IMG/VR virus record: IMGVR_UViG_3300024346_000003
Direction: 5' to 3' (one strand)
DNA: 64,000 bases
Origin: a virus
Lineage: Duplodnaviria; Caudoviricetes
Shown: one piece after another, positions 1-64,000 of the stretch
Layout of the letters: each line of letters starts with the position of its first letter
Position numbering within the stretch: position 1 is the first letter of the stretch
Translations under genes and position numbers: made by a program
Notes under the pieces: model-generated
What the model was told of the DNA's origin: nothing
Database searches by the model: none
What the model saw: the letters and a program-made list of their open reading frames with translations, nothing else

Positions 1-275
1 GTTACAGTTGTTCCAGATTCAATAACCCATTTATTTTCAGGTATAGGTAGAGGGAATGATACCGTATTATTATCATTTCTAGTTAGAATTATATCAGTAC
101 CATCATATGTACCACCAGTAACGTATATATCCTCAACTAATATATTATTTGCGATATAATTTGTAACGCCTGATAAAGTACTAACGGCAGTTATATTATC
201 AGCCCACATTAAAAACAAATTATCACCAGATAAATTAGCGTCAATAGGGAATTGATATATTTTCTTATTTGCCAT
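1..275 (-). CDS. 5' part of a probable tail-fibre/structural protein (runs off window start)
   Basis: ATG at 275 opens MANKKIYQFPIDANLSGDNLFLMWAD... with no stop to position 1; ATATTTAT motif 16 nt upstream; follows two structural genes. Confidence 0.65.
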   Translation of the reverse strand, partial: MANKKIYQFPIDANLSGDNLFLMWADNITAVSTLSGVTNYIANNILVEDIYVTGGTYDGTDIILTRNDNNTVSFPLPIPENKWVIESGTTV

Positions 276-332
276 TATGTATTTTTATTAATAAATATTA
301 GTTGAGTTATAATAAACCCAAAAAAATAAAAA

Positions 333-2144
333 TTAATATTGAATACCGTACCCGTTTTCTTGAATAATATAATCACCGTTCTCATCAATGATTAACCCAT
401 TGTCTGGGTCACCACAACAATTCAAGTCATATCTAGTACATTGCTCTAAACAACCAGCACTAATATCACACCAATTCATATCACAAATATTGAATTTGAA
501 TTGTGATATTTGACCTATAAATGTTCCAGCAAAATTCTTCTCAATTAGTAACCCTAAATCTTCAGTATCTTGACCATCAAATGTCATACTTTCCATTAGA
601 CCTTGAGAACCACCACCTAAACTTATATTAAATGGTATACCAACTTGTTTACCCTCATATTCGTTTAATCTTCTTGCAACAAATTCATCAACATCTTTAA
701 ATATTGCTTTTAATTTACAATTAACATAGAACATTAATTTACCCTTTCTAGCTGGTAAACATTTTAGTTGTTCTTTTGTATAAGTTTCATCAGCAACAAA
801 TCTAATCGTAATTCTTGACCATACATCACTTTGAACAATACCACTCATAGAATATTGCTCATCAACTGTAACGCCAGTTGTTGAACCAGATGTGGTACCA
901 GAACAATAGTATTTCAAAGCTCTATAACCAATACGACCATCATCTGTAATTCTAAATCCTATTGCATTATCAAATACATCTAAATTTTTATCTAATTCTA
1001 ATAAAATTTCACTATCACCACTATATGAACATACAGTTTCTCTACCATAAGTATCACTATCTCTAGGCTCACCACAAGAACCACATCTAGTACTACTAGT
1101 TCTAGCTCTACCGTAAATTAAGAATTGGTTTCTATCATCAGTCTTTTTTCTAACAAATTCAGCAGTTGTTATACTAGTACCAGTAAAGCTACATGTGGTT
1201 TCTCTACCGTATTCATCACTATCTCTAGGTGCACCACATGAACCACATCTAGTGCTACTAGTTCTAGCTCTACCGTAAATTAAGAATTGATTTGTTATTA
1301 CTTTAATATCTAATCTAGGTGGGTCCAAATATATATTATAACCCGTATCATAATCAAATATTTGAATATCACTTTCTTTTGGTTCTGTACAAAATGTAGT
1401 TACCACATCTGAACATCCAGATAAACTTTCACAATCCAAAGTACACCCAGTATTATTACCATAGAAGATGTTCCAATACTTATTTTCAGCTCTAGTTCCC
1501 ATATAAAAGAAAAATCCTTTATTTTCTGGGTAAACATCATTCAATGTTGTTCCAGTATAATTAGAACAATCTTCAGTCTTCTTTAACCAAAAATCAGCAA
1601 CCCAAGCTTTAGGTACTCTAGTTGGTAATACTTCATATGTTGAACCATCTAACTTATAATAACCTTGATAAAAACCACCACATAATTTAATATTTTGTCC
1701 AGCAGTTGGGTCACCATATAACTCAATTGGGTATATAAATTGTTGTGTTGAACCAGTAACCATATTAAGTATTAACCTATTATCATTTGCTGGTATCGTT
1801 AATGTTGTACCAGTTAGTATATCAACTAACCCAACATTCTTATTATCACCTGGTGCTTTATTATAAATTAATTGACCATTATCTAATCCAGTTAAACCAA
1901 ATGTATCAAATGTATAACCAGTATTTGTAGCACCAGTCCAGGTAGTTAATGAATAAATTTTATCTAAATTCGAAGAATTATTAAATGTTAATGGGTCATT
2001 AAAATCATACCAAACAACAAAGCATTCAGCTGATTCATTATTAGCACAACATTCGTATCCTACTTCATCGTTAGACAAATAGAAATCGTAATACTCACTA
2101 TCAGTAAGTTTTAAATCTATTTTTTTATTTACAAAATTACCCAT
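333..2144 (-). CDS. Structural protein, Cys/Thr/Gly-rich, LamG/concanavalin-like C-terminal region, internal tandem repeat
   Basis: 603 aa; WSRITIRF..GKLMFYVN..SLGGGSQG..FIGQISQFKF resembles a LamG sandwich; lies among tail-fibre genes. Confidence 0.5.
   Translation of the reverse strand: MGNFVNKKIDLKLTDSEYYDFYLSNDEVGYECCANNESAECFVVWYDFNDPLTFNNSSNLDKIYSLTTWTGATNTGYTFDTFGLTGLDNGQLIYNKAPGDNKNVGLVDILTGTTLTIPANDNRLILNMVTGSTQQFIYPIELYGDPTAGQNIKLCGGFYQGYYKLDGSTYEVLPTRVPKAWVADFWLKKTEDCSNYTGTTLNDVYPENKGFFFYMGTRAENKYWNIFYGNNTGCTLDCESLSGCSDVVTTFCTEPKESDIQIFDYDTGYNIYLDPPRLDIKVITNQFLIYGRARTSSTRCGSCGAPRDSDEYGRETTCSFTGTSITTAEFVRKKTDDRNQFLIYGRARTSSTRCGSCGEPRDSDTYGRETVCSYSGDSEILLELDKNLDVFDNAIGFRITDDGRIGYRALKYYCSGTTSGSTTGVTVDEQYSMSGIVQSDVWSRITIRFVADETYTKEQLKCLPARKGKLMFYVNCKLKAIFKDVDEFVARRLNEYEGKQVGIPFNISLGGGSQGLMESMTFDGQDTEDLGLLIEKNFAGTFIGQISQFKFNICDMNWCDISAGCLEQCTRYDLNCCGDPDNGLIIDENGDYIIQENGYGIQY
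1021..1292 (-). repeat. Two-copy 162-nt-period repeat encoding NQFLIYGRARTSSTRCGSCGxPRDSDxYGRETxCS
   Basis: Near-identical copies at ~1021-1130 and ~1185-1292 (tctctacc at 1039 and 1201). Confidence 0.9.
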
Positions 2145-2156
2145 TAATATTTTTTA

Positions 2157-4946
2157 TTAAAATAATTCAAGTGATGACCTTTTCCAACCATCACTACCTT
2201 TAATATATAAATAGTTATCATCTCTAGTTATGTCACCAATTTTACCATAATTATCCAAACTTGAACTTGGACTATATTCAGGAATTATTAAACTTAGTGG
2301 TGATATTGAATTATTTGTAACCCAACTACCCTCTGAATTTAATTTGAATTCAGCATTAATACCAGAACTAACACCATTTATTAATGATATACCACCACCT
2401 ATTGCTGTTGCAGTTGTACCATTGTAATTTAATTCAATATTATTATCTTCAGCCGCAATAGTTTGTGATTCTAAAATTAAACCATCAGGTGCTGTCATCT
2501 CTTTTATTGCTTCAACAATCCATGGGATTATTTCACTATAATTAAGATTTAACATACCATCACTTTTAGCTCTATTTCTAACTAATTCAGGTACAATTTC
2601 CTGAACCTCTTGTGCTATGAAACCAAATCTAATACCAGAACCCATATTCGATTCTTCAGTATATTCAAAAGAAACACCTCTTAAATTTTTAATAACATCT
2701 AAAGCTGTTGGTAATGTGTTAATATTTCTTTTTAATCTAATATCTGAAACACCAGCAACAATTCTACCACTTGCATCAGTAGCTATTGGGTCAGTAGATG
2801 TTAAACCGTCTATTACTAAATCTGGAACATAAACTGTGTCAGCTGTCGAACCAGTTATATTCTGACCACCAATAACAGCACTACGAGCACCAGTAACTCT
2901 TGAATTAGTTGAATGTATAAATGATGTATCACTAATAGCTATTGTTGAACTACCACCAGCGTGTGAATAGTTACCACTAGCTGTTGTTGAATTACCTTCT
3001 GCGTGAGATGAAATACCACCAGCTATCGTTGACTGACCTTCTGCGTGAGATGTTAAACCACTAGCTGTTGTATTACTACCCTCAGCATGAGAATAATTAC
3101 CAATGGTTGTGGTTAATCTACCTTCAGCATGTGATGACCAACCACTAGCGATAGATTGTTCACCTTCAGCATGTGAAGCAAAATTAGCATATGTATTATA
3201 CCCCCCAGCATGTGAATAATCACCACCCGCTACACTTAGATAACCTTCAGCGTGTGAACCAATACCACTAGCTATTGTGCCACCACCTTCAGCATGTGAA
3301 TAAGTACCACTAGCTGTTGATAAATAACCTTCAACATGTGAAGCAAACCCAATAGCGGTAGTTAAAAGACCTTCAGCATGTGAACTAATACCAGAAGCTG
3401 TACCACCACTAACAATAATAACACCATTAAAGTAACCACCCTCAGCATGCGAACCAGCACCAATTGATTGTGAATAATAACCCTCAGCATGTGAAGTATA
3501 ACCACTAGCTTTTGTACCTTCACCTTCAGCATGTGATATAAGACCACTAGCTATTGTATAACTACCTTCAGCATGTGATGCATCACCACTAGCTGTTGTA
3601 GCATAACCTTCAGCATGTGAATAACCACCAATAGCTCTTGTTAGACCACCCTCAGCATGTGAACCTATACCACTAGCAGTTGAAAATTGACCTTCTGCAT
3701 GTGAATATTGATTAGTTGTTGATGTTTGATAACCTTGAGCATGTGAATAGTTACCGCTAGCTATTGTTGCTCTACCTTCAGCGTGTGAATATAAACCACT
3801 AGCTGTTGTATTATACCCTTCAGCATGTGAATAATCACTTTCAGCAGTTGTTTGGAATCCTTCAGCATGTGAAGTTACACCACTAGCTATTGTACCCGAA
3901 CCTTCAGCATGTGAGTAATTACCACTTGCGGTTGTTTGATTACCCTCAGCGTGTGACGTAATACCACTAGCTACTGTAAACGAACCTTCAGCGTGAGACT
4001 TTAAACCACTAGCTGTTGTATTAGAACCCTCAGCGTGTGAACCTTGACTACTGGCTGTTGTACTCTCACCTTCTGAATGCGAATATTCACCCAATGCTTT
4101 TGTTAATGTACCCTCAGCGTGTGCGCTATCGTCACCAGCTACTGTAAACGAACCTTCAGCATGTGAACTATTACCACTAGCTATTGTACCAATACCTTCA
4201 GCATGTGAATACAACCCGATAGCCGTTGTACCATTACCTTCAGCCAAAGCATAGTCACCAGAAGCCAAATTACCAGCACTTTCAGTTACAATAGCAAAAT
4301 TACCAGTTGAAGCTGACCAAAATGTTGTACCAGATGTAACAGCAGATACTGATTGCCAAGTTGCCATACCTTCAGAATTTGAAGTTAAAACATATCCAAT
4401 TTGTGGGTTATCACTAACTATTAATTTTTTAGTTCTTAATATTTCAGTATTATCAACCCAAATAGTCCTACCTGTAAAATCTAAGGTTTCTGCACTATAA
4501 ATAAAAAAGTCTGTCGAAACAGTACCACTATAGTTGCCTGGGGTTGGTTCTGACATCGTTATTGGGTATAAATTAGAAGCACTAACACCAGAGTATGTTA
4601 AATTAACTAAATTACCATCTATTATGGTTGTAGAACTACTACCAAATATAGCTGATATGTTTTGAGATACACCACTATTACTTGGTGTTAATGCTGATAT
4701 AGATGAATCAACAGCTGAAACACCTGGGATACCCCATGTGAACACTGTTGTTGCACTATTACCCGAATACGAACTAATAACACCAAAATACTGTGATGTT
4801 TGTGCCGTGGCCGTTAAATCAGGTCCAGATGTTAATGCACTAAATGGCATACCAAAAACTGTAGTACCTGATAAAGTTGTTTCAGTTCTCTCTCTTTGTT
4901 TTATTTGTCGATTGTCAGAATAATCTAATTTTGTTCTAAAAGCCAT
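2157..4946 (-). CDS. Tail fibre/adhesin with YadA-head-like SHAEG repeats and peptidase S74 intramolecular chaperone
   Basis: About 30 14-aa SHAEGxxTxASGxx repeats, then VSDIRLKRNINTLPTALDVIKNLRGVSFEY...GFIAQEVQEIVPELV. Confidence 0.85.
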   Translation of the reverse strand: MAFRTKLDYSDNRQIKQRERTETTLSGTTVFGMPFSALTSGPDLTATAQTSQYFGVISSYSGNSATTVFTWGIPGVSAVDSSISALTPSNSGVSQNISAIFGSSSTTIIDGNLVNLTYSGVSASNLYPITMSEPTPGNYSGTVSTDFFIYSAETLDFTGRTIWVDNTEILRTKKLIVSDNPQIGYVLTSNSEGMATWQSVSAVTSGTTFWSASTGNFAIVTESAGNLASGDYALAEGNGTTAIGLYSHAEGIGTIASGNSSHAEGSFTVAGDDSAHAEGTLTKALGEYSHSEGESTTASSQGSHAEGSNTTASGLKSHAEGSFTVASGITSHAEGNQTTASGNYSHAEGSGTIASGVTSHAEGFQTTAESDYSHAEGYNTTASGLYSHAEGRATIASGNYSHAQGYQTSTTNQYSHAEGQFSTASGIGSHAEGGLTRAIGGYSHAEGYATTASGDASHAEGSYTIASGLISHAEGEGTKASGYTSHAEGYYSQSIGAGSHAEGGYFNGVIIVSGGTASGISSHAEGLLTTAIGFASHVEGYLSTASGTYSHAEGGGTIASGIGSHAEGYLSVAGGDYSHAGGYNTYANFASHAEGEQSIASGWSSHAEGRLTTTIGNYSHAEGSNTTASGLTSHAEGQSTIAGGISSHAEGNSTTASGNYSHAGGSSTIAISDTSFIHSTNSRVTGARSAVIGGQNITGSTADTVYVPDLVIDGLTSTDPIATDASGRIVAGVSDIRLKRNINTLPTALDVIKNLRGVSFEYTEESNMGSGIRFGFIAQEVQEIVPELVRNRAKSDGMLNLNYSEIIPWIVEAIKEMTAPDGLILESQTIAAEDNNIELNYNGTTATAIGGGISLINGVSSGINAEFKLNSEGSWVTNNSISPLSLIIPEYSPSSSLDNYGKIGDITRDDNYLYIKGSDGWKRSSLELF
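2960..4250 (-). repeat. 42-nt-period coding repeat array (ccttcagcatgtga core)
   Basis: Recurring ccttcagcatgtga/ccactagct blocks encoding SHAEG units. Confidence 0.9.
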
Positions 4947-5007
4947 ATATTTATGTTTTATTATAAATATTAAGATATTTGAATATATTTATTATTAAAA
5001 TATATTT

Positions 5008-5478
5008 ATGAGATTCACTAAAGAATATTTTGAAAAAAATAAGCCTCTTACCAATGAAATTAAATTGGATGAGTTAATTGATATGGATGGAACACCTATT
5101 GAAGGTGACTTCAAACCTGGTTATAGTGATATACAAACAGGTCCAGTAGCTAAATCATTTAATGATAATTCTGATTATGAAAAAGGATTACCAACTACAA
5201 CGGATAAAATGGCTACATATGCACAACCAAGAAGTTGGTGGGCACTTTACTATGGTTATGGTGGAACACCTTATAGTCATGGTAATAAACCTATTTCTGA
5301 AGCTGAAATGTTAGAATCTTTAGTTGATAAAAAGGAAGATAAAGATATTGTTGAAAAAACAAAAGATTTGGACTTAGAAGAAAAATTAAAACAAATTGAG
5401 GATATCGTTAATAAATCAGATTTATCTGATAAAGATAAAAAAGAGATGTTAAATGTAATTAATGATTCTAAACAATAA
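5008..5478 (+). CDS. Hypothetical late protein
   Basis: 156 aa; ATATTTAT at 4985-4992. Confidence 0.7.
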   Translation: MRFTKEYFEKNKPLTNEIKLDELIDMDGTPIEGDFKPGYSDIQTGPVAKSFNDNSDYEKGLPTTTDKMATYAQPRSWWALYYGYGGTPYSHGNKPISEAEMLESLVDKKEDKDIVEKTKDLDLEEKLKQIEDIVNKSDLSDKDKKEMLNVINDSKQ

Positions 5479-5481
5479 CTT

Positions 5482-5907
5482 ATGAATATTAACGAAGAAA
5501 ATAAAGATTTAGATAAGAAAGGTGATTTTGTTATTATACCAGGTGAATTTAAACATCATTTTAAAAGTGATAAAATAAGTTATAGTAATTTAACAACAAA
5601 AAAGAATCGTCTTGAAAAAAATCCAAATCCTAACCCAGAAGAAAAAAAACTATTGAATTGGATTAATAAAAAGTTAAAAACTGAAATTCAAAAAGATAGA
5701 GGACCAAAAGCAGCCAGAATGCATATTGATGCTGAAGGGACAAAGCAAGGTAAAGATGGTGGGAACAATTTTAAGAATAGAAAAGCGACTGATGTAGATA
5801 GAGTTGGTGAAGTTCTTAAAATTAGAGAATCAGAAATGGAGCAAGAAATGCATTCTATTAGATATTTAATAGAATACATGGATAACAATAAAAAAAATAA
5901 AATTTAA
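5482..5907 (+). CDS. Hypothetical protein
   Basis: 141 aa, tightly packed in operon. Confidence 0.7.
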   Translation: MNINEENKDLDKKGDFVIIPGEFKHHFKSDKISYSNLTTKKNRLEKNPNPNPEEKKLLNWINKKLKTEIQKDRGPKAARMHIDAEGTKQGKDGGNNFKNRKATDVDRVGEVLKIRESEMEQEMHSIRYLIEYMDNNKKNKI

Positions 5908-5912
5908 AAGTC

Positions 5913-6251
5913 ATGTCAAGTAATAAATTAGAACAAGCCGCAATTGCAACTAGAAACACTTTAATTGCGATTAACAATTATGACAATGTTGATGATGCAA
6001 ATAACTATACATCAACACACACTAGAGCATTAAGTGACCAACAAACACCAATTAATGGTAAAGGTACTGGTGTATTTTTGGATACTTACAATGGTGGTGG
6101 TAGTTTAGATATTTACGGTAATGCAGCATCTGCTGGTTCAGGTAGATTGGCAGCATTTGCCAATAACACATCAACTTGGGGATTTGGACCAACTGCGTAT
6201 TATCAACACCCAGACACATCTGGAAATGTTGGACAAGTAACATTTGGTTAA
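5913..6251 (+). CDS. Hypothetical Gly/Asn/Thr-rich, probably virion protein
   Basis: 112 aa, composition typical of structural proteins. Confidence 0.65.
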   Translation: MSSNKLEQAAIATRNTLIAINNYDNVDDANNYTSTHTRALSDQQTPINGKGTGVFLDTYNGGGSLDIYGNAASAGSGRLAAFANNTSTWGFGPTAYYQHPDTSGNVGQVTFG

Positions 6252-6261
6252 AAATTAATAA

Positions 6262-6687
6262 ATGAAACTTTACAATATTTTTCAAGATATTATATTAGAA
6301 GAAATATCCAAAGACCAAGAGTTAATTAACGAAGGTACTCTTGAGGATATCAAATCCGCTATGGAAAATACTGTATATGTTTGGTTTAAATATAAAACAG
6401 CTGATGGAGTAATAACAGATAGATATGTTATGCTAGATAAATTAGGAACATCTTTAGCGAACAATGGTGTTGTTAGATTATGGCAAACTGGTGGTCAAAC
6501 AACTAAAACTAAAACAAATGGTGGTGTTAATGGTTGGAAATTATTTAGAATAGATAGAATAATTCCTGGTTCAATTAAACCAACTAACATGAAATACCGT
6601 GAACCAGTTCGTTCTGGGGAACCATATAACACAAATGGTGATAGAAAGATGAAAGGTGCTGTTACTGTTGCAAATTATACAAAATAA
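6262..6687 (+). CDS. WYL-like domain protein
   Basis: VWFKYKTADG..TDRYV...WKLFRIDRI fits the WYL pattern (FRxDRI). Confidence 0.65.
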   Translation: MKLYNIFQDIILEEISKDQELINEGTLEDIKSAMENTVYVWFKYKTADGVITDRYVMLDKLGTSLANNGVVRLWQTGGQTTKTKTNGGVNGWKLFRIDRIIPGSIKPTNMKYREPVRSGEPYNTNGDRKMKGAVTVANYTK

Positions 6688-6697
6688 AAATTAAATT

Positions 6698-7261
6698 ATG
6701 AATATACCACAACCAATAGACGTAAGTAGACTTAAAGGTATTTTAGGTAACGCAAAAACATTAATGGCCAAAGTGGAAACTGGTAATTATGAAACTGGAC
6801 ATGTTGATGGTAGAGCATTAACTGAAGAAGGAGTTAAACAATTACAAGCTGAAGGTGTAAGAAGACCAAGTACTCAAAGTCAACCTCAAATTAATGAATC
6901 AAATATTAAAAATTCAAGATTACCAGAATCGATTAAAAAAGCAATGTTGGAAAATCCAATAGCACAACCAAATGGTATGACACATACATTTACACTTGAT
7001 GATGTTTATGATATAGCCGATGAAAAACCAATGCCATTACCACAAGCTAGAAAACAATCAGTTCATGAAAATGTAAATTATCAACAACCACAACAAAATG
7101 TTGTTGGGTATAATGATAATGAATTAAGAGCAATGATGAAAGATGTTTTAATTGAATACTTATCAAATGAATACTCAAAAAATTTAACTGAGTCAGTAAT
7201 TAAACAAACCATTTCAACATTAATTAACGAAGGTAAGATTACAACTAAGAAAAAAATATAA
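6698..7261 (+). CDS. Hypothetical protein
   Basis: 187 aa, followed by terminator. Confidence 0.7.
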   Translation: MNIPQPIDVSRLKGILGNAKTLMAKVETGNYETGHVDGRALTEEGVKQLQAEGVRRPSTQSQPQINESNIKNSRLPESIKKAMLENPIAQPNGMTHTFTLDDVYDIADEKPMPLPQARKQSVHENVNYQQPQQNVVGYNDNELRAMMKDVLIEYLSNEYSKNLTESVIKQTISTLINEGKITTKKKI

Positions 7262-7280
7262 TAAAAAATAAAATTTTAAA

Positions 7281-7308
7281 AAAAAAGGGGAGGTAACTTC
7301 CCTTTTTT
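7281..7308 (+). terminator. Intrinsic terminator (bidirectional-type)
   Basis: aaaaaaGGGGAG-gtaa-CTTCCCtttttt. Confidence 0.8.
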
Positions 7309-7394
7309 CATTTACATTATGTACCATATGATATAATTGGTGTATAGTATTTAGATTTTTTCAATTATATAAATATTTATAATAAAAAAACTAT

Positions 7395-8291
7395 ATGGAT
7401 AAATTAATTGAAAATAAAATAATAGAACTTTATTTAAGCGGAATTGGGTCAACAACAATAGTTAAATTAACTAATATACCCAAACGTAAAATTTTAAATT
7501 TACTAAAAAATAAAAATATACTAAGAAATAGACATCATAGTAATGATTTTTATAATCAATTTTGGAATGAAGATGATATGTGGTGTGGTAATTGGGTTTG
7601 TGAAATGTGTAATGAAACAATTAAATTTTGTGTAAATAATAAAGTTTATTTAAATAGGAATTTAAATAAAAAGAAAATATGTAAAAGTTGTGCAAACAAA
7701 AATCAAATGGGTGAAAACAACTCATTTTATAGTAAAAAACATACTGAAAATAGTAAAAAATTAATATCGGAAAAAAAAATAGGTATTAAGACTAGTGACC
7801 ACATGAGCACCGATAAATATAGAAAAATAGTTAGTGATTTAGCCAAAGAAAGGTGGCAAAGTGGTAAAATGGAAAAAACTAGATTAAAATTAAGTCAAAT
7901 GATGAAAGACAAACACGCTAACGGTGAATTAAAATCAATAAATAGGTCAAAACCTGAATTTGAAATAATTGAATATTTAGAAAGTATTAATATAAAATGT
8001 GAACCAAGTTATAATGTGGAATCAAAAATATTTGACATATATATACCTAAATATAATTTATTAATAGAATATAATGGTGATTATTGGCATTGTAACCCTA
8101 AAAAATATGAGGCTGATTATTATAATAAGAAAAAAAATAAAACTGCTAAAGAAATATGGGAATATGATAAAAATAAACTTTACTTAGCAAAAAAATATGA
8201 TTATAATTGTATTGTAATTTGGGAAACAGATTACAAAAAAAATAAAAATATAATAAAAGAAATTTTTAATAATTATGAACAAATTAAATAA
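7395..8291 (+). CDS. Free-standing homing-type endonuclease (NUMOD3-like repeat, C-terminal Vsr/DUF559-like nuclease)
   Basis: GENNSFYSKKHTENSKKLISEK (NUMOD3-like); FDIYIPKYNLLIEYNGDYWH...IVIWETD; CxxC pairs. Confidence 0.8.
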   Translation: MDKLIENKIIELYLSGIGSTTIVKLTNIPKRKILNLLKNKNILRNRHHSNDFYNQFWNEDDMWCGNWVCEMCNETIKFCVNNKVYLNRNLNKKKICKSCANKNQMGENNSFYSKKHTENSKKLISEKKIGIKTSDHMSTDKYRKIVSDLAKERWQSGKMEKTRLKLSQMMKDKHANGELKSINRSKPEFEIIEYLESINIKCEPSYNVESKIFDIYIPKYNLLIEYNGDYWHCNPKKYEADYYNKKKNKTAKEIWEYDKNKLYLAKKYDYNCIVIWETDYKKNKNIIKEIFNNYEQIK

Positions 8292-9574
8292 TATGACCCC
8301 AGACAGTCGAAAAAAAACTAAGGTATTAGTAGTACCTAGCGACAGGTCTGGGGTCGGCTGAAGGTTATTTCAGAAGTGTTGCCCCACATGTTGGGTTAGA
8401 AAGATTCTACCCAGAAGAATTCCATGTTGATATTAATGAAACCCCAGATTTAAATAATGATGAATTTTTAAAACAATATGATATTGTACATTATCATAGA
8501 AATTTAGGTCAATATGAACAAATGCCTAGTTTATTAGAAAAATTAAAATCAATGGGTATTGTAACGATTATGGATTTAGATGACTATTGGGCACCAGGTC
8601 AACACCACCCAGCGTATTTGATTATTAAAAATTCTAAAATGTCTGAAAAAATTCTAGCAAATATTAAAATTGCTGAAAACATTACAACAACTACAGATGT
8701 TTTTGCAAGTGAAATTGGGAAATATAATAAAAAAGTTTTTGTATTGCCAAACGCAATTGACCCAACTGAAAAACAATACACACCAAATCCAGAAAAATCT
8801 GATAGAATTAGAATTGGGTGGTTAGGTGGTAGCTCACACTTAGAAGATTTAAAACTTTTAAGTGGGTTAGTTAATAAACTTAAATCAGATGGTTTGATGG
8901 ATAAAATACAATTTGTATTATGTGGTTTTGATTTAAGAGGTAATGTCACAATGATTGACCCTAAAACTGGTGAACAAACGCAAAGACCAATTAAGCCTAT
9001 GGAAAGTGTATGGTATGAATATGAAAAAATCTTTACGGATAACTATTCAAGCGTTAGTGAAGGTTATAAAAAACATTTATTATCATTCACAAAAGATGAA
9101 TATCATGATATAGCTAATGAACCATACAGAAGAGTCTGGACTAAACCAGTTAGCACATATGCTACTAATTATAACCTATTTGATATTTCATTAGCACCAT
9201 TGGCTGATAATCTTTTTAACAAAGTTAAATCACAATTAAAAGTGATTGAATCTGCTTTCCATAAAAAAGCATTGATTGCTCAAGACTTTGGACCATATCA
9301 AATTGATTTGGTTAACGCTAGAGTTAAATCTTTAGATAAAAATAACCCAGTAACATTTGATGGGACGGGTAACGCTTATTTAGTTAATAATAATGCTAAA
9401 GAATGGCATCAGTTTGTTAAAAGATTAATAAATAATCCAGAACAAATTGAAATACTATCAAATAATTTATATAATACTATAAAAGATAAATATTCTATTG
9501 AAGCTGTTTCTAAACAACGTAGAGAATTATATTTATCACTATTAAAAGAAAAGCAAAATGGTAATATTCAGTGA
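8275..9574 (+). CDS. GT-B (GT4-like) glycosyltransferase split by a 7-nt gap at 8359-8365; recoded gene or pseudogene
   Basis: ATG 8275/8293 gives KTKVLVVPSDRSGVG then TGA 8359; the +1 frame from 8363 gives GYFRSVAPHVGLERFYPEEF..., continuous into ORF 8522-9574 (MDLDDYW, RIGWLGGSSH, DISLAPL, KSQLKVIE). Confidence 0.75.
8294..8373 (+). promoter_or_regulatory. GC-rich RNA hairpins flanking the coding gap
   Basis: GACCCCAGAC 8295-8304 is the exact reverse complement of GTCTGGGGTC 8346-8355; inner GTCG/CGAC and AGGTA/TACCT pairs; second stem CTGAA 8358-8362 / TTCAG 8369-8373. Confidence 0.65.
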
Positions 9575-9683
9575 GTTCTACAACCTGATTCAGTGTGCAT
9601 ATGATGAAGAAGGAATTATCGGATTTTGTTATTTCGATAAGATAATGATAACCAGATATGGTTTTGAAATATTAAAAAAATAA
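9558..9683 (+). CDS. 41-aa small ORF (below ORF-track cutoff)
   Basis: MVIFSEFYNLIQCAYDEEGIIGFCYFDKIMITRYGFEILKK*; overlaps GT stop and ends 4 nt before next ATG. Confidence 0.5.
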   Translation: MVIFSEFYNLIQCAYDEEGIIGFCYFDKIMITRYGFEILKK

Positions 9684-9687
9684 AGTT

Positions 9688-10314
9688 ATGGAAAAAATAC
9701 CTAAAGAAATACTTGATGCTATGAAAATAAATACTCAAGATGCAATAGCGTTTAATGGTTATTATAAATCTACTGATTTTACACCTAAACGAAAAAAGAA
9801 ATTAACAATTAAGAATAAATTTAAAAATTTACTTAAGAAGTTTACTAACAAAGTGAAAAAATCAAAACTATTAATTACAATTAAGAATTGGTATCGTAAA
9901 ACATTTACTGAACCTATTAGAGTTAAAAAAGCTAAAATAGAAGAAGAAAAATATATTAAAGAATTAAAAGCCAATTTTTCGAAAAAATTTAATGTTAATA
10001 TTGAAAAAACAATTTCAATAATGAATAGTCCAGGATATAGTCCACCAAACATTGATAATAATCAATTATTAATTGAAAATCGTTTAGATATTAATAAAAG
10101 AAAATCAATGTATAAATTTGCACCATTTATTTATGATGTTGATATTGTTGATATACATAATGAAAATATTAACCCTGAATACCCATCCATCAATGAGTTA
10201 ACAACCAGTGGGGATACTGAATCTTTAAATTTACTGGATAAACAACTTGAGTTTTTCAATAAACGACCACACTTAACAGTTGGTGGTAGAAAAAGAAGTG
10301 GTAAATTGTATTAA
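9688..10314 (+). CDS. Hypothetical basic protein
   Basis: 208 aa, Lys-rich N-half. Confidence 0.65.
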   Translation: MEKIPKEILDAMKINTQDAIAFNGYYKSTDFTPKRKKKLTIKNKFKNLLKKFTNKVKKSKLLITIKNWYRKTFTEPIRVKKAKIEEEKYIKELKANFSKKFNVNIEKTISIMNSPGYSPPNIDNNQLLIENRLDINKRKSMYKFAPFIYDVDIVDIHNENINPEYPSINELTTSGDTESLNLLDKQLEFFNKRPHLTVGGRKRSGKLY

Positions 10315-10319
10315 AATAG

Positions 10320-10350
10320 TGGTTTTTAATTAAAATATATTATATATTTG
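10320..10350 (+). promoter_or_regulatory. Bacteroidota-type primary-sigma promoter
   Basis: TGGTTT-N17-TATATTTG (TAnnTTTG -7 box) 32 nt before ATG 10383. Confidence 0.65.
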
Positions 10351-10382
10351 CACCATAACAATTATATTAAAATATTTTATTT

Positions 10383-10940
10383 ATGTCTTTGACTAAAGAA
10401 AGAATCCTTAAAAACGCAAAGAAATTTAATGAAACTGGTATTAAACACGGTTTTATTAATGATGAATTAATGAACCTATTAGGTCCAGAATTTATCGGAG
10501 CACCAGCTTGTAGCACAACTAACTTATACAACGCATTTGAAGGTGGATTAATACTTCACATTTTAAATACCACTAAATACGCTGTGTCTATTAATGAAAT
10601 GTTATCAGCTGAAAAGCAAGTACCAGCAGCATCACTAATTAAAGTTTGCTTTTTGCACCAAATTGGTAAAGCAAAAATGTTTGTAGAACAAAAATCACAA
10701 TGGCACCGAGATAATAAAGGTGAAATGTTTATCTTTAATGATGAATTATTAAGTATGACAGTTAGTGAACGTTCAGTTTATTACGCAATGTCATCTGGTA
10801 TTACATTGACTGAAGATGAAGTATTCGCTATGTACAATTATAATGATGATTTTTCAGGTAGACCCATGACAACTATTGGTGAGAAATTAGCTGCAATTGT
10901 TAGAATTGCAAATCAACTATCAGTTATTGAGGAAAAATAA
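10383..10940 (+). CDS. HD-domain-like protein (degenerate HQ motif)
   Basis: PAC...[10 protein letters not shown]...CFLHQIGK where HD hydrolases have HDxGK. Confidence 0.6.
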
Positions 10941-10941
10941 T

Positions 10942-11514
10942 ATGGACAATAGAGTAAACGAATTATCAGACAAGTTATTTAAAGCTATTGACCCAAATAA
11001 CCCATACTCCTATGATGAATTCATTCACGAATATGGTAATGGGTATCAAGAATCAAATGACTCACCAACTTTTCTAATAAATTTAAATTTTGTTAATAAC
11101 TCTGAAAATGCAGACCCAGAATATGCAACCGAAGGTTCATCTGGGTTTGATTTAAGAGCATCAGCTTCTGTAAAAATTTTACCTGGTTGTTATGAAACAG
11201 TACCAACTGGTTTATTTTTTGAAATACCACCTAATTTTGAAATTCAAGTCAGACCAAGAAGTGGTTTAGCTGCAAAGAATGGTGTAACAGTTTTAAATAC
11301 ACCAGGAACTATTGATTCAGATTATAGAGGTGAAATCAAAGTGATATTAATTAATCATGGTAAAAAAGTATTCCAAATAGAAATGGGTGATAGAATTGCA
11401 CAAGGTGTAATCGCACAAACATCAACATCATATATCAAGTTAAACAAAGTTTCAAAAATATCTGACGATACAGAAAGAAGTTCAGGTGGTTTTGGTAGTA
11501 CAGGTATTAAATAA
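10942..11514 (+). CDS. dut: dUTP diphosphatase
   Basis: [51 protein letters not shown]; start moved from 10897 to ATG 10942 after upstream stop. Confidence 0.95.
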
Positions 11515-11529
11515 AAAAATAAAATAATT

Positions 11530-12591
11530 ATGAGTCAATTTATTGGGGATAAAGACATTAAAGTAGATTTTAATGATATATTAATTACACCAGCAATTAT
11601 AACTGATATTAGTAGTAGAAGTGAAATAAACCCATTCCATTCGAATGGGCTTTTACCACTATTTACAGCACCAATGGATACTGTAGTTGATGAAAGTAAT
11701 GCCGACTTGTTTATGAGTCACAAACTAAATATTTGCTTACCTAGAGGTGAAAATCGAACACAACATAGTATGTTCCAAGCATACTCACTTAAACAATTTA
11801 CAGAAAAGTTTATACTTGATGATTTAGCTGACGTTCTTATTGAACCAATTTATGTTTTAATAGATACAGCAAATGGTCATATTCTCGAATTAGTTGAAAC
11901 GACTAGAATAGCAAAAGAGAGATACGGAAATATGATGATACTAATGGTTGGTAATATTGCAAATCCAGATACATACAAAGTATTATCTAATGCTGGTGCT
12001 GACTATATTCGAGTTGGTATTGGAAATGGAAACGGGTGCTTAACCACACAACAGTTAGGTATCGGATACCCAATGGCTTCATTAGTTAGAGAATGTTATT
12101 ATGCTTCATTATCACTAGAAAAACCAGCTAAAATTGTTGCAGATGGTGGTATGAAAGATTATTCAGACATTATCAAAGCATTGGCTTTAGGTGCTAACTA
12201 TGTAATGCTTGGTAGTATCTTAAACAAGTGTGCTGAGTCATGCGGACAAAGCTTTTTGAAGGATAATGGTCGCCCAGTACCCATTAGTAATTTAGAAGCG
12301 GTAAATCACTTTAAAAGAGGTGATTTAGGTGAAGCTACCATTATTAAAGAATTTCGTGGTATGTCAACCAAAGAAGTACAAAGAAAATGGGGTAATGAAA
12401 CATTAAAAACATCTGAAGGTGTTGTTAGACATAGACCAGTTGAATACACTCTTGAACAATGGGTTGATAATTTCGAATCTTATTTACGTTCAGCAATGAG
12501 TTATGTTGGCGCAAGAACACTTGAGGAGTTTGTAGCAAATTCAGAATTTATAAATATAACAAATAATTCATATAATCGATTTAAAAAATGA
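11530..12591 (+). CDS. guaC: GMP reductase (IMPDH/GMPR family)
   Basis: TAPMDTV, MVGNIA, RVGIGNGNGCLT, IVADGG, ALGANYVMLG, FRGMS, TSEG; no CBS domain and no IMPDH flap RY dyad visible. Confidence 0.75.
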   Translation: MSQFIGDKDIKVDFNDILITPAIITDISSRSEINPFHSNGLLPLFTAPMDTVVDESNADLFMSHKLNICLPRGENRTQHSMFQAYSLKQFTEKFILDDLADVLIEPIYVLIDTANGHILELVETTRIAKERYGNMMILMVGNIANPDTYKVLSNAGADYIRVGIGNGNGCLTTQQLGIGYPMASLVRECYYASLSLEKPAKIVADGGMKDYSDIIKALALGANYVMLGSILNKCAESCGQSFLKDNGRPVPISNLEAVNHFKRGDLGEATIIKEFRGMSTKEVQRKWGNETLKTSEGVVRHRPVEYTLEQWVDNFESYLRSAMSYVGARTLEEFVANSEFINITNNSYNRFKK

Positions 12592-13703
12592 TAAGTATAG
12601 TATATTGTACCAGAGAAGGTAATAAAAAACACTACGAACACCTAACAAAAGTTGCTGGTAACCCAAAAGTTGAGGTAATTGAGTATATAAATAATGGTGA
12701 AAGTTTAACTAAGTTTTATAATAAAGCTTTAAAAGAAACTAAAAATGATATAGTCGTGTTTGTACATGATGATGTTATTATTGAGACTAAACAATTGGTC
12801 AATAAAATTAATAGAATATTTGACAAAAATCCTGAGTATGGTATTGTTGGTATTGCTGGTACGAAATATTTATCAGAATCTGGCAGATGGTGGGATAACC
12901 CAAAAAATATGTATGGTAGAGTAGCACATACTCACGAAGGTAAAACTTGGTTGTCAGAATATAGTGCAGACCAAGACAGAAGACTAGAGGAAACAATTAT
13001 TGTTGACGGAGTATTTTTTGCGGTTCATAAAGGTAGAATTAAAAAACAATTTGATGAATCAGTTGAAGGTTTCCATTTCTACGATGTTGATTTTTGTTTT
13101 CAGAATCATTTAGAAGGTATTAAGATTGGTGTTACAACTGAGATTAGAGTGAATCATATGTCTATCGGAATGACAAATGAAAAATGGGAAGCTAATAGGG
13201 TTATATTTTCTGAAAAATATAAAGATAATTTACCAGTTAGAATTGATGAAACTTTTGAAAATAGAAAAATGAAAATCATGATTACATCAACTAATGAGGG
13301 TGATGACTTAATCAATAAAGCTAAATTAATTAAATCATTAATTGATTTAAATTGTGATGTAACATTAGTTGCCAATCTAGAACCAAAAGATTTTATTATT
13401 GCAAAACAAAGTGGTGCTAAATTAGCCTCATTATCTGAACCACCTGGATTCAGGTCTGGTGATGGTCAGTTCTCAATAAATACTGAGAATGGTCCAATGT
13501 TATCTGAGGTTGGTAAAATGTATAAATTGGGTATGGTACCATACGATATAATATATGTTGATAATGAACAAATCTTTAAAGCATATGGTAAAATGTATGA
13601 CGAATGTAAAATTGTTGACATAGAATCTAAAGAATATTATTTGTGTGATAAAACACCAGAAGGGTATAAAGAATTTTTTGTTAAAATGTTTAATCATGAA
13701 TAA
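12588..13703 (+). CDS. GT-A (GT2-like) glycosyltransferase
   Basis: LTKFYNKAL..DIVVFVHDDV..GIVGIAG..VDGVFFAV..FHFYDVDFC. Confidence 0.85.
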   Translation: MISIVYCTREGNKKHYEHLTKVAGNPKVEVIEYINNGESLTKFYNKALKETKNDIVVFVHDDVIIETKQLVNKINRIFDKNPEYGIVGIAGTKYLSESGRWWDNPKNMYGRVAHTHEGKTWLSEYSADQDRRLEETIIVDGVFFAVHKGRIKKQFDESVEGFHFYDVDFCFQNHLEGIKIGVTTEIRVNHMSIGMTNEKWEANRVIFSEKYKDNLPVRIDETFENRKMKIMITSTNEGDDLINKAKLIKSLIDLNCDVTLVANLEPKDFIIAKQSGAKLASLSEPPGFRSGDGQFSINTENGPMLSEVGKMYKLGMVPYDIIYVDNEQIFKAYGKMYDECKIVDIESKEYYLCDKTPEGYKEFFVKMFNHE

Positions 13704-14337
13704 CCCATTAATTAATATTTTAACTAGAACATCTAATAGACCTAATGCTTTTTATTTAAATAAAAGCACAGTTAGAAGTCAGAGTTATAAAAATATAAGA
13801 CATATAGTTTCAGTAGATGATGAGTTTACTGAAGCTTATGTTAAAACCTATTCGGATGTAGATTATATTACTATCAATAAAAATAGTATAATTAACGATG
13901 ATAATTCAATCAACCCTAATACTGGAAAATACTCACCACATAATCTATATTTTAACCCATTAATGCGTGAGGTAAAAGAGGGTTGGATTATGATTCTTGA
14001 TGATGATGATAGATTTTCAAACGGAAACTCATTAGAAACTATTGTAAACTCAATTAAAGATGAGGATACTATGGTAATCTGGCAGATGAGATTTCCAAAT
14101 GGTATGGCACTACCACCAACAAATTTAATTAATGAACCACCAAAATTAGGAACAATCGGTTCTCCATGCATATTATTTCACTCAAAGTATCTTGGTGATA
14201 CTAAATGGGATGGGTGGAAATGTGGTGATTTTAGGTTTATTAATTCCATTTATAATAAAGTACCGAATAAAGTAACTATTCCAGAAATGTTAGTTACTAT
14301 CGGTCAAATCGGTGACGGAAATAGAAGTGATTTATGA
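13696..14337 (+). CDS. GT2 glycosyltransferase
   Basis: INILTRTSNRP..HIVSVDD..WIMILDDDD..CGDFRF; start likely ATG 13696. Confidence 0.8.
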   Translation: MNNPLINILTRTSNRPNAFYLNKSTVRSQSYKNIRHIVSVDDEFTEAYVKTYSDVDYITINKNSIINDDNSINPNTGKYSPHNLYFNPLMREVKEGWIMILDDDDRFSNGNSLETIVNSIKDEDTMVIWQMRFPNGMALPPTNLINEPPKLGTIGSPCILFHSKYLGDTKWDGWKCGDFRFINSIYNKVPNKVTIPEMLVTIGQIGDGNRSDL

Positions 14338-15068
14338 TATCAGTTATTTTAAATGTTTATAAAAGACCATATAGTCTTGAAGAACAGATTAGGTCCATAT
14401 TAAATCAATCAATAAAAATTGAACCAGAAAATATACATGTTTGGTATAATACACCAGAAGATAAAACTATAATTCAAAATTTACCAAGTGATTTAAAAAT
14501 AAAAACATACCAATGTAACCATAATACTAAATTTTTTGGTAGATTTACATTACCATTATTATGTAAAACAAAATACGTTGCAATGTTTGATGATGACATA
14601 ATCTGCGGTAAAGATTGGTTCAAAAACTGTTTAGAAACTATAGAAAAAGAAGATGCTATTTTAGGTGGTAGTGGTGTACTTTTACACGGTAATCAATATC
14701 AACCGAATAGTAAAGTTGGTTGGAATGGTGTAAAAAGTTCTGAATCAATAGAAGTAGATTTAGTAGGGCACGCCTGGTTCTTTAAACAAGAATATGCAAA
14801 ATTTATGTGGTTGGAACAACCACCATCATGGGATAATGGTGAAGATATGTTTTTCTCATATGTTGCACAAAAGTACAATATAAAAACTATTGTACCACCA
14901 CATCCAGAAAATAATCAAGAACTATGGTCAAATGTACCAGGTCGTGATAGAAATATGGGAAATGATGCGGCAGCTTCTTGGATACATAATAAAGACCACA
15001 TGACACTTAGAAATAGTATTGCAACTACATTAATAAATAAAGGTTGGAAAATTGTAAAAATTAAGTAA
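14334..15068 (+). CDS. GT2 glycosyltransferase, paralogue A
   Basis: ISVILNVYKRP..YVAMFDDDI..NGEDMFFS. Confidence 0.85.
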   Translation: MISVILNVYKRPYSLEEQIRSILNQSIKIEPENIHVWYNTPEDKTIIQNLPSDLKIKTYQCNHNTKFFGRFTLPLLCKTKYVAMFDDDIICGKDWFKNCLETIEKEDAILGGSGVLLHGNQYQPNSKVGWNGVKSSESIEVDLVGHAWFFKQEYAKFMWLEQPPSWDNGEDMFFSYVAQKYNIKTIVPPHPENNQELWSNVPGRDRNMGNDAAASWIHNKDHMTLRNSIATTLINKGWKIVKIK

Positions 15069-15105
15069 TAGTGTTAGATATTTATATAAAAAATTAAAAC
15101 TTATT

Positions 15106-15852
15106 ATGAACACCAAAATTAAATTATGTTTATTTACAGTAACATATAAACGGCCAGAATTAACTGAATATGTTTTAAACTACTATAAAAACATAAAAGT
15201 TGAAATAGAAGACCTATGCGATTTAAAAATGATTTGTATTGGTTCTGATGGTGAGATTGGTAAAACAATAGCAGAAAAACATGGGTTTGAATATATTGAA
15301 TATAAAAATAACCCAGTATCTCAAAAACACAATTTTGGTGCTCAATCATGTAAAAAATATAACCCAGATGGTGTAATATATGTTGGTTCAGATGACATAA
15401 TGAGCATTGAATTTTTTAAACATTATATAGGTTTAATAAAAAATGGTTTTGATTTTTGTGGTGTAACTGATATCTATTTTTTAACAAAAGACAGGTTGGG
15501 TTACTGGAATGGATACCCAAAAAATAGTACCCGTTTTGGTGAACCAATAGGCCCTGGAAAATTATATAGTAAATCATTAATGGAAAAATTAAATTGGAGA
15601 CCATGGGGTGATGAAAATTGGGATAGAAAGTTAGATACATTAGTTACAAAAAATTTATCAAAATTAACATATAAAGGTTCAACCGTAACATGTGAAAAAT
15701 TAAAGGGTTATTTTATTGACATCAAAACAAATATAAATATCAGTGATATTAATGATTTTATTTATGATAAAGAATTTGGTATTGATTATATTAATCAATT
15801 AAATATTGATTATTATAAAATAAAAGATATATTAATAACAAAAAAGAAGTAA
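15106..15852 (+). CDS. GT-A-like glycosyltransferase
   Basis: FTVTYKRPE..SQKHNFG..VIYVGSDDIM. Confidence 0.65.
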   Translation: MNTKIKLCLFTVTYKRPELTEYVLNYYKNIKVEIEDLCDLKMICIGSDGEIGKTIAEKHGFEYIEYKNNPVSQKHNFGAQSCKKYNPDGVIYVGSDDIMSIEFFKHYIGLIKNGFDFCGVTDIYFLTKDRLGYWNGYPKNSTRFGEPIGPGKLYSKSLMEKLNWRPWGDENWDRKLDTLVTKNLSKLTYKGSTVTCEKLKGYFIDIKTNINISDINDFIYDKEFGIDYINQLNIDYYKIKDILITKKK

Positions 15853-15853
15853 T

Positions 15854-16594
15854 ATGGGTGAAGTTTCAGTAATATTAAATGTATATAAAAGACCTTATAG
15901 TTTAGAAAAACAAATTGAGGCGATAAAAAAACAAACAGTAAAAGTAGATAGTTTAGATATCCACATATGGTTTAATAACCCAGAAGACGCTAAAGTCATA
16001 CAAAAACTACCAATAGATAAAAATATTAAAACTTATGTGTGTAATTATAATACTAAATTTTTCGGTAGATTTACATTACCATTATTATGTAAAACAAAAT
16101 ATGTTGCAATGTTTGATGATGATATTATACCAGGTGAAAAATGGTTAGAGAATTGTATTAATTCAATTCGAATTCAAGATGGTATATATGGTGGTAGTGG
16201 AATATTATTACATAGTGATGCTTATCTACCTCACACAAAGATTGGGTGGAACCAAGTAAATAATGATAAAATAACTGAAGTAGATTTAGTGGGACATGCC
16301 TGGTTCTTTAAACAAGAATATGCAAAATTTATGTGGTTGGAACAACCACCATCATGGGATAATGGTGAAGATATGTTTTTCTCATATGTTGCAAAAAAAA
16401 ATAATATAAAAACATTCGTCCCACCACACCCAAAAAACAATGTGAGCTTGTGGAGTAATAATCCAAAATTAGATAATAATATGGGTAGAGATGCAAATGC
16501 ACATTCATTAGCCAACCCTAACCATGTACAACAAAGGAATAATATAGTTAAAGCATTAATAAATAGAGGATGGAAACGAGTAGAATCAAAATAG
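15854..16594 (+). CDS. GT2 glycosyltransferase, paralogue B
   Basis: Closely similar to 14334-15068, sharing an identical 96-bp block. Confidence 0.85.
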   Translation: MGEVSVILNVYKRPYSLEKQIEAIKKQTVKVDSLDIHIWFNNPEDAKVIQKLPIDKNIKTYVCNYNTKFFGRFTLPLLCKTKYVAMFDDDIIPGEKWLENCINSIRIQDGIYGGSGILLHSDAYLPHTKIGWNQVNNDKITEVDLVGHAWFFKQEYAKFMWLEQPPSWDNGEDMFFSYVAKKNNIKTFVPPHPKNNVSLWSNNPKLDNNMGRDANAHSLANPNHVQQRNNIVKALINRGWKRVESK

Positions 16595-17316
16595 AAGATT
16601 TAAAAATCATGATACCAACTTGTGATAATTATATACATTTACTAGAAGGGTTGATGTATACTACCAGAAAATTTTGGTTATTAAAAAATCAATTTATAAT
16701 TCTTGGGTATAAAGAACCTAAATTTAAATTAGATGATAATTGGTCCTTTGTTAGTCTAGGTGTTGATAAAGGACCTTCAGAATGGTCAAACGATTTATTA
16801 ACGTTTTTTAATGACTTTAAAGATGAGTATTTCATTAATATGATTGATGATACGTTAATGACCAGGTTAAGTGATATAAAAAAAATTGAACTTGTTTTTA
16901 ACTATATGCAATCTAACAAATTAGTTAAAAAAGTTTTTTTACATGGTTCATTAACATCTGGCAATAAAAGCTTATACGGACCTATAGTATTAACACCAGT
17001 ACTAAATTTAAATTCAGAATTTTACGATGTGAATCAAGTATCAAATTATAGGAGTAGTTTACAATCTGCAATTTGGTATAAAGATTATTTTTTAAAACTA
17101 TTAAAACCAAATATGACACCATGGAGTTTCGAATTACAACATGCTAAAAATGACGGTGCTAGGATTTTAACAACTAAAGAAAATCACCCAACAATGTATT
17201 CACATTTATATAGAAAGGGAAATCAATTAATTGGACAGTGGTATAAATCTGTTTTCGAGGAAAGTCAATTAAGTGATAATGATATAACAATATTAAAAGA
17301 AATGTTAAAATTATAA
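16570..17316 (+). CDS. Glycosyltransferase-like protein
   Basis: IMIPTCDNY..WSNDL..FINMIDD..SLQSAIW..PWSFE; inside sugar island. Confidence 0.6.
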   Translation: METSRIKIEDLKIMIPTCDNYIHLLEGLMYTTRKFWLLKNQFIILGYKEPKFKLDDNWSFVSLGVDKGPSEWSNDLLTFFNDFKDEYFINMIDDTLMTRLSDIKKIELVFNYMQSNKLVKKVFLHGSLTSGNKSLYGPIVLTPVLNLNSEFYDVNQVSNYRSSLQSAIWYKDYFLKLLKPNMTPWSFELQHAKNDGARILTTKENHPTMYSHLYRKGNQLIGQWYKSVFEESQLSDNDITILKEMLKL

Positions 17317-17318
17317 TT

Positions 17319-17735
17319 ATGGAATTTATATATTCTAAAATAGAACCTGAAAAATTATTACATATAATTAATAGGTTTGATGAAATATCTGGTAGACAAG
17401 AGGTAGTCCCAGAAAATAATTTCATACAATGTGCAACTCTAAAAATGGAAAAGGGTAAGACATTTAAACCACATAAACATATTGAGAAATCTAGGACTTA
17501 TGATAAACAAATTGCACAAGAAAGTTGGGTGATTATTAAAGGTTCTGTTAAATGTAAGTTTTACGATATTGATGACCAGTTAATTGCTGAACCAATATTA
17601 TATCCTGGTGATGCTAGTTACACATTGTACGGTGGTCACACATATGAAATATTAGAAGAAGATACTGTAGTTTATGAATATAAAACTGGACCATATGAAG
17701 GTCAAGCGTTAGATAAAACATTTTTACATGATTGA
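17319..17735 (+). CDS. WbuC-like cupin
   Basis: FKPHKH..AQESWVIIKG..GGHTYEILE..EYKTGPY. Confidence 0.8.
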   Translation: MEFIYSKIEPEKLLHIINRFDEISGRQEVVPENNFIQCATLKMEKGKTFKPHKHIEKSRTYDKQIAQESWVIIKGSVKCKFYDIDDQLIAEPILYPGDASYTLYGGHTYEILEEDTVVYEYKTGPYEGQALDKTFLHD

Positions 17736-18237
17736 TGTCTTTATACATAAAGATGTTGAATTTAAAATAGAACCACTATTTGGGAATCATATTGCCATCG
17801 ATAAAGGTGTTTATATAACAGTTCAAGCTAAAATAGGTGATTACACACATATAAGCCCATACGTCACAATAATTGGTGGTAAAGAAGGGTATTTCGAATG
17901 CCATGGCTTTAATAACATAATGTCTGGAGCTAGGATAATTTGTGGTTCCGATAGGTTTGATGATAGTGGGTTATTCGGGGCACTAATACCTAAAGAATAT
18001 AAAGGTAAACAAATAATAGAACCTATAATTATGGAAGAATTCTCAAATATTGGTTCTAACGCAATAGTACTACCAGGGTCAAGGCTCAGGAAGGGGGTAT
18101 TACTAAGTGCTGGTAGTTTATTAATTGGTGACACCGAAGAATGGGGGGTTTATAAGGGTAACCCAGCTGTTTTAGTTAAAAAAATAGATGGTAATAAAAT
18201 AATGACTTTATCTAAAAAATTAAAAAATGAATATTAG
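17728..18237 (+). CDS. Hexapeptide-repeat sugar acyltransferase
   Basis: IGDYTHISPYVTIIGG..NIGSNAIVLPG..WGVYKGNPA. Confidence 0.85.
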   Translation: MIDVFIHKDVEFKIEPLFGNHIAIDKGVYITVQAKIGDYTHISPYVTIIGGKEGYFECHGFNNIMSGARIICGSDRFDDSGLFGALIPKEYKGKQIIEPIIMEEFSNIGSNAIVLPGSRLRKGVLLSAGSLLIGDTEEWGVYKGNPAVLVKKIDGNKIMTLSKKLKNEY

Positions 18238-19108
18238 TGAATTTAGAAAAAATATAATTAATAAGGGTAGATGTACAAAACACGGTATAAGTGGTAATGT
18301 TAATATAAAAGTACATGGTTTTGGTGTTGGTGGTTGTTTTACTATTTTGTTTAACTGGTTAGCTTTATTTGGTGACGATGTTGATAATATATATGTCGAA
18401 GTGTCTGATGAATGGAAACAAACACTTGGAGTTAATAAAAATATTTTTGATTTAATCTTAGACCAAAAAAAATTACATAATGCAAATGAAATAACGATAT
18501 TTGGTCATCATTTAATTAATTTTAATGATGAAATATTAAACGATATAAGAAGTATAATAAATAAAAAAATAAAAATAAAACCAGAAATATTAAAAAAATT
18601 AGACGATTATTTATTATCTAATGATATTAAGGATATAAATTCCTTATGTGGTGTACATGTTAGGTTAACAGACATGGCAGAATATCATAAAGGTGTTTAT
18701 GGTAATATAAACTTCAGTACATATCTTAATGAAATGGAAAAATTAAATAATAATGTTAAATTTTTTATAGCATCTGATAATGCTGAAAGTATTGGTAAAT
18801 TAAAAAATAAATTTAAAAATAGAATACATTATATAGAAGGTATAGGTAGAGTCAATAAAGAAACTGAACATGGTGAAGTTGTCGTGTTAACCAATAATAA
18901 AAAAAAGTTCGAATTAGGTATAACTAGACTTAATAATGATGAAAAAATAATAAATGATTTTATCGATTTATTAGCATTATCTAAATGTAATAAAATTATA
19001 GGTATGAAATATAGTATATATAAAATAGCTGCCCTATTATTATCAAATACAATAACACAAAATAATAATATAGAATTACCATTAAACTTTAAATTAAAAA
19101 ATGAATAA
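18227..19108 (+). CDS. Fucosyltransferase-like (GT11/GT23/NodZ-type motifs)
   Basis: GVHVRLTD, FFIASDN, IDLLALSKC. Confidence 0.65.
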   Translation: MNISEFRKNIINKGRCTKHGISGNVNIKVHGFGVGGCFTILFNWLALFGDDVDNIYVEVSDEWKQTLGVNKNIFDLILDQKKLHNANEITIFGHHLINFNDEILNDIRSIINKKIKIKPEILKKLDDYLLSNDIKDINSLCGVHVRLTDMAEYHKGVYGNINFSTYLNEMEKLNNNVKFFIASDNAESIGKLKNKFKNRIHYIEGIGRVNKETEHGEVVVLTNNKKKFELGITRLNNDEKIINDFIDLLALSKCNKIIGMKYSIYKIAALLLSNTITQNNNIELPLNFKLKNE

Positions 19109-19859
19109 TAAATATAAATACAATAGTTGGCCTTTAGGTAAGGTACCTAAAGAATTACAAAGACCAGAACTTGATGAATTAAAAAATATTGGATACGAAT
19201 TCTCAGACCCAAGAGATGTAGTTGATATATTTGAAGAAAAAGTTGCAAAATTTGCTGGAAGTAAATATGCAGTATCAGTTGATTGCTGTTCACATGGTTT
19301 ATTCTTATCATTAAAATATTTAGAATCAATTGGGGAAACAATTCAAAATATTGATTCACTAAAATATAAATTTGGTGAAATAACAATACCAAGCAGAACA
19401 TATGTTTCAGCACCAATGCAAATAAATCAAGCTGGATATACTGTTAAATTTGAAGATGTGGAATGGAGTGGGTTATATCAATTGCAACCAACTAGGATTT
19501 GGGATGGTGCAGTTAGATGGACTAAAGATATGTATGTTGGTGATAACGCATTACAAATAGTGTCATTCCAGATTAAAAAACGAATACCTATAGGTAAGGG
19601 TGGTATAATTTTAACAGATGATGAAAAAGCATACGAATGGTTGAAATTAGCTAGATATGACGGTAGAGATATGTCTGTACCATATACTGATGATAAACAT
19701 ATTTTGATGATGGGTTATCATATGTATATGACACCAGAAGATGCTGCTAGAGGTATTATACTAATAGATGCTGTAAATAAGTATACTGAAGAACATGAAG
19801 ATTCTGGTGGTTATTTAAATTATACAAATATATCTGAATTAAAAGTTTTTAATAAATAA
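19101..19859 (+). CDS. DegT/DnrJ/EryC1/StrS PLP aminotransferase (short form)
   Basis: FEEKVAKFAGSKYAVSVDCCSHGL..SFQIKKRIPIGKGGIILTDD..GYHMYM. Confidence 0.85.
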   Translation: MNNKYKYNSWPLGKVPKELQRPELDELKNIGYEFSDPRDVVDIFEEKVAKFAGSKYAVSVDCCSHGLFLSLKYLESIGETIQNIDSLKYKFGEITIPSRTYVSAPMQINQAGYTVKFEDVEWSGLYQLQPTRIWDGAVRWTKDMYVGDNALQIVSFQIKKRIPIGKGGIILTDDEKAYEWLKLARYDGRDMSVPYTDDKHILMMGYHMYMTPEDAARGIILIDAVNKYTEEHEDSGGYLNYTNISELKVFNK

Positions 19860-19906
19860 TTAACCTTTACTTTTAATTAATAATTTTTAAATTAAATGAA
19901 AAAAAT

Positions 19907-20881
19907 ATGAATAAAAAAGCATTTATAACGGGTATTGCTGGACAAGATGGTAGTTACCTTGCTGAATATCTATTGTCATTAGGTTATGAAATACATGGTA
20001 TAATTAGAAGGAATTCATTTGTTGAAGGTCAACAAGCTAGATTAACCGAAATTAATACTAAAATAAATTTACATTATGGTGATTTACTAGACCAATCATC
20101 ACTTGAAAGATTATTATATGATATACAACCAGATGAGATTTATAATTTAGGGGCCCAAAGTCATGTTAGAATTAGTTTTGATATTCCACAATTTACTGTT
20201 CAAACAAATGCATTAGGTGTATTAAATATACTTGAGGCTTATAAACGAGCATGCCCTAACGCTAGATTTTACCAAGCTAGTTCGAGTGAAATGTTTGGTA
20301 ATAGTGTTGATTTAGACGGATTCCAAAGAGAAACAACACCAATGCACCCTGTTAGCCCATATGGTTGCTCAAAATTATTTGGGTATTCGATTGTTAGAAA
20401 TTATAGAAATGCATATAAATTACATGCTACTAATGGTATATTATTTAATCATGAATCACCCAGAAGAGGTTCTAATTTTGTGACAAATAAAGTTGTAAAA
20501 ACAGCAGTTGAAATTAAATTAGGGTTAAACGATAAATTAGTTTTGGGTAATATGGATAGTTATCGAGACTGGGGTCACTCAAAAGATTATGTTAGAGCTA
20601 TGCATTTAATTAATAACCATCACACACCAGATGATTTTGTTGTGTCAACAATGGAAACGCATTCAGTTAGAGAAATGGTTGAATACGTATTTAAAAAAAT
20701 AGATATGGATTATGAACAATATGTTAGCCAAGACTCTAAATTTATAAGACCAGAAGAGTTAAAATATTTAAAAGGTGACTCAACAAAAATTAGAACAATG
20801 CTTGGTTGGGAACCAGAATATACATTTGAAACATTAATGGATGATATGATTGATGGTTGGTTTACTTTATTAAAAAAATAA
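19907..20881 (+). CDS. gmd: GDP-mannose 4,6-dehydratase
   Basis: AFITGIAGQDGSYLAE, YNLGAQSHV, QASSSEMFG, SPYGCSK, LFNHESPRRG, RDWGH. Confidence 0.97.
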   Translation: MNKKAFITGIAGQDGSYLAEYLLSLGYEIHGIIRRNSFVEGQQARLTEINTKINLHYGDLLDQSSLERLLYDIQPDEIYNLGAQSHVRISFDIPQFTVQTNALGVLNILEAYKRACPNARFYQASSSEMFGNSVDLDGFQRETTPMHPVSPYGCSKLFGYSIVRNYRNAYKLHATNGILFNHESPRRGSNFVTNKVVKTAVEIKLGLNDKLVLGNMDSYRDWGHSKDYVRAMHLINNHHTPDDFVVSTMETHSVREMVEYVFKKIDMDYEQYVSQDSKFIRPEELKYLKGDSTKIRTMLGWEPEYTFETLMDDMIDGWFTLLKK

Positions 20882-20883
20882 TT

Positions 20884-21594
20884 ATGGAGTTTACAAGCGG
20901 GGTAAATAAAGATTTTACTGAAGACATTAAAATAATGTTTAATGCTTTGAAAAATGGTGAAAAATTTTCATTCAGCAAATACGCTGATGGTGAATATGCA
21001 ATCTTAATTAATAGAAAAATAACTAACTGCGATAACTGGACATACAACCCAGAATTACACCAATTATATAGAGATGAATTAATGGAGTCATATCAATATA
21101 GTGTAGACGGTTATTATGTTGGTATATCGTGTCCTTGTTGTGTTGGTGATATTGACACCAAATGGATGCGTGATAATGTTATGGTTGGTGACAAAAACTT
21201 AACATGGGCGAATATTCTAGTAAATGGTAATTATAATTTTTTTAAAGAAAATTTTATACCAGAATTTAAGAACCATAATATAATTTTAGTTGCGAATGAA
21301 AATGCTAATATTAAAAATTTACCATTTGATGTTGAAGAACACATAAAGGTAACTGGTACAGCATGGAAAGATAATTTTAGTTTATTAGAGTCATTACCTA
21401 ATAAAGATTATACTGATAAATTATTTTTATTTTGTGCTGGACCACTAGGGAATATGTTAGCATATAATATGTGGAAAAAAAATAAAAAAAATACCTATAT
21501 GGATATAGGGTCAACACTAAACACTTGGTTAGTTGGTAATAACAGAGGATATCTTATGGGTAGTCCTACAATAAATAAAATATGTAATTGGTAA
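20884..21594 (+). CDS. Sugar-island protein, possibly GT-D-fold glycosyltransferase
   Basis: FSFSKYADGE..LFCAGPLG..YMDIGS. Confidence 0.55.
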   Translation: MEFTSGVNKDFTEDIKIMFNALKNGEKFSFSKYADGEYAILINRKITNCDNWTYNPELHQLYRDELMESYQYSVDGYYVGISCPCCVGDIDTKWMRDNVMVGDKNLTWANILVNGNYNFFKENFIPEFKNHNIILVANENANIKNLPFDVEEHIKVTGTAWKDNFSLLESLPNKDYTDKLFLFCAGPLGNMLAYNMWKKNKKNTYMDIGSTLNTWLVGNNRGYLMGSPTINKICNW

Positions 21595-21597
21595 ATT

Positions 21598-22206
21598 ATG
21601 GGAGCAGATAGTAAATATTGCAAAGAAGCGTATCCGATACCAGAAGGTATCAATAAAAAAATAGCTATAGATATAGGTGCAAATATAGGTGGTTTCTCAA
21701 CTGCTTATCATAAAGATTTTGAAAAAATAATATTTTTTGAGGCAAATCCAAATGCATTCGAAATTGCTAAAAATAACACAAATAATTTTAAAAATGTTGA
21801 AGGTTATAATTTAGCGGTATCTGATGAAAGTGGCAAGGTGTTAAAACTGATGAATCACTTTAGTAAAGATTTAGGTAGTGTAAGTTGCTCACCAAGTATA
21901 ACGGGTGTAAATAAAGATTGGGTCGAATCTATTGGGGAGATACAAACAACCTCATTAGAAGATATATTTAAAATGATTGGGAACCAAAGAATTAATTACT
22001 TAAAATTAGATTGTGAAAATTCTGAATATGAAATATTAATGAATAAAGATTTATCAAACATTGATTATATAGCTATGGAATTACATTGGCAAATGGGTGA
22101 AGAAAAATATAAAGAATTATTGGATTATGTATCTAAATTTTTCAAAGTAAGTGGTAATACAAATTTTATTGTTGATAGAAACACGTTAATTTATTTATCA
22201 AAATGA
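21598..22206 (+). CDS. FkbM-family SAM methyltransferase
   Basis: IDIGANIGGFS..FEAN..LAVSD..LKLDCENSEY. Confidence 0.9.
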   Translation: MGADSKYCKEAYPIPEGINKKIAIDIGANIGGFSTAYHKDFEKIIFFEANPNAFEIAKNNTNNFKNVEGYNLAVSDESGKVLKLMNHFSKDLGSVSCSPSITGVNKDWVESIGEIQTTSLEDIFKMIGNQRINYLKLDCENSEYEILMNKDLSNIDYIAMELHWQMGEEKYKELLDYVSKFFKVSGNTNFIVDRNTLIYLSK

Positions 22207-23201
22207 TATTATTAACTTATGGTACTAGACCAGAATGGATTAAAATCAAACCATTGGTAAATAAAATGACTGAAGAAAATATTCAGTTTAAAACATTATT
22301 TACTGGTCAACATAAGGATTTGGTGTCAAATGATGCTGATTATAATATCAACATGTCTGATATTTCTGAAAATAGATTAGATAATATAATAAATAATTGT
22401 ACCAACTTACCAAATAATATATTTGATGGTATAACACATGTTTTAGTTCAAGGTGATACTAGCTCAGCCCTCGGCTTGGCAATTACAGCATTTCATAGAC
22501 AAATAAAGATTATACATTTAGAAGCTGGTTTAAGGACTTACAATTATTCAAACCCATACCCAGAAGAAATGAATAGACAGTTAATAGGTAGGGTATCAGA
22601 CATCAACTTATGTCCAACACTTTATAATATGGATAATTTGAAAAATGAAAATGTTATGGGTGAATCATATGTTGTTGGAAATACAGGTTTGGATAATTTA
22701 CTTCAGCATAAGCATATGGTGACGTATGAAGATATCGTTTTAATCACATTACATAGACGTGAAAATCATGAAAAAATTGAATCATGGTTTAATGAAATTA
22801 ATAAATTGGCCTTAGAGTTTCCGAATATTAAATTCATATTACCCATACACCCAAACCCAAATGTTAGAAAATATAAAGATATATTAACTAATATTGAAGT
22901 GGTTGAACCATTATCACATAGTGAATTACTGGAAATTTTGATTAAATGTAAATTAGTTATAACTGATAGTGGTGGGTTACAAGAAGAGTGTTCGTTTTTG
23001 AATAAAAAATGTTTGGTTTGTAGAGAAATAACTGAACGACCTGAATCAATAGGATTCACTACTTTTATGGTGAAAAAACCAAAAGATTTAAATTTAATAT
23101 TTAATGTACATATTTATGAGTATGATGTAAATTATACGTCACCTTTTGGTGATGGTCATGCATCTGAAAAAATAATAAAAATATTTAAAGATGTTTTATA
23201 A
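22203..23201 (+). CDS. wecB: UDP-N-acetylglucosamine 2-epimerase (non-hydrolysing)
   Basis: GTRPEWIK, TGQH, VQGDT, HLEAGLRT, PEEMNR, TLHRREN, TDSGGLQEE, PFGDGHAS. Confidence 0.95.
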   Translation: MILLTYGTRPEWIKIKPLVNKMTEENIQFKTLFTGQHKDLVSNDADYNINMSDISENRLDNIINNCTNLPNNIFDGITHVLVQGDTSSALGLAITAFHRQIKIIHLEAGLRTYNYSNPYPEEMNRQLIGRVSDINLCPTLYNMDNLKNENVMGESYVVGNTGLDNLLQHKHMVTYEDIVLITLHRRENHEKIESWFNEINKLALEFPNIKFILPIHPNPNVRKYKDILTNIEVVEPLSHSELLEILIKCKLVITDSGGLQEECSFLNKKCLVCREITERPESIGFTTFMVKKPKDLNLIFNVHIYEYDVNYTSPFGDGHASEKIIKIFKDVL

Positions 23202-24166
23202 TGGAAAATATAGAAAATTCCGATATCTGCTTTTTAATACCATCATTTAATAGATACGAAAAGTTATGTAATCTATTGACTCAAATAAGTGGGTACACTG
23301 GGGTTAACACAATAATATATAATGATGCATCAACAATTGGTAATTATGCTAATATTGAAACCTTATATACAAATACTAAAGTAATTAAGGGTGAAAACAA
23401 CAATGGTAGAGCAAAATTTGATTTGACGATAAAAACGTTATTTAAAGAAGGTATGAAAACCGATTTTAAATATTTCATTTTAATTGCTGACGATATGGGA
23501 TTATGTGATGATTTTGTACATCACCTTAAACCACTATTGGATGAAAAAACAATAGTTAACTTGTTTTCATTAAGTGATGGAGGATGGGCCTGTACAGCAT
23601 ATATAGACGGTGTGTTCTCAATAAGTAAAATGGGGTTGGAAATTGTATACAATTTGTTACCAAATAAATCTAGAGATGAAAATCAGAAATCAACTGGTGT
23701 TTGGTCATCAGTTACTACTAAATTTTGTAGACAAAAAACTTATGGATATAGATTAGCATGTTTGAACTACACATTAGTTCAACACTATGGTAATGAGGAT
23801 TCTAAATTACATTTTAAGTTTAGAAAATTAAGACCAATTGTGGCTCATAATTTTTACAATGATTTTTATGGTAATGAAATAAAAATTGTTAGTTATTCGG
23901 GATTGTCGACTAAGGTAAAAAAAAAAGACATATCAAATGGTAAAAATAGTAAAAATAATAGCGTTGTTGAACCATATGTTGAACCAAATGTTGAACCAAA
24001 ACCAACACAACCAATCATTAACTCACCAATAGAATATGATAAAAGTAAGTTAAATAATATTAGGGAAGGTTTAAATAAACAAAAACAAAGTAGAATAACT
24101 AAAATTAATGATGATGTTTTTTTGGCTAAAGTTAGAAAACGGAATTTAAAGTTAGGTGGTAGGTAA
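23201..24166 (+). CDS. GT2-like glycosyltransferase with Pro/Lys-rich C-terminal tail
   Basis: FLIPSFNR..IIYNDAS..ILIADD..LVQHYG, then low-complexity tail after an A10 tract. Confidence 0.65.
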   Translation: MENIENSDICFLIPSFNRYEKLCNLLTQISGYTGVNTIIYNDASTIGNYANIETLYTNTKVIKGENNNGRAKFDLTIKTLFKEGMKTDFKYFILIADDMGLCDDFVHHLKPLLDEKTIVNLFSLSDGGWACTAYIDGVFSISKMGLEIVYNLLPNKSRDENQKSTGVWSSVTTKFCRQKTYGYRLACLNYTLVQHYGNEDSKLHFKFRKLRPIVAHNFYNDFYGNEIKIVSYSGLSTKVKKKDISNGKNSKNNSVVEPYVEPNVEPKPTQPIINSPIEYDKSKLNNIREGLNKQKQSRITKINDDVFLAKVRKRNLKLGGR

Positions 24167-24171
24167 TTATG

Positions 24172-24200
24172 TTTACATTTTTTAAGATATTAATTATATT
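24172..24200 (+). promoter_or_regulatory. Sigma70-like promoter without TTTG
   Basis: TTTACA-N17-TATATT, 14 nt before ATG 24215. Confidence 0.55.
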
Positions 24201-24214
24201 AGTTTAAAAAATAT

Positions 24215-25210
24215 ATGAGTAATTGGATTAAGAAGCAAATAACAAATATAGCAATCGCTATGGGTAATACTGAAAAAAATGCATTCGGTCAAGAGGGTAT
24301 TGAGATTAGTGCTGACACTGCAAAACACCAAAGATTAAATCAAAACTCAGTAATGGACGCTCTACTTCGTGGTGAAATAACTGAAGAAGTTGAAAAATTA
24401 AGATGGAGAATGTATAAAACTACAGCTTCACTTAAAAATTATGGTAGTAAAGTTATTGGTTACGATGATGACGGATACCCAATAATGGAAACAAGTTATT
24501 ATGGTGATGAAGATAGATTATTAAAAATAAAAACAGAACCAACCGATACTTATCCATTAATTATGGTTATAGATAATACAAATATAAGTTCTGGTGTTGG
24601 TGCATCATTAAATCGAGATATTCAAATTTATAAAGAATCTGAAGAATCAACAACTGAAAATATTATAGATGAAAGTATTTTGAATATTGATGATTCAGTT
24701 AATGCTGAAACTAATATATCTTTAAATATTGGCGATAGTAAAACTATTGGTGAAACTAAAGACAATACTACCCAATTAAATCTACCAATATCAATCACTA
24801 GGGAACATAGACCTAAATTTGAATTGGAAAACCACACAAAAAAATTACATGTTAAAAAAATATCACATAAAGAATTTTTATTAGAATTCTTTATATCAAA
24901 ATATCCTGAACAATTTGATAAAAATCACCATTTCTTCTTATCAGATATTAAAAAAATAATAGCAACCCCAACTAAATATAATTCAACTGTTGATATTAAA
25001 CAAGTATCATTCATAACAAATAACGCAGTTGGTGTACCTGATTTCTTAGAATTTGAATATTCAATAAACAAATTTGATAAAATTGTAGAATTCAATGAAT
25101 TTTATGTAGTTAAATTCATTGCTACTGTTACAGTTGAAGCAAAAAGTATTATTGAAAAATACAAAAATGAAGAATTAGAACAAAAATATAACAATAAAGA
25201 AAAACGTTAA
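24215..25210 (+). CDS. Hypothetical protein
   Basis: 331 aa with own promoter. Confidence 0.7.
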   Translation: MSNWIKKQITNIAIAMGNTEKNAFGQEGIEISADTAKHQRLNQNSVMDALLRGEITEEVEKLRWRMYKTTASLKNYGSKVIGYDDDGYPIMETSYYGDEDRLLKIKTEPTDTYPLIMVIDNTNISSGVGASLNRDIQIYKESEESTTENIIDESILNIDDSVNAETNISLNIGDSKTIGETKDNTTQLNLPISITREHRPKFELENHTKKLHVKKISHKEFLLEFFISKYPEQFDKNHHFFLSDIKKIIATPTKYNSTVDIKQVSFITNNAVGVPDFLEFEYSINKFDKIVEFNEFYVVKFIATVTVEAKSIIEKYKNEELEQKYNNKEKR

Positions 25211-25211
25211 T

Positions 25212-26096
25212 ATGGCCAGACCTAAAAAAGTAACACCCGAATTTGAATCAACAGCTAGACCAGTCGTCAGAACCGCTAAAAAAGTATTAAGTAAAGAAGA
25301 ACTATTAACCAGTATTAGGTTATCTATAAAATGTAAAAACGAAACACAAAAGAAATTAATAAACACTATTAAAGATAATGATGTCACCATCTGTACTGGC
25401 GTAGCTGGTACTGGTAAAACATTAATTAGTGTATATGAGGCATTAACATTATTTAAAGCACACCCAACTATCTATAAAGAGATTAAATTGGTTAAATCAA
25501 TCACACAATTGAAAAATGAAGAGTTAGGTACATTACCTGGTGATGAGAAAGATAAACTTAAATTCCATATGATGTCTTTCTTAGATGCATTTCATAAGTT
25601 AATAGGTGAAGACTTAACAAATAAGTTAATTGAATATGGGTTAATTAAAATGGAAGTGTTTGGGGCGATTAGAGGTAGGTCTTTTACTAATTCCATAATC
25701 ATCATAGATGAGTTCCAAAATATATCAAAGGACAACGCTAAAACGTTCCTAACTCGATTCTCAGAAGATACTAAAGTAATTGTATTAGGAGATTCTGGTC
25801 AAATTGATTTGAAGAACAAAAAGGATAGTGCACTGGAACCATTAGTTAACAAAGTTAAAAATAAACCAGTTGAAGGTGTTGATATTGTTGTATTTGACAA
25901 ATCTGATGTTGTAAGACATAGATTAACATCATACTTTATCGATGTATTTGAAGAAATTATTGCAGATGACGAACCTAAGAAAAATATTAATACTGTTAAA
26001 CCACCAAATCCACCAAAGTCAAAAATGGTAAGAGAAGGAGGTAAATTAGTCTGGTTGAGAAAACTTAAAATATTTTTTAAAAGAAAATTCAAGTAA
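25212..26096 (+). CDS. phoH: PhoH-family ATPase
   Basis: GVAGTGKT, LGTLPGD, RGRSF, IIIDEFQN, VLGDSGQID, DVVRH. Confidence 0.93.
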   Translation: MARPKKVTPEFESTARPVVRTAKKVLSKEELLTSIRLSIKCKNETQKKLINTIKDNDVTICTGVAGTGKTLISVYEALTLFKAHPTIYKEIKLVKSITQLKNEELGTLPGDEKDKLKFHMMSFLDAFHKLIGEDLTNKLIEYGLIKMEVFGAIRGRSFTNSIIIIDEFQNISKDNAKTFLTRFSEDTKVIVLGDSGQIDLKNKKDSALEPLVNKVKNKPVEGVDIVVFDKSDVVRHRLTSYFIDVFEEIIADDEPKKNINTVKPPNPPKSKMVREGGKLVWLRKLKIFFKRKFK

Positions 26097-26098
26097 AC

Positions 26099-26127
26099 TT
26101 TACTTTAATATCTAATTCCAGTATCAT
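26099..26127 (+). promoter_or_regulatory. Sigma70-like promoter without TTTG
   Basis: TTTACT-N17-TATCAT, 6 nt before ATG 26134. Confidence 0.55.
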
Positions 26128-26133
26128 TGTTAT

Positions 26134-26742
26134 ATGAAAATTGGGATTAGTATTAACGAAGTTTTAAGGGACACATTGTCTCAGATGGATTATACTTATA
26201 GTAAGTATATCACAGGTAAAGATACAACTATAACTAGAGATGAAATTACATCATTTAATCTAGAAAAACATTTTGTATTTGACTCTAAAAAAGATTTAAA
26301 TCGTTTTTTATATGATGAAGCGAGTTTAGAGATTTTTGGACATGCAGACCAGATGGTTGAAAATTTGATGACTAAATTCAACATGTTTTTAGTTGATATT
26401 GAAGAAGAAGAAGAACACACTATTGAAATAGTTAGTAGAGAATTCTTAAGAAGTATCCCATCAACATTATTTTTCCTATCTAAATTAGGGTGTAGAGCAT
26501 CAAATATACGATTCGTAAAACAACATGATGAAGAGTGGGGTGATTTAGATGTACTTATTACAGCAAACCCTGAAGCCTTAAAAAACAAACCAAAAGATAA
26601 AATTTCAGTAAAAATCAAAGCACCTTACAATAGCGATGTTGTAGGTGATTTTGAATTGGATTCAATCTTAGATTTTATTATGGATGGTGCATTAAGAGAT
26701 AAAATTTTAAACACAAAAATAACAACGCAAGAACAATTATAA
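26134..26742 (+). CDS. 5'-nucleotidase/HAD-like protein with degenerate motif I
   Basis: MKIGISINEVLRD in place of IxIDxDxV; DVLITANP..KIKAPYN. Confidence 0.55.
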   Translation: MKIGISINEVLRDTLSQMDYTYSKYITGKDTTITRDEITSFNLEKHFVFDSKKDLNRFLYDEASLEIFGHADQMVENLMTKFNMFLVDIEEEEEHTIEIVSREFLRSIPSTLFFLSKLGCRASNIRFVKQHDEEWGDLDVLITANPEALKNKPKDKISVKIKAPYNSDVVGDFELDSILDFIMDGALRDKILNTKITTQEQL

Positions 26743-26743
26743 G

Positions 26744-27106
26744 ATGGAAGATATTATTCTAGAATTTGGAGGAATTGCCTACTACCTTGATTTTGATGGG
26801 CTCGAAAATATATTAAAACCTGATGCTGATTTAGAATCTGGTGAGATTGAAGAGAGTGAAACTAAAACAACATATATCCAAGGTGGTATTGAGAAAACAG
26901 AAGTAATAATTAAAAAATACCATAAAGGTAAAGAAATTGATATTTCGAAATATGAAACATATAGAACTTTAATAGAAATACTATTATCGTATAATGAAGA
27001 GAGTGATGATACTTTAGGTCCTGAAAGAGGTTTAAATAGCACACCACTTCCATTTAAAATAGCATTTAATACCTTAGTAAAATACAAAGTACTAAAGGAA
27101 TTATAA
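26744..27106 (+). CDS. Hypothetical protein
   Basis: 120 aa in operon. Confidence 0.7.
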   Translation: MEDIILEFGGIAYYLDFDGLENILKPDADLESGEIEESETKTTYIQGGIEKTEVIIKKYHKGKEIDISKYETYRTLIEILLSYNEESDDTLGPERGLNSTPLPFKIAFNTLVKYKVLKEL

Positions 27107-27128
27107 TAACAAACAAATAAAATTAGTT

Positions 27129-28265
27129 ATGTCAGAAAACGTAAACAAAGTAAATGAAGAACAAGTAAACGCTGTTATTGAGAAACTAGAATCAAAAGAT
27201 TTCGGTATTTATTTCTTCACATTAGACACTAAAGGTAACCCAGTAGCTGGTGTTGCAAACATTTATGAACATGTAAAAGTTCTAAACGAATTGGGTTATA
27301 AAGCCACAATTCTACATGAAAAAAATGATTACAAAAAATTCGGTGATGAAGATGAAAATGGATTGGCTGATTGGTTAGGTGAAGAGTATGCAAATCTACC
27401 TCACGTATCAATTGAAGATGGTGCATTAAATGTTGGACCACAAGATTTTTTAATCATCCCAGAGGTATTCTCAACTATAATGCAACAAAAAGAAGTTAGG
27501 TCACTACCTTGTAAAAAAATTGTATTTTCACAAAGTCATGAATACATTTTTGAATTGCTACCATTAGGTAGAAGATGGACTGACTTTGGATTTAATGATG
27601 TAATCACAACGTCAACAAAACAAGGTGATTATTTAAAATCATTATTCCCAAGTATTCAATCACATGTGGTTCCAGTTGCAATATCTAGCAAATTTAAACC
27701 ATCAGATAAACCAAAATTACCAATCGTTACTATACACGCTAGAAATCAAAGTGATGTAGCTAAAATCACAAAAGCATTCTATTTACAATACCCAATTTAT
27801 AAATGGTTAACATTTAAAGAATTAAGAGGATTATCAAAAGCACAATTTGCTGATGAGTTATCAAAATCTTGTTTAGCTATTTGGGTTGATGATGTTGCTG
27901 GATTTGGGACATTCCCATTAGAAGCGATTGAATGTAATACACCAGTAATTGCAAAAATACCAAATATGGTTCCAGAATGGATGGAAGAAATCGATTCAGA
28001 TGGTCAAGCACTTTTAAAATATAACGGTCTATGGACTAATACAACATTAAACATTCCTGAATTAATCTCAACATATATGAAAGTTTGGTTGGAAGATTCA
28101 GTACCACAAGAATTAATGGATGGTATGGATGAAGTTAAAGGTGTATATAGTGAAGAAAACCAAAAAGTTAAAATTGAAGAAGTTTACGGTTCCCTAGTTC
28201 AAAATAGAATTGGTGAATTCAAAAACATAATTGATTCTATTAATGTAGAATCAGCAACTAAATAA
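27129..28265 (+). CDS. GT-B (GT4-like) glycosyltransferase
   Basis: GVANIYEHVKVL..LIIPE..GFGTFPLEAIECNTPV. Confidence 0.8.
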   Translation: MSENVNKVNEEQVNAVIEKLESKDFGIYFFTLDTKGNPVAGVANIYEHVKVLNELGYKATILHEKNDYKKFGDEDENGLADWLGEEYANLPHVSIEDGALNVGPQDFLIIPEVFSTIMQQKEVRSLPCKKIVFSQSHEYIFELLPLGRRWTDFGFNDVITTSTKQGDYLKSLFPSIQSHVVPVAISSKFKPSDKPKLPIVTIHARNQSDVAKITKAFYLQYPIYKWLTFKELRGLSKAQFADELSKSCLAIWVDDVAGFGTFPLEAIECNTPVIAKIPNMVPEWMEEIDSDGQALLKYNGLWTNTTLNIPELISTYMKVWLEDSVPQELMDGMDEVKGVYSEENQKVKIEEVYGSLVQNRIGEFKNIIDSINVESATK

Positions 28266-28274
28266 TATTTTATT

Positions 28275-29057
28275 ATGAATAATATAACAGTAATTATCCC
28301 ATTACATGAGGTTTCAGAAGATACTGAAAAATTATATGAAAACGCCATTAAAAGCGTTGAAGAACAAACGGTAAAACCAACACAGGTTTTAATCGTTACA
28401 CCTAAAGGTAGTGAAGCTAATTCATTTGCTAATAAATTTGACTATAAAACAATTAAAGACTTAGTTAAGGTTATTGAGAATGATGGTAAAACAGACTTCG
28501 CATCACAAATTAATTTTGGTGTTGCTAATTGTGAAACTGAATGGTTTTCTATCTTAGAATACGATGATGAGTATTCAAAAATTTGGTTCAAAAATGTTCA
28601 AACATATGTTGATGCATATCCAGAAGTTGATATCTTTATGCCAATAATCGTTGACGTTGATGAATTCGGTCAATTTATCGGATTTACAAATGAAGCGGTT
28701 TGGGCTAATAGTTTTTCAGAAGAACTTGGTATCCTAGACAAAGATGCATTATTAGCATACCAAAATTTCAATATTGATGGTATTGTTATGAAAAAAGAAT
28801 CTTATGAAATGTATGGTGGTTTTAAATCAAATATGAAATTAACATTTATTTATGAATTCTTATTAAGAATGACATATAAATCATGTAAAGTAATGACAAT
28901 ACCTAGATTTGGGTACAAACATGTTAACCAAAGAGTTGGGTCATTATTCCATAGCTATAAACTTAGTATGAATCCAGTTGAAGCCAACTGGTGGTTAAAT
29001 AAAGCTAAATCTGAGTTTTATCACGAACAAGATAGAGAGATAAGCTATACCGAATAA
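28275..29057 (+). CDS. GT2 glycosyltransferase
   Basis: ITVIIPLH..QINFGV..WFSILEYDD..YEFLLR. Confidence 0.85.
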   Translation: MNNITVIIPLHEVSEDTEKLYENAIKSVEEQTVKPTQVLIVTPKGSEANSFANKFDYKTIKDLVKVIENDGKTDFASQINFGVANCETEWFSILEYDDEYSKIWFKNVQTYVDAYPEVDIFMPIIVDVDEFGQFIGFTNEAVWANSFSEELGILDKDALLAYQNFNIDGIVMKKESYEMYGGFKSNMKLTFIYEFLLRMTYKSCKVMTIPRFGYKHVNQRVGSLFHSYKLSMNPVEANWWLNKAKSEFYHEQDREISYTE

Positions 29058-29067
29058 AATAAGTATA

Positions 29068-29817
29068 ATGGCTAAGCAAAGAGGACGAAAAAGGACGAAT
29101 GACTTATATTTTGGCCCAGAAGAAGAAGCAGCTGTTATAAGATTTTTAGGATGTAATGATGAAATAGAAAGGAATGCAATCTACAATGAATGGTTAAGAG
29201 CACCATTTAATAAAATGATTGAATCGATAATCAGAAGGTATAAATTATATAGAAAAGGGGTGTCATTTGAAGATTTACATTCTGACACCCTATCCTTCCT
29301 GATAACAAAAGCAGATAAATTTGATATAAATTCTGGTAAAAAAGCCTATTCTTACTATGGGACAATTTGTAAACACTATATACTAGGTTTACTAATAAAA
29401 GACGATGGTAATACTAAACAATTATATTCATATGAAGACTTAAGTCAATCATATTTAGATGATAGAGTAGATTTACAATATGAGATTGATGATAAAGATT
29501 TTACTTTAGATAAATTCATAATAAAACTAACTGATGGGATTAAAGTTGAAATTGATAATAATGAAAACTTACCACCCAAGAAAAAATTAAATGAAAATGA
29601 AGTAAAAGTGGGTTATGCACTTATTGATATTTTAGAAAATTGGGAACAAACATTAGATGTTATGAATGGTGGTTCAAAGTTTAATAAAAATTCAGTACTT
29701 GAAACCATGCGAAATTATACAAATTTGTCGACAAAAGACATTAGGTCGTCAATGAAAAGATATAAAGATATATACGCTATATTAAAAATAGATGGATTAG
29801 AAAACGGATTTGAATAA
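29068..29817 (+). CDS. RNA polymerase sigma-factor-like protein (possible gp55 analogue)
   Basis: YFGPEEEAAV..KMIESII..DLHSDTLSFLITKADKFDINSGKKAYSYYGTICKHY resembles sigma region 2. Confidence 0.65.
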   Translation: MAKQRGRKRTNDLYFGPEEEAAVIRFLGCNDEIERNAIYNEWLRAPFNKMIESIIRRYKLYRKGVSFEDLHSDTLSFLITKADKFDINSGKKAYSYYGTICKHYILGLLIKDDGNTKQLYSYEDLSQSYLDDRVDLQYEIDDKDFTLDKFIIKLTDGIKVEIDNNENLPPKKKLNENEVKVGYALIDILENWEQTLDVMNGGSKFNKNSVLETMRNYTNLSTKDIRSSMKRYKDIYAILKIDGLENGFE

Positions 29818-29832
29818 AAAAATCCGTTTTTT
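29801..29832 (+). terminator. Intrinsic terminator overlapping sigma-gene stop
   Basis: AAAACGGATT-N10-AATCCGTTTT-TT. Confidence 0.7.
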
Positions 29833-29872
29833 ATGTATTTATAGTATATAACAATAATCAATTTGATTTATT

Positions 29873-30256
29873 ATGCCTAGAAAGAAAAAACAAGAAGTTA
29901 GAATAAATAGTACTGATAGCCTTGAGGGGTTATGTCAGGAAGCATATAATGATTCATGTGCTCAAATAAATGATGCACAAAGAACCATAAATGAAATGGC
30001 AAGTTCAGCAAACCCAGTTGATGTCGATGATTTGACTAAACTAGCTAAAGCTAAAGTTGATGCTTTAAAAATTAAAGATTCAGCTATAAAGATAAAGCTT
30101 GAAATTGCTAAACTACAAAATGATATCCTTAAGCACAATGGTGATGCGGATTCTGCGATTAAAGATAGAAGTAATGGCACAGTATCTTTAGATGATTTCT
30201 CTAAAGTTAGGGAAATGATTAAAAATGGACCAAATAACAATATTGAAAACGAATAA
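29873..30256 (+). CDS. Helical late protein, possibly terminase small subunit
   Basis: 127 aa coiled-coil; GTATTTAT at 29835; function is a guess. Confidence 0.35.
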   Translation: MPRKKKQEVRINSTDSLEGLCQEAYNDSCAQINDAQRTINEMASSANPVDVDDLTKLAKAKVDALKIKDSAIKIKLEIAKLQNDILKHNGDADSAIKDRSNGTVSLDDFSKVREMIKNGPNNNIENE

Positions 30257-30258
30257 AT

Positions 30259-31761
30259 ATGTCTATCATCGACCAAAAGACTAAAGTGATGAGTAGCATT
30301 TCATCTTTGAATGTTATCACTGAAGGTTTACCGAAATTTAAATTAACCAATTCATTCGCAAGTATGAATAATGGTACGAATGTTACTGATTTTTTAATTG
30401 ATTTGGTACAATCGTTAATCGGTTATGATGAACTTAAGTTAAATGTTGTTGATATATTTAGTAAAAAATTACCTGAAATAGAGTCTGAAATTAAAAAAGT
30501 ATTAAAGTTACAACTTAAAGGGTATGTTAGTTGTGGTGTAAATCCATCGATACCAGCCTGGTTACAAAGTACTGGTGCTGGTGTAACCTCAAAATTAACT
30601 AATATTGATTTTTTTGAAATAACTAAATCAGACCCTAAATCACCATTTGGTTTTTTAATTTATAGTGATTTTGAATCAGGGTTAAATAGTACTGATTTTA
30701 ACACATTCCTATACTCAAATATAGAACAAAATAAAGGTGATTTTGCTGTCGATGGTGGTACAGCAAGTCCTTGGGGCTCATCAACTGGTGCGGGTGATAT
30801 TATTGACTTAAAATTCAGTCCAGTTGGGACTACTAATAATAACATTGTTAAAATAACGGCAAATGCTAGTTACGATAATAAAACATTAACAGAGTTTAAT
30901 AATGATTTTATAGATAGTATTACACTATTCGGTGACCCAAATAATATTGATGGTAGCAAAATACTAAATGCAATTATTGATAATTTATTTGGAACAATTG
31001 CTGTTACAGTTGGTAAAACTAAAAAACAATTAAAAAAAGAAGCTGAGATTAATGAATGTTTAGAGTGTATATTAAATTCTGATGAAAATGATGTTATTGA
31101 TGATAGTTATTTTACATTTGATAATGCACAGTTAACAAAAATCGAAATCCAAGCATCAAATAGAAAATTGGGTATTAGAGTTTTAGAAACATGTGGTAAC
31201 TTACCAGCTGAGATACCAATTGCAACTTTAATGGATATTAATATGTCACTAAGTGCAGCAACAAATAATACAACTGGTACTACTAGTTTAGAGGTGGCTA
31301 AATCTCAAGCTATGGCAAAAGCAATTGACGCACTGGCTGAGGCTCAAGCATCAAACGCAGCAACAATTAACGTACCAACAGTTAAACTAGATTTTATTTT
31401 AGAATTGATTAAAAATTTCATGAAATCAATTATAAACATAGTAATATCACCAAAATTAGTGACATTATTTATAGTTAATTTTAAAATTTTATATGGTCAA
31501 CTATCTGAATATGATGGGCCGATTGATTTTATGAAAAAAAATAAAAATTTAATAGTTGACATTTCTAAAACTGTTTTAGAACAAGTAATTAAAATGTTAT
31601 TAGCTTTAGTTTTAAAACATATTACTATTAAATTAGCTAAAAAATATGCTGATGATACTATTGAAAAAGCTAAAAACTATATTGCACAAATACTTACATT
31701 GATAGGTATATCACCAGATATAATAAGACAAATCCAAGGGTTGGATTATGTTGGAGGTTAA
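30259..31761 (+). CDS. Probable structural protein
   Basis: 500 aa in late operon leading to spike gene. Confidence 0.55.
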   Translation: MSIIDQKTKVMSSISSLNVITEGLPKFKLTNSFASMNNGTNVTDFLIDLVQSLIGYDELKLNVVDIFSKKLPEIESEIKKVLKLQLKGYVSCGVNPSIPAWLQSTGAGVTSKLTNIDFFEITKSDPKSPFGFLIYSDFESGLNSTDFNTFLYSNIEQNKGDFAVDGGTASPWGSSTGAGDIIDLKFSPVGTTNNNIVKITANASYDNKTLTEFNNDFIDSITLFGDPNNIDGSKILNAIIDNLFGTIAVTVGKTKKQLKKEAEINECLECILNSDENDVIDDSYFTFDNAQLTKIEIQASNRKLGIRVLETCGNLPAEIPIATLMDINMSLSAATNNTTGTTSLEVAKSQAMAKAIDALAEAQASNAATINVPTVKLDFILELIKNFMKSIINIVISPKLVTLFIVNFKILYGQLSEYDGPIDFMKKNKNLIVDISKTVLEQVIKMLLALVLKHITIKLAKKYADDTIEKAKNYIAQILTLIGISPDIIRQIQGLDYVGG

Positions 31762-31773
31762 AATTAAATAATT

Positions 31774-32223
31774 ATGGCAGATTGTAAACCAACGAAAAAA
31801 AGTGGACCAGTAACGAAAACTGGGTTAAGCTCAATATCACAAGTACTTAAATTATTATTAGGTGCATTTAACTTAATGCAAAAACCAGCACAAACAATAC
31901 CACCGTTTTTATTATTAGCGGGTGCTGAACTTAGACCTGGTATGAGTGGTCGAGATTTAGCGGCAAACGTAATATCTAGGATGGAATCTGATGCTGGAAT
32001 ACCAATGGGTGATATATTTGGTGATGGACCAAATGCAATATCCTCAGCAATGCTAATACAAGCACAGGAACAAATTTCACATATACAAACTAAAGCTAAA
32101 GTTACAACTGTAATTAAACCTGGCGCAGTTCAAATAACAGCTGTTGGTGGTAACGCTGGTGGACCAATCGTAGTTCAAGGTTCAAACGTATCATTAACAC
32201 AAAATTCAGGAATACTACAATAA
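31774..32223 (+). CDS. Hypothetical, probably structural
   Basis: 149 aa, Gly/Val-rich beta C-terminus. Confidence 0.6.
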   Translation: MADCKPTKKSGPVTKTGLSSISQVLKLLLGAFNLMQKPAQTIPPFLLLAGAELRPGMSGRDLAANVISRMESDAGIPMGDIFGDGPNAISSAMLIQAQEQISHIQTKAKVTTVIKPGAVQITAVGGNAGGPIVVQGSNVSLTQNSGILQ

Positions 32224-32224
32224 T

Positions 32225-32407
32225 ATGAAAACAGATTGGGAAGACAAAGGTAATAATGAGATATTATTAGAAATTAAACAATTACAATTAGACCACGAAG
32301 CTCTAAAAATGAAAATAGCTAGAGAATTTGATAAATTAGTTGAAATTGAAAATAAATTTTATGATGCTAGTAAAATAATAAAAGAAAGATTAAGTGGTAA
32401 AAAATAA
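32225..32407 (+). CDS. Small coiled-coil protein
   Basis: 60 aa, stop overlaps next ATG. Confidence 0.6.
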   Translation: MKTDWEDKGNNEILLEIKQLQLDHEALKMKIAREFDKLVEIENKFYDASKIIKERLSGKK

Positions 32408-33483
32408 TGAATACATCTAATTATAATACTGGCCGTCCTAGTTCATTTGATTTAGGAACAAAAACATTTAAAACTATGCAACTTGGTGAAGTTGTGTTAG
32501 TTGACCCTATAAGTGTAAATCAAACAGACGCTAATCAAAAAAATCAGGATTTAGTTTATAATTCAGACCCTTATATCATTAGATGTAGAATAGCTGGTGG
32601 TGAGTATGATAATAATAACGGAACCAATTCAACATTACCAAACTGTTTTCCACTTATGCCAAAAATGTTATCACCAATACCAAAATTAGGTGAAACTGTT
32701 TTAATATTCATGTATGGTGAAGAAGATAGATATAGTGATAGGTTTTATATCGGACCAATAACCTCTAATCTAAATTTAATAAACAAACAAACATTAACTG
32801 CTGGTTCAACCGCAAATTTATCTACTGGATTTTATTTACCACAAAAAGACTTATCAAAAGTTGAATCAGTAAAAGGCGTATATGCAGAATATGATAGTAA
32901 TAACACATTCACTTTAAATGGTAGAGATAATGCTGATATTGTATTTAAACCAAGTGAAGTGTTAATAAGAGGTGGTAAATTTATTCAAAATAACCCACTA
33001 GAATTTAATCAATTAAACCCAGCGTATATACAAGTTAAAAATGGTTTTAATTATACTGATAATATTAACAACGCAATAACTACTATAACATCTTACTATG
33101 GTGTTGGTGGGCCAATATACGCACCAGCAACTAAAAAAATAAGTGTTAATAATATTGTGGCTGATAAAATTAATTTATTGACTTATAATGGCAGTCCTAA
33201 TTTTAATTTAACAGAAAGGGATTTATTAAATAGTACAACACCATATATTACAGACGATGAGCTTAATACAATACTATCAACTGCACACCCATTAGTATTT
33301 GGTGATGTATTAATAGAATATTTAAAAGCGCTGAGAGCAGCATTTGATACACATGTTCATAACCGCTTTGGCGCTGCACCACCAACTGATAATAAAACAA
33401 TAGGTAATGCTGTAAGTGATTTTAAAATTTTAGCACCTAAATTAGAGTCAGTAATGTTATCTAAAAATGTGAGAACTAATTAA
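32407..33483 (+). CDS. Baseplate central spike (gp5/gpV-like)
   Basis: OB-fold-like N-terminus (GEVVLVDP..IRCRI..PIPKLGETVLI..FYIG) and C-terminal HxH (DTHVH). Confidence 0.65.
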   Translation: MNTSNYNTGRPSSFDLGTKTFKTMQLGEVVLVDPISVNQTDANQKNQDLVYNSDPYIIRCRIAGGEYDNNNGTNSTLPNCFPLMPKMLSPIPKLGETVLIFMYGEEDRYSDRFYIGPITSNLNLINKQTLTAGSTANLSTGFYLPQKDLSKVESVKGVYAEYDSNNTFTLNGRDNADIVFKPSEVLIRGGKFIQNNPLEFNQLNPAYIQVKNGFNYTDNINNAITTITSYYGVGGPIYAPATKKISVNNIVADKINLLTYNGSPNFNLTERDLLNSTTPYITDDELNTILSTAHPLVFGDVLIEYLKALRAAFDTHVHNRFGAAPPTDNKTIGNAVSDFKILAPKLESVMLSKNVRTN

Positions 33484-33513
33484 TATTTCTAGATATTTAT
33501 TAATAAAAGGAAA

Positions 33514-34956
33514 ATGGTAATTAGAACATATTTCGATAGAAATAACACAATTATATTAGATGGTTACGCTAATACAGGTAGAAACCCTGTTTCTGAATTA
33601 TACTATGGTGGTGGTTCAACAAACAAATCTTATAGTAGATTTTTATTTCATTTTGATGAAACTAGATTAAAAAATCTACACAATGGTGGTACTTTTCCTA
33701 ATTTAGGGTTATTAAAACATACATTAATAATGACAAATACTGGCGCATTTGATTTAAACTTATTAGGTCGTGATACACCATATGGTAAACAAAGAGCATC
33801 ATCATTTGATTTAGTTGTTTTTAAATTACCACAAAATTGGGATGAAGGTGTTGGTTATGATTATAATATCGATGTACCATTACAAGAACCTAGTTATCAA
33901 AATACAAATGGGGCTGGAATCACAGTATACTCAACAAATCCATCAAACTGGACTTACGCACAAACAAATTTACCATGGAATAATGGACCTGGAACCTATA
34001 CTGGGTCACCAACACCTATAATGGTCGGTACGCAACACTTTGAACAAGGTAATGAAAATCTTGAAATTGATATTACTGACATTGTAAATACATATTTAAC
34101 TGGTGCAACAAATTATGGTTTAGGTATAGCATTCCCATATAGTTACGAACAAACAGTAACAACTGATTACCAAGCTGTCGGATTCTTTACCAGACATACA
34201 CAAACATTTTATGAACCATATGTTGAAACAACATATTCTTGTCATATAAAAGATGATAGAACTGATTTTTATCTGGATAAACCAAATAGAATATATCTAT
34301 ATGTTAACATAAATGGTACACCAACAAATTTAGATGAATTACCAACTGTTAATGTTTATGATAATTGTGGTACTATAATATCAAGTTATACTCAAAATGA
34401 TATAGCACATTGCACAAAAGGTGTTTACTATATTGATTTGCTTGTCCAAACAGGTGGAAATAACGAGCCTGGGGTGATTATAAATGATGTTTGGGGGAAT
34501 ATTATGATTAATGGTATAAACAGACCTGATATCGAATTATCTGTTGAATTAAAAGATTCATTAGATTATTATAATATTGGTGACGCTGATGACTTACCTA
34601 AAAAAGTTGGATTTAATATTTCTGGTATAAATCATAATGAAAAAATAAAGAGAGGTGATATTAGAAAAGTATTGGTTAGTACAAGAATACCATATACAGT
34701 AAATCAAACTCAAAAAATTGATAGATTGGATTATCGATTATATGTCAAAGAAGGTAAAAATGAATTCACAGTGATTGATTACCAACCATTAGAAATGACA
34801 CCAAATACTAATTATTTTTTATTGGATACTGCTAGTTTAATACCTAACACTTATTATTTAGATGTGAAATATGAATCTAATTTAGAGGTATCAACAAATA
34901 GAGAAGTTTTAAAATTTGATATTATATCTCAAGTTGAATTAAGAATTAGTCAGTAA
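33514..34956 (+). CDS. Virion structural protein (beta-rich)
   Basis: 480 aa, ATATTTAT at 33493; SRFLFHFD..LEIDITDIV..GLGIAF..FFTRHT..PYVE. Confidence 0.55.
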   Translation: MVIRTYFDRNNTIILDGYANTGRNPVSELYYGGGSTNKSYSRFLFHFDETRLKNLHNGGTFPNLGLLKHTLIMTNTGAFDLNLLGRDTPYGKQRASSFDLVVFKLPQNWDEGVGYDYNIDVPLQEPSYQNTNGAGITVYSTNPSNWTYAQTNLPWNNGPGTYTGSPTPIMVGTQHFEQGNENLEIDITDIVNTYLTGATNYGLGIAFPYSYEQTVTTDYQAVGFFTRHTQTFYEPYVETTYSCHIKDDRTDFYLDKPNRIYLYVNINGTPTNLDELPTVNVYDNCGTIISSYTQNDIAHCTKGVYYIDLLVQTGGNNEPGVIINDVWGNIMINGINRPDIELSVELKDSLDYYNIGDADDLPKKVGFNISGINHNEKIKRGDIRKVLVSTRIPYTVNQTQKIDRLDYRLYVKEGKNEFTVIDYQPLEMTPNTNYFLLDTASLIPNTYYLDVKYESNLEVSTNREVLKFDIISQVELRISQ

Positions 34957-35240
34957 TGAAAGAATTTATAAAAAATAGATTAAGAGAAAGTATATCAAAC
35001 CCAATATGTAATATAATGACAGTAAATACCTATGAAGAAGGTATTGAACACTTAAGAAAACATATTGGGACACCAGAAGAAAATCCAGAAGCTTGGGCTC
35101 AAATAACAAAACCACTTAAAATGTGGAAAGATATTACAATCCAAATTAGAAAAGAATTAGCTAGTGGTGCCACTGGTGATTCAGAAGTTGATGAATCAGA
35201 TACCTGGTGGTCAGCAATTATTAGTAGGTTTTGTAGATAA
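34956..35240 (+). CDS. Small protein with IxxxLRES leader
   Basis: MKEFIKNRLRESI. Confidence 0.65.
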   Translation: MKEFIKNRLRESISNPICNIMTVNTYEEGIEHLRKHIGTPEENPEAWAQITKPLKMWKDITIQIRKELASGATGDSEVDESDTWWSAIISRFCR

Positions 35241-35388
35241 TATAAAATACCTATTTACAATTTTTTATTTTACCGTATATTTATTAACAGTTAAACTCCG
35301 TATTAGTTTTGAGTCAAATTTGACTTTAGAGTTGTTTAGGCAACAAAGAAATTAGTACATTAATAACAAAAATTAAAAAGTTAAAAAA

Positions 35389-36210
35389 ATGAAAATTAGT
35401 GTAAACAGAGAGGTTTCTACCCCTCAAGCATTTATTGCTGTAAACAAAAGTAGAATTAAACAATATAATAAGTTAAATGAGACCCCAACTTATTATCTTC
35501 AAAAGGGGCAAGAATTCCAATTAGAATTATTTAATCCAACAACTGGGACTATTTTAGCTAAAATATTCTTAAATGGTAATGCTATATCACAAGGTGGACT
35601 TGTTTTAAAGCCAGGACAGCGTATTTTCCTTGATAGATACATCGATGTAGCCAAAAAGTTTTTATTTGATACCTACGAGGTCTCAAATACAAATGAAGTT
35701 AAAAAAGCTATTGAAGATAATGGTGATTTTAAAGTTGAATTCTATAAAGAATTTGTATTACAAGTTAAACCTAACTATTTTAGTGGTAATATTGGGACTA
35801 CAACTATTACTTACGTAAATAATAATCTAACAGATGGTACTTATAATCTTCCAGTTAATAATAATACTTTAGGGTTTTATGATACCCAATCACTATACTC
35901 AAATACAAAATTAAATGCAAATATAAATTTAAATTCTTTTAAGGGACCAAATATTAGAAGTAAAAAAAGTTTAACTAGGTCAATTGAAACTGGTAGAGTT
36001 GAACAAGGTTCACAATCAAGTCAAAAACTAACAACTGTTAATATGAATTGGGAAATTTATCCTTTCCATACCTTGGAGTATAAAATGCTACCATTATCTC
36101 AAAAAATAAACACATCTGAAGATATCAATATAAAACGATATTGTACAAACTGTGGTGCTAAACTAAGTAAGGGACATAAATTTTGTTCTAGTTGTGGCAC
36201 AAAAGCTTAA
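35389..36210 (+). CDS. Hypothetical protein with C-terminal zinc ribbon
   Basis: CTNCG...FCSSCG at C-terminus. Confidence 0.75.
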   Translation: MKISVNREVSTPQAFIAVNKSRIKQYNKLNETPTYYLQKGQEFQLELFNPTTGTILAKIFLNGNAISQGGLVLKPGQRIFLDRYIDVAKKFLFDTYEVSNTNEVKKAIEDNGDFKVEFYKEFVLQVKPNYFSGNIGTTTITYVNNNLTDGTYNLPVNNNTLGFYDTQSLYSNTKLNANINLNSFKGPNIRSKKSLTRSIETGRVEQGSQSSQKLTTVNMNWEIYPFHTLEYKMLPLSQKINTSEDINIKRYCTNCGAKLSKGHKFCSSCGTKA

Positions 36211-36238
36211 ATAAATAAAAAGGAGTTAACTACAAAAC

Positions 36239-36269
36239 AAAAAAGGCCACCGTTAGGTAGCCTTTTTTT
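36239..36269. terminator. Bidirectional terminator between convergent units
   Basis: aaaaaaGGCCACC-gtta-GGTAGCCttttttt. Confidence 0.85.
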
Positions 36270-36286
36270 ATGAATTAGATTTTTAT

Positions 36287-36820
36287 TTAACTATTTTGTA
36301 TTTGATTGATTCGCTCTTTTTTTCTAACTATCTCTTCTTTATTCTGTGCTATAACACCAAAACGGTCCGCATATGTCCCATTTTTAAACTCTACTTCCAG
36401 AGAAGCAGTTTCTTTTTCTAATTGTTTAATTTGACGCTGTAATGATTTAATAGTCTTAATATCTTCTGGACGTAGGATACCTACCTCTTTACGTTCCCAA
36501 TATAATTCTGGTGGATTACCTACTTCAACTTTTGTAATACCTTTATCATCATAATACGCAAAATAAGGCCTACCATGTTCTGTATGACCTATTAACCCTT
36601 CACTTCGGTTGATTATAGATTTTAAAAAAGAAGCTTGTTTTTCACTTTTAAACATACCATTATTATTTTTAGCCAACCCTAATACAGACATTTTTAAATC
36701 AGTAAAATTTTCGGATAAAACATCTTTACTATTTTGAACCAACCCTTTTGATTCTAAATATCTTTGTTCAGCTAATAAATTTACTTTTTCTATATTAGTT
36801 GTTTTATCAAATCTTCTCAT
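36287..36820 (-). CDS. Hypothetical late protein with LAE/LES leader
   Basis: MRRFDKTTNIEKVNLLAEQRYLES; ATATTTAT at 36834-36841. Confidence 0.7.
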   Translation of the reverse strand: MRRFDKTTNIEKVNLLAEQRYLESKGLVQNSKDVLSENFTDLKMSVLGLAKNNNGMFKSEKQASFLKSIINRSEGLIGHTEHGRPYFAYYDDKGITKVEVGNPPELYWERKEVGILRPEDIKTIKSLQRQIKQLEKETASLEVEFKNGTYADRFGVIAQNKEEIVRKKERINQIQNS

Positions 36821-36849
36821 ATTCTTTTTAATTATAAATATCTAAAAAT

Positions 36850-37533
36850 TTATAAAAGTTTTGTCCCCTTGCTCAAATTATCTGACTCCCACAATGGTTG
36901 AAGATTATCCAAACACCAACATAATTTAAACTCTCTATCATCTGTAGTTTCAAAATTAAAACTAGTCATCGGTATCTTATGGTCAACGTGCCACTCACCG
37001 TAATTATCCCATGTCATCCCCTCTGTAAATTGTTTTTCTAAATGAGACATCAATTCCTCTAACGTGTAACCTAACAATTCAAATGTGGAACGATACTTAG
37101 CAACATTACGTTCTTTTAAACATGTCCACACAGCTGTTCGTGTCCTTACACCTAAACGATATTTTGGGTCAACACGTCTACGATTACGCTCATAATCACG
37201 TTTGTATTTATCAACATGTACCTTATTCAACTCTCGCCAATTACTATGTGTTTTACGCAGATGTTCTCTATTTTCTTTAGACCACTCTTTATGGTATTCA
37301 CTGAGTTTATCTTTATTCTTAGTTATATATCGTTTATCAGCTGCTGATTTACCGCCAATATTTCTTCGACCAGATTGACCCATTACAATACCATTCTCCT
37401 TTAGTGTTCTATTGATAACAGCTTTATGTACTTTAAATGCTTCACCAATTGATGGTGTACCCATTTTTTCCTCTACATACATTCTGATTATCTCTTTTGT
37501 ATCTTCTTCGTTAAATACTATTTTCTTACTCAT
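36850..37533 (-). CDS. Free-standing HNH endonuclease
   Basis: WHVDHKIP...CWCLDNLQPLWESDNLSKG; N-terminal HTH-like segment. Confidence 0.85.
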   Translation of the reverse strand: MSKKIVFNEEDTKEIIRMYVEEKMGTPSIGEAFKVHKAVINRTLKENGIVMGQSGRRNIGGKSAADKRYITKNKDKLSEYHKEWSKENREHLRKTHSNWRELNKVHVDKYKRDYERNRRRVDPKYRLGVRTRTAVWTCLKERNVAKYRSTFELLGYTLEELMSHLEKQFTEGMTWDNYGEWHVDHKIPMTSFNFETTDDREFKLCWCLDNLQPLWESDNLSKGTKLL

Positions 37534-37548
37534 ACCTTATATTTTATA

Positions 37549-37579
37549 CAAATATACTAATAATATTTTAAATAGTCAA
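37549..37579 (-). promoter_or_regulatory. Bacteroidota-type promoter
   Basis: TTGACT-N17-TATATTTG on minus strand. Confidence 0.75.
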
Positions 37580-37629
37580 TACAAAATAACCATAAAATCT
37601 ATTATTTATATAAAAAAGTTTATAACAAC

Positions 37630-37659
37630 AAAAAAGGCTAGAAGTTAATCTAGCCTTTT
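37630..37659 (-). terminator. Terminator after major capsid gene
   Basis: GGCTAGA-N6-TCTAGCC with A/T tails. Confidence 0.85.
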
Positions 37660-37680
37660 ATGTTATTGATTTATAAGATA

Positions 37681-39462
37681 TTATCTTAATTCATTGATGT
37701 TAAATGTTGGTACACCATCAACTCTTACATGTCCGTAAAAACGGTTGTTCACAACTTTTTTTGCATATCTCGTCATAATTCCCTTTACTGGTGCAAAGTT
37801 GAACGGGTTATACATTGTAGGTGTAAGTTGCATTGGCACGTATGGTGCGTAGATGTAACCTGTATCTAACAATGATTTTCCTTTATGACCGATAATCATT
37901 GAGTAGAAAGGTGCATATGGGTCACGGTACACTTGGTAACGACCTGACAATGAACCTACTCTTTCAATACCCATGTTGTATTGGTCTTGCTCTGGGTTAG
38001 CATCACTTACGTGGAAGTACTCTAAATCATCCATGATTGCAGATATTTCAGAAGAAATTACGATAAAGTTAGCACCACCTCTAAGGGTTGATTTGTGAAT
38101 TTGTGCTGAAATTTGGTTAACTTTAGTAATTAAAGTTTGATTCCAGTCTTTTTGCGTGTATGGACTAGCAGCTGAAGAAGCTTTTCTCCATCCGTTATAA
38201 TCCCAACGTAATTGCCATGCAGCAGCTTTTCTTAAGTCTCTTAAGATTTCACGGTCAATTTCAGCAGCAACTTGCTCAGAAAGCATAGCTGTTAATTCTG
38301 CCTCAGCATCGATGTTGTGGAATGCACTAACATCTTGAGCTAATTCTGGAGACCATGTAGCTCTTAGTTTTCTTTCTTCTACAGAAACAACAACTTCATC
38401 CAATTTGAATGATACTTCACCCATTTCAGTTTCTAATTCTAATGAATCATAACGTCCCCAAGCGATTGAGAAATCAAGAGCCGTTGTAGTTGTACCAGTA
38501 ACACCAACATAACCATCGTAAGTTGGAGTAGTAACAGCTGGGTGAGTTAAATCTAATTCAACATACATAACACCAACAGCGTCACAGATATCACCATAAG
38601 AAACGATACCTTTACCATATTTTTGTGTTACTAATCTGAATGGAACTGAACCATTAGCAGCAACAACTGCAAAACCATCTTGGTCAAGTAATGTATTGTC
38701 AGAAACAATGATTAATGATGCTAAGAAAGCTTCAGTATCCATTTCGTTTCCGTCTGGACCTGTTAATCTACCAGCTCTAACGTCAGAGAAACCAGAGATT
38801 GCAATAATTGCATTTCTAATTGAACCATCAGTTGCAGTAGGTAGGAAAGAAAAATCAGCAACTGTATTAAAGTTACCATTAGTACCTAAAGTTTTCAATA
38901 CACCATCACCAACTGCGATAGTCAATGTACCTTTAGAGTTATCAAACATACCATCGTTGTAGAAAATATCGTACAAGTTTTTAGCTTGGTATGGAGTTAC
39001 TGTACAACCGTCAACTGGTTGAACACAACTTGGTAATTGGTCACCCATACCTGTGTGTGCAGAGTAAGTAGTACCGTAAGGTGTTGTAGCGTAATTATCA
39101 CCAGCGTTTCCGTTAGCATCAACTCTTGAAGAAGTTTGAGGTACGAAGAAAAACAATTTACCGATTGGCATGTTCATAGCTTGTACAGATACTACATCAT
39201 TAGCTAATAATTTAGAGAAAACTCTTCTTACGATTGGGAAAACTACAGTTTCGAAAGAACCTGAAGACGTAGAGTCTGTAGCTTCAGTTAAAATTGAAGA
39301 AGCTTGGTTCTCATATAACTGAGCAACGTTTTCCTTAATGTGGCCCTTAAGACCTTCCAAGAATCCTAAAGATTCCCATTTAGATTGTGTTTGTCTACGG
39401 ATTTCCTTCATGTGGTTTAATCCGATGTTTCCAACTTGTCCTGAGTTTAAAAATTGTGACAT
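37681..39462 (-). CDS. gp23: Major capsid protein (T4 gp23-like)
   Basis: KWESLGFLEGL..LYENQ, VSVQAMNMPIG, RKLRATWSPELAQD..AELTAMLSEQVAAEIDREI, GYIYAPYVP, KGIMTRYA. Confidence 0.95.
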   Translation of the reverse strand: MSQFLNSGQVGNIGLNHMKEIRRQTQSKWESLGFLEGLKGHIKENVAQLYENQASSILTEATDSTSSGSFETVVFPIVRRVFSKLLANDVVSVQAMNMPIGKLFFFVPQTSSRVDANGNAGDNYATTPYGTTYSAHTGMGDQLPSCVQPVDGCTVTPYQAKNLYDIFYNDGMFDNSKGTLTIAVGDGVLKTLGTNGNFNTVADFSFLPTATDGSIRNAIIAISGFSDVRAGRLTGPDGNEMDTEAFLASLIIVSDNTLLDQDGFAVVAANGSVPFRLVTQKYGKGIVSYGDICDAVGVMYVELDLTHPAVTTPTYDGYVGVTGTTTTALDFSIAWGRYDSLELETEMGEVSFKLDEVVVSVEERKLRATWSPELAQDVSAFHNIDAEAELTAMLSEQVAAEIDREILRDLRKAAAWQLRWDYNGWRKASSAASPYTQKDWNQTLITKVNQISAQIHKSTLRGGANFIVISSEISAIMDDLEYFHVSDANPEQDQYNMGIERVGSLSGRYQVYRDPYAPFYSMIIGHKGKSLLDTGYIYAPYVPMQLTPTMYNPFNFAPVKGIMTRYAKKVVNNRFYGHVRVDGVPTFNINELR

Positions 39463-39495
39463 AATTTTATTTTTTTTTTGTTTTTTTTATTATTA

Positions 39496-40845
39496 TTATC
39501 TTTTTTCGACTCTATTCATCAAATCTTTGATTCTTTGAGTTTCTTTGTCGATATAAGCGGTAGACTCATTTAATTGTTTTGATACACCACTTGTAACATC
39601 TTTATTTAATTTTCTATCGATTGATTCGGTCATTGGTTTTCTAGAAGACAATTCACTAACAATCGTTTTGTATAACCTTTTTGATTCTTTAAGAGTTGAA
39701 ACTTCTTCATCAAATCTTTTTAAGATTACTTGTTTCTCATCTTTAGTTGTAGTTTGTTCCATAAACAACTTAGTTACGTAAGTTAAATTAGAATTGAATA
39801 CAACTGTTTCTGCTAACATAGTTCTGAATTGTTTAAGAGCTTCTTTGTATTCTTCATTTTTACCTCTTAAATCTTTAGTTTCAGCTAACAGATTATTATA
39901 TTTGTTCGCAACTTCATTAATAGACATTGTTGATTTCTTAGACTCTTTTAAGTTATCAGCACCAGCACCTTTAGGTTGACCAATATTAGCTTTACCTGGT
40001 AATCTGTGTGCTTGACCAGAACCAACTGGAATTGATTCTTCCAAAGTTTCTTCTTCTTCAGTTTCTTCTTCTTCTTCAGATTCTGACATAACCATATCAC
40101 CTTCAGCTTTCGCATGAGCCATATCGTCATCAAATCCACCTTCTAAATTATCACCAGCCCAGTTATCGTCATTTTCATTACCCAACGGAGCTTTAATACC
40201 ATCAATGTTTTCCATCTCATCAAGTGCGATTTCATACATAACTTCGTCAACTTCTTCAGTTTCTTCTTCACCACCACCAAATGCATCAGCAGAAAATTCA
40301 TCAGTATCAACATCAGCTGTAAAATCATCAGCATCACCTTCAGGTTCTACTCCAGATTCTTCAGCGCCAGTTTTGATAATAAATTTCCCTGGTTCATTTA
40401 CAGATAGTTTAATGTCTCCTGTTTCATCGTCAACAACAACTTCAATTTCACTATCACCAGTAAGTTCTTTATAAACTCTGATAACAGCATCGTCAGACGC
40501 TCCTGTCATATCAACCGTGTCTCCACCAAGCGGCTCAGCGCTCATACTCATTTCGTCATTACCTTCTAGGTCATCACCTTCTATTGAGTCATCAGTTGTA
40601 ACTACATCATCAGTATCCGTTTCTTCTTCAGTATCTTCTACTTCAGCTCCCACTTCAACGTCATCTGTCGTTTCATCAGCATCTTCTTCATCATAATCTT
40701 TTTCAAAAGATTCTTTCACTAATCCATCAATTTCTTCGATAGCTACACTTCGAAGTATTTCTTTTGTGTTGGCGTTAAGTGCCTCTTGGATTCTTTTCGC
40801 ATCCAATAGAGCGCTTTCAATAATAGATTTATTTTTTTCTGCCAT
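39496..40845 (-). CDS. Prohead scaffolding/core protein
   Basis: Between protease and capsid; very acidic centre with many xxE sites; coiled-coil C-terminus. Confidence 0.8.
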   Translation of the reverse strand: MAEKNKSIIESALLDAKRIQEALNANTKEILRSVAIEEIDGLVKESFEKDYDEEDADETTDDVEVGAEVEDTEEETDTDDVVTTDDSIEGDDLEGNDEMSMSAEPLGGDTVDMTGASDDAVIRVYKELTGDSEIEVVVDDETGDIKLSVNEPGKFIIKTGAEESGVEPEGDADDFTADVDTDEFSADAFGGGEEETEEVDEVMYEIALDEMENIDGIKAPLGNENDDNWAGDNLEGGFDDDMAHAKAEGDMVMSESEEEEETEEEETLEESIPVGSGQAHRLPGKANIGQPKGAGADNLKESKKSTMSINEVANKYNNLLAETKDLRGKNEEYKEALKQFRTMLAETVVFNSNLTYVTKLFMEQTTTKDEKQVILKRFDEEVSTLKESKRLYKTIVSELSSRKPMTESIDRKLNKDVTSGVSKQLNESTAYIDKETQRIKDLMNRVEKR

Positions 40846-40949
40846 TTTTAAATGTTTTTTTAAATATTATTAAAGGGATTTACCCCTCACTTCTTTATAA
40901 ATATGTTTATTTTATCAAAAAGTTAATTTTTGAAAAAATTATTTATTAT

Positions 40950-41648
40950 TTAATCTAATAAAAATTTATTTAATCCATCGATTAATAAATTCTTTTCTAT
41001 TTTAACTGATTCAACGAATGGTTTAGATTCAGCCCTATCTTTAAACATCCAAGAGCCAGGTGTGCTAGGTGCTGTTACAATATCCCAACAAATTATTTCA
41101 AAATCTTCTTGAACAATGTGGTCACCATTAACTTCTCTTAATGAACCAACACCTCTAGATGATACACCAATCATAATATTATTTCTTAAAAGATTTGCAA
41201 CTTCATCACCTTTAGTTGATACAATACCAAGGTTAATATAACCTGGAGTCATTAAGATTTCCATTTTACCCATTAAGGTTTTACCTTCCCACCACGTTTC
41301 AATAATATTATGTGATACTCTATCACCAGCTATAATTGAAGACTCTGGGTGGTCTAATTCACCTATTGCTCTTCTTTCTCTAATTAATTGTTGGTACCTA
41401 TCATTTTCTCTTTTAAGAATTGGTTCTGGATATATCCTACCATTTCTATTTTTAACACTATGTTTTTGTAAGACAACATAAACAACTAGTGGTTCATTGA
41501 TAGTAGGGTGTGAGTCAGAATTCAAACTTTTCATTTCAGTTATAAAAGGTTTGTTTCTAATATCACTAGGCGAAATATAGCCAGCATCAGATTCAACCAT
41601 GAATCCAAAACCAGTCTCACCAGCTTTTAATATTTTAATGTCTGACAT
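40950..41648 (-). CDS. gp21: Prohead maturation protease (T4 gp21-like)
   Basis: NRNGRIYP, GELDHP, RVSH, GVSSRGVGS, WDIVTAPS; start likely ATG 41648. Confidence 0.93.
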   Translation of the reverse strand: MSDIKILKAGETGFGFMVESDAGYISPSDIRNKPFITEMKSLNSDSHPTINEPLVVYVVLQKHSVKNRNGRIYPEPILKRENDRYQQLIRERRAIGELDHPESSIIAGDRVSHNIIETWWEGKTLMGKMEILMTPGYINLGIVSTKGDEVANLLRNNIMIGVSSRGVGSLREVNGDHIVQEDFEIICWDIVTAPSTPGSWMFKDRAESKPFVESVKIEKNLLIDGLNKFLLD

Positions 41649-41682
41649 ATTACTTTTTATTAATAAATATGCCATATAAAAC

Positions 41683-41712
41683 AAAAAACCCCGAACTTAA
41701 TTCGGGGCTTTA
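41683..41712 (-). terminator. Intrinsic terminator
   Basis: CCCCGAA-cttaa-TTCGGGG with A6 on plus strand. Confidence 0.8.
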
Positions 41713-42150
41713 TTATTTTTTAGTTTTATGGAATTCAAAGTATTCCGATTCATCAAAAACACTTTCAATTATATTAGTGATAATTTCACTTATATGTTCT
41801 TTTATTTTTTTATCTTGTATTTTGAAGTTATTTAATTTAAACAATGTAATTTCACAATTCATATAACTTTTCTTGTCAAAGGATATTCCAGAATTTCGCA
41901 TATCTAAATCTACAATTGACCTACCTGATTCAAATAACCCTTTATCCAGATTATCAAATAGTTTTGATTTTATTTGTTTGTTTATTTTTCTGATTACATC
42001 AGAATAATTGATTTCACCATCAACCTTTGGTTTACCCCAAGCAGAAATAGTAATATACATTGCCTTTGGGTTTTTATTATCTATAGTTCCTGTGGTTATT
42101 TTATAATTTTTAAATAATTCTAGTTTCATTTGTTTTCCTGTTTTAAGCAT
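41713..42150 (-). CDS. Hypothetical protein with its own sigma70-like promoter
   Basis: 145 aa; bounded by promoter 42168-42196 and terminator. Confidence 0.75.
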   Translation of the reverse strand: MLKTGKQMKLELFKNYKITTGTIDNKNPKAMYITISAWGKPKVDGEINYSDVIRKINKQIKSKLFDNLDKGLFESGRSIVDLDMRNSGISFDKKSYMNCEITLFKLNNFKIQDKKIKEHISEIITNIIESVFDESEYFEFHKTKK

Positions 42151-42167
42151 ATTTTAAATTTTTAATA

Positions 42168-42196
42168 ATTATACTTAAAATAATCCAATAAGTCAA
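42168..42196 (-). promoter_or_regulatory. Near-consensus sigma70 promoter
   Basis: TTGACT-N17-TATAAT on minus strand. Confidence 0.7.
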
Positions 42197-42588
42197 CCCC
42201 TAGTAACCCTACCAATAAATACTAAACCATTAATTTCTGGGAAATATTTACCCTTCCAAGATACGGATATTAGATTACCATCTTTTTTGTATAAAGTTGA
42301 TTTAAACCCATCAAAATATTGACCACCTTTTTTAATAGTATCTATATGATTCATAACTGATGTTAATTCGTGTTTTGGTACTATATTCTCCCATCCTTTA
42401 TCAACGCAACTATATTCCATAATACCTGTTAGAAGCTCCCAATCACCATTTACAGCAATAAACTTATCCGTAGTGGATGATTGGATTAATCTAATAACAT
42501 AATCATTATGTCTTTCTGATAGTTTCTCAACTAATTCTAGTTGTTTTAATTCTAGTTTTGCAACTGTAATCTGTAACTGATTATTCAT
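42193..42588 (-). CDS. Stand-alone PAS-domain protein with N-terminal helix
   Basis: FIAVNGDWELLTG..GWENIV..FKSTLYKKDGNLISVSW..LVFIGR; start likely ATG 42588. Confidence 0.7.
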   Translation of the reverse strand: MNNQLQITVAKLELKQLELVEKLSERHNDYVIRLIQSSTTDKFIAVNGDWELLTGIMEYSCVDKGWENIVPKHELTSVMNHIDTIKKGGQYFDGFKSTLYKKDGNLISVSWKGKYFPEINGLVFIGRVTRG

Positions 42589-42598
42589 AACTATAATA

Positions 42599-42907
42599 TT
42601 ATTTAATATCTTTATTATTACATTTAGATGATAGCATTGAAATGCTATCATCAATATGTTTTATTATGGTTTCAATTACTTCTTGATTTTTATTATCATT
42701 TGTTTTAATGACATCTTGTAAACCTTTTGATGCATCATTTAGTAACGGTAACATCTCTTTCAATTCTTTTATTCTATTCTCTTGCTCAAGTTCTAACTTA
42801 TTAATTATTCCCTTTTTCTCAAGTTGAATACTTTGAAGCCAAAGCCACATAACATAAAATGTGACACCAGCGCTACCAAATATTTGTACTAGTGAATTAA
42901 TTTCCAT
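42599..42907 (-). CDS. Single-TM coiled-coil membrane protein (BhlA/holin-like topology)
   Basis: Hydrophobic LVQIFGSAGVTFYVMWLWL then charged heptads. Confidence 0.5.
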   Translation of the reverse strand: MEINSLVQIFGSAGVTFYVMWLWLQSIQLEKKGIINKLELEQENRIKELKEMLPLLNDASKGLQDVIKTNDNKNQEVIETIIKHIDDSISMLSSKCNNKDIK

Positions 42908-42909
42908 TT

Positions 42910-43686
42910 TTAATTTTGGGTTAGATTGTTTTTTAATTCTATAATTTTTGAAACATCTGAAATAAAAGTTTCTTTATTATAGTTTCTATTTAAAAGATTT
43001 TCTTTAGTTGCTAATAACTTTTCTTTAATATCACCAGATGACTCTGTTAATTTGTTATTAATAATTTCTAAACACTCTTTTATTGATGATTTATATAACA
43101 CTTCTTTTTCAGATTCATTAACACCCATAATAACTGAAACCACCTTCATTTCCGATTCAGTTAAATCAGAATATTGTTCATTAAATTTCTCAACCGCAAT
43201 TTCTGAAATAATACTATTAGGCAAACCATTCCATTCGTTAACTTCTGCTTTTTTATTGTTTAGTATATAATCAACGATTCCACTTTTTGCATTAACAATT
43301 TTATCGATATTCGTTGATGATTTCTTAGTGAAAATTAATGTATTAATATCTTCATATAATTTTGACTTAGCATCATCCAGCGTAATTTTAATAGTACCAA
43401 AGATTTTGTTTTCAGTTAATTTTAAATTAACGTCTTTAATTTCTTTTTTTGAAAAACCATCCAATAATGAAATACATTCATTAACGAATTCTGAAGCTTT
43501 AAATTTATCAGACTCAATTTTGTTCTCAATAGAATAATAAACATCGAATTGAGTTTTCAATGCTTTGTTTTCTTTTATTGTTCTAATATAATTCTTAAAT
43601 GCTACTTTACCATCACTAGTTTTTTTAGCAATACCTTCAGCTAATAGAATATTGTATGTTGATTTTATCGTACCAAAATTATTCAT
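42910..43686 (-). CDS. Head-module hypothetical protein
   Basis: 258 aa directly after portal; ATATTTAT at 43701. Confidence 0.7.
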   Translation of the reverse strand: MNNFGTIKSTYNILLAEGIAKKTSDGKVAFKNYIRTIKENKALKTQFDVYYSIENKIESDKFKASEFVNECISLLDGFSKKEIKDVNLKLTENKIFGTIKITLDDAKSKLYEDINTLIFTKKSSTNIDKIVNAKSGIVDYILNNKKAEVNEWNGLPNSIISEIAVEKFNEQYSDLTESEMKVVSVIMGVNESEKEVLYKSSIKECLEIINNKLTESSGDIKEKLLATKENLLNRNYNKETFISDVSKIIELKNNLTQN

Positions 43687-43729
43687 AATTCTTTTTTATT
43701 ATAAATATGGTAAAATAGTTTAAAAAATT

Positions 43730-45757
43730 CTATTCTTCCAACATTCTATCAATGTCTTTAATCACATTATTTATATCTTCGTTTATTCTTAAGCTTTTAT
43801 CATAAACTTTAACCCTCTCATTTAATATAACATCATCTTCCACTTTACTTATTGAATTGACTAGATTATTAAAAAGTTTAGTATTTTGTTTTTTATTTTT
43901 AGGTTTAATTTTACCATTATCATCATGCTCGATGATTAAATTACCTTTATTTTTAATAGATTCGGCTGCTGGTTCTGGTGCTTCAACTGCATCTTCAGCT
44001 GGCACTTCTTCCGCTGGCGCTTCTTCACCACCTTCAGCTGGCGCTTCTTCACCTTCAGCTGGCACTTCTTCATCACCAAAATCTAATGCACCGCCACCGA
44101 AGCCGCCGCCACCGCCTCCACCACCAGTAGGTCCACCTTCAGATTCTTCACCACCTTCACCACCTTCACCACCAGATAATGCAGCATCCATATCACCATA
44201 TATAGAATCAACCTTATCAAACATACCTGTATGCTTAATAACTTGACCAGTATTCTCAAGTTCAGCAGCAGCCGCTTTTTCTATTCTTTGCTCAAGTAAA
44301 TCTTGTTTGATTTCATCATCACTCCAACCTAATATTTCTCTATGAGCTCTTGTCATAGACATTGGGGCAAATCCATTACCAGCATCAGACACTGCATCCT
44401 TATATAATGTCATCTTCAACTGTAATTGTTCAATCTTAAGTATTTCAGCTTGAGTTGATGGGTTATTAAGTGTAAGTGTAAAATTATCTAAATCATCCTC
44501 AAAACCTAAAAGGTATAAATGTATTATTGCAATTTTATTTAATTCAGCTAACATCGCTTGTTGGATTCTATTTATTGTTCTAGAAAATCTAACGTCTTGT
44601 AATGATAAATTTTTACCTTCACCTTGAGCTTCATCAAAGTTTAAGAATTGTTTAGGAACTCTTAACGCTGTAAATAATTTTCTTTGTAAATATTGAATAT
44701 CTGCAATTTGGTCTAAGTTTGCCGCACCAGCTAATGTATCAATTGGATTTGGGGCATTCTCATCTCTAACAGGAATAAAGTAATCCTGGTCATTTGCTAA
44801 TGTATTGTATCTTAAATCCACTTGACCTGTTTGTGGGTCAACAATTGGAGTTCTTTTAAATCTATTAGCAATTTCATCAACGTATGCTGGTACATCTTCT
44901 TCATCAATATTACCAACAAATATTTTATATACTCTTCTTTCTGGTGCTCTCGTTACACGATAAACAAGCATCGCATCTTCAGATAATTGTAATTGTTTCC
45001 AGATTCTTCTCGCTTTTTCTAGCATTGAAGTACCATATGGTAATCGTCTATCATCACCTAATAATCTAAAGTGAGCAATTTGCCATGAATTAAATTCAAT
45101 ATCTCTACCTCTCCAGAAGAATTTAATCTTACCAGAAGTATCCTTTGTATCCTCAACATTGATTCTGTTTCTACCACTAATCATTGCTTCGATAATATCA
45201 CCTTCTCTTCTTTCAAGCTCAAAATTAGGTAATTGTCTAGCACTAGTGATACCATAGTTATCATCTATATTTAATAATACAAAATTATCACCGTATTTAC
45301 ATGTATTTCTAGTCCACATCGGTAATGATACGTGAATATCTAATCTATTGAAAAATAAATCTTCTAATACACCTTTAATTCTATCACTATCTGAATAAAC
45401 ATTTAATATCTTACCCTTATCATTTACGGTTGTTGATTCTTCCATAAAAATATCTAAAGATGCAGCTATTTCTGGGTAAAATTCCATACTTTCAAAGTCA
45501 GTATATGAACCAATTCTTGTTGTTTCATAATGGATTGATTGTTGAAATAATTCACCATCAACTTTTCTCCAAACATTTCTTAAATATTTGTTTTGTTGAC
45601 CCTGTAATTTAACAGCATCAAAATCTTCCTTTGATTGAGTCTTAATTAAAACATCATTATTAATTGAATATTTATTAGATTGTGTTTGAGCCTGTGGTCT
45701 AACACCCTCTGGTCCAAATATCGCATTCAATCTTTGAAATACAGTCCTTTTTGCCAT
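43730..45757 (-). CDS. gp20: Portal protein (T4 gp20-like)
   Basis: MEFYPEIAASLDI, LEKARRIWKQL, EDAMLVYRVTRAPERRVYKI, IDTLAG..IADIQY..RVP. Confidence 0.95.
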   Translation of the reverse strand: MAKRTVFQRLNAIFGPEGVRPQAQTQSNKYSINNDVLIKTQSKEDFDAVKLQGQQNKYLRNVWRKVDGELFQQSIHYETTRIGSYTDFESMEFYPEIAASLDIFMEESTTVNDKGKILNVYSDSDRIKGVLEDLFFNRLDIHVSLPMWTRNTCKYGDNFVLLNIDDNYGITSARQLPNFELERREGDIIEAMISGRNRINVEDTKDTSGKIKFFWRGRDIEFNSWQIAHFRLLGDDRRLPYGTSMLEKARRIWKQLQLSEDAMLVYRVTRAPERRVYKIFVGNIDEEDVPAYVDEIANRFKRTPIVDPQTGQVDLRYNTLANDQDYFIPVRDENAPNPIDTLAGAANLDQIADIQYLQRKLFTALRVPKQFLNFDEAQGEGKNLSLQDVRFSRTINRIQQAMLAELNKIAIIHLYLLGFEDDLDNFTLTLNNPSTQAEILKIEQLQLKMTLYKDAVSDAGNGFAPMSMTRAHREILGWSDDEIKQDLLEQRIEKAAAAELENTGQVIKHTGMFDKVDSIYGDMDAALSGGEGGEGGEESEGGPTGGGGGGGGFGGGALDFGDEEVPAEGEEAPAEGGEEAPAEEVPAEDAVEAPEPAAESIKNKGNLIIEHDDNGKIKPKNKKQNTKLFNNLVNSISKVEDDVILNERVKVYDKSLRINEDINNVIKDIDRMLEE

Positions 45758-45807
45758 AATTTTTTTTATTTACTTAATTATAATGAAATAAGATTTAAAT
45801 TAAATAC

Positions 45808-46074
45808 TTATTGCACATAATTACACTCTACATAAGCTAGATGTTGTAATATACCATTTACAACAATCATCTCATATACATATCCTGTTATATTATCAAT
45901 CCCTTGCGAACCCTTTTTAGCATCACAAAAGACTTTAGGTCCAATACCTTTACCTAGATTCATTGAAGATTGTTTATCGATACTATCATCAACACACCAA
46001 GTATATAATTGGGTCACATTCTTACCAACATTGGTATTTCTAGTAAAACACTTTCTATCTCTAACTCTAGCCAT
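45808..46074 (-). CDS. Small Cys-containing protein between terminase and portal
   Basis: 88 aa, four Cys. Confidence 0.65.
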   Translation of the reverse strand: MARVRDRKCFTRNTNVGKNVTQLYTWCVDDSIDKQSSMNLGKGIGPKVFCDAKKGSQGIDNITGYVYEMIVVNGILQHLAYVECNYVQ

Positions 46075-46086
46075 TTTTTTATATTT

Positions 46087-47841
46087 TTATTTTAATCCAC
46101 TGAATAACCATAAATATTCACCCTTTGGGTCTTGCATATTTTTTGCAACCTGGGTGTTAAAATTTGGTTTACCAGTATTTGTTTTATTTCTTTGATTTTT
46201 AGGAACAAACCCTGTATTATATGTATCATCAGTAGCTTTATTAGAACCACCAACTTGCCAAGCTGATAATATCGCTTTAGTTTGTTTCTCAAGCTTCTTT
46301 AATTTCTTAAATGATGATTCCAATATCCATAAAGCCATACCTAATGATAGTAAACAATCATCATGATACCCTTCCATGTGGTCAGGTCTACCATTTTTAT
46401 AGATAAATGTCTTCATTTCATTTATAACACGCTTAGATTTAATCTTTATAGTGTTAGTTCTAACTGCAATCTCCAAATGTGATATTAATTGAAGTCTAAC
46501 ACCATTGATATTAAATCCAGCTACCTTTTTACCATTTTCTGTTTTAATTGAATCGTAATGTAAGTTAGGATATTTTAATTCCACAAGTTTTGATGTAGTA
46601 GTATTACCAACACCAACATTATCAACAACCAAATAAGCACTATACTTAGTACCATATACATTAAGTATTTCAGCAAATGTATCTGGTGGTACTTTACCCT
46701 GGAATTCAGCAACCTGTTCCATTGTCGTAAAATCAATGATTTGGAAACATGAAAAGTCAGCCCCATCACCACGAGCAACATCGGCTGCTAATATGTATTG
46801 ATGTTCAGCCTCAGGTTCATTCCAAATCCAAACTAAACCACTATTACCATCATAATACGTATCATCAATATATTTAGGTTTTTCAACATTCTGAGTATCA
46901 TGCATATTGATATACTCATCATCTATTACGTTACCCCCAGAACCTAGGAATGATACGTCAAGCTCTTGTGCAATTTTCTTCTTATCATTGTTCATCCCCT
47001 TACACATATCACGATACCAAGTGGAAGTAGGTTTATAACCTTTCTTAACCATTTCTTCAAATGAATCTAAAGTGAATTCAACTTCAGTAATAATTTCATC
47101 AGCTTTTAACCACTGTAAATCTTTATTATATCTAGGGTCTTGATACCATTTTAATTCAATAACATTGTAGTCATTATCACCCTTCTCAGATTGTTCGTAT
47201 GTTTTATAATACAATGGGTCATAACCATTAGGTGTTGAAATTAATATTGCACCACCCCCAGTACCTAATGATGTAATTGCCGCAGAATATAATTCAGCAC
47301 CATTTACAATAAAGGCTGCCTCATCAAAAATAAGTAATGTTGGGGTATATCCACGAAGTGCATCTGTTGATGTTGCTACCGCAATGATTTTACTACCATT
47401 AGGTAACTCAATCTCAATTTGGGAATCTTTTATAAATATAGATTTCTTTTCTTTCTCATCAGTACCATAGTAGTCTGGACCCCAAACCCATCTAGGTAAT
47501 TGTGAACAATAATCTTTAATACCTTTAGTAAATTTTTTAGCTAAATTTAATTTATTGGCAATTACAATTATAGTTTCTGGATTTTTAGAATCAGCAAATG
47601 CACATTTAATTGCACTATATGCTTGTGTTGTCGTTGAGATACCAGCCTGTCTAGGTTTTGTTACGATATTAAAACGATATTTTTGATAACAATCTACTAT
47701 ATATTGTTGTCTAATGAATAAGTTGAATGGAACAAACCCTTCTTGAGTTTTATCAAATGTTGATAAATACGTTCCTATTGCGTATTTTGGGTCAATCACA
47801 CATTTTGCATATTCATTTAATATTTCACCGCTTGTTAGCAT
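46087..47841 (-). CDS. gp17: Terminase large subunit (T4 gp17-like)
   Basis: KPRQAGIST, LIFDEAAF, ISTPNG, AADVARGDGADFS, HDDCLLS. Confidence 0.93.
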   Translation of the reverse strand: MLTSGEILNEYAKCVIDPKYAIGTYLSTFDKTQEGFVPFNLFIRQQYIVDCYQKYRFNIVTKPRQAGISTTTQAYSAIKCAFADSKNPETIIVIANKLNLAKKFTKGIKDYCSQLPRWVWGPDYYGTDEKEKKSIFIKDSQIEIELPNGSKIIAVATSTDALRGYTPTLLIFDEAAFIVNGAELYSAAITSLGTGGGAILISTPNGYDPLYYKTYEQSEKGDNDYNVIELKWYQDPRYNKDLQWLKADEIITEVEFTLDSFEEMVKKGYKPTSTWYRDMCKGMNNDKKKIAQELDVSFLGSGGNVIDDEYINMHDTQNVEKPKYIDDTYYDGNSGLVWIWNEPEAEHQYILAADVARGDGADFSCFQIIDFTTMEQVAEFQGKVPPDTFAEILNVYGTKYSAYLVVDNVGVGNTTTSKLVELKYPNLHYDSIKTENGKKVAGFNINGVRLQLISHLEIAVRTNTIKIKSKRVINEMKTFIYKNGRPDHMEGYHDDCLLSLGMALWILESSFKKLKKLEKQTKAILSAWQVGGSNKATDDTYNTGFVPKNQRNKTNTGKPNFNTQVAKNMQDPKGEYLWLFSGLK

Positions 47842-47879
47842 AGGTTTTTATTAATAAATATGTGAAAACACGCAAAAAC

Positions 47880-47907
47880 AAAAAAGGATGACTTTCGCCA
47901 CCCTTTT
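47880..47907 (-). terminator. Intrinsic terminator
   Basis: minus strand GGGTGG-cgaaag-TCATCC then T-tract. Confidence 0.7.
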
Positions 47908-47912
47908 ATAAA

Positions 47913-49052
47913 TTAGAATAAATCCTCTATCTCAAATAAATCATCACCCATTGATTCATTATATTCATCTTCTTTTATTTCTCGTTTTATTTCATTTAAT
48001 AATTCTGAAATAATTTCTTTACCTCTTTTAGTACCCCCTAGTATCTCTCTCATCGTATGAGCATATTCCTTAGGTTCCAATTGTGAAATATCAGCATATA
48101 CATGATGCTTTAAATTAAAATCACCAGCTGGTATCATAGCACAGAATTTACCCCATAAACCAGGACCAATTCTCATATCCCATGGTTCAGCTTGTACAAA
48201 ATCTGATTTGTTAATAACATACTCAGCTATATTTTTTTTATTTGGTAAACCAGGTGCTGATAGAATTTCCATACAACCTTTAACCAATTCATGTATTAAT
48301 ACTGGGAAAACCATTGCTTTAGCATTTAATGTTGTTGGTTTGTTTTTTTCTTTTGAACCAAACTCAACTTCACATTTACCAGCATTTGTTGAACTCTCTA
48401 AAGTTGGCTGCAAATAATACATGTAATCAGCGGCAGTCATCATTTTTTTATAATTGTTAATCAATTTAGGATTCATATTAGTTAATTCAGCATCAGCTAA
48501 ATGATACATATGATTAACTTTTTTTGCAGCACCTTGATTCATTGCATTTACAAATCTTCTTTTATATACACTATCATTTGCATACTCCATTTCATCGTGG
48601 TCATCAAATTCAGTGATGGTTTCTTGGTCAGGTACTAAATTTGTACCATTTAAATCAATATAAGGTGTTAATTCAGCATTTATAATAACTTCTTCTGGTA
48701 TATCGAATTCTTCTCTAACCATTTTAACAGCTAATTCTACTAATTCTTTTTTGTGTTTTTCTTCTAAAGACATTGTATCATTAACTAAAGGCATCATTTC
48801 CATCATTAAAGACATATTATCTATCTCCTCAACATTAAATGCTTTTTTAACTTCATTAACAACATCTTTAAATCTTTCACCAACAATTGCTGTTGCAAAA
48901 TTTCGTTCATTACCAACTGGAAAACAAGGACTTTCACCTAAAGAAGTTTTATTACTTAATAAATCTTCCTCAAGTTTTGGGTGCATTCTTTCTTTTAAAT
49001 CTTTTGGGTAAATAAGACTTTCAGCTAATATGTTTTTAGTTCTTCTACTCAT
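47913..49052 (-). CDS. Hypothetical late protein
   Basis: 379 aa; MSRRTKNILAES leader. Confidence 0.75.
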   Translation of the reverse strand: MSRRTKNILAESLIYPKDLKERMHPKLEEDLLSNKTSLGESPCFPVGNERNFATAIVGERFKDVVNEVKKAFNVEEIDNMSLMMEMMPLVNDTMSLEEKHKKELVELAVKMVREEFDIPEEVIINAELTPYIDLNGTNLVPDQETITEFDDHDEMEYANDSVYKRRFVNAMNQGAAKKVNHMYHLADAELTNMNPKLINNYKKMMTAADYMYYLQPTLESSTNAGKCEVEFGSKEKNKPTTLNAKAMVFPVLIHELVKGCMEILSAPGLPNKKNIAEYVINKSDFVQAEPWDMRIGPGLWGKFCAMIPAGDFNLKHHVYADISQLEPKEYAHTMREILGGTKRGKEIISELLNEIKREIKEDEYNESMGDDLFEIEDLF

Positions 49053-49498
49053 TATTTTAAATCTTTAACTTTTATTGTTTTTATAACTTTTCTTTTATTT
49101 TTTACAGATTCATCTATAGAACCTAATTTAGACATATAATCTTGACCTTCAGGTGAATTTAACCAGTCATTATAGTCTTCTCTATTTCTATCATCTCTAT
49201 CCGCAAGATTCTCAATATCTGAAGGACCTAAATCACCAAAATCTTCACCAGTTCCAGGATGATTATTTTCACTCACACCATCACCCTTTATAAATGTACC
49301 CATTGGTCCGTCTATAATATCTTTATTTGTTTTAGCCACTTTCTTATCCAAATCCTCAAGTGCTTTTTTAGATTTTTCAATATCTTCAGGCTTTATTAAT
49401 TTTGATTTATCATTTTGTTGGTTAACATCAGTTGTATTGCTAGTATTTACAACAGCATTTGCAGCTGCTTCAAGTATACTTATTTTTTTAATTCTCAT
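49052..49498 (-). CDS. Hypothetical acidic protein
   Basis: 148 aa; MRIKKISILEA leader. Confidence 0.7.
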   Translation of the reverse strand: MRIKKISILEAAANAVVNTSNTTDVNQQNDKSKLIKPEDIEKSKKALEDLDKKVAKTNKDIIDGPMGTFIKGDGVSENNHPGTGEDFGDLGPSDIENLADRDDRNREDYNDWLNSPEGQDYMSKLGSIDESVKNKRKVIKTIKVKDLK

Positions 49499-49499
49499 A

Positions 49500-49898
49500 T
49501 TACTTAACTTTTTTTTCTTTGTTATATTCTAAAACTAAATCACGTTCATAAAGTTTATCATTAACTTCAGCTATGTCTAAACCAAATGAGAACCAAAGTC
49601 TAGATTCTGGATATTCTTCATAACCATCAATATCTTCCCAAGCCAATGCAACAATTTTATCAACCGCATCCCAAACAGCAAACGTATCACTATCTTGAAC
49701 TAAATTGAATTTTATATCGGTACTTAATTTACCAACTGATTTAACAAATTCAGAATGTGGTGGCTCTGGTCTACCAGAAGCTGGAACCGCATCCCAATTA
49801 TCACCATCAACATTATCAATATCAGATGAGAAGAGAAATTCATAAATGAAATCACCTTCCCAACCTTTACCAACTTTATTTATGTAAATTAATTTCAT
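49500..49898 (-). CDS. Hypothetical protein
   Basis: 132 aa in late operon. Confidence 0.75.
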   Translation of the reverse strand: MKLIYINKVGKGWEGDFIYEFLFSSDIDNVDGDNWDAVPASGRPEPPHSEFVKSVGKLSTDIKFNLVQDSDTFAVWDAVDKIVALAWEDIDGYEEYPESRLWFSFGLDIAEVNDKLYERDLVLEYNKEKKVK

Positions 49899-51706
49899 TA
49901 ATAGTCCATTTTAGGTTTTGGTGCATGTGCTGGCTCAGCTTCCCAAATTCTTTTTCTTCTTGGTGAAGGTTGTGCTGGTTTTGTTTCTGGAATTACCACA
50001 GGTTCTTTAACTGGGTTATTCAATGTAATAGAATCTAACATATCTTGCATTTCGTTTAATTTTTCAATTATAACATCGTTATTTGCAAATATACTATTTT
50101 TTTTCAAATTATCCAAAGATTCACTTATTTTAACACATTTATCTTTACCATTTTCAGTACCAGCGTACTTATAACCTTTCCAACATGCTTTACCATCAAC
50201 ACCTTTTATTTTATCTTCACCAACTATTTTAGATACTGGTGTTCTAGACCACATTTTACATGACCAATATTTAGGTGTAGTTCTATCTTTTGCTTGAGCA
50301 CATTTGTGTCTAGCTCTGAATGATTTTCTTCTTTTTGGGTCATCTCTTTTAATTTCCATATTTGGGTCACCAAAATTAACTTTAACCACATTACCTTTTT
50401 TATTTTTAACGTAAACTTTAAATTTCTTAACATCACCCTTTGTCGGTTTACCTAATGTAACTTTTCTACCTTGGTATTCAGCTTCATTAATCCCATTCCC
50501 AACAAATAATTGCGCAATATCACTTTCTGGCGATTCAACTGAACCATGATTATCTTCATATCCAGCTTCAGTATCACCGTCATAACCAAGTTGACCAGTT
50601 AAAAAATGATAAACTTCTTCAATATCATCTTTTGAAGTTGCTGCTAGATTTGAAATCCATTCACCATGGTTTAAAATCTCATTATCAACCATAAACACAT
50701 CCATATTTAATATTTCATGTGTTGCATGTTTTATCGTTTTCAAATTTTGAAATAACATATAATTATTAGATTCAGACTCTTCAGTCATTCTTTCTTGACC
50801 TTCTAAATAATGGTAAATGTGCTCAATATCATGAGTTGCTGTTGCAACATGGTCTAAAGCCCAACCATGACCATTATCTAATAAAGCACTAACTTCATTC
50901 ATATCCATACTCAATAATTCACAAGCATCTTCATATATTGAATAGATATCATTAAAAAACATTCCATTTTTTAATTCTTCACCACCTTGATTATCGTTAT
51001 TTTCATGTACTTCAAAATCATCACCAAATGCGACAACATTATCACTTAATAAATCATCAGACTCCCACATTTGATTTTCAGCACCTGGTGCAAATCTAGC
51101 ATCATTTGCAAAATATGATTTGTCAGCATTACCAGGTTGAAAACCTAAATCACCAGCTTCATCTAAAGGCTCTTCAGTTTCAGAATCAACATCTACTTCA
51201 TCATCACCCATATTTGCTTCTTCATCATCACCAGTATCAACATTAACATCAACATTAACATCTTTACCTTCATCACCAGAAGATTTAATTTTTTTGATTA
51301 TATCTTTTTGGTCTTCTTCATCCATTTCAGCAGTATGAGTCGCTGAAATTACAGAATTAATTGCAAATTTTTCTAAATCAAAATCAGGTTGACCTTTATC
51401 TTCACTATATTTTCTAAGTGTAGTACCTAATTTACCAGCAAGTTGCTGTATATATTTTTCTGGGTCCTCAGTTTCATCAGCTTCAATACCAGCATCGAAA
51501 GGTGTATCATCAAATGGTTTATCATCACCAGGTGCAGCTTCAGGTACCTCAGCATCCAAACCCATATCAGCTTCCTCACCACCAGTTACAGGAGGTGTAG
51601 AAACGTCCAAAGCTGGCGTACTAGGTGCAGCCAGCTTTAGTTTATATTTTACTTCTTCTTCTAGATTATACCCTTCCTCTTCATCAGCGAAAAGACCAGT
51701 AGACAT
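49898..51706 (-). CDS. Large acidic modular protein, probably internal head protein; possibly C-terminal part of a -1 frameshift fusion
   Basis: Many LxE/INE sites, basic module EAEYQGRKV..YWSC, repeated HGxW..A...DIExxYHxL; frame open upstream through A10 tract. Confidence 0.65.
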   Translation of the reverse strand: MSTGLFADEEEGYNLEEEVKYKLKLAAPSTPALDVSTPPVTGGEEADMGLDAEVPEAAPGDDKPFDDTPFDAGIEADETEDPEKYIQQLAGKLGTTLRKYSEDKGQPDFDLEKFAINSVISATHTAEMDEEDQKDIIKKIKSSGDEGKDVNVDVNVDTGDDEEANMGDDEVDVDSETEEPLDEAGDLGFQPGNADKSYFANDARFAPGAENQMWESDDLLSDNVVAFGDDFEVHENNDNQGGEELKNGMFFNDIYSIYEDACELLSMDMNEVSALLDNGHGWALDHVATATHDIEHIYHYLEGQERMTEESESNNYMLFQNLKTIKHATHEILNMDVFMVDNEILNHGEWISNLAATSKDDIEEVYHFLTGQLGYDGDTEAGYEDNHGSVESPESDIAQLFVGNGINEAEYQGRKVTLGKPTKGDVKKFKVYVKNKKGNVVKVNFGDPNMEIKRDDPKRRKSFRARHKCAQAKDRTTPKYWSCKMWSRTPVSKIVGEDKIKGVDGKACWKGYKYAGTENGKDKCVKISESLDNLKKNSIFANNDVIIEKLNEMQDMLDSITLNNPVKEPVVIPETKPAQPSPRRKRIWEAEPAHAPKPKMDY

Positions 51707-51726
51707 CCCATCTACTTTAGTTTCAA

Positions 51727-52512
51727 TTAAGCTTTTTTTTTTAAAGTATTTAACAATGCTTCTTTTTCAGATTCAGTTAATGAATTTAAAATACCACTTA
51801 CTTTATCAGAAGTATCTTCACCAATAATTGAATCCATTCTAGCCATTGCAGTTTCAATACTAAAACCTTTTTTAGATTCAGGTATATTTATTTCTTTTGG
51901 TGGGTTAGGTAGTTGATTAGGGTCATCTTCATTTCCCATAGTGTAATCAACATCATCTAACATTTCATCGATAGCCATTTCATTTTCAGATAATTTAACA
52001 GCTTCAAATTCATCATCAGCATCTTTGTTAGCAAGATTATCACCAAATTGACCTTCTTCCTTACCTTCTTTAGAATCGTAAGATAATTTTTCACCAGATT
52101 TATCTAAAATATCTTTAGATGCATCATTTTCAGCTAACAAATTGTCATCTACAAATGCATTGTAGCTACTAATTTTACCATGAGCTTCATTTAAACTCAT
52201 TAATTTTAAATTCAAATGTTTAATAGCTTTTGCGTATGATGGGTATACTTCAGATGTCTTATTCATCAAACCACCAATGTAATTGAAATCTTCAGTTACT
52301 AAATTTGATTGTTTGTCAGTTATTTTAATAAAATAATTGTGACCTTCTCTAACCACACCATAAACCTTACCATCAGGTCCTAATTTAGTCAATTCAACAA
52401 CAGAATTTTTAACGTCTTCATTTAATTGGGATTGACCCATTAATTCTCGCATTCTGTTAAGCTTATCATTACCTTTTAACCCTGTAGGTTTAACTATAAA
52501 TGGATTCTTCAT
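51727..52512 (-). CDS. Hypothetical late protein ending in A10 slippery tract
   Basis: 261 aa ending TTA AAA AAA AAA GCT TAA. Confidence 0.75.
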   Translation of the reverse strand: MKNPFIVKPTGLKGNDKLNRMRELMGQSQLNEDVKNSVVELTKLGPDGKVYGVVREGHNYFIKITDKQSNLVTEDFNYIGGLMNKTSEVYPSYAKAIKHLNLKLMSLNEAHGKISSYNAFVDDNLLAENDASKDILDKSGEKLSYDSKEGKEEGQFGDNLANKDADDEFEAVKLSENEMAIDEMLDDVDYTMGNEDDPNQLPNPPKEINIPESKKGFSIETAMARMDSIIGEDTSDKVSGILNSLTESEKEALLNTLKKKA

Positions 52513-52538
52513 TTTATATTGTTTTTTTAATTTTTTAT

Positions 52539-52796
52539 TTATAAGCTAATTGACCCCAAATATGGGCTACCATTAGTGACATCTTTATTAACACCAAGTA
52601 CATAACAACCAACACCACCAGATAGTGTATTAATACCTATGAATATACTAGAACTACTACCCATATCAATGCTATACCCATTAACAGTAATGGTGCAACC
52701 TGTTGGTCCACCATATATTTCATTATAAGTGTATGCTGTTAAGTTAGCATCAGCAATTGTATGACATACTGCACTTACTTCATTTATTTTTGCCAT
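52539..52796 (-). CDS. Small probable virion protein
   Basis: 85 aa, Gly/Ser/Thr-rich; double ATATTTAT at 52812-52825. Confidence 0.65.
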   Translation of the reverse strand: MAKINEVSAVCHTIADANLTAYTYNEIYGGPTGCTITVNGYSIDMGSSSSIFIGINTLSGGVGCYVLGVNKDVTNGSPYLGSISL

Positions 52797-52857
52797 AATA
52801 TATTATAGTTTATAAATATAAATATGCGAAAAGTCTAAAAAAGATATTTTTATAAAA

Positions 52858-52890
52858 TAAAAATGGGATACTTTCATACCCCATTTATTT
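52858..52890 (-). terminator. Intrinsic terminator
   Basis: minus strand ATGGGGTAT-gaaa-GTATCCCAT then T-tract. Confidence 0.75.
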
Positions 52891-52891
52891 T

Positions 52892-53302
52892 TTATTTTGA
52901 TTGACTGTCGGCAATTAACTTATTAATTCTATTTCTACCTTTCTCTCCGATTGGTATTGGATTACCTTCTTCATCAATTTGTACAAATTTTATATGTGTT
53001 TTTAAAACTAAAACTTGTTTCCCAGTATAAACATTATGGGCCCTGGCTTCCATGTATAACGTTACAGATGAATTACCAACTTGCGTTGGGTAACCATAGA
53101 TTTTAAGTAACTGACTTTCTCTAGCTGGCTTCTCAAAGATACATTTATCAATTGATACAGTCACCATTCTAGGTGTATCACACAATTGCATTGAATATGC
53201 AGCAGCTGCCGCATCAATCCAAGCCAATAGTTTACCACCGAACAAATTACCATGGAAACCTAAGTCTGATTTTTTAATTGGGTGTTGGTTTAATTGTTCC
53301 AT
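52892..53302 (-). CDS. Acyl-CoA thioesterase (hotdog, YciA-like)
   Basis: DLGFHGNLFGGKLLAWIDAAA..MVTVSID..GNSSVTL..FVQIDEEGNP. Confidence 0.9.
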   Translation of the reverse strand: MEQLNQHPIKKSDLGFHGNLFGGKLLAWIDAAAAAYSMQLCDTPRMVTVSIDKCIFEKPARESQLLKIYGYPTQVGNSSVTLYMEARAHNVYTGKQVLVLKTHIKFVQIDEEGNPIPIGEKGRNRINKLIADSQSK

Positions 53303-53805
53303 TATTTTAACACTTGTTTTATTTTATTAACATACCCCTCTAGTAATACAATCTTTCTTCTAATACTAATCTTATCCATATCCGCCAACATTCTTAAGTA
53401 ATCGTTTAATTCATCTAATTGGTTAAATTCTTCTTTTAAAAGTTTAGATGCTTCACTTTCCATTAATTCTGCCATATTGAGTTTATCTGAAATGTTTAAT
53501 TTTTTATCCCATTTTTCAACAACTTCAGGAAATGTGTTTTTAATTGCGTTCTGTTGTCTGATTGGTATATCACTTTCCATTAATCCTGATAAATTTACCT
53601 TTTGTGTTTTGAAAGTCATATCTTTATCTAACCCATCTAATAACCCAGTAGCTTCCCATTTTTTTATGGTTTTCTCTCGTTCCCATATTTTTATAAATGA
53701 CTCAATTGTGGGTGTATATATTCTTCTCTCCCACTCTTCAAAACTTATATGTGGTTCTTGATTTACAAATAAGTAATTTTCATATTGTGTTCTTAATGTT
53801 GCCAT
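53302..53805 (-). CDS. Hypothetical protein carrying capsid-propeptide-like motifs
   Basis: KWEATGLLDGL and KLNMAELMESEASKLLKE match the N-terminus of the window's capsid protein. Confidence 0.7.
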   Translation of the reverse strand: MATLRTQYENYLFVNQEPHISFEEWERRIYTPTIESFIKIWEREKTIKKWEATGLLDGLDKDMTFKTQKVNLSGLMESDIPIRQQNAIKNTFPEVVEKWDKKLNISDKLNMAELMESEASKLLKEEFNQLDELNDYLRMLADMDKISIRRKIVLLEGYVNKIKQVLK

Positions 53806-53808
53806 AAT

Positions 53809-54006
53809 TTATTTTTTATTTTGATTGACTGTCAATTGTTGGGGTCTTTCCACCCATTCTTTATATGAATAATCATATATAGAACCGTCACTAGATTCTA
53901 GTATAAATCTAGTACTAGATTTAAATCTTTCAATATCTGTCCAATCAGATATTTCAATATCTTTAAGGATATCACCTACTGGGTTTAATAATTTTAATTT
54001 AATCAT
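53809..54006 (-). CDS. Small hypothetical protein
   Basis: 65 aa in operon. Confidence 0.6.
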   Translation of the reverse strand: MIKLKLLNPVGDILKDIEISDWTDIERFKSSTRFILESSDGSIYDYSYKEWVERPQQLTVNQNKK

Positions 54007-54009
54007 AAT

Positions 54010-55263
54010 TTAATTGCTTAGTGGTGCTTTAATTGTTGGGTGTGATTGGTAGTCTTTTAAGATAAATCCATCTAACTCGTAATTATCAATATATGTTTCT
54101 TTTTCATATTTGAAAAATAATTTTGGTAGTGTATATGGTTCTCTTGTTCGTGTTGGTATATTCCATTGGTCAATTTCAGAATGCGATAATGTACTACTGT
54201 CTCCACCGTTATAAATTTGATTAAACATTTCTTGATTAACCATCGCTCTTCGTTCATCTAAAGTTAACTCTCTACCAATCTGTTCCTTTGCTTGTTCAAC
54301 ATGATTCAAATACAAATGTGTATCACCCAAGTTACCAATCAATTCATCAGGAACCATATTGACTTCCTTAGCAATGATTTCTAATAACAAACCATAAGAT
54401 GCAATATTGAATGGTAAACCTAAGAATGTATCTACTGAACGTTGATTCCACATTAAAGAGATTGCTCGTTTAGGAATGTTAAATGAGTTTAGTTTTTTAT
54501 GACCTTCATAACTTTCTACATAATCAATCTCCCACATTCCTCGTTTGCCTGTTTCATTTTGATTTTGTTGATACCATAGTTCAATACGTTCTTCCAAACT
54601 CAACACTCTTGTAAAAAACTGAAAATCTGTATGACAAGGGGGTAATACCATTTCATTTAATTCACCAACATTCCAAGCAGAAACTCTATTGCGTCTGGAG
54701 TCTGGGTCTGTTTTAAGTAAATTGATTGCGTTTTGTATTTGGTCTGTTCCTTTAATACCGTAACCTCTTTCTTCAGTTTGAGGCTCATAACCCCAATTTC
54801 TCCATTGTTTACCATACACTGGACCTAATTCACCCCACTTGTTAGCAAACTCATCATTAGTTTTTATTTTATTAATAAATTCTTCTTGTGTTAATAATCT
54901 TGAAGTTGCATTATAAATAGGTCCTTCTACAATAACTATATCTTTATTAATTTCTAAATTAAGATTTATGTTTTGATTTTTGTTAATAAAATTTTTATAC
55001 GCATCACCATCCCAAATGTGACAATTATTATCAATAAGATATTTAATGTTTGTATCACCACGTAAAAACCACAACAATTCTGTTACAATTCCTTTGAAAT
55101 ACATCTTTTTTGATGTAATCAGTGGAAAACCATCTGACATCTTGTGTCTGATTTGCCTTCCGAATACAGATATCGTACCTGTTCCAGTACGGTCTTGCTT
55201 GGTTACTCCGTTATCTAGGATATCTTGGAGTAGGTCTGTGTATTGTTTATCTAGTTTGTTCAT
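54010..55263 (-). CDS. thyA: Thymidylate synthase with insertions
   Basis: DRTGTGT, ELLWFLRG, LGPVYGKQWR, VSAWNV, LPPCH, QRSVDTFLGLPFNIASY, DTHLYLNH. Confidence 0.97.
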   Translation of the reverse strand: MNKLDKQYTDLLQDILDNGVTKQDRTGTGTISVFGRQIRHKMSDGFPLITSKKMYFKGIVTELLWFLRGDTNIKYLIDNNCHIWDGDAYKNFINKNQNINLNLEINKDIVIVEGPIYNATSRLLTQEEFINKIKTNDEFANKWGELGPVYGKQWRNWGYEPQTEERGYGIKGTDQIQNAINLLKTDPDSRRNRVSAWNVGELNEMVLPPCHTDFQFFTRVLSLEERIELWYQQNQNETGKRGMWEIDYVESYEGHKKLNSFNIPKRAISLMWNQRSVDTFLGLPFNIASYGLLLEIIAKEVNMVPDELIGNLGDTHLYLNHVEQAKEQIGRELTLDERRAMVNQEMFNQIYNGGDSSTLSHSEIDQWNIPTRTREPYTLPKLFFKYEKETYIDNYELDGFILKDYQSHPTIKAPLSN

Positions 55264-55406
55264 TTTAAATATTTTGTTTTATAGTCTAGCACTATTAATA
55301 TTGCTTCTCTTATTTTTTCATCATGTGTTGATTCATGTAGTAATTTTAACGTCTTATCAAAATCATCTATAAGATATGTATCGTATTGTTTATCTAGGCT
55401 GTTCAT
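55260..55406 (-). CDS. 48-aa ORF starting with a copy of the thyA 5' end
   Basis: MNSLDKQYDTYL...KYLK*; ATGA overlap with thyA start. Confidence 0.6.
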   Translation of the reverse strand: MNSLDKQYDTYLIDDFDKTLKLLHESTHDEKIREAILIVLDYKTKYLK

Positions 55407-55623
55407 TGTATTTTTTTATAAACCATTTAATTCCTGTTATTTTATGAAGGTAGTATAAAACAATCTTTTTCTTATTTTTAGTCCATATTTTTCTTGTTCC
55501 ATTCTTATCTGAAAATATCATATATGGTGTTTCAATTAGGATATAAGGTGTATAGACTATTTTAGATTCGACAATCCTTTCCTCCATCGTAATATTAATA
55601 GTCGGTATTTCTTCTTTATTCAT
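55390..55623 (-). CDS. Small hypothetical protein
   Basis: 77 aa, overlapping both neighbours. Confidence 0.6.
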   Translation of the reverse strand: MNKEEIPTINITMEERIVESKIVYTPYILIETPYMIFSDKNGTRKIWTKNKKKIVLYYLHKITGIKWFIKKYNEQPR

Positions 55624-56047
55624 TAGTTGGGTTAAAATATTTTTCTATTTTATTAACTAAATTCATTAGTTTTGTTTCTTTGAATTCAGAATTGGTGTCA
55701 AAATCAGTAATGATTAATTCCATATCATCGATTATGGATTGTTGTTTTAATCTAAGTTCTTCTTGTTTAAGTTTATCAATTTCTTCTTCAATAACTTTAG
55801 CATCAACAACATCACCTTTTTCAACTGAGTGTAATTTTATATGTGAATTTAGAATAATACCCTGACTTTCTGCGGTTTCAAATCGTAAATAATCAGATGG
55901 TGAAACATCCATGTAGGTATATTGTGCACCACGCTTGAATGTAATTGTTAATCTTTTAGATTCTTTATCATACTTTGATGATAAAATATTTGATGAGTCA
56001 TAAGTTGCCTCAATCAAATTTTCAGTTTGTTTTCTTTTTAATAGCAT
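55616..56047 (-). CDS. KTSC-domain protein
   Basis: DSSNILSSKYDKESKRLTITFKRGAQYTYMDV...F..AESQG. Confidence 0.85.
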   Translation of the reverse strand: MLLKRKQTENLIEATYDSSNILSSKYDKESKRLTITFKRGAQYTYMDVSPSDYLRFETAESQGIILNSHIKLHSVEKGDVVDAKVIEEEIDKLKQEELRLKQQSIIDDMELIITDFDTNSEFKETKLMNLVNKIEKYFNPTNE

Positions 56048-56262
56048 AATTTATTACTTGTTTTATAAGCTTTTATTTCTGATAAATTAAATACGTTATG
56101 GACATTATCTCCGTCAGCAGTAATAATTACAATTAAAAATCCATTACTTAAAAATATTCTAGCATCATAATATTTGATATTCGTTATCGATACCCTCTGA
56201 CTATCATTATATTTTAAAATTTCAACTGATTTGTAATACACTCCATTTTCCATAATTATCAT
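56038..56262 (-). CDS. Small hypothetical protein
   Basis: 74 aa, first gene after promoter 56281-56311. Confidence 0.65.
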   Translation of the reverse strand: MIIMENGVYYKSVEILKYNDSQRVSITNIKYYDARIFLSNGFLIVIITADGDNVHNVFNLSEIKAYKTSNKLCY

Positions 56263-56280
56263 TTAAACTTTACTTACGTG

Positions 56281-56311
56281 CAAATATACTGATATTTATT
56301 TAAAAAAACAA
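56281..56311 (-). promoter_or_regulatory. Bacteroidota-type promoter
   Basis: TTGTTT-N17-TATATTTG on minus strand. Confidence 0.7.
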
Positions 56312-56314
56312 TAG

Positions 56315-56343
56315 TTGATTTTTACAAAAAAAATAAGTACTTT
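56315..56343 (+). promoter_or_regulatory. Sigma70-like promoter for clpC (divergent)
   Basis: TTGATT-N17-TACTTT. Confidence 0.45.
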
Positions 56344-56360
56344 TAACAAAATTTTTTAAT

Positions 56361-58880
56361 ATGAATAGAGAGATTATACCAAAATTAAAAATCATTATCG
56401 GTGAAGCTGTTAAAGAAGCTCGATTGATGGATGATACACTAGTAAAGCCAGAACACATACTAATTTCAATAATTAATGACAATGATAATGCGTGTTCAGA
56501 TACATTAAAAAGTCTAGGACTTAATTTAGTATTACTTAATGATTGTTTAATTCTTGAAGTTAGAAATTCAAATCTAACACCTAGAATTGATAATAGCACT
56601 AAAGTAACCGTACCTTTTAGTAAAGAAAGTAAATTATTATTTAAAGCTGTTGATTTTGAATCTAAAAGTTTAGGTGATAACCACATAGACACAACACACA
56701 TCATGATGGCTATGTTAAATACAAATAACAAATTAAATATTAGAAAATTATTAAATAGTACTGGGATTTATTATGATAAATTTATAAGCGCAGTTAAACA
56801 AATACGAGATATGTTGAATGAAGAAAATAATTCATCAGATGATGAAAGTGAATTTGATTATTCTAATAGTGAGAATGATAGAAAAGATAAAAAACCAAAA
56901 AGAAGTGCACCTAGTAAAACACCAGTTCTAGATAATTTCTGTACCGATATTACAAAATTAGTTGATGAAAATAAAATTGACCCAGTTGTTGGTAGAAATA
57001 AAGAAATTAAAAGAGTTACTCAGATTTTATCAAGGAGAAAGAAAAATAATCCAGTATTAATCGGTGAAGCTGGTGTTGGTAAAAGTAGTATTGTTGAGGG
57101 TATCGCATTATTAATTAAAAGTGGGTCAGTACCCAGAACATTAATGGGTAAAAAAATCTATTCATTAGATTTGGCATCAGTTGTTGCTGGTACTAAATAC
57201 CGAGGTCAATTTGAAGAGCGAATTATAGCTATTTTAGATGAACTAAAAGTTAATACTGATATAATCTTATTCATTGACGAATTACACACCTTTATAGGTG
57301 CTGGAAATGCATCAGGTTCGCTAGATGCATCAAACATATTCAAACCAGCATTGGCTAGAGGTGAAATTCAAGTAATTGGTGCAACAACATTAGATGAATT
57401 TAGAGAGCACATCGAAAAAGATAGTGCATTAACTAGAAGATTCCAACAAGTATTGGTCGAAGCAACTACCGTAGAAGAAACTAAAATTATCTTAAATAAT
57501 ATTAAAGATAAATATGAAAAATACCATAAAGTAACTTATACACCTGAAGCTATTGACGAATGTGTTAAAATGGCTGATAGATATATTACCGATAGAGCTA
57601 TGCCAGATAAAGCAATTGATGTTTTAGATGAAGCTGGTGCAAGTACAAATATTGCACATGAACTTCCAGAAAATATTAAAAAACTAGAACTTAAAAAAGA
57701 TGACATATTAAAAAAGAAATTAGAGGTTGTCCAAAAACAAAAATACGAAGAAGCTGCTGAACTTAGAGATGAGGAAAGAAAGGTGAATGAAGATTTAGAC
57801 AAAGCTAAAAAGAATTGGATAGAATCTTTAGATAAAAAAAGAACAATAATTGATGTTAATTTAATTGCTGAAACAGTATCAACAATGACTGGAATTCCAT
57901 TAAGTAAAATCTCCTCACAAGAGAATAAAAAACTTATGTCAATGGATAAGGATTTGATGGGTAAAGTAATTGGTCAAGATGATGCAGTACTTAAAGTGAT
58001 TAAAGCTATCAAAAGAAATCGTTTAGGTATTAGAAATAGAAATAAACCAATCGGTTCATTTATTTTCTTAGGACCAACTGGTGTTGGTAAAACACATTTA
58101 AGTAAATTATTAACTGAAGAGATATTTGGTGATTCAGATGCATTAATTCGTATTGATATGAGTGAATACATGGAAAAACATTCAGTATCTAAATTAATTG
58201 GTTCACCTCCAGGATATGTTGGGTTTGAACAAGGTGGTCAATTAACTGAAAAAGTTAGAAGAAAACCATATTCAGTTATTTTATTTGATGAAATTGAAAA
58301 GGCACATGATGATGTATTCAATATCTTACTACAATTACTAGATGAAGGTCAATTAACTGATAGTTTTGGTAGAAAAATAAACTTCAAAAATTGTCTAATA
58401 ATACTTACATCAAATGTTGGTGCTAAAGAATTGACTAGCTTTGGTAAATCTATGGGGTTCCAAACTGATTCTGTTATTTCTAATGAAGAAGAAAGAACTC
58501 GTTCAATTATTGAAAAAGCACTTAAAAAGAAATTCAAACCAGAATTCTTAAATAGACTTGATGAAATTATAGTCTTTAATAGCTTAAAAGAGGAAGATAT
58601 TCATAAAATAATCTATAACGAACTTGATAAATTAAAAGAACGTGTATTAGAAATGGGTTATAATATTAAAATAAATAAATCAGCTATAGAATTTGTTGCT
58701 AAAAATGGGTATGATGAAGCTTATGGTGCCAGACCATTAAATAGAGCAATCCAAAGATACATTGAGGACCCAATTGCTGATGAAATTTTAAGTGGTAATT
58801 TCAAGGAAGGTGAAACTATAAACATAACCTTAGATAAAACCAAAAACGAAATAGTAATCAAAGGAGATAAAACTAAATAA
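56361..58880 (+). CDS. clpC: ClpC-type AAA+ chaperone
   Basis: Clp N repeats, GEAGVGKS, LFIDELH, short UVR-like M domain (QKYEEAAELRD), GPTGVGKT, FDEIEKAH, GARPL. Confidence 0.9.
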   Translation: MNREIIPKLKIIIGEAVKEARLMDDTLVKPEHILISIINDNDNACSDTLKSLGLNLVLLNDCLILEVRNSNLTPRIDNSTKVTVPFSKESKLLFKAVDFESKSLGDNHIDTTHIMMAMLNTNNKLNIRKLLNSTGIYYDKFISAVKQIRDMLNEENNSSDDESEFDYSNSENDRKDKKPKRSAPSKTPVLDNFCTDITKLVDENKIDPVVGRNKEIKRVTQILSRRKKNNPVLIGEAGVGKSSIVEGIALLIKSGSVPRTLMGKKIYSLDLASVVAGTKYRGQFEERIIAILDELKVNTDIILFIDELHTFIGAGNASGSLDASNIFKPALARGEIQVIGATTLDEFREHIEKDSALTRRFQQVLVEATTVEETKIILNNIKDKYEKYHKVTYTPEAIDECVKMADRYITDRAMPDKAIDVLDEAGASTNIAHELPENIKKLELKKDDILKKKLEVVQKQKYEEAAELRDEERKVNEDLDKAKKNWIESLDKKRTIIDVNLIAETVSTMTGIPLSKISSQENKKLMSMDKDLMGKVIGQDDAVLKVIKAIKRNRLGIRNRNKPIGSFIFLGPTGVGKTHLSKLLTEEIFGDSDALIRIDMSEYMEKHSVSKLIGSPPGYVGFEQGGQLTEKVRRKPYSVILFDEIEKAHDDVFNILLQLLDEGQLTDSFGRKINFKNCLIILTSNVGAKELTSFGKSMGFQTDSVISNEEERTRSIIEKALKKKFKPEFLNRLDEIIVFNSLKEEDIHKIIYNELDKLKERVLEMGYNIKINKSAIEFVAKNGYDEAYGARPLNRAIQRYIEDPIADEILSGNFKEGETINITLDKTKNEIVIKGDKTK

Positions 58881-58882
58881 TT

Positions 58883-58908
58883 AAAAACCCACAATTGTGG
58901 GTTTTTTT
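58883..58908 (+). terminator. Intrinsic terminator
   Basis: AAAAACCCAC-aatt-GTGGGTTTTT. Confidence 0.85.
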
Positions 58909-58922
58909 ATATATTTATAATT

Positions 58923-59312
58923 ATGATTGAAGAAATTCTAAATAATAAGTTTTCAGACTATTTAACAGGTCTAGATATATACGAAGATGGTAAGAGTATA
59001 AAACTAGCTAGAATCGTAATTAAAGATGAATTTAGAGGTAGTGGTGTTGGGTCAGATATAATGAGTGACTTAATAAATTACGCTGATAATAATAAAAAGA
59101 TTATAACCTTAACACCATCATCTGATTTTGGTGGTAATAAAAATCGACTTATTCAATTTTATAAAAGATTCGGATTTAAACCGAATAAAGGTGTTCATAA
59201 AAGTTATGAATATATGGATGTGATGATTAGGTGGCCTAAAATAAACGAAGGGTCCCCAACGAAGACCCTTATCAAAGATTTACTTAGAGAAAGTTTAATT
59301 AATTTTAGATAA
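58923..59312 (+). CDS. GNAT-family acetyltransferase-like protein
   Basis: IVIKDEFRGSGVGSDIM...RLIQFYKRFGF; ATATTTAT at 58911. Confidence 0.75.
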   Translation: MIEEILNNKFSDYLTGLDIYEDGKSIKLARIVIKDEFRGSGVGSDIMSDLINYADNNKKIITLTPSSDFGGNKNRLIQFYKRFGFKPNKGVHKSYEYMDVMIRWPKINEGSPTKTLIKDLLRESLINFR

Positions 59313-59990
59313 TTTATTTTTAATACCCACTATATAATGGTGATTACTAATTTTATGACCAGAATTGATGTAACTTTGATACCCACCTGGCCCAGCATTA
59401 TATTTAACTAGTGCATTTTCAGGTAAACCAGATTTCATATTTCTATTCATCATATAACCCCAAAACACTAAATTATTATTTTTATTTGATAACCATTTAA
59501 CTGATTGTGAATATGTAGTAGGTTTAACTAAGGTTGAATCACCACTCAAATATCTAAATACTTTGATATCATTATCAGTAACTAATTTAGTCATTATTGC
59601 TAGACCAGATTTAGGTGATATTTGAGCAATACCAATATGACCACCACTACCAACATTTACCACACCATTTTTATAATGCTTTGAACCAGACTCAATGATT
59701 ATTTGACCGACAAATAATTTAAATCCTATCTGAGTGGTATCCAGATTATAAAATTCACAAACCTTTATAAATTGTGTTACAGTTTGCGAATCAATTTCTG
59801 GATTGTAATGACTAAATGCTTTATATGCAAAAGTATAATTAGGGTCAATTGTGATAATACTATCTTTTGATTCTTTAGTACTATCAAAATCATAACTTTT
59901 ATTAGTTAAAATTGTTGGCTTACCATTAGGTATAATTAAACTTGTTGATACAAAAATCGCTAAAAATAATAGTTTATTTAAATTTTTCAT
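59295..59990 (-). CDS. Lytic transglycosylase (SLT) with signal-peptide-like N-terminus
   Basis: MKNLNKLLFLAIFVSTSL; IIIESG, GHIGIAQI, ALVKYNAG. Confidence 0.75.
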   Translation of the reverse strand: MKNLNKLLFLAIFVSTSLIIPNGKPTILTNKSYDFDSTKESKDSIITIDPNYTFAYKAFSHYNPEIDSQTVTQFIKVCEFYNLDTTQIGFKLFVGQIIIESGSKHYKNGVVNVGSGGHIGIAQISPKSGLAIMTKLVTDNDIKVFRYLSGDSTLVKPTTYSQSVKWLSNKNNNLVFWGYMMNRNMKSGLPENALVKYNAGPGGYQSYINSGHKISNHHYIVGIKNKLSKIN

Positions 59991-60003
59991 ATATTTTTTT
60001 TTA

Positions 60004-60034
60004 CAAATATACTAATTAATTATCATATTTGCAA
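60004..60034 (-). promoter_or_regulatory. Bacteroidota-type promoter
   Basis: TTGCAA-N17-TATATTTG on minus strand. Confidence 0.75.
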
Positions 60035-60061
60035 ATATATCAGATACTTGAGGTATATACA

Positions 60062-60096
60062 ATAAAATAGCCGTGGATATAAATACCCACAGCTAT
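60062..60096 (-). terminator. Intrinsic terminator
   Basis: minus strand ATAGCTGTGG..CCACGGCTAT then T-rich tail. Confidence 0.7.
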
Positions 60097-60118
60097 AGTT
60101 TTAATTTAAAATTAAATA

Positions 60119-60319
60119 TTACTTATTACCTTTAGCGATTTCTGAAATCGTTTTTTCTAATTTAGCGATTTTAGATTCTAACAAACTAGCTTTTTTAGCT
60201 TCTTGCTCAGCAATCCATTCACCTTTCTTTTTCTCAACCGCTTCTTTTACGATGTTATCGATTAAATCAACTAACGCTGATTCTTTGATTTGTACTGTTT
60301 TGTTTGTGTTTTTTGACAT
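60119..60319 (-). CDS. Small coiled-coil late protein
   Basis: MSKNTNKTVQIKESAL; ATATTTAT at 60360. Confidence 0.7.
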   Translation of the reverse strand: MSKNTNKTVQIKESALVDLIDNIVKEAVEKKKGEWIAEQEAKKASLLESKIAKLEKTISEIAKGNK

Positions 60320-60403
60320 GTCTTAAAGTTTATAAAAATTTTTATTACTCTTGTATATTATAAATATAACATTTTTAACAAAAAGACAAAATAAAAATAA
60401 AAA

Positions 60404-60928
60404 TTAGCACAATTTATCAGCACCCTTGGTTGCAGCCCACGCATCAGGTTTAACTTTAAAATCATACCCCATACCTAACATATAACCAACCGCTTCACTT
60501 AACGCTTTATTAGAATCAAATCTAACATCTGGATTTATATCAGCATGTATCTCAAGTTTAATATCATATAAATCTAATAACGGTGAAATTTCACAAGCAA
60601 TCTCAATTGTTTTAGCAACTTCCTTCATCATTCGTTCCTTAACACCTTCTTTACCTTTCTTTTGTGTTGCATCAAAATATGCACCACCGATTACCATACC
60701 ACCTTTACCTTGGTGAATATCTCTACCAAATTTATCTTTACCAATATTTTCAGTTAATGCAACAACTATAGCTGTCGCAAATTGGTATCCAACACCTCTT
60801 CTTTTTGAGTCAGTACCAATACATACTTTTATCCCATAACCTTTTGCCATTTCTTCTTCAAATATTTTTTCTAAATATTCAACTATTGGTTCATTAATAA
60901 ACCCTTTTGAAACTCTCTTCCATTTCAT
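60404..60928 (-). CDS. RNase H-like YkuK-family protein
   Basis: VCIGTDS...EIHADIN...SNKAL...FKVKPDAWAATKGAD. Confidence 0.8.
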   Translation of the reverse strand: MKWKRVSKGFINEPIVEYLEKIFEEEMAKGYGIKVCIGTDSKRRGVGYQFATAIVVALTENIGKDKFGRDIHQGKGGMVIGGAYFDATQKKGKEGVKERMMKEVAKTIEIACEISPLLDLYDIKLEIHADINPDVRFDSNKALSEAVGYMLGMGYDFKVKPDAWAATKGADKLC

Positions 60929-60957
60929 AACTTTTAATTTTTAATTTTTTTATCAAT

Positions 60958-60983
60958 AAAAAACCCCCAGTGTTATTGGGGGT
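60958..60983 (-). terminator. Intrinsic terminator
   Basis: CCCCCAG-tgtta-TTGGGGG with A6 on plus strand. Confidence 0.75.
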
Positions 60984-62373
60984 TCGTTATAATTGTATTC
61001 GGTAGTAACCGCCTCAATTTATTATAATTCTCATCCCCTATATCTTTTATGCTAACCGCAACTCTATGTAACTTCCCACCATTCGACTTATCTAAATATT
61101 TAATCGTATCTGGAATATCAATAATTCTATTACCCAAAATATTTAAAAATATTAAATTTTTAAGATTACCAATCTCTCTGGGTATCGTGGTTAGTTTATT
61201 ATCTCTAACCACCATGACCTCAAGATTTGGTAATGAACACACCGATGGGTGTATAGATACCAAATTGGTATTATGCATCTCCAGTGTCTCCAAATTTTTA
61301 AATCTACTTAAATCTCCCATTTTAGGTACTTCTCTATCTCTAAATATTATTATAGGTGTAGTATCTTCGATTACCTCAAATAAACTATCACTAAATCCAA
61401 ATTTAATTAAATGGTTTAAATATGTATTATTACCGATAGACCTAACCATCTTTGACAAGTTAATTAACTCATCATGGAAATAATTACTTAAACCATCACT
61501 ATGCATCAAAACAGAATCAAATATTCCACTATTTTGAATTGTGTTTTTTCTATTCTTAACCTGGTTACTTTCAAAATGTATCTGATACAATGTATCATCA
61601 TTTAATTCACCATTAAAAAACTCATTGTTAATAATTATGTAGATTTTCGATTTTTTACCATTTGGTGTCTTATAATTTGTTGTATAATTCTGAAACATAC
61701 CATTCCCAGATTTACACGTACACCAATTGGCAAATGAATCAAATACTACACTAGCATCCCTAGTTAAAGGGATATAAACTGTGTATTTCCTATCTCTAAC
61801 ACCTATTTCAGCTTGACCAGAGTCAACAAATTTATATAATAATCGTTCAATACCAGAAGCATCCCTAACAATAAATGGGTCAACAGCATCAAATAATTGA
61901 CTTAATGATTTATACTGATTTATATCAGTTGGGTCACTTAAATCTTTTAATATATAACTACCACTACATAAATTTTTAAATTTTTGTTTTCTTTTATTCC
62001 CTTCAAATATTTCTAAATATTCTTTAGCCAATGGCAAATCTTCAACAACAAATCTAATAGCCTCAATTATTTTATCTGATTTTAATAACCTATTAAAAGT
62101 TGTTAACATCCATTGAGTATACATCTTGTTTAGTGTTGGGTCTGAATCAATCATAACATCAAAAATGTGTTTTGATATGCTAAAATTCTTCTTTACCTTA
62201 TCACCAACCTCAATAGAAGATATCAATGCTAAACAGATTTCATCATCAGACTTAACTTTAGTAACATCATAACCATTACCATTAAGTTTCACAATCTTTG
62301 TCTCTAAAATTTTAGTGTCAAAAATGTCAAACTTATCTGATAAAAATTGTAACCTATCTGTTATTGATGTCAT
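60973..62373 (-). CDS. Leucine-rich-repeat protein with phage-type N-terminal domain
   Basis: LETLEMHNTNLVSIHPSVCSLPNLEVMVVRDNKLTTIPREIGNLKNLIFLNILGNRIIDIP. Confidence 0.85.
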   Translation of the reverse strand: MTSITDRLQFLSDKFDIFDTKILETKIVKLNGNGYDVTKVKSDDEICLALISSIEVGDKVKKNFSISKHIFDVMIDSDPTLNKMYTQWMLTTFNRLLKSDKIIEAIRFVVEDLPLAKEYLEIFEGNKRKQKFKNLCSGSYILKDLSDPTDINQYKSLSQLFDAVDPFIVRDASGIERLLYKFVDSGQAEIGVRDRKYTVYIPLTRDASVVFDSFANWCTCKSGNGMFQNYTTNYKTPNGKKSKIYIIINNEFFNGELNDDTLYQIHFESNQVKNRKNTIQNSGIFDSVLMHSDGLSNYFHDELINLSKMVRSIGNNTYLNHLIKFGFSDSLFEVIEDTTPIIIFRDREVPKMGDLSRFKNLETLEMHNTNLVSIHPSVCSLPNLEVMVVRDNKLTTIPREIGNLKNLIFLNILGNRIIDIPDTIKYLDKSNGGKLHRVAVSIKDIGDENYNKLRRLLPNTIITNPQ

Positions 62374-62390
62374 TTATTTAAATTTAAAAA

Positions 62391-62421
62391 CAAATATACT
62401 AAATCTAAAGTAAAATATCAA
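62391..62421 (-). promoter_or_regulatory. Bacteroidota-type promoter
   Basis: TTGATA-N17-TATATTTG on minus strand. Confidence 0.75.
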
Positions 62422-62425
62422 GTAA

Positions 62426-62761
62426 TTATATAAATCTATTTATTAAATCTTCCTCCAGAAAAGTTTCAATCTGTGGTTTAATTACCCAAAATAGGTGATT
62501 ATCTGTACAAAACTTATCGATTATATCAAGCATAACTAAATTAGGATTTTCACCATCAGTAATTCTATATTTAACTTCCTCAAAAGAATTATATTTTCCA
62601 ATACTAACCAAACCATTCATAATTATATTGTATATTTCCCATCTATCCATATCTTTCTCATTCGAGTCCCACATGGAGTTTATTGCAAAATTTCTATATA
62701 GCTTGTCAAGCCTACTAAATTTGCCAGAACTAGTTTTAATTGTTAAATTAAATTCTTTCAT
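62426..62761 (-). CDS. Hypothetical protein (paralogue of next gene)
   Basis: EEVKYRITDGENPNLVMLDII; ATATTTAT at 62793. Confidence 0.7.
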   Translation of the reverse strand: MKEFNLTIKTSSGKFSRLDKLYRNFAINSMWDSNEKDMDRWEIYNIIMNGLVSIGKYNSFEEVKYRITDGENPNLVMLDIIDKFCTDNHLFWVIKPQIETFLEEDLINRFI

Positions 62762-62842
62762 CTGTCTACTATTTTAGTGTTTGTTATTAATGATAAATAT
62801 CAACACACACTAGCTAAATCTATAAAATTGATTATATTTTCT

Positions 62843-63163
62843 TTAGAAATTGTTAATTTTATTATACAATCTATAAAGTTCTGGACTTAAGTTTTTTAAC
62901 TCATTTAAAACCTGGATACATGCCTCATTTGGTGGGATATTATCGGTTAATTTATATTGCAATTCCTTAACCTTAAGGGCATCTTTTATATTATATTTTA
63001 ATTCTAAAATAACTTGATTGTAAGTGGCCCATTCATTTTTGGTTTTTAAATCACCATTGAATAAATTTTCAGTTATTTTATCTTCATATGCATGCTCTAA
63101 ATAAGTATCAAATGGGCCATATACTTCCCTTAATTTTTCCCTTATTTTGGCGTTAATGTTCAC
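62843..63163 (-). CDS. Hypothetical protein with KLRE leader
   Basis: KELQYKLTDNIPPNEACIQVL. Confidence 0.7.
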   Translation of the reverse strand: MNINAKIREKLREVYGPFDTYLEHAYEDKITENLFNGDLKTKNEWATYNQVILELKYNIKDALKVKELQYKLTDNIPPNEACIQVLNELKNLSPELYRLYNKINNF

Positions 63164-63173
63164 AACATCTATC

Positions 63174-63518
63174 TTACTTTAGTGTTATATTTTTAGATAA
63201 CATACCATCTTTAATTTCATCACGGTACCAATCATCAATTACTTGCTTAAGAAATTCTTCACCACAAATTCCATGGTAGGTATACTTAAAATAATCTAAA
63301 AGGTCTTTAGCGTTAATTATGCTATCATCAGCTTTGACTTTAAATCTAGGTTGTTCATTATAGTCATGATAATCTTTCACTATAGCAGTTACCTTTTCGT
63401 AGTTGTTATTTAAGTTATCTAAAACTTCATCCAATACAATATGATAATCCCCTTCCTTAATCAAGGGTTTTATAATTTTATTATACTGCGATTCCGTTAT
63501 TATAATTTTCTTTATCAT
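63174..63518 (-). CDS. Hypothetical protein with IIITESQY leader
   Basis: Start likely ATG 63518; ATATTTAT at 63525. Confidence 0.7.
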   Translation of the reverse strand: MIKKIIITESQYNKIIKPLIKEGDYHIVLDEVLDNLNNNYEKVTAIVKDYHDYNEQPRFKVKADDSIINAKDLLDYFKYTYHGICGEEFLKQVIDDWYRDEIKDGMLSKNITLK

Positions 63519-63543
63519 TATAATATAAATATCAGTATAAAAC

Positions 63544-63567
63544 AAAAAAAGCGGGAAAACCCGCTTT
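63544..63567 (-). terminator. Intrinsic terminator
   Basis: AAAGCGGG-aaaa-CCCGCTTT. Confidence 0.85.
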
Positions 63568-63570
63568 AAA

Positions 63571-63879
63571 TTATTCTATAAAAATCCTTAAACCCTCAAG
63601 GGTTTGTGAACCAGATATTCGTCTATCAACATTACCACCCTTAAATAATACTAATGTTGGGATACTCCTAATTTGATACTGTAATGCTAATGAGTTATTA
63701 TCATCAACGTTAAGCTTTACGACCACAACTGAGTCAGTTTCATTTGCTAGGTCTTCTAATAATGGACCAATCGTTTTACAAGGTCCACACCATGGGGCCC
63801 AAAAATCTACTAAAACTGGTTTAGCTGATTTCAACACTAATTCTTCAAAATTAGTTAAATTTACTTCTTGTACTTTCAT
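63571..63879 (-). CDS. trxA: Thioredoxin
   Basis: VDFWAPWCGPCK..IRSIPTL. Confidence 0.95.
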   Translation of the reverse strand: MKVQEVNLTNFEELVLKSAKPVLVDFWAPWCGPCKTIGPLLEDLANETDSVVVVKLNVDDNNSLALQYQIRSIPTLVLFKGGNVDRRISGSQTLEGLRIFIE

Positions 63880-63892
63880 AACTTTTTATTTA

Positions 63893-64000
63893 TTAAATAT
63901 TTTTAGATGCACTAAAAACTGTATTTACTAAAGATATTGATTCATAAGATTTTTCCCAAACCTTATCATTTAAAAAATCATACATATAATTTGCTGATTC
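63893..64000 (-). CDS. 3' end of a gene entering from outside the window
   Basis: ESANYMYDFLNDKVWEKSYESISLVNTVFSASKNI* ending just before the thioredoxin start. Confidence 0.55.
   Translation of the reverse strand, partial: ESANYMYDFLNDKVWEKSYESISLVNTVFSASKNI

Follow-up and report, generated by a model that had tools for sequence, protein, structure and literature searches.

A glycosyltransferase (GT) gene of an uncultured phage is broken by 7 nt that carry an in-frame stop codon, and it is likely that ribosomes cross this gap by a programmed translational hop from a glycine codon GGC to a glycine codon GGT, in an arrangement borne by a homing-endonuclease cassette. Evidence for the hop from protein, reporter or ribosome-profiling work is lacking. 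The initial annotation had read the site as a miniature hop linked to a mobile cassette, in the manner of T4 gene 60 and mobA, and this core reading is favoured by the comparative data presented here. The DNA analysed is a stretch of 64,000 nt, referred to as the window.

A seven-nucleotide gap in a glycosyltransferase gene

The upstream GT frame can start at ATG 8293 or at ATG 8275, the latter being more likely, and reads ...KVLVVPSDRSGVG, followed by GGC at 8356-58 and the stop TGA at 8359-61. After the stop come a single A (8362), GGT (8363-65) and TAT (8366), from where the downstream frame is open until TGA 9572-74. The gene thus reads SGV-GGC(8356)-TGA-A-GGT(8363)-TAT with a break of 7 nt. 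Without these 7 nt the GT has 424 aa if started at 8293 and 430 aa if started at 8275.

8275..8358, + strand: GT reading-frame piece 1; 28 codons, MNKLNNMTPDSRKKTKVLVVPSDRSGVG, or 22 codons from the alternative ATG 8293
8356..8358, + strand: proposed take-off codon GGC (Gly); GGY or AGY in 32/32 gap types
8359..8365, + strand: 7 nt proposed to be passed without translation as separate codons; TGA 8359-61, spacer A 8362, landing codon GGT 8363-65
8366..9574, + strand: GT reading-frame piece 2; resume codon TAT, 402 codons plus stop, GT-B/GT4-like glycosyltransferase

Piece 1 shares 17 nt with the 3' end of the endonuclease gene, and the TATGA start across this 3' end is kept family-wide. Counted from ATG 8293, 10 of its 22 codons end in G or C, and the GC content of the 72 nt preceding the gap is 44%, compared to 30% in gapless alleles. 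The statements of the initial annotation on codons, stop, stems and frames all held on re-check.

The 7 nt were found in independent samples. They are present, with zero indels, in contigs of six runs, four of DNA and two of RNA libraries. The DNA runs, indel-free over 8150-8600, come from marine (2017, twice), metagenome (2020) and lake (2024) material; two of the four are near-identical and possibly represent the source sample. From the RNA libraries only two short contigs were available (X20 and X25), for which DNA carry-over is possible. The same junction is present in independent ENA and JGI contigs (L003, L005 and L006). No contig lacking the 7 nt was encountered in the six runs, which excludes the assembly error that the initial annotation had named as a possible refutation. 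Other than its prior probability, nothing supports a sequencing or assembly artefact, and it is refuted by the identical, indel-free junction that independent assemblies (ENA, JGI and Logan) show for marine and lake material dated 2017-2024; we give this explanation practically no credence.

Alignment of homologous GTs, suggested as a further check, found the motif SGVGYFRS contiguous in endonuclease-free relatives. In the nearest of these (P0003 on L004, 98% identical) it is unbroken, and the window exceeds this relative by exactly 7 nt. Gapless full-length homologues, in all cases among the 120 matches listed, read ...SD..GV[GS][YKF][FY]RS without insertion. An AF2 model of P0003 (pLDDT 86, pTM 0.86) matched GlgM, MshA, PglA, BshA and PimA in Foldseek (E 1e-13 to 1e-9) and contains the two Rossmann-like domains and the N-terminal beta1-loop-alpha1 that define a GT-B fold. 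In this fold the gap separates G18 from Y19, where alpha1 begins. The GT gave no Pfam match and hits PHROG 7162, annotated as glycosyltransferase. In some relatives a true intein is present elsewhere in the GT.

Two simpler accounts of the stop codon were rejected. Reading TGA as Trp or Gly under another genetic code fails, as the frame after the TGA mismatches the homologues, open reading frames of table 11 tile the window unbroken and the gaps of relatives have TAA or TAG. Slippage at the A8 run 8310-8317 fails as well, since removal of one A leads to TAG. No tRNA genes were found within the window.

The endonuclease cassette and the coding constraint on both gene pieces

A catalogue of 206 loci with 140 unique alleles was compiled from viral and metagenome contigs. 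Seventy-three unique alleles have a gap at this exact codon and 67 are gapless. A megablast search of 7300-9600 against GenBank phages returned no match, and protein searches identified no cultured phage with a close relative of either the GT or the endonuclease. All material stems from uncultured phages.

7320..8378, + strand: mobile cassette, approximate extent; own promoter region, endonuclease gene, recoded GT 5' end, hairpin, gap and landing region
7395..8291, + strand: homing-type endonuclease gene, 298 aa; NUMOD3 DNA-binding motif and VSR/REase-like PD-(D/E)XK C-terminal domain

The extent of the cassette was observed by comparison of relatives. Homology to the endonuclease-free L004 stops after ...catttacatta (7319) and restarts at about GGT TAT TT, and L005 equals the window sequence as far as 8378 and is divergent beyond. 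The endonuclease matches Pfam NUMOD3 (E=1.3e-4), PHROGs 559 and 3339 (homing/HNH endonuclease) and, weakly, the MTES_1575 REase. At one and the same site of syntenic relatives its ORF is absent (L004) or present (window, L005, L006), and in L003 and L128 just 3' remnants are left. L009, L012, L015 and L018 still have the displaced native GT 5' end, upstream of the endonuclease gene. Two marks of a homing cassette, presence or absence at one site and converted flanks, are seen here. Sequence comparison indicates that the cassette replaced the native GT 5' end with an endonuclease gene, a synonymously recoded and N-terminally extended copy of the first codons of the GT, a 61-nt hairpin lying within this copy and the 7-nt gap. 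Removal of the endonuclease insert as a group I intron or intein at this site was considered and rejected, as an upstream exon is lacking in the window and the 5' copy, though recoded, still codes for protein.

The link between the gap and an upstream homing-type endonuclease, proposed in the initial annotation, is borne out among the relatives, where the gap co-occurs with the endonuclease cassette. Eight gap-bearing alleles without endonuclease still have the gap, a strong hairpin and an intact GT, and 12 gapless alleles retain the endonuclease with a weak hairpin. In L170 the endonuclease is intact and the gap absent, hence the gap is not strictly required for coexistence of the two. By analogy with mobA and gene 60, the gap may help to shield the site from the endonuclease, an inference for which there are no cleavage data; that it serves GT regulation is likewise an inference, without supporting data.

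Both GT pieces display a substitution pattern of the coding type. Codon differences in piece 1 amount to 14237 synonymous versus 7792 non-synonymous ones, and all 11 SNP sites within 8395-8566 are third codon positions, 10 of them upstream of the first internal ATG at 8522. Downstream of the gap, none of the 73 gap-bearing unique alleles has a premature stop, and wherever the contig allows, the post-gap ORF is open for ~377-433 codons (769-777 codons in intein-containing copies). The scattered inactivating mutations that would have marked a pseudogene were not found in these relatives.

Such data can be held against the idea that a selfish endonuclease cassette simply broke a dispensable GT, the intact downstream frame being the result of repeated recent invasions. 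Homing cassettes do enter diverged backgrounds, and the same junction indeed lies on GT genes merely 80-83% identical to the window GT; direct evidence of a full-length protein is also missing. However, cassettes that are deeply diverged, with endonucleases 36-73% identical to each other, all keep an in-frame, protein-conserved piece of 22-29 codons ending at the same codon, decayed downstream frames number zero in 73 unique alleles, and the eight alleles without endonuclease have kept gap, hairpin and intact GT. Inteins are, moreover, maintained in some of the same GT genes. We regard a dead gene as unlikely.

Could the two pieces instead be made separately, a 28-aa peptide assembling with an independently initiated C-terminal protein as in genes split by mobE or mobA? 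Reassembling split phage enzymes are known from Aeh1 NrdA and T4 gp39/gp60. In the window and the gap types inspected, however, no ATG, GTG, TTG or ribosome-binding site is present from the stop to ATG 8522, initiation at 8522 would forfeit beta1-beta3 of the N-terminal Rossmann domain, and the SNPs upstream of 8522 are all at synonymous positions. A split protein therefore appears very unlikely.

Gap variants, the 5' hairpin and the proposed hop

The 73 gap-bearing alleles comprise 32 gap types with lengths of 5, 6, 7, 8, 9, 10, 13 or 44 nt, and all three frame offsets are represented. We observed conservation at three positions. The take-off codon is invariably GGY or AGY, whereas gapless alleles frequently have GGA, GGG or TCN there; serine take-off and landing codons are always AGY, compared to TCN in 18 of 25 cases among gapless alleles. 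The codon right after the take-off is a stop in 31 of the 32 types (TGA 23, TAA 6, TAG 2), the exception being GCG in the 44-nt variant. The landing codon can be read by the same tRNA as the take-off codon in 24 types, being identical in 11 and a Y/Y synonym in 13; in the remaining 8 (GGA, AGA, or GGC after AGY) it is not fully cognate and pairs at two of three positions. Two features expected of bypassing, matched take-off and landing codons and a stop or slow A-site codon at the take-off, are thus present. The initial annotation had pointed out matched codons, glycine in the window, on either side of an adjacent stop; take-off, stop and landing prove to be retained while the gap varies from 5 to 44 nt. 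The gap types are not phylogenetically independent, so statistics on codon matching overstate the significance, and part of the match could derive from common descent of both codons from one residue.

This range of lengths also bears on other forms of recoding, namely a +1 (or -2) frameshift at GGC-UGA in the window and readthrough in in-frame relatives, giving 1-3 extra residues. A paused ribosome with a stop in its A site is also the classic setting for +1 frameshifting (prfB type), and the 6- and 9-nt gaps preserve the frame. Yet gaps of 5, 6, 7, 8, 9, 10 and 13 nt would demand three unrelated mechanisms with identical signals, tRNA-Gly(GCC) is unable to re-pair on GCU at +1, and every product would have an insertion in a loop whose spacing is constant in all gapless homologues among the matches listed. 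The occurrence of TGA, TAA and TAG in gaps argues against a single reassignment, and all three end ordinary genes of the window. The +1 shift, which the initial annotation had kept as an alternative, cannot serve gaps of 5, 6, 8 and 9 nt and would add two residues to a motif of invariant spacing in the gapless relatives examined. We judge recoding of this kind to be quite unlikely and retain the hop.

Two RNA structures were predicted around the gap:

8295..8355, + strand: 5' hairpin; ~23 bp in three helices, basal 10-bp helix GACCCCAGAC/GTCTGGGGTC, ends 1 nt before the take-off codon
8358..8373, + strand: small stem-loop CUGAAG/UUUCAG; 6 bp, -4.8 kcal/mol, stop in the 5' arm, possible take-off stem-loop

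Together they fold with -36.8 kcal/mol (z = -4.6), a stability reached by 0 of 200 shuffled sequences. A hairpin of ~61 nt ending at the take-off was observed in 73/73 gap-bearing unique alleles and is weak or absent in 67/67 gapless ones. The folding energies range from -22.8 to -38.3 kcal/mol in the former (n=73) and from -2.2 to -21.2 kcal/mol in the latter (n=67), with or without endonuclease; in the first 90 unique alleles both groups were fully separated (Mann-Whitney U=0, p=7e-14). In each of the 73 alleles the hairpin ends, on its 3' side, no earlier than 1 nt before the take-off codon and no later than the second base of that codon. Stem covariation, which had been put forward as a check, was detected, and the hairpin tracks the gap. 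Double changes occur in 9 of 23 pairs, and the covariation score of 0.251 exceeds that of shuffled controls (0.130; 0/500 reach it) and of slid partners (<=0.097). In a set of 60 distinct sequences, pairing in the basal helix amounts to 90.9%, with compensatory changes in 7 of its 14 pairs. The hairpin has decayed only where the gap is gone (L105, L108, L138 and L170), a further point, together with the covariation, against a dead gene.

When run on a plain MAFFT alignment, RNAalifold yielded a poor consensus, since the hairpin has two subtypes with shifted pairing registers; an explicit structure and a model-guided alignment were used instead. Similarly, the covariance model R1 did not cleanly separate gapless alleles, as it also scored the conserved coding sequence, and per-sequence folding energies were used in its place. 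A basic N-terminal extension (e.g., P-x-x-R-K-K, G-R-x-x-I-R) is conserved 14-20 residues before the take-off. Its codons double as the 5' arm of the hairpin, and a nascent-peptide signal is thus inseparable from the RNA constraint. Small 3' stems occur in many gap types and are absent in several (0 to -1.9), with a mean of -4.5 versus -2.4 in gapless alleles; in L242, the variant with the 44-nt gap, the stem reaches 11 bp and is closed by a GNRA loop. It is the 5' hairpin that provides a putatively stimulatory mRNA structure at the take-off, in a geometry unlike that of the gene 60 take-off stem-loop.

The hop itself, the joining of two frames into one colinear protein and the driving role of the hairpin are inferences; the coding constraint on both pieces lends the single protein indirect support. 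In the proposed sequence of events, ribosomes would start at ATG 8275 (or 8293), open the hairpin and pause with peptidyl-tRNA-Gly(GCC) on GGC 8356-58 and UGA in the A site. With its 3' arm still within the ribosome, the basal 10-bp helix would re-form behind it and pull the mRNA through. The tRNA would leave GGC and re-pair with GGU 7 nt downstream, and decoding would restart at UAU 8366. The product would be a colinear enzyme of 430 aa in which the SGVGYFRS motif is that of the wild type, while termination at the stop would release a 28-aa peptide. Refolding of the hairpin behind the ribosome would probably be what drives the hop. We lean, with little more than even confidence, towards the broader view that the GT alleles form a second family of bypass cassettes carried by endonucleases, one with an evolutionary origin of its own. 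It would work mainly through a 'spring-loaded' 5' hairpin, whose basal helix, kept open within the ribosome at take-off, re-zips and drags the mRNA by 5-13 nt, or by as much as 44 nt, to the point where the tRNA in the P site can pair again.

Significance and relation to known bypassing systems

Programmed bypassing has so far been represented largely by one phage cassette family, along with a Streptomyces phage case and the byp elements of yeast mitochondria. The GT family consists of ~70 natural variants with gaps of 5-44 nt in every frame, one covarying hairpin at the take-off and two take-off tRNA species. If the hop is real, nature has provided upwards of 30 gap variants as alleles that share one fixed hairpin/take-off geometry. 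Forward movement of the ribosome without decoding would become directly testable with these variants, including the proposal that pairing of mRNA leaving the ribosome drives forward bypassing (bioRxiv 10.1101/2024.12.09.627546). The link between homing endonucleases and recoding would then cover a nuclease family and a target gene that are both new to it. For annotation, the gap is relevant in that gene callers shorten gap-bearing GT genes to 346-381 aa or split them. Should further cases of hopping be found, short hops over stops could be a general route by which phage homing elements settle inside conserved motifs while the gene is kept alive.

Short hops have a precedent in E. coli, where non-programmed hops of +5, +6 and 9 nt cross a stop or hungry codon (Weiss et al. 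1987, O'Connor 1989, Kane 1992, as reported in bioRxiv 10.1101/2022.08.31.505936). The peptidyl-tRNA likewise quits a codon beside a slow A-site codon and re-pairs a few nucleotides downstream in any frame; these events are of low efficiency, were seen in synthetic or overexpression settings and have no dedicated stimulator, whereas the GT case is natural, kept by selection and equipped with a stimulatory-looking hairpin. In the terminase of Streptomyces phage phiHau3, bypassing at rare UUA codons was shown by mass spectrometry of the junction peptide (RNA Biol 2023, PMC10732093). There, too, pieces of a phage gene are joined by bypassing with a slow codon in the A site at take-off, although this codon is hungry rather than a stop, no endonuclease cassette is involved, and gene and structures are different. 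The mitochondrial byp elements of Magnusiomyces capitatus are numerous mobile coding gaps (Lang et al. 2014) with matched take-off and landing codons as in the GT family; they differ in length (27-55 nt), in residing in a eukaryotic organelle, in the lack of an endonuclease gene and in being spread over many sites, where the GT family has a single one. Free-standing phage homing endonucleases (mobE/nrdA, seg genes) resemble the cassette in their position beside or inside a conserved gene, their presence/absence polymorphism and their recoded flanks, but leave the target gene intact or split into two proteins, and no hop is required.

The closest parallel is the 50-nt bypass of T4 gene 60 with its mobA cassette (Huang 1988; Bonocora 2011; Manning & Atkins, bioRxiv 10.1101/2022.08.31.505936), a bypass cassette termed 'unique' in the 2022 preprint. 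There is no sequence homology between the two: a GT-B enzyme is targeted here and a topoisomerase there, and a NUMOD3/VSR-like endonuclease stands in place of the HNH enzyme MobA. Lacking homology to MobA and the gene 60 gap and not being inserted in the Topo II large subunit, the window cassette is an analogue and not a member of that family. The gap of gene 60 measures 50 nt, compared to 5-13 nt (once 44 nt) in the GT family, and its take-off codon is GGA instead of GGY/AGY. In the gene 60 family the take-off stem-loop within the gap is conserved and the 5' stem-loop is not, whereas the GT family is dominated by the 61-nt 5' hairpin abutting the take-off; in the GT family an SD-like element before the landing site and a conserved take-off stem-loop in the gap are, as a rule, absent, and the endonuclease gene does not split the GT into two polypeptides. 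Both systems nevertheless have in common a mobile endonuclease cassette in a conserved phage enzyme gene with recoded flanking coding sequence and a coding gap, a glycine take-off codon with an immediate stop and a matching landing codon, an RNA structure 5' of the take-off, and lineages that have lost the endonuclease and kept the gap.

Frames and junction of the glycosyltransferase gene

The window has a GC content of 29.6%, a high coding density and a phage-like layout, and contains no broken gene other than that of the GT-B glycosyltransferase (GT). The elements around its junction are:

7395-8291, + strand: endonuclease-like ORF upstream of the GT, 298 aa, with a NUMOD3 motif and a VSR/REase-like C-terminus
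8295-8355, + strand: hairpin of 61 nt with a perfect 10-bp basal helix, GACCCCAGAC/GTCTGGGGTC
8358-8373, + strand: small stem carrying the stop in its 5' arm

The PHROGs matched by the upstream ORF carry homing or HNH endonuclease annotations. The short first GT frame is opened by ATG 8293, but a more likely start is the in-frame ATG 8275, which overlaps the 3' end of the upstream ORF. This piece reads ...KVLVVPSDRSGVG and ends with the take-off codon GGC (8356-8358), followed by TGA (8359-8361). The second frame is open from 8333; from the landing codon GGT at 8363 it reads G-YFRSVAPH... and continues for 402 further codons to TGA 9572-9574, its first in-frame ATG being 8522. The initial annotation had described a Gly codon, a stop and a second Gly codon 7 nt on, and both frames and independent contigs agree with this arrangement. 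The two RNA structures it had proposed were likewise returned by folding of 8275-8390, at a joint -36.8 kcal/mol (z = -4.6).

The GT clusters with a tail-fibre gene, a dUTPase, an IMPDH/GMP-reductase-like gene and three GT2 genes. The three family-2 glycosyltransferase genes are consecutive (12588-15068) and lie 3' of the dUTPase (10942-11514) and IMPDH/GMP-reductase-like (11530-12591) genes; together with the GT-B gene they make up a glycosylation cluster, its target unknown. A probable tail fibre or spike with a self-cleaving chaperone is encoded at 2157-4946 (minus strand): its 929 aa include a Peptidase_S74 (endosialidase chaperone) domain at the C-terminus and a YadA-head repeat.

Searching 5.8 billion proteins returned thousands of GT homologues, and the reading was checked on the 120 matches listed. 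Among these, the nearest full-length homologue (P0003, 98% identical) begins MNKKVKVLVVPSDRSGVGYFRSVAPH, and the other gapless full-length proteins have nothing inserted between GV[GS] and [YKF][FY]RS, so that the motif is contiguous. The contig of P0003 (L004) is without the endonuclease gene and carries an uninterrupted GT with AT-rich codons. Three independent contigs, L003 from ENA and L005 and L006 from JGI, repeat the window's junction base for base, with downstream GT identities to the window of only 83% (L005) and 80% (L006); in L003 only the 3' third of the endonuclease gene remains. Logan contigs from four DNA runs (two marine 2017, one metagenome 2020, one lake 2024) spanned 8150-8600 without an indel, two of them being near-identical to the window and perhaps its source. 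All 11 variable sites at 8395-8566 of these contigs fall on third codon positions of the post-gap frame, 10 of them upstream of the internal ATG. The 7 nt are also retained in short contigs of two RNA-seq libraries, where DNA carry-over is not excluded. Judged from these sequences, the 7 nt are real and exactly an excess over gapless homologues; an assembly artefact is excluded by the independent assemblies.

The AF2 model of P0003 (pLDDT 86) has a GT-B fold, nearest to the GT4-type retaining transferases GlgM, MshA, PglA, BshA and PimA, of unknown substrate, and puts the gap at the boundary of the beta1 loop with helix alpha1.

Gap alleles in related loci

A catalogue of endonuclease-anchored and GT-anchored loci (206 scored) yielded 140 unique N-terminal regions, 67 gapless and 73 with a gap at exactly the same codon. 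The gaps fall into 32 types of 5 nt (2 types), 6 (10), 7 (4), 8 (9), 9 (4), 10 (1), 13 (1) and 44 nt (1). The take-off codon is GGY or AGY in every type, followed by TGA (23), TAA (6), TAG (2) or, in the 44-nt variant only, GCG (1). An alternative genetic code was rejected, as all three stops are found in gaps. The landing codon is identical to the take-off codon in 11 of the 32 types, a Y/Y synonym in 13 and different at position 3 only in four; in the remaining four GGC follows AGY, with U-G wobble possible at position 1. At the same position, 17 of 38 Gly codons in gapless alleles are GGA or GGG and 18 of 25 Ser codons are TCN, none of which ever occurs in gap-bearing alleles.

No premature stop was seen 3' of any gap in the catalogue, and intein-bearing GT copies stay open for 769-777 codons. 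Codon differences in the short 5' piece are synonymous by 14237 to 7792; over the first 30 codons after landing the synonymous ratio is 20479:27862, against 4570:47565 in a shifted-frame control. The idea that the GT gene is dead is contradicted, as deeply diverged cassettes all keep both frame pieces and the arrangement persists after endonuclease loss.

A single event, a hop, would account for every gap length and restore the spacing of every gapless homologue. A +1 frameshift, the alternative offered by the initial annotation, or readthrough would be unable to serve all gap lengths and would insert residues in a loop of fixed spacing; the +1 shift was thus not borne out. A split protein made by re-initiation finds no start codon on offer. 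The miniature hop is the reading supported by the comparative data on gap lengths, codons and spacing. Public gene calls for gap-bearing GTs start at an internal ATG, TTG or GTG and are thereby truncated to 346-407 aa (P0021, P0024-25, P0037-45, P0048, P0054-58, P0070), so that bypass alleles are systematically mis-annotated in metagenome protein sets.

Hairpin folding and covariation

For each unique allele, the segment folded was the 72 nt with the take-off codon, or in gapless alleles its counterpart, at the 3' end.

Minimum free energy (MFE, kcal/mol) by gap and endonuclease status
Gap, endonuclease ORF at least 230 aa: n = 65, -38.3 to -22.8
Gap, endonuclease partial or lost: n = 8, -32.2 to -29.7
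No gap, endonuclease ORF at least 230 aa: n = 12, -11.7 to -3.7
No gap, endonuclease partial or absent: n = 51, -21.2 to -2.2
No gap, unclassed (contig ends): n = 4, -7.6 to -5.9

The hairpin tracks the gap and not the endonuclease, with complete separation of gap-bearing from gapless alleles (Mann-Whitney U = 0, p = 7e-14, first 90 unique alleles). The last hairpin pair of all 73 gap-bearing alleles is placed no further 5' than 1 nt before the take-off codon and no further 3' than the second base of that codon. Among gapless alleles, the least unstable are L105, L108, L138 and L170, which have kept the N-terminal extension and lost the gap, with decaying stems, suggesting precise loss of the gap. 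In these 'healed' alleles, of which the first three have no endonuclease and L170 an intact one, the hairpin is at -21 to -10 kcal/mol.

Stem covariation, raised initially as a test, was scored on two sets. In a set of 14 sequences, pairing holds in 87.6% of cells and double changes occur at 9 of 23 pairs, with a covariation score of 0.251 versus 0.130 for shuffles (0/500 reach it) and at most 0.097 with slid partners. In a model-guided alignment of 60 distinct sequences, which is biased towards the structure by its fitting, the basal helix is 90.9% paired with compensatory changes in 7 of 14 pairs, one of which occurs as AU, UA, GC, UG and CG. Some compensations alter conserved amino acids (KLLVVAS in L007 versus KVLVVPS in others). 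On these alignments the hairpin clearly covaries. The small 3' stem is not conserved across gap types; by analogy, it may be a counterpart of the take-off stem-loop in gene 60.

A mobile cassette and its relation to known bypassing

Compared with L004, everything in the window that begins just past the terminator upstream (7319) and extends roughly to the landing codon is replaced by the endonuclease gene, a copy of the first GT codons that is extended at the N-terminus and recoded with GC-ending synonyms, and the gap. In four relatives the displaced native GT 5' end (e.g. MKNEKVKILVVPSDRTGVGY then stops) remains upstream of the endonuclease gene, from the start codon through GV[GS]Y:

L009:335-420, native GT 5' remnant
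L012:2408-2500, native GT 5' remnant
L015:2448-2550, native GT 5' remnant
L018:2398-2500, native GT 5' remnant

The L015 remnant has the Ser codon TCA where cassette copies have AGT and AGC, from which it follows that the take-off codon, the gap and the landing region move as parts of the cassette. Endonuclease relatives 31-73% identical (IMG/VR, JGI metagenomes) lie directly 5' of the same GT. By these comparisons, the window junction is part of a mobile cassette. The endonuclease ATG is found ~47-49 nt beyond the four remnants, and the endonuclease may therefore rely on the former promoter and translation start region of the GT.

The close relative L003 carries a GIY-YIG/NUMOD3 endonuclease gene (L003:4549-5250, minus strand; window ~11515-11530) between the dUTPase and IMPDH-like genes. 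It is absent from the window, making it a second presence/absence homing element in the neighbourhood. An in-frame GT insert of ~365 aa between WLGGS and SHL (L007:3477-5783, also L009, L012, L015 and L018) starts with Cys, ends GN|S and is identified as an intein by its LAGLIDADG_3 domain (E=2.6e-10). Selfish elements of two kinds thus target the GT gene, each at a different conserved motif.

In the proposed mechanism, peptidyl-tRNA (Gly-GCC or Ser-GCU) would detach from the take-off codon with the stop in the A site and, 5-13 (or 44) nt further downstream, pair again with the matched codon. While the P site holds the take-off codon, the ribosome would enclose the 3' arm of the basal helix, the upper helices and 5' arm being already out; re-zipping of ~10 GC-rich basal pairs would then pull the mRNA forward by about the observed distances. 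That re-zipping is the drive is an inference; the same role has been proposed for the 5' stem-loop of gene 60 and for pairing of ribosome-exiting mRNA (bioRxiv 10.1101/2024.12.09.627546). By analogy with mobA, the gap may spare the cassette allele from its own endonuclease, an inference without cleavage data. It is not obligatory beside the endonuclease, since L170 has an intact endonuclease without a gap.

Bypassing itself is already known. Full-text literature searches returned the gene 60/mobA family, phiHau3 terminase bypassing (PMC10732093), yeast byps and synthetic stop-hops, and no paper on the GT and endonuclease family of the window; in 2022 Manning and Atkins wrote that the bypass cassette 'remains unique' (bioRxiv 10.1101/2022.08.31.505936). 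The hop in the present family is inferred, without reporter or mass-spectrometry data. The 44-nt variant (L242:1815-1956) has take-off GGT, then GCG and no stop, and landing GGT before KFRSVDP, on a contig that stops 7 codons past landing. Its gap forms its own 11-bp stem, capped by a GNRA-type GUGA loop and followed by an AU-rich tract, and is closer to gene 60 than are the short gaps.

Follow-up and report, generated by a model that had tools for sequence, protein, structure and literature searches.

An uncultured T4-like jumbo phage carries two neighbouring late genes whose junction raises the question of whether they are two genes at all or one gene read in two ways. They lie on the minus strand of the window, the 64,000-nucleotide stretch of DNA analysed here: ORF1 (P0001; 51727..52512) codes for 261 aa and ORF2 (P0002; 49898..51706) for 602 aa. 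Gene callers list them as two separate ORFs, hypothetical or named 'CxxC motif-containing protein'. The original prediction held that recoding at a run of ten As yields a short protein and a fusion of ~870 aa, and every comparative test that it proposed came out in its favour. Sequence comparison points to a real recoding site that belongs to a known kind and had gone unannotated. The reading preferred here, with a probability of about 0.6, is that ORF1 and ORF2 form a single recoded late gene on whose T10 template the host RNA polymerase slips.

The sequence of the junction is as first described. ORF1 ends in ACT TTA AAA AAA AAA GCT TAA with its stop codon at 51729-51727, and the A10 run (T10 on the plus strand), the putative slippery site, occupies 51733..51742 with the flanks T-A10-G. 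The last stop of the -1 frame is a TGA at 51769-51767; from 51766 on, no stop interrupts this frame before it enters ORF2, so that both the zero and the -1 frame are open over 40 nt (51727..51766), to which the shift is confined. The bridge to ORF2 (51707..51733) starts at the last A of the run and reads AGC TTA ATT GAA ACT AAA GTA GAT GGG in the -1 frame, which enters ORF2 as KKK-S-L-I-E-T-K-V-D-G-M and includes an L-I-E motif. The whole recoded gene (49898..52512) would code for a fusion of 260 + 9 + 602 = 871 aa, from an mRNA with 11 As or through a -1 ribosomal shift. Signals of both kinds are found at the junction: the heptamers T-TTA-AAA and A-AAA-AAA are in the zero frame and follow the X-XXY-YYZ rule, and the A10 run at the frame junction has the length, at least ~8-9 nt, of a homopolymer taken as a transcriptional slippage site.

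One alternative is that the two genes are independent, ORF2 starting at the ATG at 51706 and the A10 run coding for a Lys-rich carboxyl terminus in an AT-rich genome. This ATG is indeed present 26 nt past the run, the callers annotate the ORFs apart, and A/T runs of at least 9 nt are not rare in this genome. The window, with a GC content of 29.6%, has seven of them, and three are in-frame A9/A10 runs within ordinary ORFs (23917-23926, 7771-7779 and 16393-16401); these would also slip, which means that slippage is either tolerated or less efficient than assumed. Lys codons are AAA in 78% of cases, so that KKK alone yields A9 about half of the time. The A10 run in this single genome is, by itself, within chance expectation, and it is conservation, not the run itself, that places the site far beyond chance. 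The ORF at 23201-24166, a candidate control with a non-programmed A10, has no relatives in IMG/VR, and sporadic runs inside the ORF1/ORF2 homologues therefore became the control; A runs of at least 9 nt are found elsewhere in these homologues about once per 12.7 kb.

At the homologous junctions in IMG/VR the conserved A-tract and open -1 bridge proposed as a check are found in 49 of 49 unique loci: in each, ORF2 lies in the -1 frame and the overlap includes an unbroken run of A9-A12, although the loci are phylogenetically related and the junctions, therefore, not 49 independent events. The 49 sequences are non-identical, with ORF2 at 40-78% aa identity and ORF1 ranging from 182 to 616 aa. The run is A10 in 43 junctions, A9 in three, A11 in two and A12 in one, giving a minimum of 9 and a mode of 10; it is preceded by T in 45 and followed by G in 46 of the 49. 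On the upstream side, information content drops to 0.1-0.6 bit within a few nt, T-A10-G is kept, and a few positions downstream reach ~1 bit. The run is thus kept while its flanks diverge and the trans-frame ORF2 is conserved, as at a slippage site. The two-frame overlap varies between 13 and 64 nt, and the zero-frame stop lies 1-8 codons past the run. In five relatives a TAA in the -1 frame overlaps the start of the run, leaving an overlap of only 13 nt in two of them, and in these five loci the shift must take place within the run or immediately past it.

The same recurrence bears on the explanation by an artefact or a DNA-level event, be it a sequencing or assembly error at a homopolymer within one gene of 871 aa, a pseudogene, or phase variation caused by replication slippage. 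Homopolymers are error-prone, and the fused relative L087 stems from a 6x long-read assembly in which the frame may be wrong. However, the A10/-1 state recurs in the 49 unique junctions, which come from many independent metagenomes, mostly short-read ones, and in 19 further DNA sequencing runs that each hold at least half of the stretch's sampled words. The A9, A11 and A12 variants hold the -1 relation without toggling, and purifying selection is clear on both ORFs. On these grounds sequencing error and phase variation were rejected, and this explanation as a whole is very improbable.

The bridge and the ORF2 start codon return the question to the independent genes. The ORF2 ATG is preceded by gtagatggg, unlike nearly all of the other 59 listed starts, which have A/T-rich leaders; the context had correctly been called atypical. 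In most relatives the junction has no ATG close by, and L034, L061, L050 and L064 have another residue in place of the Met at the ORF2 start. In many loci the first -1-frame ATG is found up to 464 nt downstream, with the conserved KYKLK motif upstream of it, and conserved residues precede every candidate start. Among seven unique close relatives, variation of the bridge at -1-frame codon positions 1, 2 and 3 amounts to 6, 7 and 15, which shows selection on the bridge in the -1 frame. The LIE-type motif noticed at the outset is present in it, and [LIV]-x-E follows the run in most loci. At other splits of ORF2 modules, the second piece starts at an ATG of its own and in a frame that varies, and the join carries no A-run of at least 9. 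With the universal run and -1 relation, and with the natural fusions described below, two independent genes are a highly unlikely explanation.

Natural fusions had been suggested as a further check at homologous loci, and in-frame single-ORF fusions were found. A profile of the ORF1 N-domain matches 1009 clusters at 50% identity, the best 150 of which were inspected. KKK lies at most 10 aa from the carboxyl terminus in 103 of these 150 best representatives, while 30 of the 150 are single-ORF fusions in which the N-domain and ORF2 domains occur together. Distant fusions without KKK at the junction make up 21 of the 30, and in the two of them whose DNA was fetched (L090 and L091) the gene is a plain ORF with A7 as its longest A-run. 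Homologues lacking the tract are single-ORF fusions, which supports recoding and does not refute it. By these comparisons, about 50 loci of related phages share the device, as do about 100 protein clusters in addition.

In a further arrangement the A10 is unbroken and already in frame with ORF2. It is found in L085, L086, L088 and L089, contigs from different sources that form one clade, and in a fifth contig, L094, with another junction sequence. In all five the A-minus-1 frame stops 1-2 codons past the run (KKKV-stop, KKKI-stop, KKKVK-stop), an ending that resembles the short form elsewhere. Slippage in both directions accounts for both the -1 and the in-frame arrangements. In L094, and in L087, the relative whose frame may be an assembly error, the ORF2 homologue itself contains a second T-A10-G -1 junction of the same architecture; L094 carries two runs in series.

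Under the preferred reading, normal decoding of the A10 template would give the 261-aa short form, with the stop two codons past the run. The host RNA polymerase, guided by phage late factors, would slip on the T10 template, where a 9-10 bp RNA:DNA hybrid made entirely of rA:dT pairs could realign free of mismatches, and the mRNAs would come to differ in run length. Those with one A added (A11) would read KKK-S-LIETKVDG-M and give the 871-aa fusion, and those with A9 or A12 would stop within a few codons (KKKLN-stop). Efficient slippage at 9 A/T matches the minimum run of 9 found here, as does the 9-10 bp hybrid of RNA polymerase (PMC5009743). The minimum of 9 and the mode of 10 also agree with a reported dependence on run length, with 10% at 7 As, 40% at 9 As and 63% at 11 As (PMC3711429). 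By analogy with reporter data on 9-11 As, the fusion may account for tens of percent of the product, and the common amino-terminal part may let the short and long forms work in one assembly.

Programmed -1 ribosomal frameshifting on A-AAA-AAA or T-TTA-AAA, or sliding on poly-A, would reach the same fusion with the mRNA unchanged. The heptamers are legitimate and in the zero frame, the -1 relation is kept in all 49 loci, the zero-frame stop follows the run by 1-8 codons, and a short zero-frame product plus a long -1 product is the classic layout of phage G/GT and IS3 (PMC5009743). Yet no run is shorter than 9 though 7 would do, and A-AAA-AAG is found in the zero frame at one locus only (L019). 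No conserved hairpin, pseudoknot or other RNA stimulator was found downstream: folds vary in position and strength (mean z -1.2), hairpins shift position where present, and some loci fold at only -0.3 kcal/mol. No use of Shine-Dalgarno sequences was seen at gene starts of this genome. A stimulator is not obligatory, so its absence makes -1 frameshifting less likely, not impossible. The in-frame A10 clade would, under ribosomal shifting, give only odd truncated -1 products. The lack of runs below 9, the lack of a conserved stimulator and the in-frame clade together favour slippage, and ribosomal frameshifting, though possible, is rather unlikely as the main mechanism.

It is thus probably the polymerase, not the ribosome, that slips. 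The original prediction had named both mechanisms under the title of a -1 frameshift; by the same three observations, the evidence leans towards slippage and away from the ribosomal shift of that title. The two may coexist, and ribosomal slipping on A-AAA-AAA is compatible with the data as a minor contributor. Contigs of X25, X26 and X20 (RNA or possibly RNA, two metatranscriptomes among them) and of X2 (DNA) place pieces of relatives on ORF1/ORF2, none of them across 51710-51817, and the RNA sequencing runs that match the stretch do so with a largest share of at most 0.07.

A close parallel in layout is the tau/gamma system of Thermus thermophilus dnaX, where transcriptional slippage occurs at a run of 9 A/T (PMC5009743); dnaX genes with 10 As are also reported (PMC3711429). 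There too, mRNAs of mixed length arise at a homopolymer of 9-10, two products have a common amino terminus and other-frame stops are close by, a layout that is exactly that of L085, L086, L088, L089 and the first run of L094. The protein is unrelated, however, dnaX is a replication gene and not a phage late gene, and here, in the window and most relatives, the template frame leads to the short form and slippage to the long one. Shigella spa13, mxiE and spa33 likewise use slippage at A/T runs to set the ratio of extended and truncated components of a large machine (PMC5009743), although they are unrelated proteins of bacterial type III secretion. The poly-A clusters of magnesium chelatase and IS genes (Antonov et al. 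2013, PMC3711429) have A7-A11 at a two-ORF junction, an efficiency that increases with run length and naturally fused homologues, but these are cellular or IS genes with runs down to 7, whereas runs here are never below 9. Lambda gpG/gpGT is also a pair of the morphogenetic region, with a short zero-frame product, a rarer -1 extended fusion and an arrangement kept across great sequence divergence. It differs in its 7-nt heptamer against a run of at least 9, in its much smaller products and in its position between the tail tube and tape measure genes, while the pair described here is upstream of terminase and portal. A role as tail assembly chaperone was rejected on this position and for want of a chaperone match in Pfam or PHROGs.

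ORF1 has a conserved amino-terminal domain (aa 1-130; mean column identity 67%), an acidic variable linker and a conserved carboxyl-terminal helix that ends in LKKKA-stop. ORF2 features the KYKLK motif, a PFD..FDAG motif with a helical domain, acidic spacers and two helical repeats of ~60 aa; it also has a basic Cys-containing module like phrog_7595 and DUF5754, and a conserved carboxyl-terminal P..RR.K..PKA motif. The sole match in PHROGs is that of phrog_7595 to ORF2 aa 407-486 (E = 2e-12). Pfam has no match for ORF1 and only sub-threshold ones for ORF2, among them DUF5754 with 14.5 bits under a cutoff of 27.4; both families are without known function. No match to ORF1 was found by tblastn among 50,697 phage records, and hits in the ESM Atlas were all unnamed viral clusters. 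The N-domain, modelled by AlphaFold with a pLDDT of 65, found nothing at E <= 0.001 by Foldseek against the PDB, and only its own family in the Atlas; the model of ORF2 aa 322-510 has a pLDDT of 51, too low for a structure search. Upstream, the pair is flanked by a thioesterase and thyA; downstream come three small ORFs, TerL and portal, and a head-maturation protease is encoded nearby. A role as internal head component and cleavage at the LIE-type motif, both raised by the original prediction, are guesses.

The literature searched holds no description of the ORF1/ORF2 family or its A10 site, nor did it yield a report of programmed transcriptional slippage for any late gene of a tailed phage. 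The finding is a known kind of mechanism in a new and very widespread gene family; this family comprises ~1000 or more clusters at 50% identity and is frequent in lake and marine viromes. Gene callers split the gene into two hypotheticals, so that the long isoform is missing from every protein catalogue; AT-rich phage genomes may be worth scanning for T-A10-G beside a close stop. Confirmation by RNA data would make this a clear case of transcriptional slippage in a late gene of a tailed phage. The four states of the family (no run, in frame, -1, two runs) offer a natural series for the evolution of slippage isoform ratios. A more speculative and doubtful extension is that A10 slippage acts as a dial by which evolution tunes the isoforms of a protein linked to morphogenesis, in a very large group of uncultured T4-like and jumbo phages, with the short form as scaffold or chaperone for few long copies. 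If that were true, transcription would fix the stoichiometry, the long form, acidic and bearing the Cys module, would be brought into the prohead or packaging complex by the short form, and the [LIV]-x-E conserved next to the junction might be a cleavage site of a gp21-like protease.

The window has a GC content of 29.6% and comes from an uncultured T4-like phage whose terminase is at most ~31% identical to those of isolates. The ORF1/ORF2 pair lies on the minus strand, with thyA (54010-55263) and a thioesterase-fold gene (52892-53302) upstream. Three small ORFs with no assigned product, the large terminase (46087-47841), a T4-type portal (43730-45757), the head-maturation protease (40950-41684) and a gp23-like major capsid protein (37681-39462) are encoded downstream. 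Both proteins of the pair have identical copies on contigs reaching 303,820 bp, where they are annotated as two separate products, 'hypothetical' and 'CxxC motif-containing protein'. Each of 19 further DNA runs labelled lake-water metagenome contains at least half of the window's sampled words. A tblastn search with ORF1 against 50,697 phage records gave no match.

ORF1 (52512 to 51727, 261 aa) terminates in ACT TTA AAA AAA AAA GCT TAA, its end including an A10 run at 51742-51733. The last -1-frame stop before the junction is at 51769-51767, after which the reading F-KKK-S-L-I-E-T-K-V-D-G-M is continuous into ORF2 (51706 to 49898, 602 aa); the zero and -1 frames are both open over 40 nt. Either an additional A in the mRNA or a -1 slip of the ribosome within the run would yield a fusion of 871 aa (260 + 9 + 602). 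The original prediction of a -1 frameshift at this run proved accurate in all its factual statements on the window sequence, among them the G-rich context of the ORF2 ATG, compared to A/T-rich leaders at nearly all the other 59 listed starts. We estimate the probability of recoding of some kind at the junction at about 90%.

Judged from the window genome alone, the A10 run is not beyond chance. The window has seven A/T runs of at least 9, including three inside ordinary ORFs, and AAA represents 78% of lysine codons in genes of the ORF1/ORF2 type. The case for a programmed run rests on comparison. Eighty-four IMG/VR loci were fetched with ORF1 and ORF2 as queries, providing 49 non-identical junctions that span ORF2 identities of 40 to 78% and ORF1 lengths of 182 to 616 aa. 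The conserved A-tract and open -1 bridge anticipated at homologous loci are present in all 49: the ORF2 homologue is at -1 relative to the ORF1 homologue and an uninterrupted A-run lies inside the overlap of 13-64 nt. The run is A10 in 43 junctions, A9 in three, A11 in two and A12 in one, preceded by T in 45/49 and followed by G in 46/49. Just a few nucleotides upstream of the run, information content is down to 0.1-0.6 bit, and a few downstream positions reach ~1 bit. In five loci the beginning of the run is overlapped by a -1-frame TAA, which places the frame change within the run or immediately behind it; two of these loci have an open window of 13 nt. Outside the junction, ORF1 and ORF2 of the homologous loci contain 10 A runs of at least 9 over 127 kb, each found in only 1-2 loci.

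Runs of this kind are also found in frame in other genes of the window. An A10 at 23917-23926 (plus strand), inside ORF 23201-24166, matches the junction in its T-A10-G flanks and codon phase; the -1 frame there would cut the product to 247 aa versus 321. No relatives of this ORF were found in IMG/VR. A9 runs are present inside two other ORFs (7771-7779 and 16393-16401). Slippage might occur at these three runs as well, or the runs may simply be tolerated; their presence implies that slippage is tolerated or modest, a point against the transcriptional mechanism favoured below.

Initiation of ORF2 at a start of its own appears unlikely. In most loci the -1 frame has its first ATG well past the junction, by up to 464 nt, after an invariant K-Y-K-L-K. 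The ORF2 starts assigned by gene callers are arbitrary ATG, GTG or TTG codons within conserved sequence. Within the sub-clade that contains the window, L034, L061, L050 and L064 have another residue in place of the Met of ...DG-M-STGLF. Across the nine bridge codons of the seven unique loci that keep this ATG, variation at -1-frame positions 1, 2 and 3 amounts to 6, 7 and 15, with synonymous pairs such as GAA/GAG, AAA/AAG, GAT/GAC and GGT/GGA/GGG. An internal control is given by six loci (L043, L047, L055, L067, L069 and L070) whose ORF2 modules are split farther downstream. Their distal piece is an ordinary gene with its own ATG and a variable frame relation, and no A-run of at least 9 occurs at that join; the modules are thus able to work as separate proteins.

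The ORF1 N-domain (alignment A1; 67% mean column identity, 31 invariant positions) was used as a profile against 1.84 billion representatives and matched 1009 clusters at E <= 0.001, nearly always at the amino terminus. Among the best 150 of these clusters, with mutual identity of at most 50%, 103 representatives have KKK within their final ten residues, 30 combine the N-domain with ORF2 domains in a single ORF, 15 have other endings (mostly contig edges) and two have only KK. The natural fusions that the original prediction had looked to are found in 21 of the 30, distant members in which the N-domain is followed by a short linker and the KYKLK motif with no junction KKK; in the two with DNA fetched, L090 and L091, the longest A-run is 7. 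Such single ORFs place N-domain and ORF2 modules in one protein.

The remaining nine fusions retain the junction KKK, and DNA was fetched for six. One of the six, L087, stems from a 6x long-read assembly, and its frame may be wrong. An uninterrupted A10 is in frame with ORF2 in L085:2242-2251, L086:1886-1895, L088:2730-2739 and L089:1153-1162, four contigs from different sources, and in L095:2224-2233 of the same clade; it is also in frame outside that clade in L094:2113-2122, whose junction sequence differs. Loss of one A in L085, L086, L088, L089 or L094 brings a stop 1-2 codons after the run (KKKV*, KKKI*, KKKVK*), resembling the short form of the -1-type loci. In these relatives the template encodes the long form, the inverse of the window's arrangement.

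Downstream of its in-frame first run, the L094 ORF2 homologue has a second T-A10-G run (2934-2952; ...VFKHLSL-KKK-DK*) in the same phase, with a stop two codons later. The -1 frame past it stays open for ~180 aa, into a DUF5754-like module that belongs to ORF2 in all other loci. The homologous site of L087 (3300-3312) is an A9 with a +1 relation, read from this low-coverage long-read assembly; an A11 mRNA would be needed there too. The device thus seems to be used twice within the family.

Slippage on A-runs is possible for both polymerase and ribosome (PMC3711429; PMC5009743). The bacterial RNA polymerase has a hybrid of 9-10 bp and slips efficiently at 9 A/T (PMC5009743), while reporter efficiency grows with run length, from 10% with 7 A's to 40% with 9 and 63% with 11 (PMC3711429). 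A-AAA-AAA is a legitimate site for ribosomal -1 frameshifting, yet this heptamer requires just 7 A's and the junction run, usually 10, is never shorter than 9. No conserved downstream structure was found across loci, hairpins lying at different distances where present and some loci having essentially no structure, and gene starts in these genomes make no use of Shine-Dalgarno sequences. Only L019 has the classical A-AAA-AAG in its zero frame. Ribosomal frameshifting at the run is less likely. Transcriptional slippage by the RNA polymerase is the probable mechanism, favoured by run length, the lack of conserved structure, the in-frame clade and the rarity of zero-frame A-AAA-AAG. Insertions and deletions in the mRNA naturally explain the in-frame-run clade, whose layout exactly matches Thermus dnaX. 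Both types of slippage may also act together.

ORF2 consists of short conserved modules strung together, with acidic low-complexity spacers between them. Its phrog_7595 module is a stand-alone gene of ~80-93 aa in Pelagibacter phages, localized, among the two inspected, upstream of the terminase (HTVC111P) and of a head-morphogenesis gene (Kolga). At the nucleotide level this basic Cys-containing module (50250-50480, ORF2 aa 407-486; counterparts at L092:4998-5279 and L093:3955-4194) is ~72% identical to the short free-standing genes in HTVC111P, Kolga and a third Pelagibacter phage, Aegir, and to ORF21 of a Nitrosopumilaceae spindle-shaped virus. In the ORF1 linker (51880 region), near-identical strains have a 38-aa insertion (…NPWAICTASVGRED.EKFEKCV…); this variant (protein P0275) has 299 aa versus 261 and an unchanged junction. 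Similar small Cys-containing modules (CWKGY…, GLWDNI…PAKPGD) are gained or lost among ORF2 homologues. A model of the ORF1 N-domain (pLDDT 65) gave no match to solved structures.

The order thyA, recoded gene, three small ORFs and terminase is kept, and late-type leader motifs are found near the gene; both would fit a late, morphogenesis-linked role. Most loci have after the run an [LIV]-x-E tripeptide, the cleavage motif of T4 gp21, and the window encodes a head-maturation protease. Given how short this motif is in a Glu-rich protein, cleavage beside the run is only a lead. The motif ATATTTATWAWWAAA occurs in 15 copies at no more than one mismatch versus 3.7 expected (284-298, 4956-4970, 4985-4999, 7373-7387, 33493-33507, 36827-36841, 41656-41670, 43694-43708, 47847-47861 and others), mostly 8-12 nt ahead of the starts of structural genes, pointing to a late promoter or leader element. 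The listed TTG-started protease ORF contains one copy internally, so its start is probably at a downstream ATG.

Recoding at poly-A runs has well-known examples in dnaX, IS elements, Mg chelatase and the type III secretion genes of Shigella, and frameshift-extended isoforms of phage tail proteins are likewise well known. The literature search found no description of the ORF1/ORF2 family or of its recoding site, which is without annotation in every source examined. This gene is a likely case of transcriptional recoding in a late gene of a tailed phage, and the family is distinctive for its breadth and for displaying fused, in-frame-run and -1-run states side by side.

Follow-up and report, generated by a model that had tools for sequence, protein, structure and literature searches.

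A free-standing relative of the capsid protein propeptide, joined to a helical hairpin, in the thyA operon of a T4-like phage

The gene P0002 lies on the minus strand of the 64,000-nucleotide stretch of DNA analysed here (hereafter, the window), which comes from a freshwater phage of ~300 kb. Sequence comparison indicates that it encodes no capsid protein but a small mosaic, in which a paralogue of the propeptide of the gp23-type major capsid protein (MCP) is fused to a helical hairpin. P0002 is not an MCP, since the HK97-fold body is absent: the Pfam Gp23 body gave no match at E <= 0.001, and the only entry that Pfam lists is LPD26, at 0.072. What the gp23-type propeptide does during head assembly is poorly understood, T4 included. 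We put forward, tentatively and at somewhat less than an even chance, that the module engages the partners of the MCP propeptide, namely the scaffold core and the prohead protease, either to gain entry to the prohead or to modulate its assembly. The initial annotation had interpreted P0002 as a mimic of the propeptide, and this stands, as do the two observations on which it built, the propeptide homology and the thyA operon with a host-type promoter; the functions it proposed, a defence decoy, interference with relatives and tuning of head size, are hypothetical.

Anatomy of P0002 and its homology with the MCP propeptide

The gene and the parts of its protein are the following.

53302..53805, minus strand: P0002 gene, 167 aa, stop codon included in the coordinates (ORF listing, translation, 107 homologues)
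53701..53805, minus strand: aa 1-35, N-terminal segment, found in the closest family subgroup only (alignment)
53569..53700, minus strand: aa 36-79, copy 1 of the MCP-propeptide-like module (HMM domain 1, E 3.9e-16)
53629-53661, minus strand: KWEATGLLDGL, aa 49-59, inside module copy 1
53572-53601, minus strand: KVNLSGLMES, aa 69-78, inside module copy 1
53428..53547, minus strand: aa 87-126, degenerate module copy 2 (HMM domain 2, E 1.5e-7)
53431-53484, minus strand: KLNMAELMESEASKLLKE, aa 108-125, end of module copy 2
53453..53606, minus strand: span with a 117-nt (39-codon) in-frame segment (repeat search; blastn against L060)
53305..53427, minus strand: aa 127-167, family-defining C-terminal helical hairpin (conserved columns, AF2, C-domain HMM)

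The pN/pS of P0002 against its relatives is 0.1-0.25, and 0.02-0.13 was obtained over whole genes; P0002 is a real gene under purifying selection. Read from the alignments and profiles, its protein is a mosaic of an N-terminal segment, the module, a degenerate second copy and the C-terminal hairpin. AF2 places helices in aa 1-35 at a pLDDT of ~65 and at 118-142 and 148-166 at ~80, the hairpin being the sole confident part; its invariant or near-invariant columns are L133, N134, Y136, L137, M143, I146, R150, K151 and L154. The 117-nt segment, which includes the second module copy, is missing in the relative L060, where the flanks are 98% identical. It is bordered by direct DNA repeats (53453-53489 and 53570-53606), and its exact placement is ambiguous. 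These repeats establish that KVNLSGLMES, at first noted as a weaker copy, reflects a true internal duplication.

The capsid side of the comparison is provided by two features.

37681-39462, minus strand: gp23-type MCP, 593 aa (Pfam Gp23, PF07068, 3.2e-71)
39283..39462, minus strand: MCP propeptide, MCP aa 1-60, ending ILTE before ATDS (Pfam, alignment of 21 MCPs)

The last propeptide residue, E60, is invariant among the 21 aligned MCP N-termini, and cleavage after it is predicted by correspondence with Glu65, the maturation site of T4 gp23 (PMC9546572, PMC9026906). MCP aa 28-60 hold KWESLGFLEGL and KENVAQLYENQASSILTE, the two stretches to which P0002 had originally been likened. A recount agrees with the identities then given, 7/11 for KWEATGLLDGL with KWESLGFLEGL and 9/18 for KLNMAELMESEASKLLKE with KENVAQLYENQASSILTE, and the separation from the capsid gene, put at ~14 kb, measures 13.8 kb. 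Both motifs occur together in P0002 and the MCP only, among 703 six-frame segments of the window. Pairwise, BLASTP joins P0002 to the MCP through the first motif (E 0.001), and the relative P0047, a tidier version than P0002, is colinear with MCP aa 5-60 (E 4e-6). The likeness lies in the protein rather than the DNA, with the same codon at 7 of the 18 identical residues, which points to an old paralogy and not to a recent patch.

Profiles carry the homology further. A module HMM made from 36 small-protein sequences and zero MCPs was searched over 8,261 ORFs, taken in six frames from the window and from related loci. Its non-family matches are MCP N-termini only, at 1.3e-9, 7.9e-9 and 1.1e-8 in three complete relatives and at 6.7e-6 for the MCP of the window, the following match standing at 0.066; the similarity is thus above background. 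In addition, hhalign of the whole family with MCP N-termini gives a probability of 98.2% and an E of 2.8e-14 over 47 columns, corresponding to MCP aa 16-62, with copy 1 of P0002 placed on MCP aa 16-43 and copy 2, which is without the GLLDGL part, on aa 44-62. A stand-alone homologue of the MCP propeptide, as first proposed, is therefore well supported by both methods, and by these alignments the two motifs are part of one module of ~45 residues homologous to MCP aa 16-62. In the module HMM as in hhalign, the homology of the P0002 family ends at the maturation Glu and does not reach the mature MCP. P0002 itself carries W50, G54, L56, G58 and LLKE125, so that both the W/G/L/G core of the propeptide and a terminal L/I-x-E are present. 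Orthologues preserving both motifs are found in the alignment of homologues, and, where present, the motifs are among the best conserved parts. The module begins at aa 36, away from the N-terminus, which counts against a head-directed role.

Other searches with P0002 returned little. Nothing was found at E <= 0.001 in Pfam, PHROG or PDB sequences, the weak listings not being credible, and an ESM Atlas feature search yielded nothing usable. A PADLOC match to Csn2 (PDLC02148, 1.3e-5) was rejected as compositional, given that 3 of 31 members match and that Pfam Csn2 does not. A resemblance of the hairpin to the MCP N-arm (IRRK... against PIVRRVF...) was likewise dropped, as hhalign did not reach the N-arm.

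The thyA-linked locus, its promoters and the hairpin family

P0002 belongs to an operon with the following elements.

56281..56289, minus strand: promoter-like motif GTATATTTG, with a TAnnTTTG -7 box, upstream of the operon (motif inspection)
54010..55263, minus strand: thyA, 417 aa, long form with inserts (Pfam Thymidylat_synt, 2.7e-89)
53809..54006, minus strand: 65-aa ORF between thyA and P0002
52892..53302, minus strand: 4HBT thioesterase, last gene of the operon (Pfam 4HBT, 2.1e-15)
52861..52886, minus strand: terminator-like strong hairpin with T-run, closing the operon

The gene order is small ORF, KTSC protein, two small ORFs, thyA, 65-aa ORF, P0002 and thioesterase; P0002 starts 3 nt past the upstream ORF, and its stop overlaps the start of the thioesterase gene. 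The membership in a thyA operon under a host-type promoter, claimed from the outset, is borne out by the TAnnTTTG motif (56289-56281), by the adjoining ORFs and by synteny, thyA preceding the hairpin gene, in the same orientation, in ~22 of 37 IMG/VR loci (tblastn). Divergent from the operon lies a gene for a ClpB/ClpC-like double-AAA+ chaperone of 839 aa (56361-58880, plus strand; Clp_N, AAA, AAA_lid_9, AAA_2, ClpB_D2-small), which is conserved in L060.

Two motif classes can be distinguished in the window. The first, AGTATATTTG, which we take to be the TAnnTTTG box of the Bacteroidota sigma-A type, occurs in its longer form at five sites. Four of these (56281-56289, 37549-37557, 60004-60012 and 62391-62399, minus strand) are intergenic and upstream of non-structural genes, and the fifth is inside the end of o602. 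The second, ATATTTAT[AT]A followed by an A-rich stretch, is found 10-25 nt ahead of the starts of structural or late genes, at 47861, 43708, 40904, 52819 and 36841 on the minus strand and at 4985, 7373 and 33493 on the plus strand. It precedes TerL, the scaffold gene, the gene after portal and the plus-strand genes at 5008, 7395 and 33514, as well as the 85-aa ORF immediately past the terminator. From their placement, the two classes look like the early and late promoters of the phage. The thyA operon has the early type only, the stretch from 56289 to the terminator being free of late-type motifs. P0002 is therefore most probably expressed early, and this counts against a head-directed role. 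The T4 late promoter TATAAATA is not enriched in the window, and a sigma-70 scan gave fewer sites than in shuffles. Parts of the P0002 gene, or of a variant of it, are represented in contigs from two metatranscriptome studies, at a very low depth (~2) that is no evidence of transcription or of its timing.

The 107 metagenomic homologues of P0002 define an unnamed, thyA-linked hairpin family (P0004-P0110, L001-L037), with the C-domain pattern ...LNDYL...IGIRRK..LLEGY.NK.K. The corresponding C-domain HMM scores P0002 at 2e-26 and matches a single gene per related locus and nothing else. Among 50,697 cultured phage records, tblastn found no credible relative of P0002, P0145 or P0111. In L007 the hairpin gene is downstream of a short-form thyA, and in the complete 304-kb relative G002 it is directly 3' of one, a case overlooked by the tblastn tally; a thioesterase gene follows the hairpin gene in ~9 related loci. 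In complete relatives the hairpin gene is ~100 kb from the MCP gene. Many family members of the thyA locus are without the module, which indicates that the hairpin is independent of it and again counts against a head-directed role.

The comparison with L060 shows how variable this locus is. The flanks are 98% identical between L060 and the window, whereas thyA is 74% identical, the 65-aa ORF (53809-54006) is absent from L060, and P0002 differs by the 39-codon indel. Together with the low pN/pS, this indicates that P0002 is a maintained gene in a recombination hot spot, and, whatever its function, the gene marks a thyA-adjacent hot spot in otherwise 98%-identical phages. Over the wider interval, 54009-55607 against L060:3474-4989, thyA and the surrounding small ORFs are ~74% identical or replaced outright.

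Some family members are long forms (L016:9206-10210, L017:9200-10222, L031:7804-8772), with an N-terminal region of ~250 aa fused in frame. This region holds LTWSPEMAQDVSG, resembling MCP aa 364-380 (BLASTP 1e-4), and also resembles MCP aa 546-563 (E 0.002), and so might possibly consist of further MCP-derived pieces.

The module on other small proteins

A module-only profile, searched against 1.84 billion cluster representatives, matched 500 proteins at E up to 1e-3. We inspected the 148 newly returned proteins among the best 150 of these 500 (two were already known). The C-domain pattern of P0002 appears in 3 of the 148, one of the three being a chance pattern match, and ~26 are MCPs or MCP fragments. 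The remaining best matches include complete small proteins, such as a ~100-aa ...KKHC class and a ...DRIMF class, along with tandem-module and near module-only proteins; some of the "small" matches are surely truncated, frameshifted or interrupted MCP genes. One conserved module is thus combined with at least five unrelated classes of tail, and on this distribution the hairpin family and the module are separable things. It also indicates that free-standing propeptide copies are common in uncultured T4-like phages. Among the matches listed, ~47 small proteins are little beyond the module, some of them perhaps fragments, and these count against a head-directed role. In the genomes of Flavobacterium phage immuto, Microcystis phage Mel-JY01 and RM378 the module profile matched MCP N-termini only, or nothing, and in LR756508 it matches a single weak 118-aa ORF. 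A limited literature search found no published description of stand-alone MCP-propeptide paralogues.

The genomic setting of some copies is informative. P0142, whose class is a different one, is found in two contigs of different sources within a series of small ORFs that look early. In G002, a 152-aa protein composed of the module and an unrelated tail is encoded 1.1 kb upstream of the hairpin gene, and in G004 a 139-aa mimic of the MCP N-terminus directly follows the hairpin gene. The fusion of module and hairpin in the window and their proximity in G002 and G004, three lineages only, hint at a functional link.

The pattern of conservation within the module tells which residues matter. W29, G33 and L35 are invariant in the MCP propeptides (n=21), and the non-MCP module proteins retain W in 123/123, G in 122/123 and L in 123/123. 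Of 119 small proteins, 71 have E and 16 have D where the MCP has its cleavage Glu, and 109 have L or I at P3. The ENQ motif, in contrast, keeps its MCP-invariant Gln in 55/123 and its Asn in 22/123; its predominant loss suggests that some MCP-specific contact has been given up, a further point against a head-directed role. The free-standing copies thus reveal W, G and L as the important residues and the ENQ Asn and Gln as dispensable, and they are ready reagents for probing the binding partners of the propeptide.

Some metagenomic proteins among P0137, P0182 and P0121 have MCP pieces in a non-native order, with the spine-helix region or N-arm ahead of the propeptide module. One MCP N-terminus runs into an apparent GIY-YIG nuclease motif, judged by eye, which suggests that MCP genes are interrupted by mobile elements in some relatives.

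Candidate functions of the module

The genes that precede the MCP gene in the same orientation encode an acidic scaffold-like protein, a gp21-type prohead protease, portal and TerL. Two of these genes are relevant here.

39496..40845, minus strand: acidic scaffold-like protein, encoded immediately 5' of the MCP gene (position, composition, >1,400 homologues; family name not found)
40950..41684, minus strand: prohead protease, gp21-type (phrog_207, 1.9e-39)

A gp21-type prohead protease is expected to cut L/I-x-E sites. Five minus-strand genes with the late motif (47913-49052, 49052-49498, 42910-43686, 36287-36820 and 39496-40845) have T4-style leaders, which end in ...NILAE, ...ISILE, ...ILLAE and ...NLLAE and, in the scaffold, in ...SIIE; such leaders make their products candidates for packaged or core proteins that the prohead protease would cut. 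An acidic late protein of 261 aa (51727-52512, minus strand) has the N-terminus TGLKGNDKLNRMRELMGQSQ followed by LNE, like MCP aa 7-26. Its BLASTP E against the MCP, 6e-4 in a very small search space, gives modest support to the idea of a head protein whose leader possibly derives from the MCP.

In T4, the leaders known as capsid-targeting sequences (CTS) attach to the core and are cut off at L/I-x-E, while the N-terminus of gp23 is thought to be turned towards the core (PMC3012670, PMC9026906, PMC9546572). By analogy, the module of P0002 would do as it does in the MCP, contacting the scaffolding core of the assembling prohead and presenting L/I-x-E sites to the gp21-type protease. The protein, made from an early operon, would have to last until head formation; it would then be drawn into the core, or compete there, through the docking contacts of the MCP, and be cut there. 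It could thereby serve as a passenger or as part of the core, in the manner of proteins with a capsid-targeting sequence, or else modulate the docking of MCP on the core. Core binding, cleavage and effects on the head are what we infer for P0002 from several lines of support. The homology coincides with the propeptide (MCP aa 16-62), the invariance or near-invariance of W, G and L is common to MCPs and small proteins, and at the cleavage-aligned site Glu is kept in about 60% of the small proteins and L/I at P3 in most. Moreover, one module joined to many unrelated tails (the C-domain of P0002, ...KKHC, the 152-aa protein of G002) is what a ticket would look like. The gp21-type protease, the ILAE, SILE and LLAE leaders of late-motif genes adjoining the head cluster and the MCP-like N-terminus with LNE of the 261-aa late protein also support docking. 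Taken with the published behaviour of T4 capsid-targeting sequences (PMC3012670, PMC9026906, PMC5694885), the module data make docking the most economical mechanism. If the module is head-directed, it would amount to a second, MCP-derived kind of targeting leader, usable for cargo loading into large capsids.

Comparison with known systems gives parallels as well as differences. In the T4 gp23 propeptide (first 65 residues) and its counterparts in T4-like MCPs, a homologous KW..GLL[DE]GL is followed colinearly by K.N.A.L.E..A..L.E, and the P0002 module, like the gp23 propeptide, ends at the position of the maturation Glu. Unlike an MCP propeptide, however, it is stand-alone, does not retain Asn and Gln of ENQ, is joined to a hairpin and belongs to an early-type operon. 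T4 IPI, IPII, IPIII and Alt offer a likeness in their conserved L/I-x-E-ended leader on diverse small tails, and T4 internal-protein genes, like the module genes, are located in variable regions away from the head cluster (PMC3012670, PMC9026906). Nevertheless, the T4 CTS forms the first 10-19 residues of its proteins and has no relationship to the gp23 propeptide (PMC3012670, PMC9026906), whereas the module has ~45 residues, is MCP-derived and, in P0002, internal. P0002 has no L/I-x-E before aa 42, while neighbouring late genes have such leaders; lacking a leader at its extreme N-terminus, it falls outside the strict T4 CTS class. CpmB of the SaPI satellites reportedly forms a small helical dimer and imitates the end of the helper phage scaffold that binds the capsid. 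P0002, too, is a small helical protein with a motif copied from an assembly contact, and it could compete where MCP and scaffold meet. CpmB, however, is the weapon of a satellite and imitates the scaffold, while P0002 is a product of the phage itself and imitates the MCP. Subtilisin- and cathepsin-propeptide-like inhibitors are free-standing propeptide-like proteins acting in trans; the concept is alike, though the proteins and enzymes are unrelated. To our knowledge, there is no capsid example of a free-standing propeptide-like protein.

In an alternative scenario, which we regard as rather unlikely, P0002 is directed at the host: a free copy of the propeptide, made before the MCP, would occupy a host factor that meets the MCP N-terminus, be it a capsid-sensing defence (with P0002 as decoy or inhibitor) or a chaperonin handling the MCP. 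The early-type promoter and the company of nucleotide-metabolism genes would fit, as would the existence of module-only proteins, the row of small early-like ORFs around P0142 and the fact that the epitope copied by the module is the best conserved one of T4-like MCPs and is presumably exposed. Local variability of the kind seen against L060 is typical of arms-race genes. For the chaperonin, the gp23 N-terminus of T4 is said to direct proteins to GroEL; no Cpn10 was found in three complete relatives, in which divergent gp31-type co-chaperonins could escape detection. On the other hand, a faithful copy of a trigger should activate a sensor rather than blind it, we know of no defence that senses the propeptide, and P0002 has no credible match to PADLOC or other defence families. 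Were the module directed at the host or at rival phages, it would represent a new class of mimicry effector.

The more general proposition, that T4-like jumbo phages make early free copies of an exposed piece of coat which blind a capsid sensor or poison the heads of rivals, seems to us unlikely; if either a counter-defence or a weapon reading were true, capsid-propeptide mimicry would be a widespread and undescribed phenomenon. Interference with rivals taken by itself is very improbable. It holds that a consensus-like fragment poisons head assembly in relatives, while the phage's own MCP propeptide has diverged to escape. Indeed, the module scores far higher with MCP N-termini of other clades (P0133, 56.8 bits; P0144, 54.7 bits) than with those of its own clade (24.6-36.5), and its TGLL is the general MCP consensus, while MCPs of the window clade have LGFL. 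Yet an ancestral state retained by the small proteins gives the identical pattern, the mimic next to the hairpin gene in G004 bears the own-type GFL, and the own MCP retains all invariant residues. Equally doubtful is an evolutionary passenger, in which recombination put a functionless MCP-derived segment on a functional hairpin protein: the frequent loss of the module in the family, the cassette-like mosaics and the internal duplication flanked by a DNA repeat are as expected, but the key module residues are conserved as well as the hairpin, pN/pS is low across whole genes, module included, and the module occurs with other tails on hundreds of 50%-identity clusters.

A minor observation concerns the prohead protease gene. 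A late-type motif (41661-41670, minus strand) is situated just within the 5' end of its TTG-started ORF, and the true start is probably a downstream ATG.
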